In this document: positions 1 through 36,908 of the stretch, one piece after another
How the letters are laid out: every line of letters begins with the position of its first letter
Position numbering within the stretch: the stretch's first letter is position 1
From: Chiloscyllium plagiosum
Taxonomy: Eukaryota
Assembly: GCF_004010195.1 (NCBI RefSeq)
Contig: NC_057751.1
Coordinates: 16,940,550 to 16,977,457 of the forward strand
Direction of reading: 5' to 3'
Length of the DNA: 36,908 nt
Translations under genes and position numbers: made by a program
Notes under the pieces: generated by a model
Databases searched by the model: none
Told to the model about the DNA's origin: nothing
What the model saw: only the letters and a program-made list of their open reading frames with translations

Positions 1-272
1 CAGGTTAGGGTGGATTGGCCATGCTAAATTACCCATAGTGTTCAGGGATGTGCAGGTTAGGGTGGATTGGCCGTGCTAAATTACCCATAGTGCTCAGGGA
101 TGTGCAGGTTAGGGTGGATAGGCCATGCTAAATTACCCATAGTGCTCAGGGATGTGCAGGTTAGGGTGGATTAGTCAGTGGGAAATGTCGGGGAATGGGT
201 CTGGGTGGGTTACTCTTCGGAGAGTCAATGTGGACTTGTGGGGCTGAAGGGCCTGTTTCCACACGGTAGGGG
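1..272 (+). mobile_element. 3' part of an HE1/V-SINE-like SINE with about 3 tandem 52-bp internal units, cut by the window edge
   Basis: Repeats of GATGTGCAGGTTAGGGTGGATTGGCCATGCTAAATTACCCATAGTG, then the tail GGGCTGAAGGGCCTGTTTCCACAC also seen in the complete SINE at 34873-35192. Confidence 0.8.
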
Positions 273-854
273 TTGTGTGATGACGAGAGAGGATTGGGGG
301 ACAGGAGTAGGGGTAGACAGGGGGAGAGCGCACCCCGGGGCGTGTGTGTGTGTGTCTACGCACGTGTGTGTGTCTGAGGAAGGACGTTTTGGCGATGGAA
401 TGAAGGTGTGCCCAGGGTCTGACGAATGGAGAGAGACAGGATCGGGTTTTAGGATTATAATCGTGGGGAGTTCAGAAGCATCGTAGGCATTGGGGGGGGT
501 GGCAGGGAAGGGTGCTTCCTGAGTGCGGGTGGAAGCGCAGACTGATCCTTCCCTTCTCGTTCTCCCCTCCACCCCCGGCAGACGGCAAACGGATCCCCAG
601 AGTCCCGGAGCGCCGAGGAACAGCCGGGAGAGGGAGAGGACGAAGCAGAGACCCCCAATCCCTTCAACGAGCTGACGGATTGGGAACTGGAGGAGTACCA
701 GAGGGAGGTGAAACGGAAACAGCTAGGCCTGGATGGTCATGGTAACTGCTGTTGGTGCTGCGGGGAATTCCCATCTGTGGGATCTTGCTGTGCGCAAATC
801 ATGCCCCCCCCCGCTTTAACCCCTCCCAAACCATGTCCCCAGCCAATTTAAGAG

Positions 855-1727
855 CTAGACCAATGAGGGGTGTTTGTTGCCGGGTAACGTGGAAGAGGAA
901 GCGGCCATCTTAAAACCACTAGACCAATGCGCGGTGGGTGTTGCCAGGCAACACGGGAGAGGAACGCAGCCATCTTAACAGCACTAGACCAATGTGGTGT
1001 GGTTGTTGCCGGGCAACACAGAAGTGGAAGGCGGCCATCTTAACAGTACTAGACCAATGCGCAGTGGGTGTTGCTGGGTGACACGGGAAAGGAAGGTGGC
1101 CATCTTAACAGTATTAGACCAATGTGCGGTGGGTGTTGCCGGACAACGCAGGAGTGGAAGGCGGCCATCTTAACAGTACTAGACCAATGTGCGGTGGGTG
1201 TTGCTGGGTGACACGGGAAAGGAAGGTGGCCATCTTAACAGCGCTCAACCAATGTGAGGTGGGTGTTACCGGGCAACGCAGGAGTGGAAGGCGGCCATCT
1301 TAACAGCACTAGACCAATGTGTGGTGGGTGTTGCTGGGCGACACGGGAAAGGAAGGTGGCCATCTTAACAGCGCTCGACCAATGTGAGGTGGGTGTTGCC
1401 GGGCAACGCAGGAGTGGAAGGCGGCCATCTTAACAGCGCTAGACCAATGTGCGGTGGGTGTTGCCGGGCAACGCAGGAGTGGAAGGCGGCCATCTTAACA
1501 GCACTAGACCAATGTGTGGTGGGTGTTGCCGGGCAACGCAGGAGTGGAAGGCGGCCATCTTAACAGCACTAGACCAATGTGTGGTGGGTGTTGCCAGATG
1601 ATGCAAGAGAAGAACGCAACCATCTTAGCACTAGACCAATGCACTGTGGTTGTTGCCAGGCAACGCGGGAGAGGAAGGCAGCCATCTTCTGAGAGCTAGA
1701 CCAATGCAGGGTGGGTATTGCTGGGCG
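855..1727. repeat. 65-bp tandem minisatellite, about 13.5 copies, with CCAAT, RFX-type palindrome, GGAA and CCATCTT motifs; probable promoter/enhancer array
   Basis: CCAAT recurs at 860, 924, 989, 1054, 1119, 1184, 1249, 1314, 1379, 1444, 1509, 1574, 1636, 1701. Consensus CTAGACCAATGTGCGGTGGGTGTTGCCGGGCAACGCAGGAGTGGAAGGCGGCCATCTTAACAGCA. The repeat is certain; the regulatory role is inferred. Confidence 0.9.
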
Positions 1728-1893
1728 AGAAGCGTGGATGGAAAAGAAATAAAATGCTAGAATCTCTTTCTGACTCCACCCCCACCCTCCCCCATAGGCC
1801 CGGATGATGAGAACACGTCGGCGGAGATCTCCCCGCTCCGGAGTCCCCTCCCGTCGCCCGTCGGATCGCCAGCCTCTCCTGGCATGCCTGGAG

Positions 1894-2340
1894 GTAAGGT
1901 GGCACGGGGGGGCATGGTGCCCACTGGGTTTCGCCCCACAGCCCTCCCACAACATCCCCCCCCCCATCCCGGTGCCCAGGTCCCACTGCTCCGTTGTGTG
2001 GTGCTGGTGACCCATCTCTCTCTCTCTCTCTGCGCCATCTTAAGTGGGCACGTCTGCCCAGCCCGTGACCATCGCCGATCCCGCCCTCTCCAATGGGGTG
2101 AGGGCACCGTCTCTCCTCAGATCGTGAACCCCTCCCCAACCTCGCCTCCCCTAGGTCCTGGATATTTACCCCACCTCCTCCCCTCCCTCCCATCCCTCCC
2201 ATCCCTCCCATTACGCGGAAACTCTCTTCCTGTTCAGAAACATTAACGGTGTGCCTGGCGTGTCTCCATCTTGGCCCATTTCTCTCTCTCTCTCTCTCTC
2301 TCTCTTTTTTGTCGTCCCTGCTTCCCGCTCCCGTTCCCAG
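1894..2340 (+). other. Putative 5'-UTR intron of the PUR gene
   Basis: Donor GAG|GTAAGG (GT at 1894), branch-like CATTAAC at 2241-2247, long CT-rich pyrimidine tract from about 2279, acceptor CCCAG| at 2340 followed by a second CAG. Confidence 0.4.
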
Positions 2341-2387
2341 CAGCCCTAGCGCCAAGAGGAGGTCACGTTGTCGAGTACTTGTCTTTT

Positions 2388-2887
2388 NNNNNNNNNNNNN
2401 NNNNNNNNNNNNNNNNNNNNNNNNNNNNNNNNNNNNNNNNNNNNNNNNNNNNNNNNNNNNNNNNNNNNNNNNNNNNNNNNNNNNNNNNNNNNNNNNNNNN
2501 NNNNNNNNNNNNNNNNNNNNNNNNNNNNNNNNNNNNNNNNNNNNNNNNNNNNNNNNNNNNNNNNNNNNNNNNNNNNNNNNNNNNNNNNNNNNNNNNNNNN
2601 NNNNNNNNNNNNNNNNNNNNNNNNNNNNNNNNNNNNNNNNNNNNNNNNNNNNNNNNNNNNNNNNNNNNNNNNNNNNNNNNNNNNNNNNNNNNNNNNNNNN
2701 NNNNNNNNNNNNNNNNNNNNNNNNNNNNNNNNNNNNNNNNNNNNNNNNNNNNNNNNNNNNNNNNNNNNNNNNNNNNNNNNNNNNNNNNNNNNNNNNNNNN
2801 NNNNNNNNNNNNNNNNNNNNNNNNNNNNNNNNNNNNNNNNNNNNNNNNNNNNNNNNNNNNNNNNNNNNNNNNNNNNNNNNNNNNNNN
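2388..2887. other. Assembly gap (500 N)
   Basis: Run of N. Linkage of the upstream array to the CDS depends on scaffolding across this gap. Confidence 1.
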
Positions 2888-3870
2888 AGAGAGCGGGCTG
2901 GGGGGGGGGACGGACGGACGGGCGGCGGCGGCTAAGATGGCGGAGGGGGACAGCGGGAGCGAGCGCGGCGGCGGAGGAGGCGGCGGCGGCGGCGGAGCAG
3001 GGTCAGGGGCAGCGGGCCTGCTGCTGCCGCCGCCGCCTCCCCCGCCGCCGCCGCAGGAGACCCAGGAGCTGGCCTCCAAGCGGGTGGACATCCAGAACAA
3101 GCGCTTCTACCTGGACGTGAAGCAGAACGCGAAGGGCCGCTTCATCAAGATCGCCGAGGTGGGCGCCGGCGGCAACAAGAGCCGCCTGACCCTCTCCATG
3201 GCGGTGGCCGCCGAGTTCCGCGACTACCTGGGCGACTTCATCGAGCACTACGCGCAGCTCGGGCCGTCGGAGGCCGGGGGCGGCGAGGCGGCGGCGGCGG
3301 CGGGAGGAGGAGGAGGCCCAGGCCCCGAGGAGCCGCGGCGGGCCCTGAAGAGCGAGTTCCTGGTGCGGGAGAACCGCAAGTACTACATGGACCTGAAGGA
3401 GAACCAGCGCGGCCGCTTCCTGCGGGTCCGCCAGACGCTGAACCGCGGGCCGGGCCTGGGCGGCAGCCAGGGGCAGACCATCGCGCTGCCGGCGCAGGGC
3501 CTGATCGAGTTCCGGGACGCGCTGGCCAAGCTGATCGACGACTACGGCGCCGAGGACGAGGCGCCGGGCGGCCAGGCCGAGCTGCCCGAGGGCACCTCGC
3601 TGACGGTCGACAGCAAGCGCTTCTTCTTCGACGTCGGCGCCAACAAGTACGGCGTCTTCATGCGGGTGAGCGAGGTGAAGCCCTCGTACCGCAACTCCAT
3701 CACCGTGCCGTACAAGGCCTGGCACAAGTTCGGCACCGCCTTCACCAAGTACGCCGAGGAGATGAAGGAGCTGCACGACAAGCCCCGCGGCGACAAGCTG
3801 CTCTTCGAGCGGCCGCCCGACGACTCGGACGCCGAGGATGTGGACGACGACTGAGGCGAGGCCCCCTTTC
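2888..3870. promoter_or_regulatory. CpG island over the 5' UTR and CDS, with a YY1-type AAGATGGCGG overlapping the start codon (2934-2943)
   Basis: Very high GC content and dense CpG; sequence GCTAAGATGGCGG. Confidence 0.75.
2937..3854 (+). CDS. PURB: Transcriptional regulator Pur-beta-like protein (PUR family ssDNA/RNA-binding protein), 305 aa, uninterrupted CDS
   Basis: ATG in strong Kozak context (AAGATGG). [13 protein letters not shown]-terminus; three PUR repeats ([60 protein letters not shown]); acidic DKLLFER...EDVDDD end without the PURA Q/E-rich tail. The family is certain; the paralog call is less so. Confidence 0.9.
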
Positions 3871-3944
3871 CCCCCCTCAGCGTTTTAACCTTATTGTGGT
3901 TTGTTTTTGGGGGGAGGAGGGGAAAGGTTTGCTGATGGGTGTTT

Positions 3945-5160
3945 GACAGGAAAAGAAATCAAACTTTTCTCTCTCTCTCAGAGAGAAAAGGGGGGTTGGG
4001 TGGGGACAAGGTCTAGGTTTATTTTAGTGTAGGAGGGGGTCCAAAGGAAGAAAATAAATTAAACCTTTCTCTCTATATATCTCTCTGAAGAGAGACAGAG
4101 AGAAAAGGGGGTTGGGTGGGGACAAGGTCTAGGTTTATTTTAGTGTAGGGGGGGTCCAAAGGAAGAAAATAAATTAAACCTTTCCGGGACAAAATCTAGG
4201 TTTTCTTTGGGAGGGGAGGGAAGTTTTTAATGATTTAGGGTTGGGGGGGAGCCCAAAGGAGGAAAAGAAATCATGTTTTTCTCTATCGAGGTCTTCCTTC
4301 AGAGAAAGAAAAGGTGGTTGGGTGGGACAAAATCTAGGTTTTCTTTGGGAGGGGAGGGAAGTTTTTAATGATTTAGGGTTGGGGGGGAGCCCAAAGGAGG
4401 AAAAGAAATCATGTTTTTCTCTATCGAGGTCTTCCTTCAGAGAAAGAAAAGGTGGTTGGGTGGGACAAAATCTAGGTTTTCTTTGGGAGGGGAGGGAAGT
4501 TTTTAATGATTTAGGGTTGGGGGGGAGCCCAAAGGAGGAAAAGAAATCATGTTTTTCTCTATCGAGGTCTTCCTTCAGAGAAAGAAAAGGTGGTTGGGTG
4601 GGACAAAATCTAGGTTTATTTTGGGAGGGTCCAAAGGAGGAAAAGAAATCAAATTTTTCTCTATCTCTGTTCAGAGAAAGAGAGAAAAGGGGGTTGGGTG
4701 GGATAAAATCTAGGTTTTGGGGGAGAGGGAGGGAAGGTTTGATGATTTAGGGTTGGGGGGGAGCCCAAAGGAGGAAAAGAAATCATGTTTTTCTCTATCG
4801 AGGTCTTCCTTCAGAGAAAGAAAAGGTGGTTGGGTGGGACAAAATCTAGGTTTATTTTGGGAGGGTCCAAAGGAGGAAAAGAAATCAAATTTTTCCCTTT
4901 CTATCGAGGCCTTCCTTCAAAAAGAGAGAGAGAGAAAATGAGGTTGGGTGGGACAAAATCTAGGTTTATTTGGGAGGGGAGGGTAGATTTGCTGATGGTT
5001 TGGGGTGGGGGGGGGGGGGGGGGTGTGGCCGAAAAGAGGAAAAGAAAAGAAATCAAATTTTCTCTCTCTATCAAGGGCTTCCTTCAGCCCCTCACTCAGA
5101 GCAAGAGAGAGAAAGGGGGTTGGGTGGGAAAAAATAACAAATCTAGGTTTGGGGAGGGAT
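3945..5160. repeat. Purine-rich minisatellite with a 138-bp core unit and shorter diverged variants
   Basis: GGGACAAAATCTAGG recurs with a 138-bp period between about 4186 and 4614; the spurious ORF 4241-4750 repeats every 46 codons. Confidence 0.9.
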
Positions 5161-5169
5161 GGGTGTAAT

Positions 5170-5640
5170 CCTTTTTGAGAGAAAGCTGCCTCCTCCAAAT
5201 CTATTTTGGGCCAACCCTGAGCGGGAATTGTCCAGTATCCGATTTGGACCAGCCTCTTTTATTTTTTTGTTTGTTTGTTTTGAGAGGAAAATTGTGTTGA
5301 AAATCCATTTGGAGAGGCAACCATGTCTCAAAGTTCATTTGGGGGGTGGTGGTGAGAGAATTGTGTTGCAAAAGCCATTTGGGAAAATTTTGAGGGGAAG
5401 AATTGGTTTGAATAGAAAACTTCTTAAAATCCATTTTGGGCCAGCCTCTCGCTTTGAGGGGAAAATTGCGCCGCAAAGTCCATTTGGGGAAATCTTTGGA
5501 TAGCAAACCATGTCTTGAAATCCGTTTCAGGGGAATCTTGGAGGGCAAATTGCATTGAAAAATCCACTTGGGAGACTTGAGCAGATTGTCTCGATTGAGA
5601 ATTCAAAGTCTGAAATCGGGGAAGCCTGGGAGCAAATTGT
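5170..5640. repeat. Degenerate short tandem repeat with recurrent AAATCCATTT(T)GGG...GGAAAATTG
   Basis: About 8 diverged copies of an AAATCCATTTGG-like word at irregular 35-90 bp intervals. Confidence 0.55.
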
Positions 5641-8600
5641 GTTTGCAAAGAAGAAAAAAAAACTAACCTGGGGAAACCTTGCAGAGTAAATAGTCTTCAC
5701 TGCGATGTTAAAAAAAATCTGATTGGGGAGTCAAATTGTGTGAAGTTTCAGCCCCCGCAGAAGAAAGAAATGTTTTCAAAGTCGATTTGATGTCTCAAAA
5801 GAAAGATGTTTCCAAACCGAAACCTTCCAGCTAAGCAGGGGGAGAAAAATTGAGTCGCTCACAAAAATTGAGAAAATAGTATTTTTTGGGAAACAGTGGA
5901 ATGTACTATTGAGGAGGAAGAGGAGGAGGAAACAGCAGCTTGCAATAAAGAAAATGTGTGCATGTACATGGAAACAAACAATCAAAAATACAAATGGGGC
6001 AGTTTCATCTCCAAGATGAATAAACCAGTTCATTGCAAAATACACACTGTTATTTGTGGAAAAGTATCGTTGTCGCTGAAACATCAATTCAGTTTTTTAA
6101 AAGGAAGCAGTTCATTGTGACGCAAAAGAGGTTCTTAACATGAAAAGTAAGAGACGACAAAATATGACCTCGACCTGAGAGAGAAATTATTTGCAGAGAC
6201 ATCACGTCACTTGAAGCCAGCAACACTTTAGAAAAGTTCTTTTCGTATCAGACAAAAAGTTCTCATGGAATTTTTAAAAATTATTTTAAATACTGGACAA
6301 TCGAGTCATTTTTAAATTTGTTTTCGTTCTTAAGTATTTCAAATATATCTTTGATAAAAACTGTTGTGTTCCTGATGTAGAAAAATGAATGTTTTTAAAC
6401 AATCAAGTATGAAGGCTTGACATAGTCTACAGTATGGCGCTAGTTCCACATGATATCTACTGCCAGGGCTTACATGTAGAAAGGTGATTGCTAACCTCCA
6501 TTAGTAATACTTATTGTATTTTGGTCATCTGCAGTGCATTTCCCTCCCTGAGTAAGTTTGGCAGTGTTACATGTATTCTGTATAACCATTCCAATGTAAA
6601 CCATCAGCAAGGATTCTACTGCTAGTATGAACTTGTTGCCCTTGTAGTAGAGACTACTTGTAACTAGCCCAGGTGCTACTGTTGAACACACGGCATGTCG
6701 AACCCTGTAAGGAATATTCAAGTTTCTTTCTAAGCTTTTCTTTTTAAAAAGTGGCTATCCATGACATACGATTTGACTTTTCCAGACTTGAGAATGTGCA
6801 TTTGCTTTTAAACAGAATAATTGTATAAAAATTTCACGCAACCACCACTTTCCCAAGAAACATTATTTATGTGCACAAAGTTATAAGTGATTGGATAGAG
6901 TAGATGAGAAAAAAAAATTGATTAACCCAGCTTAAGCCGGCATTTAAAATCAAGGGGTCATATAGCTTTTTAGGTTTTTTTTAAATTTTGTCTTGAGTCG
7001 TGCAGGAGTTTAGGCTTTTTGAACTGTATTTATTTATTAGAAGCAGTAATTATATTTTGCAGTATTTTCACTTTAAAGGCTGTGGAGTGTTCTTTTAGAA
7101 CAGATACCGAAGCCATTCCCTGCCTGTTGACTCGAGCTGCCGGTGAGTCTGAACTGTTGTTAGCGTTTTTCCCACATTATAACGGTATTGCGATTTGTGT
7201 GCATTCACTGTGGTCCCCTCGCAAGCTTTCTTCTCTGTATTTTAAAGATCAATTTCTCCCCTAAGTAAGCCCCTCTTTAAAAATTGTGATGTGTTGTCCA
7301 AGTGTGTTGAAGCGTAGGAATCAAAGCCAGGACATTGACATCATGTTCACGATTGAACAGCTTCCAGTTTGAATGTATTCTGATGTAGACAGACATAAAC
7401 AATGTCAAGCTCTTGTCAGCTTGTAGTCAAGGACACCTGGGAGAAACTGCTGAGCAATATATATATATATATATATCACTTTAACCCTGGTGGGTAAGTG
7501 ATTACCCGCACCAGGTCTGGGTCTGTTACACTTTGTATATTTTGGTTTTCTGTTCCTTAGCCTGAGGAGTCTGTGGAGATAGTAGGATGTGCTGTACATA
7601 ACCACGTTTGAGGTTGCCATCCACCTGGGGCCAGTTTGCACCTTGTTTCTCCATTTGACCTGTCAGAAAAGCTATCTCAGCATGTTGATAAGCGGCACCC
7701 TTGTTCGGTACAGCAGTCTGCACACCCGCCAGTTAGCCTGCAGTACTGGTTAGACTCTGAGCTGAGCAGCTGCCGCTCGGATTAAATAGGTCAGATGTGC
7801 TTTCAGTACAACCAAGAGATTGCCTTTTCGGCAGCATTGGGAATACAGGGAAGGCTGACCTTCCAAGGCAACGCGAGCCAGGTTACTCGTTACGCATGTC
7901 CGGTATTCAGCAGATCATCTCACTCAGTATGCTCTGTTCAATATCAACTTATGTTTTTTTTTCAAGAAAAGTAACGTTACTCAAAACGAAAGTATACAAA
8001 GTGAATGGTCCAGATATTTTCCACTGTCAAGAGTATCTTCTACAGACACAGTGCAATAGCCTCATTTAGCAATCATTTTAAAATTAGTTCAGAGAGCTTG
8101 CATATACAGCAACCTTTATGTGTCACTATCGGTTCTGCTGTGTGGTGACATAGTATTTTTTTTAAATTCTACACAGTGGGTAATGAATTTTAAAAAGGCT
8201 TTTGTTAATGTGGGATTTTTAAAATCTCCTTCTGCTTTTTTTAAAAAACCGATTGTAGAATATATTTTATACAAATTTCTAGACTTGATTTTAAGGCCTT
8301 TTTTAAAAAAAAAAATGCAGATGAAAGTTTCCTGATCAATTATTGAGCCGTTTGGCTTTGTTCCCTTCGTTGCTAATGATGTGCAAGGCAATCGAGCCAG
8401 TTTGGTGACATTCCAAGTTCTGCGAGCTTACATGTAAGCTGCTAAAACAGAAATAGCTGAGCGTGAGTGGAAAGGACCCTTCGCTTGGCTTGCTCGGTGC
8501 ACATTGAACTGAAGGGCAAAGCCTCTTTTCAGTGTTCCTTTCTGATTTCCTTTTAAATGTGCAGCAACTTGAGGAAAATGAAGGCTTCAAGGAGCCTCTT

Positions 8601-10747
8601 TGCATAGCTGGGCAATGGGCTACTGAACTTCACTGCGCTCCACTAGGACTGCAGTCCTAATCCCAGTCTTTGGTTCCTAAGTTAATGTCTCAGATGGATG
8701 GACAGCATCCCCCCCCCCCACCACCACCATGTGTCCCAGAGCTGCAGATGTGGGATGGGTGATTGTCCGAAAGTGCCACTTCTGGTCTCTGCAAGTACTG
8801 AGGGTACTATCTGTGGTGCTCGAGATGCAGAACTATTTCAGGTGCAACTCACTTTATCTGAAGTTACCAGCCAGCACTCTAGGCTGATTCTGTCTGAATA
8901 ATAAGCTTCCTTTTAGGAGTCCAAAAGTGGAGTTTGGCTGTGGAAATGTGAAGATTGTCAGAATGAGGGACAATCTGAATTTGTTGTTTGCCCTATTCCT
9001 CTGTATTGGATCGGTGTTAATGCACATTTAAGAAAACTAGCTGATCTTCTGCGGTCTAAACCACTTGATTTGTTGGTGTTGAGCGGTGTGGAAAGAGGAA
9101 GCAGAATGAAGAAAGATGTGTCTCTCATTGGAGAAGCCTTTTCAGAATCCAGTTCAGGGGTGGGGGGGGGTTTGTGGGGGGGAAGAGATATGATTAATCT
9201 TGTACATATGTGTACTTAATCCAGCCATGAAAATAAAAGAGAGCTGCAACTTAACAGATTCTATTTCAGAAATATCGTAGCCCTCTTACTGAGAAGTAAT
9301 GTATAGAAGGGAGAGGGGGAAAAAGTCTTGTCGGCTTCTGTGGTTGTTGGTGTCTGAATTACCATGGGGTACCATGCTGTTGGGTGTAAGTTGGTTATGT
9401 AAGCAGATCAGCGAGGCCTGCCCCTTCAGGCACCCTCAGTGAGTCCCAGCAAAGTGATTGCATAGCGCCTGGAGTCTATGTTTTTAAATAAACTAACCAG
9501 ATGTGTAGGTTGCAGAATTTTAAGGATTTTCTCATTTCAAAATATTTTTTGAAAATTGCAGTTCCCGTGCGCCCCTCCGTTAACTGATCTTGAGACCAAC
9601 TAGCCGATTTCCAGCGAGCAGCTCCGTGGGTGTTCTGTGTGATTAGGTTGAGCAGTGGCGATTTGTACACTTTGATGCCCGAGTCACTTGTTAAGAAAAA
9701 GAGACTCCTTACCCGGCTTGTCAGATTCCTCAAAGTCCCGTGTCCTTAGACTGTGCTGCAAGTACTTGGAACGTGTCCGTGCTCTTTGGTTCGAGTGCTT
9801 GTGGCTCATTGGTTAGTTCAGTCATGCTCGGCCGATGGGTAACGAGCTGTAAAGCTGCCTGGGCATGTAACACCAGCGCGCAAGTGAATACAGTGGGTTG
9901 TTGCTCGCCCCATGCCTCCTGGCGCCTCTTGCGACCAATTATTGACCCTGTTGTAGGGAGCTGCAGTTTGGGATTTCTCGTGCCGGACCTCCACCCTTGC
10001 AGTCCTCCTGATCCTGATCCCTCTTTGGGTTGTTATTTGCCAACGTACACCTGGCCCGTGGGTAGGGGAGGTGCGTATTTCTGAAGTAATCACTCGAGCA
10101 GTTCATCAGTGCTATCGAGTAGAGCAGTGTTTAAGTGTTCATGATGTCCGGTGATTTCACTCGTAATGAAGTAAGCTTTTTCCTGCATTTGTAAGTTTAA
10201 GCTGAATCTTGACACATGGAGAGATACCAATGTGTGTAAATGATGAGCTAGTAATCTATACTTAAAAGATACAAATTATACTTGATCTACTTTAGGTATT
10301 TTGGTAATTGACTAAAATTGCTACTTTTCTTTGTCTTGGTTTGAGTGATTCACAGTTCTGGTTTTTTTTGTTTTATGCGTTATTTATAGTTTCTCCTGCT
10401 CCTCCTTTTCAAAACATCTCAATGTGTTAGCTGAGAGCCATGCAGCCAGCTCCCACATTCCTACTTGGATTATTCCAGCCAACAGTTGCTGAGACAGGCC
10501 AGTCCGAGTCGGTCTTTCAACGTTGCATATCCCTTTGTCGGTGAGTTTCAACAGGCGTGCATGGACTTTCTCAGCAAGAAATTACCTCAGACTGAAAGGC
10601 GCACACCAGGATGCCCCTCTGCCACCAGACCCTGGTTGGCAGTGCCAGTGTGGTCCCCTGAAAGGTCTGAAGCTCAACATTTTGAAGCCCAGTCTCCTTT
10701 GCTAGTCGCTGGGCCTGTTTGGAACTTTGGAAGGCTTTTACCATGTG

Positions 10748-11107
10748 TTAGAAAGTTGTAATCTCGCATCCCCTGCAGCAGTTTGATGACACGCTCGGTC
10801 TGGCAACCCCAGGGCGCATGTCCCATTCACTGCCGCTGCTGCTTTCGGACTCTGGTATCTGCCAGTCTCCACCTTTACCCATCAGCTTGTTGAGGATGGC
10901 CCAATCCTCAGCATTCGGTGCTCCTGTTGCTGCCCGCTGCTTTGGTCTACCGTAATCATGTTCGCCATAGAAGTCAATCGCACGGATGCCAGAGTCCAGC
11001 ACCTGCCCCGGCACCTTTGGGGGTCTTTTTGCCCCCCCATGGGTCGAGGCAGGTCCACCAGCTGATTGAGTGAGTAAACTGCCCCGTTCCCCAGTTCCTG
11101 GGGCCAT
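10748..11107 (-). CDS. Hypothetical 119-aa antisense ORF (unknown protein or decayed coding fragment)
   Basis: ATG with A at -3 and G at +4, GC-rich patch in AT-rich surroundings, coding-like codon usage; no homology recognised. Confidence 0.2.
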   Translation of the reverse strand: MAPGTGERGSLLTQSAGGPASTHGGAKRPPKVPGQVLDSGIRAIDFYGEHDYGRPKQRAATGAPNAEDWAILNKLMGKGGDWQIPESESSSGSEWDMRPGVARPSVSSNCCRGCEITTF

Positions 11108-14100
11108 TCTCGAATGGTGCAAGTGTGTGCTATTTCCCCCCGGGACAGCTCATTTTAAATCATTTAACCCGCTTGTATATGGCAAGAAGAATAAAAAAAC
11201 AAGTTAGCATATGGTAAATTGTTTAAAAAAAAAAGGGTTGAGCTTGCTCTCCAGGAGCACACGAGGCCACGTGTCCTCTGTTGGAGAGCAGCAACTCCAC
11301 ATAGTTAATGGTTGTGTCTTCATTTTGTAAGTGACACTGCTAGGAAGGGGGGCATGTTAGTCATGGAACCAGATGGGTAACGCTCATTACCCTGTTAGCA
11401 CGGCATGGCCAGAAACCATTCCTGCCTTTAAAATGCAGTCAGTCGGATTCAAGGCGCCAGGTCATCTTAACTGGCTGGTGACCCTCCCAGTTTTCTTGAG
11501 TCTTACCCAGCTGACTTGCGGTTCTAATGTTGTGCGCCTAGCTACCTCTCTGATTTCTGTTGTATTCCACTTGGAAAAAAAGAAATGTACAGTCGCATCT
11601 GCTTGTATTGTTTTTTTGCCATGTACATTAGGCTCCGACTGATACGCGGTTAAATTAGTGGCAAGATTTGTGAGAAGTTGCTTCGTGACAAAACAAATGA
11701 TGAATATTGACATAATATAGTTAAATATGTACTGTGAGTCTTTTTTTTATATATAATAGATTTTTAAAGAGATTTGAGTTTGTTACCCACTTCTGATCAT
11801 TGTGTGACGCTGTATCAATGGTCTGTGTGCTTAAAGGTCAAGGAAAAAGGTTGGGTCGGTTTTATTTGGTGAGGAAAGGTCAGGCAGCAAAGGTTGAAAG
11901 CCCTGCCTTTGTGATTTGGCTGGTATTGTCTGCCTTTCTGTAAAGAATTGATATTTCCATGGGTTGAAAACAGCTGGGGGGGCTTCATTTCCAGGCTGCT
12001 GATCTTGATAGTCTGTCAGCAAACAAGATTCTGGATTTCTACATCTTGCCTGCTGCTCACTCGTACTCTCAGATAGGGCATCCTTGTCGATGTGCCACAA
12101 GTATCCCCTGTACTCACTCTCAGGCCCTCTGCCAGCCGGTCTCTCGGTCGGAGAGGGGGCTTCTGTGCGAGGTTAAAGTGATTCTCGACTCTCAGGAGCT
12201 TAGCCTAGCTCTGGTACCTTATCCAGGAGAGGTTCAAGGCTTCCTGTTTATATTGGTCAGGCGGTTTCACATATTCCAGCACAGGTTTGAATCCGAGGTG
12301 TGGGTTCTCCAGGTGATTTGGAACTGCACTGGATGCCCGAGTCTTGAGTGGGAGGGGGATGGCAGCCTCAACGGGAAATGAAAGTCTGGTAGCTGAGGAC
12401 AAACCCAAGCTTCCAAACAACATGCCTGAGGGTTTGGCCCAAGTTTCAGACTGATTGTCTGTGTGTTATGGTAGCCCAAGACTGTGCGATCCAAAACCAC
12501 TCAACTTGCTTCATCGTTTCAAGTGATGAAGATCTTTCCAAACATAGAGCAGACTTCTTCACCTCAGAGGTCTCGGTGTGTTTTTTTGAACCATGATAAT
12601 TGTTGGAGCACCAGGTTGTATTCGGCCTTGGTCAGTCAGATATCTTAACATTTGCAATTTGCTCAGTTTGAGTTTGACCATTCTTCTGATTGCACAATTT
12701 CTTTTTTTTTTTGCTGTTTTAGTTTTATTTTGGAAGAATTTAAACCCGAAAGAAACAAAAGCTTTTTTACTTGACCTTTAAAATGGGCATTTATCAGAAA
12801 AAGAAACACTAACTCTTGTGTGCAAACTATTTCAAGACAACTTGACTAAACTGCCTTTTGAATTCTAATCAACCCCATGTTCTGTTCACTTAGAAAGTTT
12901 GAAGTGCCTATTGTGCCGAATGGGAAATTAGGCTTGTCAAACAGAAAAGCCTGGATGTGTAGAGGAGAGTAATATGGCATCCATCTTTTGCATTAATCGC
13001 TTAATCCTTGCACCCACTTCAGCTCAATGTGAAGAGATTGCTGCGTTGGTATAAGTATTTCTGGATTTGCTGTTGATAAGTGTGCTAACTTACTCCTAGT
13101 TATGACAGAAAGCATGAGCAGAAACCTGGTACAACACAGCCATGGGGAAGGGGGTTGGGGGGGGAAACAAGAGGGCTTATGGTATTACCGTTTGCCTCTT
13201 CCTTCCATGAATTTGGCACAAAAAAAGCCCCAAAACGTCACTCACTGTCCTAACAAAATGGGAAGCTGGCGTCCTGTTGTGCGCAAAAGGGGGTCTCTGA
13301 GCTCTGACCACGGAATCCGAACCCTTTCACCCGAGCGAATGTCTAATCCCTCCCTCCTCCTTCCCTCATTGACACGATTAACAGGCTCCTCCTGACCTCG
13401 CAGGTAGTTTTCATTTCAAACACTAACGGGACCCACCCAGCCTCCGGCGGGTGAGTTGGAAAGCAGCGAAATCTCTTGACTTGCATTGAGCGCCTTGCAC
13501 TTTATTACAGCTCGTTGAGTGTTGCGTCCCTCCCCACCCGCCCCCCCACCCAGCAGTGGGTCGCCCACCGTGCCGGCGTTGGCCAGCTCGCTTAGCCCCC
13601 AGCCAGAAGAGCACAAACCCCGTGAAGGGCCGCTTTGGATGGTGAAATAGCCTTCCCCTTTCCCACCCAACAACCCCCCCCCTCCTTCCTCCTGAAAGCG
13701 GCAGGTGGGCTAACTCGGGGGCCCAAGTGAAGCGAGCAAGTGGGAGAAAGGAAACATAAACAACACAAGTCCTGACGTACGAGTCTGTCTTTCCAGACAA
13801 ATGTTTATTTTTTTACATGGAGCATTGTTGAATTTGTGCAAAAAAAAAAGATATATTATATTCCGTTTTAAAAATGAATCATATAAACCCACTCCACTGC
13901 ATTTTGAGACGTTGAGGGGTGGGCTCGGGAGGGGGGAGGGGGATGTTTGCCGGCGTGCAAGCCTTGCAGGGGCCACCCTCCGGTCCGGAAAGTCGAGCCC
14001 AGTGCAGCATCCATGACTCCCTCCCTTCCTCGCCCCCCTGCCGCACTGCACAGGCGTCAGGTAGACCAGGGCATTGAGCAAAGGGCTGCCCCATACTCAA

Positions 14101-14679
14101 GAGTGGGCGGTAAGGCGCACCTCCTGTTAGGGGTTGGCCTTTTGTGGGAACGAAAATGCTCTTGTTTAACAAGTGCCGCTTATTTAAACAAAACCCACGT
14201 GGTTTCTCGAAAACAAAATTGAGTCCCATTTTTCATCCTCCCTCCCAAGCGGGAGTTAAATCAGTGAGATCCCATGAGCGCTTTAGATGACTACTTTTTT
14301 GACTTAACTCTGATGCTGATATCAGGGTCTTCACTTTTGGTGTTATTTTGTTACAGTTGGGTTTGAAGTAGAGAGAGAGAGAGTGAGTGAGTGCTACCAA
14401 ATTAAGCCTGTGACTTTCCAAGAAACACAACTTTTCCTGCTGTGGTTTTAATGTGTTGCCTCATTAAAAAAAAACTAAAAATCCTAAATTGAGCAGTGAC
14501 TTGCTGTTTGTAAAGTGTATCTGAAACGTAATGTGCATGACGTTGCATGGGGGGTGCACAGATATTAATTCTGGGCTTGCACGCTGGTGTAAGTGAGTGC
14601 TGCCTGTTGAACAGTGTGCAGTATTTATTCTAACTCCAGTTTTTTTTTTGTTAACAATGATCCACCTTTATTTGTTACT

Positions 14680-14685
14680 AATAAA
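14680..14685 (+). terminator. Candidate distal polyadenylation signal AATAAA
   Basis: CTAATAAAACC preceded by T-rich sequence and followed by GT-rich sequence; transposon relics begin about 200 bp later. Confidence 0.5.
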
Positions 14686-14898
14686 ACCGGCATTGCAAAG
14701 GAAATGTTTCATGTTAAAGTCAGCGTTTCGCGACCGCCACTTCCCCCTGGGCTTGGGCTGGCCTTCACAATTGTCAGGGGTCGGCCCATTCGCCAGCGGG
14801 TACCACACGCACCCCCCTCTCAACTCGATCCCTCGCCAACAGTTGGAAAAGCACAACAGGTCAGGCAGGAATCGTTGCTTTTGCCCCCCCCCCCAAAA

Positions 14899-15000
14899 AA
14901 ACGTCGATTTGTTTGGTTGTTTCCCCCCCTTTCCCCTGCTGCTGGGATGTTTGCCTGACCTGCTGTGCTTTCCCAGCACCACACTCAATCTTCAGCATCT
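14899..15000 (+). mobile_element. Degenerate PLE terminal (pLTR) relic of the same family as 31547-31641
   Basis: AAACGTCGATTT...GGATGTTTGCCTGACCTGCTGTGCTTTCCCAGCACCAC. Confidence 0.6.
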
Positions 15001-15598
15001 ACAGTGGCCCCCAAAACCCTTGGGGCAACATAGAGCCTCACAGTGTTAAGGGACCCAGGTTCGAGCGTTCCTGCTTCCCCCAGTACCCCTTTGAAGTCTG
15101 AGGGCACGCCCGTTCTTGCTCAGAATGAAGGGGGCTGGGGCGTTGATCCTTGCTGCATCGAGGAAGGAGTCTGACAGGGGTCCTCTTCTTCCCAAGCAGT
15201 ATTTATACACACACACACTCCAGCTTCTCCCCTCCATGGGTTCGGCCTGTCCAAATGTTCTGGCTGTGTGAGTGAAATCGTTTGGTCAGCTCATGGTGGC
15301 TGTGGAGTGCAGCATTGAGAGGAGACACTGTGGTGGTTCCTAACCCCACTGAGACCCTCGCACCCCCGGACTCCTGCAGCAGGTCTGCTTGCAGCGCCAG
15401 CTTGACAGGGAGGGACACTCTCTTGATCGCGAAAGACCCGGGGGGCACCGGTTCACGTCTCATCTATTCTCAAAGGTTCCTGTTTATTTCAGCGAATGGT
15501 CCCTTCAGCTGGTGGCAAAACCTAGAGCTTTTGTGTGGGGTTGCTGTCCCAGAAGCTGCCTGCCAACATTCGGGTCTCACTGCTGCCAGTGCAAATGG

Positions 15599-15696
15599 AG
15601 TTAAAAATCACACAACACCAATTGTGCTTCCAATTAACCTGGTGTTGTGTGATTTTTAACTTTGTCCACCCCCAGTCCCACACCGGCATCTCCAAA
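15599..15696. mobile_element. Inverted-repeat relic of a PLE terminus (22-bp perfect arms)
   Basis: AGTTAAAAATCACACAACACCA (15599-15620) and its exact reverse complement (15640-15661); shares GTGCTTCCAA and TAACCTGGTGT with the minus strand of 29724-29790. Confidence 0.55.
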
Positions 15697-16147
15697 CGGT
15701 GAAAATGGAAGCTGCTTGGTTTTTTTTTGTTTTAACTTGGGCAAGGTATGGAAAGACACTCAGTGCACCTCTGTGAGAGAAGACACTCGTCTGCTTCAAT
15801 CCGAGCCTCAATCACAGGCTGTGCCTCCTTTCCCTATTGGGGTCCCGAAAAAGGTGCTTTTGTGTGTGTGTGTGTTGGGGTGGGGGGAGATTGACTGGAA
15901 GTGAAAACGGTGGAGAGTGGGAGCCAGGGGGCCAGAGTCTGCCAAAACCAGTTTCCAGTGAGTTTGAGGGTCAGCCATTCCCACTGCCTGGTTAAAGCAG
16001 ACCTCACTCAGAGCAGTGCCTCGCTCCTGGGCGCTGCGGGGGCCGCATTTGGGAGTCAAGAGTGAAGGGAGGGTTTGTGGGGAGCAGTGCAAAATGTCCT
16101 CAACAGCTCTTGCCTTCGGCAGATTGAAGTTCTCGGTTCAGAGGGAT

Positions 16148-16412
16148 CTCTCTCCTTCTCCACTCTGATGCAAACAGCGCTCTCTCTCTCTCTCTCTCTC
16201 TCTCTGAGCCCAGCCATTCCTGAGCAGCTGAAGGAGCAGCGCTGTGCTTTCTATATTTAGCACTGTTGCTATGTTACAAAACGTGCTCTCTCCTTCTCCA
16301 CTCTGATGCAAACAGCGCTCTCTCTCTCGCTGAGCCCAGCCATTCCTGAGCAGCTGAAGGAGCAGCGCTGTGCTTTCTATATTTAGCACTGTTGCTATGT
16401 TACAAAACGTGC
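16148..16412. repeat. Tandem duplication of about 126-138 bp; each copy has CATTCCT, CAGCTG and CTATATTTAG
   Basis: Two near-identical copies differing mainly in (CT)n length. Confidence 0.85.
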
Positions 16413-16730
16413 CGGAGCTCCCGGCGAGTACAGCAGCAGGAACAGCAGCAGCACCGACCTCAGCGGGTCTGCTGAGGATTCCAACTCGTTTGCCCGGCTG
16501 AAAGGAAATCCCAGATGTTAGCACGGCCAAATAAAGCCAGTCTGTTTGATTCCATCTCAGCCAAAGCGCTGAGGTCATTATTAAATATGACCATTAAACA
16601 CATCCCCTCCATTTCCACTGGAAATAACCACTTCCTGCCCGGGGGACTGGCAGGGACACTATCATTCCCCTCAGTTATCATGTATGACACGTTACTGCAC
16701 GGCGAAGTCCCCAAAAGTTGGACCTTTCCT

Positions 16731-17447
16731 GAGTGGATCAGAATGCCTGCAGTATGGAAACAGGCCCTTCGGCCCAACAAGTCCACACCGACCCTCCGAA
16801 GAGTGACTCACCCCAGACCCATTCCCCATATTTATCCCTGACTAATGCACCTCACACTATGGGGCAGCCAATCCACCCTAACCTGCACATCCCTGAGCAC
16901 TATGGGGAGTGGATCAGAATGCCTGCAGTATGGAAACAGGCCCTTCGGCCCAACAAGTCCACACCGACCCTCCGAAGAGTGACTCACCCCAGACCATTCC
17001 CCATATTTATCCCTGACTAATGCACCTCACACTATGGGGTAGCCAATCCACCCTAACCTGCACATCCCTGAGCACTATGGGGAATTTAGCACGGCCAATC
17101 CACCCTAACCTGCACATCCCTGAGCACTATGGGGAATTTAGCACGGCCAATCCACCCTAACCTGCACATCCCTGAACACTATGGGTAATTTAGCATGACC
17201 AATCCACCCTAACCTACCTAACCTGCACATCCCTGGGCACTATGGGTAATTTAGCATAGCCAATTCACCCTAACCTGCACATCCCTGAGCAATATGGGTA
17301 ATTTAGCATGGTCAATCCACCCTAACATGCACATCCCTGAGCACTATGGGTAATTTAGCATGGTCAATTCACCCTAACCTGCACATCCCTGAGCACTATG
17401 GGTAATTTAGCATGGTCAATTCACCCTAACCTGCACATCCCTGAGCA
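16731..17447 (-). mobile_element. V-SINE 3' tail duplicated in tandem (176-bp period), followed by a 52-bp satellite that runs into the gap
   Basis: GAGTGGATCAGAATGCCTGCAGTATGGAAACAGGCCC at 16731 and 16907; 52-bp units continue to 17447. Confidence 0.85.
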
Positions 17448-17662
17448 NNNNNNNNNNNNNNNNNNNNNNNNNNNNNNNNNNNNNNNNNNNNNNNNNNNNN
17501 NNNNNNNNNNNNNNNNNNNNNNNNNNNNNNNNNNNNNNNNNNNNNNNNNNNNNNNNNNNNNNNNNNNNNNNNNNNNNNNNNNNNNNNNNNNNNNNNNNNN
17601 NNNNNNNNNNNNNNNNNNNNNNNNNNNNNNNNNNNNNNNNNNNNNNNNNNNNNNNNNNNNNN

Positions 17663-18292
17663 TGAAAAAGTTGCCCCTTAGGTCCCTTTTATATCTTTCC
17701 CCTCTCACCCTAAACCTATGCCCCTCTAGTTCTGGACTCTCCCACCCCAGGGGAAAAGACTTTGTCTATTTATCCTATCCATGCCCCTCATAATTTTGTA
17801 AACCTCTATAAGGTCACCCCTCAGCCCCCGATGCTCCAGGGAAAACAGCCCTCGTCTATTCAATCTGTCCCTAAGGATCAAACCCTCCAACCCTGGTAAC
17901 ATCCTTGTAAATCTTTTCTGAATCCTTTCAAGTTTAACAACATCCTTCCGATAGGAAGGAGACCAGAATTGCACGCAATATTCCAACAGTGGCCTAACCA
18001 ATGTCCTGTACAGCTGCAACATGACCTCCCAACTCCTGTACTCAATACTCTGACCAATAAAGGAAAGCATACCAAAAGCCTTTGAAGGGCTTTTGCCCGA
18101 AACGTCGATTTCGCTGCTCCTGGGATGCTGCCTGAACTGCTGTGCTCTTCCAGCACCACTAATCCAGAGCCTTCTTCACCACCCTATCTACCCGCGACTC
18201 CACTTTCAAGGAGCTGTGAACCTGCACTCCAAGGTCTCTTTGTTCAGCAACACTCCCTAGGACCTTACCATTAAGTGTATAAGTCCTGCTAA
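17663..18292 (-). mobile_element. CR1/HER1-type LINE, 3' ORF2 fragment, interrupted at 18083-18167
   Basis: Translation LYRTLVRPLLEYCVQFWSP...LERIQKRFTRMLPGL...LRGDLIEVYKIM is typical of the CR1 RT C-terminal region. Confidence 0.9.
18083..18167 (+). mobile_element. 85-bp PLE pLTR mini-insert with a truncated hammerhead core and a 6-bp TSD
   Basis: TGAAGGGCTTTTGCCCGAAACGTCGA... flanked by AGCCTT at 18077-18082 and 18168-18173; the CR1 sequence resumes on both sides. Confidence 0.75.
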
Positions 18293-18293
18293 G

Positions 18294-18420
18294 AGGTCAG
18301 GCAGCATCTCAGGAGCAGGAGAGGCGAAGATTTGTAATGGGGATGGTGGATGATTCCTGGGAAACGTCGCCCCTCCTGCTGCTAGGATGCTGCCTGACCT
18401 CCGCTGTGCTTTTCCAGCAA
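18294..18420. mobile_element. Inverted pair of PLE pLTR fragments
   Basis: AGGTCAGGCAGCATC..AGCAGGAG..GCGA (from 18294) is an imperfect reverse complement of TCGC..CTCCTGCT..GATGCTGCCTGACCT (about 18366-18400). Confidence 0.6.
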
Positions 18421-19238
18421 CACCCCCCCCCCACCTAATAATCCTCCCAGCCCAAAGCGAATGGGTCGCCCCCATCTCCCCTCCCGGCTCAACGAGTGGA
18501 GGTGATGTGTGTGGGAGTGTAGCTGCTTCATAGGCTTAGACGACCAAGAGGGGGGAATGATCAGATCCTCACCCTTCACGGTGAGTTGGGGTGGGGGGGA
18601 GCAAACCGAACCCATCTCCTTTTCAAAAGGGCCCCTTGGGATCCAGTGTCTTTCCTGAGAGAGGTGTCAGCCAAGGGTTTGGATGCAGGTAATGGGCCTG
18701 GGCCTGTGACTATGAGGTAAAAACTGCTCCCTGTTGATTCACCCGCCCTCCAATTCCCAAAGAAGAAATGTCAGGTTAGCTCACCCCTGTATTGTCCAAC
18801 TGCGTGCCATCTGTGTCCTTCAGCTGAGTGCTTCTTTTTCTTAAAAAAAAAAGTCACAATTGATTTCAAGGGGATGGATTTATTCGATTAAGTGATTTTC
18901 AATTTCACCAGTTGGGTTTCTGGTGCCTTCACAGTCCAATGACAAGGGCAGATCCGGCCTTTTAACGTTTGGCAGTGGTCCAGCGCAATGGGATGTTGCA
19001 ATTGTTTCCCAGAGTCGCAGTCGGGAAACTGCAGGACAGGAGGCACTGAAGCTTGACAGAACCATTTCTCCCTCCACCTTTCCAAAGTGGCGTCCCTGGG
19101 ACACAGAGGGTTGCCACGCCAGAGCAATACCCACGGTCGCACAGTTGACAGTTCCCAAGGGGAGGTGATGGCCGCTGGCAGGATTATCCCTCACTGTCAA
19201 CCCAGCTGATGTTCTGGGGACAAGGTGAGAGTGGGGCT

Positions 19239-19500
19239 GGATCCCAGGAGCAGGAAAAGAAATCGATGTTTCCGGCAAAGGTCCTTCATCAGGAATGAGG
19301 CTGGGAGCCTAGGGAGTGGAGCGATAAATGGGAGGGGGTTGGGTGGGAGGGGGGTAAGGTAGCTGGGAATGCGATAGGTAGATCTCCCCCAAACATCTAT
19401 CCACTCCACCCTCCTGTCTCCCTGCATGTCCTTGGCAGAGCAGGAGGGGGAGTTGAAATGTTCGGCCACGGGGCGGTATGGTGCGTGTGTCCCAGAGATG
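19239..19500 (-). mobile_element. PLE (Neptune-like) 3' fragment with a mutated hammerhead
   Basis: Minus-strand peptide RPVAEHFNSPSCSAKDM resembles the PLE endonuclease C-terminus; CTGATGAAGGACCTTTGCCGGAAACATCGA lies downstream. Confidence 0.65.
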
Positions 19501-20332
19501 GGACCTGAGCTCAAATCCTGCCTTGACAGCGTTGGAATTCAATTTTGTTTTTATTCAAAAAGAATCTAATGATTGTCGGGGGGTGGGGGGGGGGGGGGGA
19601 GGAGGGAGAGAAACCCCATCTGGTTCACTAATGTGAATCGCGTACCCAGGACCAAGATGCAGAGATATTCCTTCGCTCAAATGGGCCGTGAATCCTTGGA
19701 GTTGTATTCCCCAGAGGGTCTCGGGATGCTCTCTCATTAAATGTGACGGTTCCCCATTAGCTCAACGGGGCCCAGTGTCAACTCTTATGGATAGCTGGCA
19801 CCTCACAGTAACCCATGCGGCTGGTAGTTAGCACAGTATGTGACAGCACCTCCGTCTGGAACAGGTTTTGTATTTCTCCTCAGGCGCCTGAGAGCAAGTG
19901 TCATTGATAAATGTCCTTTCAGACATTCAGCAGCGAATAATTCAGATCTGCCTCACAGATGACCTGACCGACCCTGGTATTTGGATGAGTGAAGGAATGG
20001 GACTCCTTCCTCTCAATTGAAGCTTTGAAGACTTTACATTTCAAGTAATTTTTAAACAAGAAGAAATTCCTAATGACAGCAGCCACTCAGTAAGGTCCGT
20101 GGACCACTCAGTAAGGTCAGTAGAGCACACAGCAATGAGATGACACTTTAAAATTTAGTTTTAATGTCACGTGCACCTACGTTCAGTGAAAAGTTTATAA
20201 CGTTGTGACACACAGCACAATCTTAGGTAAAAAATACCTGGTTACAAATCTTCAGTACTAAAATAAATTAGATACAAAAGTAGGGAAGTAAAAAACGCTG
20301 AAGGTTCTATATTATATTGAGAAGCGAGCTGG

Positions 20333-20618
20333 ATTAGATTCCCTACAGTGTGGAAACAGGCCCTATGGCCCAACCAGTCCACACCGACCCCCTGAAGAGT
20401 AACCCACCCAGACCCATTTCCCTCTGACTAATATACCTAATACTACAGGCAATCTAGCCTAGATTAATTAACCTGAGCTGCCCATCTTTGGGCTGTGGGA
20501 GGAAACCGGAGCAAACCCACGCAGAACACTGTGCAGACTCCACGCAGCCAGTCAGCCGAGGCTGGAATCGAACCTGGGCGCTGTGAGGCAGCAGTGCTAA
20601 CCACTGAGCCACCCTGCT
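20333..20618 (-). mobile_element. HE1/V-SINE-like SINE, near full length
   Basis: tRNA-like head GGTGGCTCAGTGGTTAGCACTGCTGCCTCACAG with B box GGTTCGATTCC on the minus strand; shared 3' tail. Confidence 0.85.
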
Positions 20619-20619
20619 G

Positions 20620-20970
20620 TTTATGGATGTTTATTGACTAATAGAGGGTACAGGTAGAGTTAACGGGAAGTGTCCTTTCCCGAGGGTAGGGGATTTCAAG
20701 ACTAGGGGACACGTTTTTTTTCAAGATGAGAGGAGAGAGGTTTAAAACGAGATGAGGGGCAAATTGTTTACCCAGACGGCGACTTGTGTGTAGAATGAAC
20801 TTCCTGAGGACCTGGTGGGATGCAGGTACAGTTTAAAAGACACTGAGATAAGCACGTGAATAGGAAAGGTTGGGAGGGATATTGGCCAGGAGCAGGCAGG
20901 TGGGACGAGTTTAGTTTGGGGTTGTGGTCGGCAAGGACTGGTTGGACCTAAGGACTCTGCTTCTGTGCGA
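20620..20970 (+). mobile_element. Older CR1 LINE 3' end
   Basis: Diverged match to the other CR1 3' ends in the window. Confidence 0.7.
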
Positions 20971-21614
20971 GAGTTGAATATAATTAAAGTTAAAAAGATA
21001 AACATTGCCATCCATCTGTAGCCTGCACACTCTCCAGCTTGGGGGCTTTCCATATGTGGTCTTGCTTTCAAATCAGACAGACGTATGTCCTTGTCTTATC
21101 TGCTGTTACGGACTGCTCACACTTTCAGCAAAACTTGGAACACCCTACAATAATCTGACAGCACTGTTTAATGCTGTTTTGACCAGAAACCTTTCATTAT
21201 TTTGATATAAATTGGACAGACGTTGAACTTAACTTCTCAAGATATACGCTATCAAGTTAGTTCCAGTTTCTATCCTCCCTACCGTAAGCAAAATCTTTTC
21301 ATTCACTTTTCCCGGGACTACATCAAATTCTCTGGAATTTCTTCTGGTTTCTCATCAGTTATTGACCAAGCTGGCATATTGCAATGGTTTCAAACTGCAG
21401 CCATAGTTCCAGCACCACATGGGTTTTATTGCCTTTAATTGAAAGGATTAATGCAGATTTCTTCCGAGAGTTTCCAGTTGAACTAACCTTCCAGTTGCTT
21501 TATCCGTGACTGATCTTGTCTTACACTCATCGTATCCCATCAGGAATAATTGACTTAGTGTTTACTCCCAGCCATATCTCCCAATTTCCAGCCAGCTAAA
21601 ATCTTTAGAAGATC

Positions 21615-22120
21615 GTGTTTTGAGGAGATTCGTAGCTCAGGTTGAGGTTCTGGATGTAGGTTTGCTCGCTGAGCTGGAAGGTTCGTTATTCAGACGTTTC
21701 GTCACCATACTAGGTAACATCATCAGTGAGCCTCCGGACGAAGCACTGGTGGTGTAGCCCACTTTCTATTGAGATGTTTGGGTTCCTTTGGGTTGGTGAT
21801 GTCAAACAGCACAAGCCAAATGGAGACACACACGAGAATTCCAAGATGCATGGCGTTCCAACCGGAATTCTATCAACAGACACATTGACTTGGATTCCAT
21901 TTACCACCCCCTGAGAAAATGAGTGGGAAATGACATCACTACAGGAAATGATGTCACCACAGGAAGTGACATCAACAACCAAAGGAAACCCAAACATATA
22001 AATAGAAAGCAGGAAACACCAGCAGTGCTTTGTCCAGAGGCTCACTGAAAATGTTACCTAGTATGGTGACGAAATGTCTGGAAACATACCTTCCAGCTCA
22101 GCGAGCAAACCTACATCTGC
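21615..22120. mobile_element. PLE (Poseidon-like) with inverted termini and an 8-bp TSD
   Basis: About 21653-21800 is the inverted copy of about 21970-22117; internal GIY-YIG C-terminal remnant (NSINRHIDLDSIYHPLR); AGAAGATC at 21607-21614 and 22121-22128. Confidence 0.8.
21690..21729 (-). ncRNA. Minimal type I hammerhead ribozyme motif (PLE-associated)
   Basis: Minus strand reads TCA-CTGATGA-T-GTTACC-TAGTAT-GGTGAC-GAA-ACGT-C-TGA: intact core, 6-bp stem II, GUC triplet, 3-bp stem I. Confidence 0.7.
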
Positions 22121-22139
22121 AGAAGATCCTGGGGTAGTG

Positions 22140-22740
22140 TGGGGCAGATAGACCTAGGCGGTTCAGGTACATAATTCTTTGAGGTTTGCGTCACATATCG
22201 ACAGCATTTAACGCTTACCTTCAGTGCTCAGACCTTTGAGTATCAGAGTCGGGGGGGGGGAGGGTGTCATGTTGAGGTTCTAGAGAGACCCCTTCTAGAG
22301 TACTGTGTTTAGTTCTGGTCCCCCTGTTATACATTACGTTGGAGAGGATGCGGAAGAGATTTACCAGGACATTGCCGGGAATGGAGCGTTTGAATTACAG
22401 GGAGAGGCTGGGTCTGTTGAGGTTGAGGGCTGACCTTATAGAGGTTTGTAAAATCATGAGGGCTATCGCTAAACAGTGAACAGCAGGTGTCTTTTTCCTG
22501 GGGTTGGGGATTTCAAGACTGGGGGCATATTTATAAGGTGAGAGGAGAGAGATTTAAGAAGCCCAACATTTTTTACAGAGGGTGGTTCGTGTGTGGAATG
22601 AAATTCCAGAGGAAGTGGTGGATGGGGGTACAGTTCCAGCATTTAAAAGAAGTTTGGTTAAGGACATGAATAAGAAAGGTTTGGAGGGATATGGGCCAAG
22701 TGCAGTCAGTTGGGACTAGTTTAATTTGGGAACATGATTG
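22140..22740 (+). mobile_element. Older CR1 LINE 3' fragment
   Basis: CTAGAGTACTGTGTTTAGTTCTGGTCC and GACCTTATAGAGGTTTGTAAAATCATGAG correspond to the LEYCVQFWSP and DLIEVYKIM regions. Confidence 0.8.
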
Positions 22741-22747
22741 CCATGGA

Positions 22748-23066
22748 GTGTCATAGAGACGTACAGCATAGAAACAGACCCTTCGGTCCAACCCGTCCAT
22801 GCTGACCCAGATATCCCAACCCAATCTAGTCCCACCTGCCAGCACCCAGCCCATATCCCTCCAAACCCTTCCTATTCATATACCCATCCAGATGCCTCTT
22901 AAATGTTGCAATTGTACCAGCCTCCACCTCATTCCATACACGTACCACCCTCTGCGTGAAAAAGTTGCCCCTTAGGTCCCTTTTATATCTTTCCCCTCTC
23001 ACCCTAAACCTATGCCCTCTCGTTCTAGACTCCCCCACCCCAGGGAAAAGACCTTGTCTATTTACC
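22748..23066 (-). mobile_element. Young CR1 LINE 3' end, running into the gap
   Basis: FFTQRVVRVWNE...FKRHLDGYM; near identical to copies at 24021, 33771 and 34601. Confidence 0.85.
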
Positions 23067-23450
23067 NNNNNNNNNNNNNNNNNNNNNNNNNNNNNNNNNN
23101 NNNNNNNNNNNNNNNNNNNNNNNNNNNNNNNNNNNNNNNNNNNNNNNNNNNNNNNNNNNNNNNNNNNNNNNNNNNNNNNNNNNNNNNNNNNNNNNNNNNN
23201 NNNNNNNNNNNNNNNNNNNNNNNNNNNNNNNNNNNNNNNNNNNNNNNNNNNNNNNNNNNNNNNNNNNNNNNNNNNNNNNNNNNNNNNNNNNNNNNNNNNN
23301 NNNNNNNNNNNNNNNNNNNNNNNNNNNNNNNNNNNNNNNNNNNNNNNNNNNNNNNNNNNNNNNNNNNNNNNNNNNNNNNNNNNNNNNNNNNNNNNNNNNN
23401 NNNNNNNNNNNNNNNNNNNNNNNNNNNNNNNNNNNNNNNNNNNNNNNNNN

Positions 23451-23708
23451 TACACAGACACATGCACACACACAAACAGACACACACACAGACACACGCA
23501 CATACACAGACACACATGCGCACACACACAGACACACATACACAGACACATGCACATACACAGACACACACAAACAGACACACACACACAGACACACACA
23601 TGCACACAGACCTACCCATAGACAGACACACACACACAGACACCCCCCCACACACAGACACACAGACATGCACAAACACATATGCACACACACACACACA
23701 CACACACC
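23451..23708. repeat. Compound (CA)n/ACAG microsatellite
   Basis: Direct inspection. Confidence 0.95.
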
Positions 23709-24020
23709 CAGCTGCGAGAGTGACCCCTGGTGTGGAAAAGATTCAGCAAATTCACACTGCGACAGGCTGAGTGATTTGTCACTGCGGCTCTGGCTGACAA
23801 GTGGAGAGGCTGACGTAAGCAAATCGACAGAATGAGGCCGGGCGTCTAAAAGCTGGATTCATGTTACAGGGGCTCTGTTAAGGCTGCACTTTGAACGCCC
23901 AATCCACAAAGCACCAAACTCCTGCCTGCATTTCTCCGAAAGCCTGTGGCAAGACAGCTCCTTCACCACGTGTTAATAACACTCACCCTCCCTATCCCGG
24001 TAGTGTGCCTGGCTTTGATT

Positions 24021-24507
24021 TAGAGTCATAGAGGTGGACAGCACAGAAACAGACCCTTCGGTCCAACCCGTCCATGCTGACCCAGATATCCCAACCCAAT
24101 CTAGTCCCACCTGCCAGCACCCGGCCCATATCCCTCCAAACCCGTCCTATTCATATACCCATCCAGATGCCTCTTAAATGTACCACCCTCTGTGTGAAAA
24201 AGTTGTCCCTTAGGTCCCTTTTATATCTTTTCCCCTCTCACCCTAAACTTATGCCCCTCTAGTTCTGGACTCCCCCACCCCAGGGAAAAAGACAGTCTAT
24301 TTATCCTATCCATGCCCTCTCAGGATTTTATAAACGTCTGTAAGGTCACCCCTCAGCCTCCGATGCTCCAGGGAAAACATCCCCAGCCTGTTCAGCCTCT
24401 CCCTGTAGCTCAAACCCTCCAACCCTGGCAACATCCTTGTAAATCTTTTCCGAACCCTTTCGAGTTTCACGACATCCTTCTGATGGGAAGGAGACCAGAA
24501 TTGCACA
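24021..24507 (-). mobile_element. CR1 LINE 3' fragment
   Basis: VQFWSP...LERVRKRFTRMLPGL...LRGDL plus the 3' tail. Confidence 0.88.
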
Positions 24508-24509
24508 CT

Positions 24510-24748
24510 AAGGGGCAACGTTTTCACGCAGAGGGTGGTGCGTGTGTGGAATGAGCTGCCAGAGGAAGTGGTGGAGGCTGGTACAATTGCAATATTTAAG
24601 AGGCATCTGGATGGGTATATGAATAGGAAGGGTTTGGAGGGATATGGGCCGGGTGCTGGCAGGTGGGACTAGGTTGGGTTGGGATATCTGGTTCGGCATG
24701 GACGGGTTGGACCGAAGGGTCTGTTTCTATGCTGTATATCGCTATGAC
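24510..24748 (+). mobile_element. CR1 LINE 3' end abutting the previous copy in inverted orientation
   Basis: Reverse-complement similarity to about 24021-24210. Confidence 0.85.
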
Positions 24749-24759
24749 TTGATAGCTCG

Positions 24760-25096
24760 AAGTCTCCCCTCGGTCTCCAAGGAAAACAGCCCGAGCTTGT
24801 CCAGCCTCCTGTACCCTCAGCATCCTGGTAAACATCACAGCACAACATTGTGGGCCGAAGGGCCTGTTCTGTGCTATATGTTTCTATGTTCGAAACCTCT
24901 TCTGCATCCTCTCCAAAGCCTCCACATCCTTCCTGTAATGTGGTGATGAGAATTGAGTGCTTAACTGCAGCCTAACCAAAGTCTTATTGAGCTGCAAGGC
25001 AACAGACAACCAGCCCCTTGTACTGGATTCCCCAACCAATAAAGACATGCCTTCTTTATCCCCCTCATCTACTTGCGTTGCCACTTTCAGGGACAT
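24760..25096 (-). mobile_element. Old CR1 fragment, left half; continues at about 29195-29300
   Basis: FSSPHYRKDVEALERMQKRF here, and CEALHFGR...RDLG in the continuation. Confidence 0.65.
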
Positions 25097-25660
25097 AAAT
25101 TGAATTGAATTTATTGTCCCGTGTCCCGAGACACAGTGAAAAGCCTTGTTTAGTGAGCAATACAGGCAGATCACGGAGTTAAGGAGCATTGATAAGTAAA
25201 TAATTGGTAAACAGCAGCAAAAACACAGGTCCAGGCGGATGTTAAGAGTTTGCGAGTCCATTCAGTGTTCTAACAACAGTAGGGTAGAAACTGTTCCTAA
25301 ACCGGCTGGTGTGTGTGTGTGTGTGTGTGTTCAGCCTTCTGTACCTTCTCCCCCCGATGGTAGAGGCTGTAGAAATACATTGCCAGGGTGGGATGGAGCT
25401 TTGAGAATGCTGGCGGCCTTTCCCTGACCGCGGGCCTGGGAGATGGATTCTATCGATGGGAGGTTGGCCTTTGTGAGTGTCTGGGCCGAGTTCACCCCTC
25501 TCTGTAACCCTCTCCGACCTTGAATGGGTACACAGTCGCCGTTACCAGGTCGGGACACATCCAGTCAGAACGCTCTCGATGGCGCACCGATAAAAGTTGG
25601 CGAGGGTATTCACCATCATGCCAAATTTCCTCAGCTGCCGGAGGAAGAAAAGATGTTTTC
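25097..25660 (-). mobile_element. Rex1/Babar-like non-LTR retrotransposon 3' fragment
   Basis: QRGVNSAQ...LPSIESI...KAASILKAPSHPG...FLQPLPSG motif and a short (ATTCA)-type tail near 25100. Confidence 0.7.
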
Positions 25661-25663
25661 TTC

Positions 25664-28600
25664 AGATTAGATTCCCTGCCGTGTGGAAACAGGCCGTTCA
25701 GGCCAACCAGTCCACACCGACCCTCCGAAGAGTAACCCACACAGACCCACTTCCCCTCTCACTAATGTACCTAACACGATGGGTAATTTAGCATGGCCAA
25801 TCCACCCTAACCTGCACATCCCTGAGCTCTATGGGTAATTTCGCACGGCCAATCCACCCTAACCTGCACATCCCTGAGCACTATGGGTAATTTAGCACGG
25901 CCAATCCACCCTAACCTGCACATCCCTGGGCACTATGGGTAATTTAGCACGGCCAATCCACCCTAACCTGCACATCCCTGGGCACTACAGGGACAATTTA
26001 GCATGGTCAATCCACCCTAACCTGTACATCCCTGGGCACTATGGGTAATTTAGCACGGCCAATCCACCCTAACCTGCACATCCCTGGGCACTACAGGGAC
26101 AATTTAGCATGGTCAATCCACCCTAACCTGTACATCCCTGGGCACTATGGGTAATTTAGCACGGCCAATCCACCCTAACCTGCACATCCCTGAGCACTAT
26201 GGGTAATTTAGCACGGCCAATCCACCCTAACCTGCACATCCCTGAGCACTATGGGTAATTTAGCACGGCCAATCCACCCTAACCTGCACATCCCTGAGCA
26301 CTATGGGTAATTTAGCACGGCCAATCCACCCTAACCTGCACATCCCTGAGCACTATGGGTAATTTAGCACGGCCAATCCACCCTAACCTGCACATCCCTG
26401 AGCACTATGGGTAATTTAGCACGGCCAATCCACCCTAACCTGCACATCCCTGGGCACTATGGGTAATTTAGCACGGCCAATCCACCCTAACCTGCACATC
26501 CCTGGGCACTATGGGTAATTTAGCACGGCCAATCCACCCTAACCTGCACATCCCTGGGCACTATGGGTAATTTAGCACGGCCAATCCACCCTAACCTGCA
26601 CATCCCTGGGCACTATGGGTAATTTAGCACGGCCAATCCACCCTAACCTGCACATCCCTGGGCACTATGGGTAATTTAGCACGGCCAATCCACCCTAACC
26701 TGCACATCCCTGGGCACTATGGGTAATTTAGCACGGCCAATCCACCCTAACCTGCACATCCCTGGGCACTATGGGTAATTTAGCACGGCCAATCCACCCT
26801 AACCTGCACATCCCTGAGCACTATGGGTAATTTAGCATGGTCAATCCACCTCAACCTGCACATCCCTGAGTACTATGGGTAATTTAGCATGGCCAATCCA
26901 CACTAAGCTGCACATCCCTGAGCACTATAGGTAATTTAGCATGGCCAATCCATCCTAACTTGCACATCGCTGAGCACTATGGGTAATTTAGCATGGTCAA
27001 TCCACCTCAACCTGCACATCCCTGAGTACTATGGGTAATTTAGCATGGCCAATCCACACTAAGCTGCACATCCCTGAGCACTATAGGTAATTTAGCATGG
27101 CCAATCCATCCTAACTTGCACATCGCTGAGCACTATGGGTAATTTAGCATGGTCAATCCACCTCAACCTGCACATCCCTGAGTACTATGGGTAATTTAGC
27201 ATGGCCAATCCACACTAAGCTGCACATCCCTGAGCACTATAGGTAATTTAGCATGGCCAATCCATCCTAACTTGCACATCGCTGAGCACTATGGGTAATT
27301 TAGCATGGTCAATCCACCCTCACCTGCACATCCTTGAGCACTAAGGGTAATTTAGCACGGCCAATTCACCCCAACCTGCACATCCCTGAGTACTATGGGT
27401 AATTTAGCAAGGCCAATGTACCCTAACCTGCACATCCCTGAGCACTATGGGTAATTTAGCGCAGCCAATCCACCCTAACCTGTACATCCGCGAACACTAT
27501 GGGTAATTTAGCATGGCCAATCCACCCTAACCTGCACATCCCTGAACACTATGGGCAGTTTAGCATGGTCAATCCACCCGAACCTGCACATCCCTGAGCA
27601 CTATGGGTAATTTAGCATGGTCAATCCACCCTCACCTGCACATCCTTGAGCACTAAGGGTAATTTAGCACGGCCAATTCACCCCAACCTGCACATCCCTG
27701 AGTACTATGGGTAATTTAGCATGGCCAATCCACACTAAGCTGCACATCCCTGAGCACTATAGGTAATTTAGCATGGCCAATCCATCCTAACTTGCACATC
27801 CCTGAGCACTATGGGTAATTTAGCATGGTCAATCTACCTCAACCTGCACATCCCTGAGTACTATGGGTAATTTAGCAAGGCCAATGTACCCTAACCTGCA
27901 CATCCCTGAGCACTATGGGTAATTTAGCATGGCCAATCCACCTGAACCTGCACATCCCTGAGCACCATGGGTAATTTAACATGCCAATCCACCCTAACCT
28001 GCACATCCCTGAGCACTATGGGTAATTTAGCAGGGCCAATTCACCCTAACCTGCACATCACTGAGTACTATGGGTAATTTAGCATGGCCAATCCACCCTA
28101 ACCTGAACATCCCTGAGCACCATGGGTAATTTATCATGCCAATCCACCCTAACCTGCACATCCCTGAACACTATGGGTAATTTAGCATGGACAATCCACC
28201 TTAACCTGCACATCCCTGAACACTATGGGTAATTTAGCAGGGCCAATTCACCCCAACCTGCACATCCCTGAGCACAATGGGTAATTTAGCATGGCCAATC
28301 TATCCTAACTTGCACATCCCTGAACACTATGGGTAATTTAGCACGGCCAATCCACCCTATCCTGCACATCCCTGAACACTATGGGGCAATTTAGCATGGC
28401 CAATTCACCCTAACCTGCACGCTCCTGAGCACTATGGGTAATTTAGCATGGCCAATCCACCCTAACCTGCACATCCCTGAGCACTATGGGTAATTTAGCA
28501 CGGCCTATCCACCTTAACTTGCACATCCCTGAGCACTATGGTAATTTAGCACAGCCAATCCACCCTAACCTGCTCATCCCTGAGCACTATGGGTAATTTT

Positions 28601-29190
28601 TCACGGCCTATCCAGCCTAACCTGTGCACCCCTGAACGCTATGGGTAATGTAGCACGGCCTATCCACCCTAACCTGCACATCCCTGAACACTATGGGTAA
28701 TTTAGCACGGCCTATCCACCCTAACCCGCACATCCCTGAGCACTATGGGTAATTTAGTATGGCCAATCCACCCTAACCTGCACATCCCTGGGCACTATGC
28801 GTAATTTAGTACGGCTAATCCAGCCTAACCTGCACATCCCTGAGCACTATGGGTAATTTAGTACGGCCAATCCATCCTAACCTGCACATCCCTGGGCACT
28901 ATGGGTAATTTAGCACGGCCTATCCACCCTAACCTGCACATCCCTGAGCACGATGGGTAATTTAGCATGGCCTATCCACACTAATCTGCACATCCCTGGG
29001 CACTATGGGTAATTTAGCATGGCCAATCCACCCTAACCTGCACATCTTTGGACTGTGGGGGGAAACCAGAGCACCCGGAGGAATCCCACATAGATATGGG
29101 GAGAATGTGCAAACTCTGCACAGATAGTCGCCCGAGGCTGGAATCAAACCTGGGACCCTGGTGCTGTTGTTGGGCCTTTGTAACCAGTGT
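25664..29190 (-). mobile_element. Single V-SINE inflated to about 3.5 kb by an internal satellite
   Basis: Tail at 25664-25778; conserved central domain and degenerate tRNA head at 29047-29190; satellite in between. Confidence 0.8.
25779..29046. repeat. 52-bp satellite, about 63 copies
   Basis: Unit ATGGGTAATTTAGCACGGCCAATCCACCCTAACCTGCACATCCCTGAGCACT. Confidence 0.98.
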
Positions 29191-29723
29191 GTCCACATGA
29201 AGAGTCCAAGATCCCTGTGTACATCCATACTGTTCAGGGTCCTGCCATTAATGCTGTCCGTTCTCTTAATAGTTGATCTCCCAAAGTGCAGCGCCTCACA
29301 CCGGTGTCCGTTTCCGTCTGTGTCGTATAACCGAGCTGGTTTAAGCTGAAGGCGCCATATCAATGCAAGCCGTCAAAAAGGTTGCCTGGTCTCAATCTTT
29401 GAAATCGAGGGCAAAAGGTGTGAGGTGGGCAATGGGATACCGTCCATTTCAGGCTTTCTGGATTTGATACAGACTGAGCTTGAGCAACTCAGGATGGGCT
29501 TGGCGATGTATAATTCGAGTTCACTGTGTCCACACTGTGCCAGTGATCAGACGTTTTCCACACCCAGCACAGATTATAGAGTCATACGGCCCACAAACAG
29601 ACCCGACCAGTCCATAATCCCAGACCTAAACCAGTCCCACCTGCCTGCTCCTGGCCCATATCCCTCCGAACCTTTCCTGTTCATGTACTTATCCAAATCT
29701 CTTTTAAACGTTAACAATTGTAC

Positions 29724-29825
29724 TACACCAGGTTATAGTCCTAACAGGCTTATTTGGAAGCACTCGCTTTCGGAGCACTGCTCCTTCACAGAATTTACAG
29801 CAAAAGTTTACGGTGTAATGTCAAT
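29724..29825 (-). mobile_element. Terminal fragment of a third PLE family, with a partial hammerhead
   Basis: Minus strand TGAA-GGAGC-AGT-GCTCC-GAAAG; flanked by ATTGTAC at 29717-29723 and 29826-29832. Confidence 0.5.
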
Positions 29826-30029
29826 ATTGTACAATTTTAAATGTGGTGATCTTGCCCGCATCCACCACTTCCTCAGGATGTTCAATCCACACACGAGCCA
29901 CCCTCTGGGTAAAAGAAACTGCTGCCCCCGTGTCTTTTTATGAATCTCTCTTCTCTCACCTTCAAAATGTGCCCCCTAGTCTTGAAATCCCCCATCCTAG
30001 GGAGTAGGTACCTACCATTAACCGTATCT

Positions 30030-30647
30030 ATTTTGGATGTAGGTTTGCTCGCTGAGCTGGAAGGTTCATTTCCAGAGGTTTTGTCACCCGACTAGGTAAC
30101 ACCTTCAGTGGGCCTCAGGCGAAGCAATGCTGACAATTCCTGCTTTCTATTTATATGGTTGGGATACTTTGGGTGGGTGATGTCATTTCCTCTGGTGACG
30201 TTATTTCCTGTGGCGAGGTCACTTCCGGTTCCTTTTCTCAGGGGGTGGTAGATGGGGTCTAACTCGATGTGTTTGTTTTGATAGAGTTCCGGTTGGAATG
30301 CCACGCTTTTAGGAATTCTCGTGCGTGTTTCTATTTGGCTTGTCCTAGGATGGATGTGTTGTCCCAGTCAATGTGGTGTCCTTCCTCATCCGTATGTGAG
30401 GATACTAGTGTGAGTGGGTCATGTCGTTTTGTGGCTAGTTGGTGTTCATGTATCCTGATGGCTAGTTTTCTACCTGTTTGTCCAATGTAGTGTTTGTTAC
30501 AGTCTGTGCACGGTACTTTGTAAATGACATTAGTTTTGCTTGTAAAGGGTCTTTCAAGTTCATTAGCTGCTGTTTTAGTGTGTTGGTGGGTTTGTGCGCT
30601 ATCATGATGCCAAGGGGTCTGAGTAGTCTGGCAGTCATTTCAGAGGT
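30030..30647 (-). mobile_element. PLE (Poseidon-like) GIY-YIG endonuclease pseudo-ORF plus pLTR
   Basis: 30540 to 30421 translates SKTNVIYKVPCTDCNKHYIGQTGRKLAIRIHEHQLATKRH; the terminus matches 21653-21750 but the hammerhead core is decayed. Confidence 0.88.
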
Positions 30648-31546
30648 TTCCGACCTTATCCATACTCCTCATGATTTTACAAACCTCTGTAAGGTCACCT
30701 CTCAACCTCCTATGCTCCAAGCGAGAAATGTCTCAGCCTATCCTTATAACTCAAACCTTTCAGACCCAGCAACATCTTGGGAAATCGCTCTCCAGTTTAG
30801 TAAGATCCTTCCTGAAGTGGGGTGACCAGAACTGGACGTTGGCGCTCCAGGAGAGGCCTGTACAACCTCAACTCCTGTACTCCGAGGTCTGGGCAAGGAA
30901 GACGAGCAAGGAGATCGATCCCAGTGCCGGGGGCGGGGGGCACAAGAGAGGGTCAGGGAGAGGGCAGAGGAGATCAAACTCTTGTGGGAAGTGTGAACGC
31001 AGCATGGCTCAGCACGTAAGAAGGAATGCAATTTCTTTATTTCTCTACTTTCTACAAAGCAGGACCTTTAATGCCGACTTTTGAAACTTTATTTCCTTCG
31101 GTTTGTACCCAAGAATGGCACCAGGAATGGTGACTTTGTACACGTTTTACTGTACTCATGTGACAATAACACCTAATTCTAAAAACTTTAAGACTGTCAG
31201 TCTTGTCGGTTAGGGCATCACAGATACCCATTTTAAGATGTTGTCAGAGTATCTGATTCCGCCATATCGTTTTGTTTCATTCACTCCTGGGCACACATTC
31301 ATTGCCCGTCCCCCAGTTGCCCCTTCAGAAGGTGGTGGTGAGCTGCCCTCTTGAACCGCGGCAGTCCGTGTCAATTTTCGACAGAGAATTCCAGACCTCT
31401 CCCTCTGCGCGTGCACTTCTGAATGAAAAACAATCCGCCTCCAATTCCCCGTGAAACTCCCTATCCCTTTATCCTAAATTCTGTTTATGGATCGAGGGAA
31501 ATCGGGCCTTCGGATGCACTCTGTACGGACTGCCTTGGTCTTGCCA

Positions 31547-31641
31547 TTCCTGATGAAGGGCTTTTGCCCGAAACGTCGATTTTGCCTGTCCTCGGATGCT
31601 GCCTGAATTGCTGTGCTCTTCCAGCACCACTAATCCAGAAT
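31547..31641 (+). mobile_element. 95-bp PLE pLTR mini-insert with a 13-bp TSD
   Basis: CTTGGTCTTGCCA at 31534-31546 and 31642-31654. Confidence 0.85.
31548..31579 (+). ncRNA. Minimal type I hammerhead ribozyme motif
   Basis: TC-CTGATGA-A-GGGC-TTTT-GCCC-GAA-ACGT-C-GA; predicted cleavage after C31577. Confidence 0.7.
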
Positions 31642-32089
31642 CTTGGTCTTGCCACACCCTCCTCTGTCCCTGGATTCTCCAATGTTCCTCCAGTTAGTCC
31701 TGGCTACATCCTGGCAAATCTTCCTTCAGTGCAATGAGCTGAAAACTAACTGGAACAGAGCCATAGAAGGAGATTTTCAGACGGGTGACCTAAATCTTGG
31801 TACCTGTCTCCTGGTAGCGCCTTGAGAGAGACACAGAGACAGAGACAGAGAGAGAGAGAGAGAAAGAGAGGTGGAGAGATTTAGGGAGGGAACTCCTTAG
31901 ATAACGGGCCAAGTGTTTGAGGGTACAGCCAGAAATGTCAGGACGGAGCATATCGACGAAACACAAGAGGCCAGAAATTGGACGAACACAGAGATCTTGG
32001 AGGGGTGGCGTGCCTGAAAGTTGGTGATATTTAACATCGATACTTGACATTTTTGTTTAAGTAGGCCAGGAACTATAGCCCACACCTAA

Positions 32090-32500
32090 TGAGAAGGGGT
32101 GGTGAGCAGTCTTTAACTGTTGCACTCTACATGGGCTGAGGACCCCCCACTCAGTGCCCTCAGGGAGGGGGTTCCAGGATTCTGACCCAGCGACACTGAA
32201 GGAGCGGCCGATGTATTCCCAAGTCGCGGACGGTGAGGGGCTCGGAGGGGAACTTGCAGGGTGGGTGGTGTTCTCATGTATCTGCTGCCCCTTGTCCTTT
32301 GGTACAGATTGCAAGTTTGGAAGGTGCTGTCTGAGGGGGCTTGGTGATTTGTTGCAGTGTGTGTTGTAGACAGTACACACTGCTGCTGCTGAGTGTCGGG
32401 GGATGGAGGGAGTGGGTGTCTGTGGGTGTGTGGACAATCAAGTGTGTTCTTTTGACCTGGATGGGGTCGAGTGTCTTGAGTGTTACTGGGGCTGCACTTA
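32090..32500 (-). mobile_element. Degenerate non-LTR retrotransposon 3' ORF fragment, clade uncertain; related relic at about 31230-31370
   Basis: AAVCTVY..HC....LRQHLPN...FSVAGSESWNPLP resembles LINE C-terminal WN.LP motifs. Confidence 0.5.
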
Positions 32501-32756
32501 CCCAGAACAAATGGGGAGTCAACGGTGGATGGGCTGTGGGCAATGAATTACCTTGCTGCGCGATAGCCGGCTGCTAAAGGATAACGATCAGCGGTAAGAC
32601 TCTGTGAGCGATCTTGCCCTACCTTAACCCGGGGAGTCTGCAACATCCCCCAAACCCCTTCAACGCTTGAGTTCAGATAAACACAGCCCAGTTGGCATAC
32701 CAGCCTCCGAGGTTGTTATCCACCAGCCCCCCGACCCGTCCCCATACAGTTTTTTT

Positions 32757-33073
32757 TAGATTAGATTAGATTAGATACAGTGTGGAAACAGGCCCTTCGG
32801 CCCAACAAGTCCACACCGACCCGCTGAAGCGTAACCCACCCATTCCCATACATTTACCCCTTTACCTAACACTACGGGCAATTTTAGCATGGCCAATTCA
32901 CCTGACGTGCACATCTTTGGACTGTGGGAGGAAACCGGAGCACCCGGAGGAAACCCACGCAGACACGGGGAGAACGTGCAAACTCCACACAGTCAGTCGC
33001 CTGAGGCGGGAATTGAACCCGAGTCTCTGGCGCTGTGAGGCAGCAGTGCTAACCACTGTGCCACCGTGCCGCC
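32757..33073 (-). mobile_element. Full-length HE1/V-SINE-like SINE with a (TCTAA)n tail
   Basis: Head GGCGGCACGGTGGCACAGTGGTTAGCAC, B box GGTTCAATTCC, central TGTGTGGAGTTTGCACGTTCTCCCCGTG domain. Confidence 0.92.
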
Positions 33074-33544
33074 TACAAAGTTTTAGAAAGCTTATCGTCG
33101 TCACCGGGCACCAGTGTCCGCATTGGAAGTAAATCCTGCTGCAAGGATTGGGAGTTTGACTTTTTTTCAGGCAATGGCACAGCCACCCATTCAGGTCAGC
33201 ATGAAGACCCATTTGCAGCGCTTCTCCCAGACACCTGTTCAGTGAGGCGGCCCAAAACATTGCCTTTTATGGCGTAGCACAGATTGGTTGACCGGTGGCA
33301 GATTAACCCCTTGAAAGCTGGAGCGAGCAATATGGCATCACACCAGAAGAATTAGTGTTGAGCCTGGAGGATTCCCAATAACTACTGACAACACAACTCC
33401 AAAACACCGAAGGCAAATTGGAATTCATGCCTCCTCCTCCTCCTCCTCCTCCTCTTCAACACAGTTTGAGGTGTTGCTCTCATTCTTTTCAAGCTGAAAT
33501 CTCGGATGGCCTTTGCCAGTAGATGTGGGACCGAACGATCCTGC

Positions 33545-34320
33545 GCCCATCGGGGTGCAACGGTGCCCGGTTCTGGTCGCCCTGTTGTGAGAAGGACATT
33601 GTGAAGCTGGAGGGGGTTCGGGAAGAGGTTTCCCAGGATGTTGCCGGGAATGGTGGGTTTGAGTTCTAAGGAGAGGTTGGGGCCGTTTTCCCCGGAGCGT
33701 CGGAGGTTGAGGGGTGACCTTATAGAGGTTTATTAAATAATGAGGGGTCTAGATACTGTGAATGGCAGGTCATGGAGAGGTACAGCATGGAAAGAGACCC
33801 TTCGGTCCAACCCGTCCATCCCGACCCAGATATCCCAACCCAATCTAGGCCCACCTGCCAGCACCCGGCCCATATCCCTCCAAACCCTTCCTATTCATAT
33901 ACCCATCCAGATGCCTCTTAAATGTTGCAACTGTACCAGCCTCCACCACTTCCTCTGGCAGCTCATTCCATACACGTACCACCCTCTGTGTGAAAAAGTT
34001 GCCCCTCAGGTGTCTTTTTCCAAAAGATAGGGAATTTCGAGATGAGGGGGGTATATTTTTTGAGGAGCAAGATTTAAAAAAGACTGGATGGGCAATTTTT
34101 TTCTTCCACAAAAAGGGTTGTTTGCATGTGAAGTGAACTTCCTGGGGGGAAGTGGTGGACGCAGATACAGATACAACGTTTAAAAAACATTCCGGTGAGG
34201 ACACGAATAAGAAATGCTTGGAGGATGACAGGACCAAGCGCTGGCAGGTGGGGACTGGTTTAGTTTGGGATTGTGGTCCGCAGGGACCGTAGGGTCTGTT
34301 TTGTGCTGTATGACTGTATC
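33545..34320 (+). mobile_element. Old CR1 3' fragment with a nested younger antisense CR1 end (33771-34006)
   Basis: GGTGACCTTATAGAGGTTTA region; the insert is flanked by CAGGT at 33766-33770 and 34007-34011. Confidence 0.75.
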
Positions 34321-34600
34321 CTTTCAAACTCCAATGGATAAAGTGCCTTCCTACCTGATTCCTTAGAATACAAACACCTGCAGTCCAGTGAAGCTTTCTG
34401 AATTGTCTCAAATGCAAGTATCTCCCTCCATTATTAAGAAGCTCAAAGTTGTAAACAGTCCCCAAGGTACGGTCTCACCAGTGCTCTGTACACTTGCAGT
34501 ACAGTTTCCCTACCTTTATAGTCCACCTTGCAATAAAGGTCAATATTCCTTTAGCCTCCCTCATTACCTGCTAATGTGCTTGTTAGTTTTTTCTGTCTTA

Positions 34601-35490
34601 AGAGTCGTAGAGATGGACAGCATGGAAACAGACCCTTCGGTCCAACCCGTCCATGCTGACCCAGATAATTAAACTAGTCCCACCTGCCAGCACCCGGCCC
34701 ATATCCCTCCAAACCCTTCCTATTCATATACCCATCCAAATGCCTCATAAATGTTGCAACTGTACCAGCCTCCACCACTTCCTCTGGCAGCTCATTCCAC
34801 ACACGTACCACCCTCTGCGTGAAAAAGTTGCCCCTTAGGTCCCTTTTATATCTTTCCCCTCTCACCCCACGTGGGCGGCACGGTGGCACAGTGGTTAGCA
34901 CTGCTGCCTCACAGCGCCTGTAGACCCGGGTTCAATTCCAGCCTCAGGCGACTGTCTGTGTGGAGTTTGCACATTCTCCCCGTGTCTGCATGGGTTTCCT
35001 CCGGGTGCTCCGGTTTCCTCCCACAGTCCAAAGGTGTGCAGGTCAGGGGGAATTGGCGATGCTAAATTACCCATAGTGTTAGGTGAAGGGGTAAATGTAG
35101 GGGAATGGGTCTGGTTGGGTTGCTCTTCGGAGGGTCGGTGTGGACTCGTTGGGCTGAAGGGCCTGTTTCCACACTGTAAGTAATCTAATCTAAACCTATG
35201 CCCTTCTAGTTCAGGATTCCCCTAACCTAGGGAATCTATTTACCCTACCTATGCCCCACTTTATTTTATAATCCTCTAGAAGGTCACCCCTCAGACTCCG
35301 ACGCTCCAGGGAAAACAGCCCCAGCCTGTTCAGCCTCTCCCTGTAGCTCAAACCCTCCAACCCTGGCATCATCCTTGTAAATCTTTTCTGAACCCTTTCA
35401 AGTTTCACAACATCCTTCCGATAAGGAGACCAGAATTGCATGCAATATTCCAACAGTGGCCTAACCAATGTCCTGTACAGCCGCAACATG
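34601..35490 (-). mobile_element. CR1 3' fragment interrupted by a SINE
   Basis: MLRLYRTLVRPLLEYCMQFWSP... and FFTQRVVRVWNELP. Confidence 0.88.
34873..35192 (+). mobile_element. Full-length HE1/V-SINE-like SINE
   Basis: A box TGGCACAGTGG at 34884-34894, B box GGTTCAATTCC at 34929-34939, (TAATC)n tail. Confidence 0.92.
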
Positions 35491-35828
35491 ATAAATAGAC
35501 AAAGTCTTTTCCCTGGGGCTGGGGAGTCCAGAACTAGAGGGGCATAGGTTTAGGGTGAGAGGGGAAAGATATAAAAGGGACCTAAAGGGGCAACTTTTTC
35601 ACCCAGAGGGTGGTACGTGTATGGAATGAGCTGTCAGAGGATGTGGTGAAGGCTGGTACAATTGCTACATTTAAAAGACATCTGGATGGGTATATGAATA
35701 GGAAGGGTTTGGAGGGATATGGGCCGGGTGCTGGCAGGTAAGACTAGATTGGGTTGGGATATCTGAGTCGGGATGGACGGGTTGGACCGAAGGGTCTGTT
35801 TCCGTGCTGTACATCTCTGTGACTCTAT
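35491..35828 (+). mobile_element. CR1 3' end inverted relative to 34601-35490
   Basis: Reverse-complement similarity to 34601-34868. Confidence 0.85.
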
Positions 35829-35829
35829 A

Positions 35830-35903
35830 AGACAGTCGCCCGAGGCTGGAATCGAACCCAGGTCCTGGGCGCTGTGAGACAGCAGTGCTACCCACTGAGC
35901 CAT
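35830..35903 (-). mobile_element. SINE tRNA-derived head fragment
   Basis: Minus strand TGGCTCAGTGGGTAGCACTGC...GGTTCGATTCC. Confidence 0.7.
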
Positions 35904-36496
35904 CTGTTTCTACAGCGTCAGTACATTCATTTGGACAAGGGGTAAGAGCCACGTGGTGGGGTAAAGCTTTTGTTATTGAAACGATGAAAGGCTGGTTGAG
36001 ACTTCTGTAAATTTGTAAGATGAGTCAGTTCTTTTTCCAAACGTAGGTGTTTACTTCATGAGCGTTTCAGCACCTTGCCAAAGTGGCTCATTGCGTTTGC
36101 ACACGTCACATATTGGGTGAGTGGGTGTGCTGGTCGAATGGATGTCAAACCTCAGAAGGCACAGAGGAATGGGGAGCGGGTGCGAAGGTGAGAGCAGAGG
36201 TCTAGAGGGTCAAACAGCCCTCAATACTTACTGGAAGTTCCACAGAACAGAGGCGGGCCTTTGAATCAGTCCAGCGGATACTCGCCTGCCTCTCCAGTCA
36301 CATTTGAACTGCTTCAGCTGGACAAACTCAATACCATCCATCCAACCATCCTGAAGAGAAGAGATTGCGTGGAGGGGCATGTTTTATAGAGTCACACCTG
36401 CCAGGTTCAAACATTTCCTAGCTCCAGCTCCCTAGTTCGTTCGGAAAAAAAAATTGGCCTTTTAAAGGTATTTTCTCAACTCCCTGCCATCATCTT

Positions 36497-36908
36497 AGAA
36501 TCACAGAACCCCTACAGTATGGAAACAGGCCCTTTGGCCCAACAAATCCACACTGACCCTCCGAAGAATAACCGCTGGCCTACTACTCTGCATGTCCCCT
36601 GACTAATGCACCTAACCTACACATCCCTGAGCACTATGGGTAATTTAGCATGGCCAATCCACCCTAACCTGCACATCCCTGAGCACTATGGGTAATTTAG
36701 CATGGCCAATCCACCCTAACCTACACATCCCTGAGCACTATGGGTAATTTAGAACAGCCAACCCACCCTAACCTGCACGTCCCTGAGCACTATGGGTAAT
36801 TTAGAACAGCCAACCCACCCTCACCTGCACATCCTTGAGCACCATGGATAATTTAGCATGGCCAATCCACCCTAACCTGCACATCCCTGAGCACTATGGG
36901 TAATTTAG
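36497..36908 (-). mobile_element. V-SINE tail followed by the 52-bp satellite, continuing beyond the window
   Basis: GTATGGAAACAGGCCC tail, then 5 or more units. Confidence 0.88.

Follow-up and report, generated by a model that had tools for sequence, protein, structure and literature searches.

The 65-bp minisatellite of the bamboo shark Chiloscyllium plagiosum that was analyzed here is located within an intron of the beta-adducin gene (ADD2-like), and it is not the promoter of PURB. The window, i.e., the whole stretch of 36,908 nucleotides that was analyzed (NC_057751.1, positions 16,940,550 to 16,977,457), had been described in an earlier note as containing a promoter array that could act as a copy-number dial beside PURB. 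In contrast, the array lies between two adducin exons on the plus strand, and it takes up 83% of the intron between them (Table 1).

Table 1. Features of the window, their positions and strands, and the evidence for them.
Feature	Positions	Strand	Evidence or remark
ADD2-like coding exon A, 53 codons	582..741	+	AG acceptor 580-581, GT donor 742; tblastn of P0003-P0007
Adducin intron holding the array, 1056 bp	742..1797	+	GT...AG ends; RefSeq proteins join exons A and B; spliced contigs from two studies
65-bp minisatellite, 13 full units and a partial 14th	855..1727		Tandem Repeats Finder, unit splitting at CCAAT
Adducin coding exon B, 96 nt, phase 1-1	1798..1893	+	tblastn; contigs X13 and X15 cover exactly this exon
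YY1-type word 2033-2041, GC box ~2081-2086, CCAAT 2090-2094	2033..2094		Adducin intron between exons B and C
Alternative adducin exon C	2338..2387	+	Tandem CAG-CAG acceptors 2338/2341; C-termini of P0003, P0004, P0006, P0007
Gap, exactly 500 N	2388..2887		The other gaps of the window have 215 and 384 N
Intronless Pur-family gene, 305 aa	2937..3854	+	PURB-type N- and C-terminal signatures

With tblastn, C-terminal parts of adducin proteins were matched to the three exons A, B, and C, with canonical GT-AG ends. The translation of 582-740 is 98% identical to a beta-adducin-like protein of Chiloscyllium punctatum, which was the one match among 16 candidates, and six members of the adducin protein cluster are named, which come from C. 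punctatum and C. plagiosum. The C. plagiosum protein XP_043537069.1, which is marked as partial, stops at the gap, and where the sequences of C. plagiosum and C. punctatum differ, at three residues, it is identical to the window.

Splicing was observed in contigs X13 and X15, which stem from two studies. Their left loose end past exon B is the end of exon A. The contigs sit exactly on exon B with the end of exon A attached, and therefore the intron that bears the array is spliced out. Neither X13 nor X15 had a contig over the array end or the intron; contigs show presence only, so this was not counted. The right loose end, 236 letters long, is the start of the terminal exon of isoform X1 (P0005), which encodes 88 residues and closes in a MARCKS-like basic tail. 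This terminal exon was not found anywhere in the window, though it is joined to exon B in the contigs.

Several additional observations were made for the 3' part of the adducin gene. Contigs X13 and X15 bypass exon C and proceed to the terminal exon. The C. punctatum RefSeq isoforms X2 and X3 use one CAG acceptor of exon C each, and they end without the MARCKS-like tail. Exon C of the window enters the gap before any stop codon. The accessible part of an adducin review contains nothing on a truncated form of ADD2. At position 1885 the window has a T, which gives a Met codon. A C is found there in run X1 (DNA) and also in contigs X13 and X15, encoding Thr like the proteins of C. punctatum. The T may be due to a private allele or to an error of the assembly, or else the species differ at this site. 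The C. punctatum model GCC42296.1 (P0007), which comprises exons A, B, and C, is encoded on a contig of 1714 bases, but the three exons span at least 1806 bases in the window, and therefore the C. punctatum assembly has shorter introns, with fewer units or a collapsed array. The single sites that had been listed at 2033-2041 and 2090, and an AAGATGG at 2934 over the ATG, are all present. However, the sites at 2033 and 2090 are located in the next adducin intron, and the sites at 2033..2094 are not homologous to the array unit (nhmmer).

Tandem Repeats Finder placed the minisatellite at 855-1726, with a period of 65, 13.5 copies, 83% matches, and no indels, which agrees with the approximately 13 copies noted earlier. 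In each unit, RRCCAATS is followed after 11 bp by a 13-bp RFX-type palindrome, then by a purine-rich linker with GGAA, and then by GCCATCTT. When the array was cut at CCAAT, the earlier counts were reproduced, i.e., CCAAT at 14 of 14 unit positions and CCATCTT in all 13 full units, and the distance between CCAAT and the palindrome is 11 bp in 13 of 13 units. Units 4, 6, and 8 form a type B, with 2-6 mutual differences and 9-15 differences from units 3, 5, 7, and 9. The type-B units alternate with type-A units, resulting in a 130-bp dimer. Units 9-11 are only 1-3 letters apart. The greatest divergence is seen at the edges, in units 1, 12, and 13, of which unit 12 has decayed, as had been reported. 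No second copy of the unit was found elsewhere in the 36.9-kb window (nhmmer, with no match of E < 0.35 in the rest of the sequence).

The independent DNA run X1 contains both array junctions (contig records 1, 3, and 4). Record 3 contains the end of unit 1, followed by a stretch whose five differences match unit 2, and the right array end is covered by records 1 and 4. The comparison with sequencing data covered 4 of 24 listed runs and positions 1625-2387 of the window. In run X1, 14 records add up to a depth of 12-14 over units 13-14 at 88% likeness, among the matches listed. In one contig with a depth of 3, a type-B unit directly precedes a terminal-type unit, an order that does not occur in the window, and GGAT replaces GGAA. 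The unit order of this contig hints at a second allele; both the second-allele order and the GGAT are tentative because the contig depth is low.

Twelve common classes of promoter motifs were scored, using consensus words in general use or from the earlier note. NF-Y, RFX, and YY1 words occur together in 11 of the 13 units. When unit 10 was shuffled 20,000 times with its dinucleotides kept, three or more of the 12 motif classes were found in 15 of the shuffles; among 6,923 background windows of 65 bp, none had as many. The array contains 19 RFX words on both strands, and the remainder of the window has none. With the context taken into account, 12 of 13 units carry a fitting YY1 word, 65 bp apart, so that the array is a YY1 cluster by sequence, for which the accessible part of one paper gives the definition of at least three cgCCATntt words, with one lower-case mismatch allowed, within 500 bp (PMC2665242). 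By its words, the unit is a real promoter-like NF-Y/RFX/YY1 module. An ETS site had been proposed as a fourth component. GGAA is indeed present in 12 of 13 units, but ETS was dropped because only one of 13 units has the strict ETS word, and the rest of the window contains it 42 times. The composite motif pattern had no matches in viral contigs. In metagenome contigs, nine single non-tandem matches were obtained, two pairs of which were nearly or fully identical; they were taken as chance matches because none of them had a similar unit repeated.

The palindrome fits the RFX consensus in 8 of 13 units on the plus strand and in 11 of 13 on either strand. The earlier list of X-box-compatible palindrome variants had omitted the commonest variant (units 4, 6, and 8), which fits the RFX consensus on the minus strand only. 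In the palindrome, the X-box consensus tolerates 9 of the 13 transitions that are possible, and 15 of 39 substitutions. X-box-compatible variants were rejected as proof of selection, and they are weak evidence because 9 of 13 transitions stay compatible anyway.

A preset test of the earlier note was whether the motif columns are more conserved than the spacers. They are, with 21 of 29 motif columns being invariant versus 10 of 36 spacer columns (Fisher p=4e-4), and the difference is retained when non-CpG columns alone are counted (21/24 versus 9/21, p=0.002). In a circular shift test, which keeps the clustering, 1 of 65 shifts scored as low. Among the distinct substitutions 2 of 41 break a motif, both in unit 12, versus 11.6, 11.0, and 8.2 breaks that were expected under three nulls (P = 5e-5, 5e-5, and 5.5e-4, respectively); these nulls are base-matched and CpG-matched, and a faster change in low-complexity linkers lies outside them. 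Each single motif is weakly protected, with no break versus 2.5 expected for NF-Y (P=0.05) and one break versus 4.1 expected for RFX (P=0.02). YY1 alone has one break versus 1.7 expected (P=0.46), with CCATCTT invariant in 13 of 13 units. The longest invariant run in the array is not unusual (P=0.15).

An array of 52-bp units at 25775-29046 was used as a control. Its CCAAT is kept in 42 of 59 units and lost in 17, and the 5 breaks versus 7.9 expected do not represent a significant sparing (P=0.10). The 52-bp unit, which we take to be a piece of a shark SINE, is found in four separate tandem arrays of the window (1-172, 17042-17447, 25775-29046, and 36611-36908), one of them with 63 copies, and its CCAAT word is not spared from mutation.

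All four consensus CpGs of the 65-bp unit have both TG and CA variants. The decay affects 8 of 8 CpG columns versus 13 of 31 other C/G columns (p=0.003), and transitions at CpG-type columns make up 17 of 41 changes. The observed/expected ratio of CpG is 0.62 in the array, 0.63-0.71 in the flanks, 0.38-0.43 in the window background, and 1.06 in the PUR ORF. The decayed CpG columns and the ratio of 0.62 point to past methylation of the array in the germline, unlike a constitutively open island. Gene bodies are usually methylated in the germline.

Our tentative preference is that the array is a factor-bound, enhancer-like intronic element akin to the YY1 repeats of Peg3. An ancestral 65-bp NF-Y/RFX/YY1 module with fixed spacing was amplified to a minisatellite in one of the late introns of beta-adducin in the shark. 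Early rounds of amplification resulted in the diverged edge units, and later rounds in the A/B dimer and the near-identical central units. The array is removed from the adducin mRNA by splicing, and mutations have accumulated in the three linkers, with the binding words being spared. The simplest reading of this sparing would be selection for factor binding, and the array may then serve as a clustered binding platform, enhancer-like or looping, in some tissue or at some stage. Its candidate target would be a promoter nearby, i.e., that of PURB or adducin, or an antisense start. The intronic position and the joint occurrence of NF-Y, RFX, and YY1 words in 11 of 13 units are in agreement with an enhancer-like role, and so are the 2 of 41 motif-breaking variants versus 8.2-11.6 expected, a sparing that is not seen in the control array. 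The Peg3 intron repeats and the L1 Tf monomers could be regarded as precedents. However, the decay at all consensus CpGs, the weak protection of each motif alone, and the clustering-keeping test, in which 1 of 65 shifts scored as low, argue against it. Furthermore, the locus and the motifs were chosen after the fact, and low-complexity linkers may mutate faster.

It is also fairly likely, though less so than the enhancer-like reading, that the array is a neutral intronic minisatellite, the unit of which stems from a dead promoter-like scrap, i.e., an old promoter or a transposon fragment. The sparing would then be due to fast CpG-rich, low-complexity linkers, to block-wise homogenisation, and to the choice of the case after the fact. 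The decay of all consensus CpGs, the large number of CpG-type transitions (17/41), the ordinary length of the longest invariant run (P=0.15), and the loss of two motifs in unit 12 would all be expected for a neutral array, and the possible second allele with a different unit order, from the one depth-3 contig, would also fit. However, the sparing holds outside of CpG columns (p=0.002) and under the CpG-matched nulls, and it is absent from the control array. In addition, the window contains no second copy of the unit, and the summed depth over units 13-14 in run X1 is only 12-14, among the matches listed.

On the sequence evidence, it seems doubtful that an NF-Y/RFX/YY1 module of the housekeeping-promoter type is kept by purifying selection in each unit and serves PURB or ADD2 as an enhancer, or as an antisense promoter, that is tunable by copy number. 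If this were so, a cartilaginous fish would offer a titration series, made by nature, of a composite promoter grammar. We consider it quite unlikely that the array is a promoter within the adducin gene, internal or antisense, in which each unit may start transcription, with an antisense RNA being most plausible, or else a short non-coding sense RNA. The composite promoter-type words with fixed spacing would be suitable for this, and tandem L1 Tf units can be promoters, according to the accessible parts of two studies (PMC11602158; PMC9022269). However, the CpG decay is of the methylation type. No retrotransposon body follows the units, as it does in LINE-1 monomer arrays; the adjacent sequences are adducin exons, with ~110 bp to exon A and ~70 bp to exon B. 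When exon B is read directly, its earliest ATG does not share the reading frame. An ATG in frame is present at 1884, but each of the three covering runs has ACG there. The strand of the YY1 words had been taken as a pointer to minus-strand initiation, but the motifs of L1 Tf and Peg3 are also printed as GCCATCTT in the accessible parts of the respective papers, and therefore the direction of transcription cannot be read from the strand on which the YY1 word lies.

The relation of the array to PURB depends on the gap that follows exon C. Joins made by 3d-dna receive 500 N, and the gap is probably a scaffolding placeholder. According to the accessible part of its description, the white-spotted bamboo shark's assembly was made from short reads with Platanus and ordered by Juicer/3d-dna (10.1101/602136), and we infer that the window stems from this assembly. 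The DNA contigs of run X1 have zero cover at 2223-2387. The terminal adducin exon is absent from the window, and therefore it is probably hidden in the gap, along with the 3' UTR and the actual promoter of PURB, unless the missing exon is on another assembly piece. The sequence that has to be located in the gap or elsewhere comprises about 270 coding bases of adducin, the remainder of exon C, the 3' UTR, and the promoter of PURB.

By its sequence signatures, the Pur-family gene downstream of the gap is most likely PURB. In a tree of 26 of the 120 listed Pur proteins, none of them from PURG rows, it is placed on the PURB side, without starred support. A PUR orthologue of C. punctatum was not among the best 120 of 815 matches, and therefore the synteny of ADD2 and PURB is unconfirmed in a second assembly. 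Just 3' of the PUR stop codon, 138-bp copies (3.2 copies, 99%), 100/236-bp repeats, and a strong G skew were observed at 4186-4902, which represent a recent duplication of the 3' region or an assembly artefact. The region of ~5000-14700 after the intronless ORF has no listed tandem repeats and contains AT-rich blocks; it is possibly a long 3' UTR. In the present assembly, the distance between the array and the PUR ORF is 1.2 kb, and this apparent closeness depends on the placeholder gap. A linkage would be in agreement with the records of the adducin and PUR proteins, both of which refer to contigs of 19,796,287 bases. That the array is an amplified PURB core promoter and a copy-number dial directly upstream is highly improbable, since this short distance is opposed by the splicing of the array out of the adducin RNA, by the intervening exons B and C, missing terminal exon, and 3' UTR, and by the even 500 N of the intervening gap versus 215 and 384 for the others.

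If the array is functional, the theme of tandem YY1 sites known from Peg3 and the L1 monomers would gain a shark example with a composite unit of NF-Y, RFX, and YY1. The array would also be a ready-made system for studying the effects of unit number and motif spacing on transcription, and the sparing of motif columns within an array could be used to flag regulatory minisatellites without a second genome. If the array is neutral, the lasting result is that it is intronic in ADD2 and that its closeness to PURB hangs on a placeholder gap.

In the literature surveyed, which covered few subscription papers, no minisatellite with a YY1, NF-Y, and RFX unit and no report on ADD2-PURB synteny was found, and there was nothing on vertebrate first-intron YY1 tandem arrays as such or on RFX/NF-Y/YY1 motifs with directional initiation of transcription. 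Judged by title, none of the papers on shark intronic minisatellites deals with this locus.

Regulatory VNTRs and minisatellites of vertebrate introns and promoters form a general class. The shark array resembles them in its GC-rich 65-bp period, its variant units, and probable allele differences, although its length polymorphism is hinted at by one depth-3 contig. Intragenic repeats that keep their organisation and factor motifs, including YY1, have been described for ICCE and DXZ4, as far as the accessible part of the paper goes (PMC6125249). However, those are kilobase-scale CTCF macrosatellite units that are tied to the inactive X, while the shark unit has 65 bp. In the mouse L1 Tf monomers the YY1 sites act synergistically (PMC11602158), and sense and antisense activity of mouse L1 monomers has been reported (PMC9022269), both according to the accessible parts of the papers. 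The 5' UTR of L1 Tf, as presented there, is similar to the array in having head-to-tail promoter-like monomers with one YY1 word each, a variable number, and possible synergy. In contrast, the shark array has no LINE body or ORF1 alongside, it is a single locus as far as seen, and its unit is 65 bp long.

The closest likeness seems to be with Peg3, the first intron of which has tandem repeats with about 10 YY1 sites, according to the accessible part of the report (PMC4196374). At the Peg3-DMR, as in the shark, an intronic tandem repeat carries ~10-13 YY1 words of the GCCATCTT type, and the motif is kept while the other letters drift. The shark array differs in its location, since it is in one of the late introns, towards the 3' end of the host gene, and not beside a known start site. 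Furthermore, the shark unit adds NF-Y and RFX words at fixed spacing. Of the systems compared, the array would be most like the first-intron repeats of Peg3.
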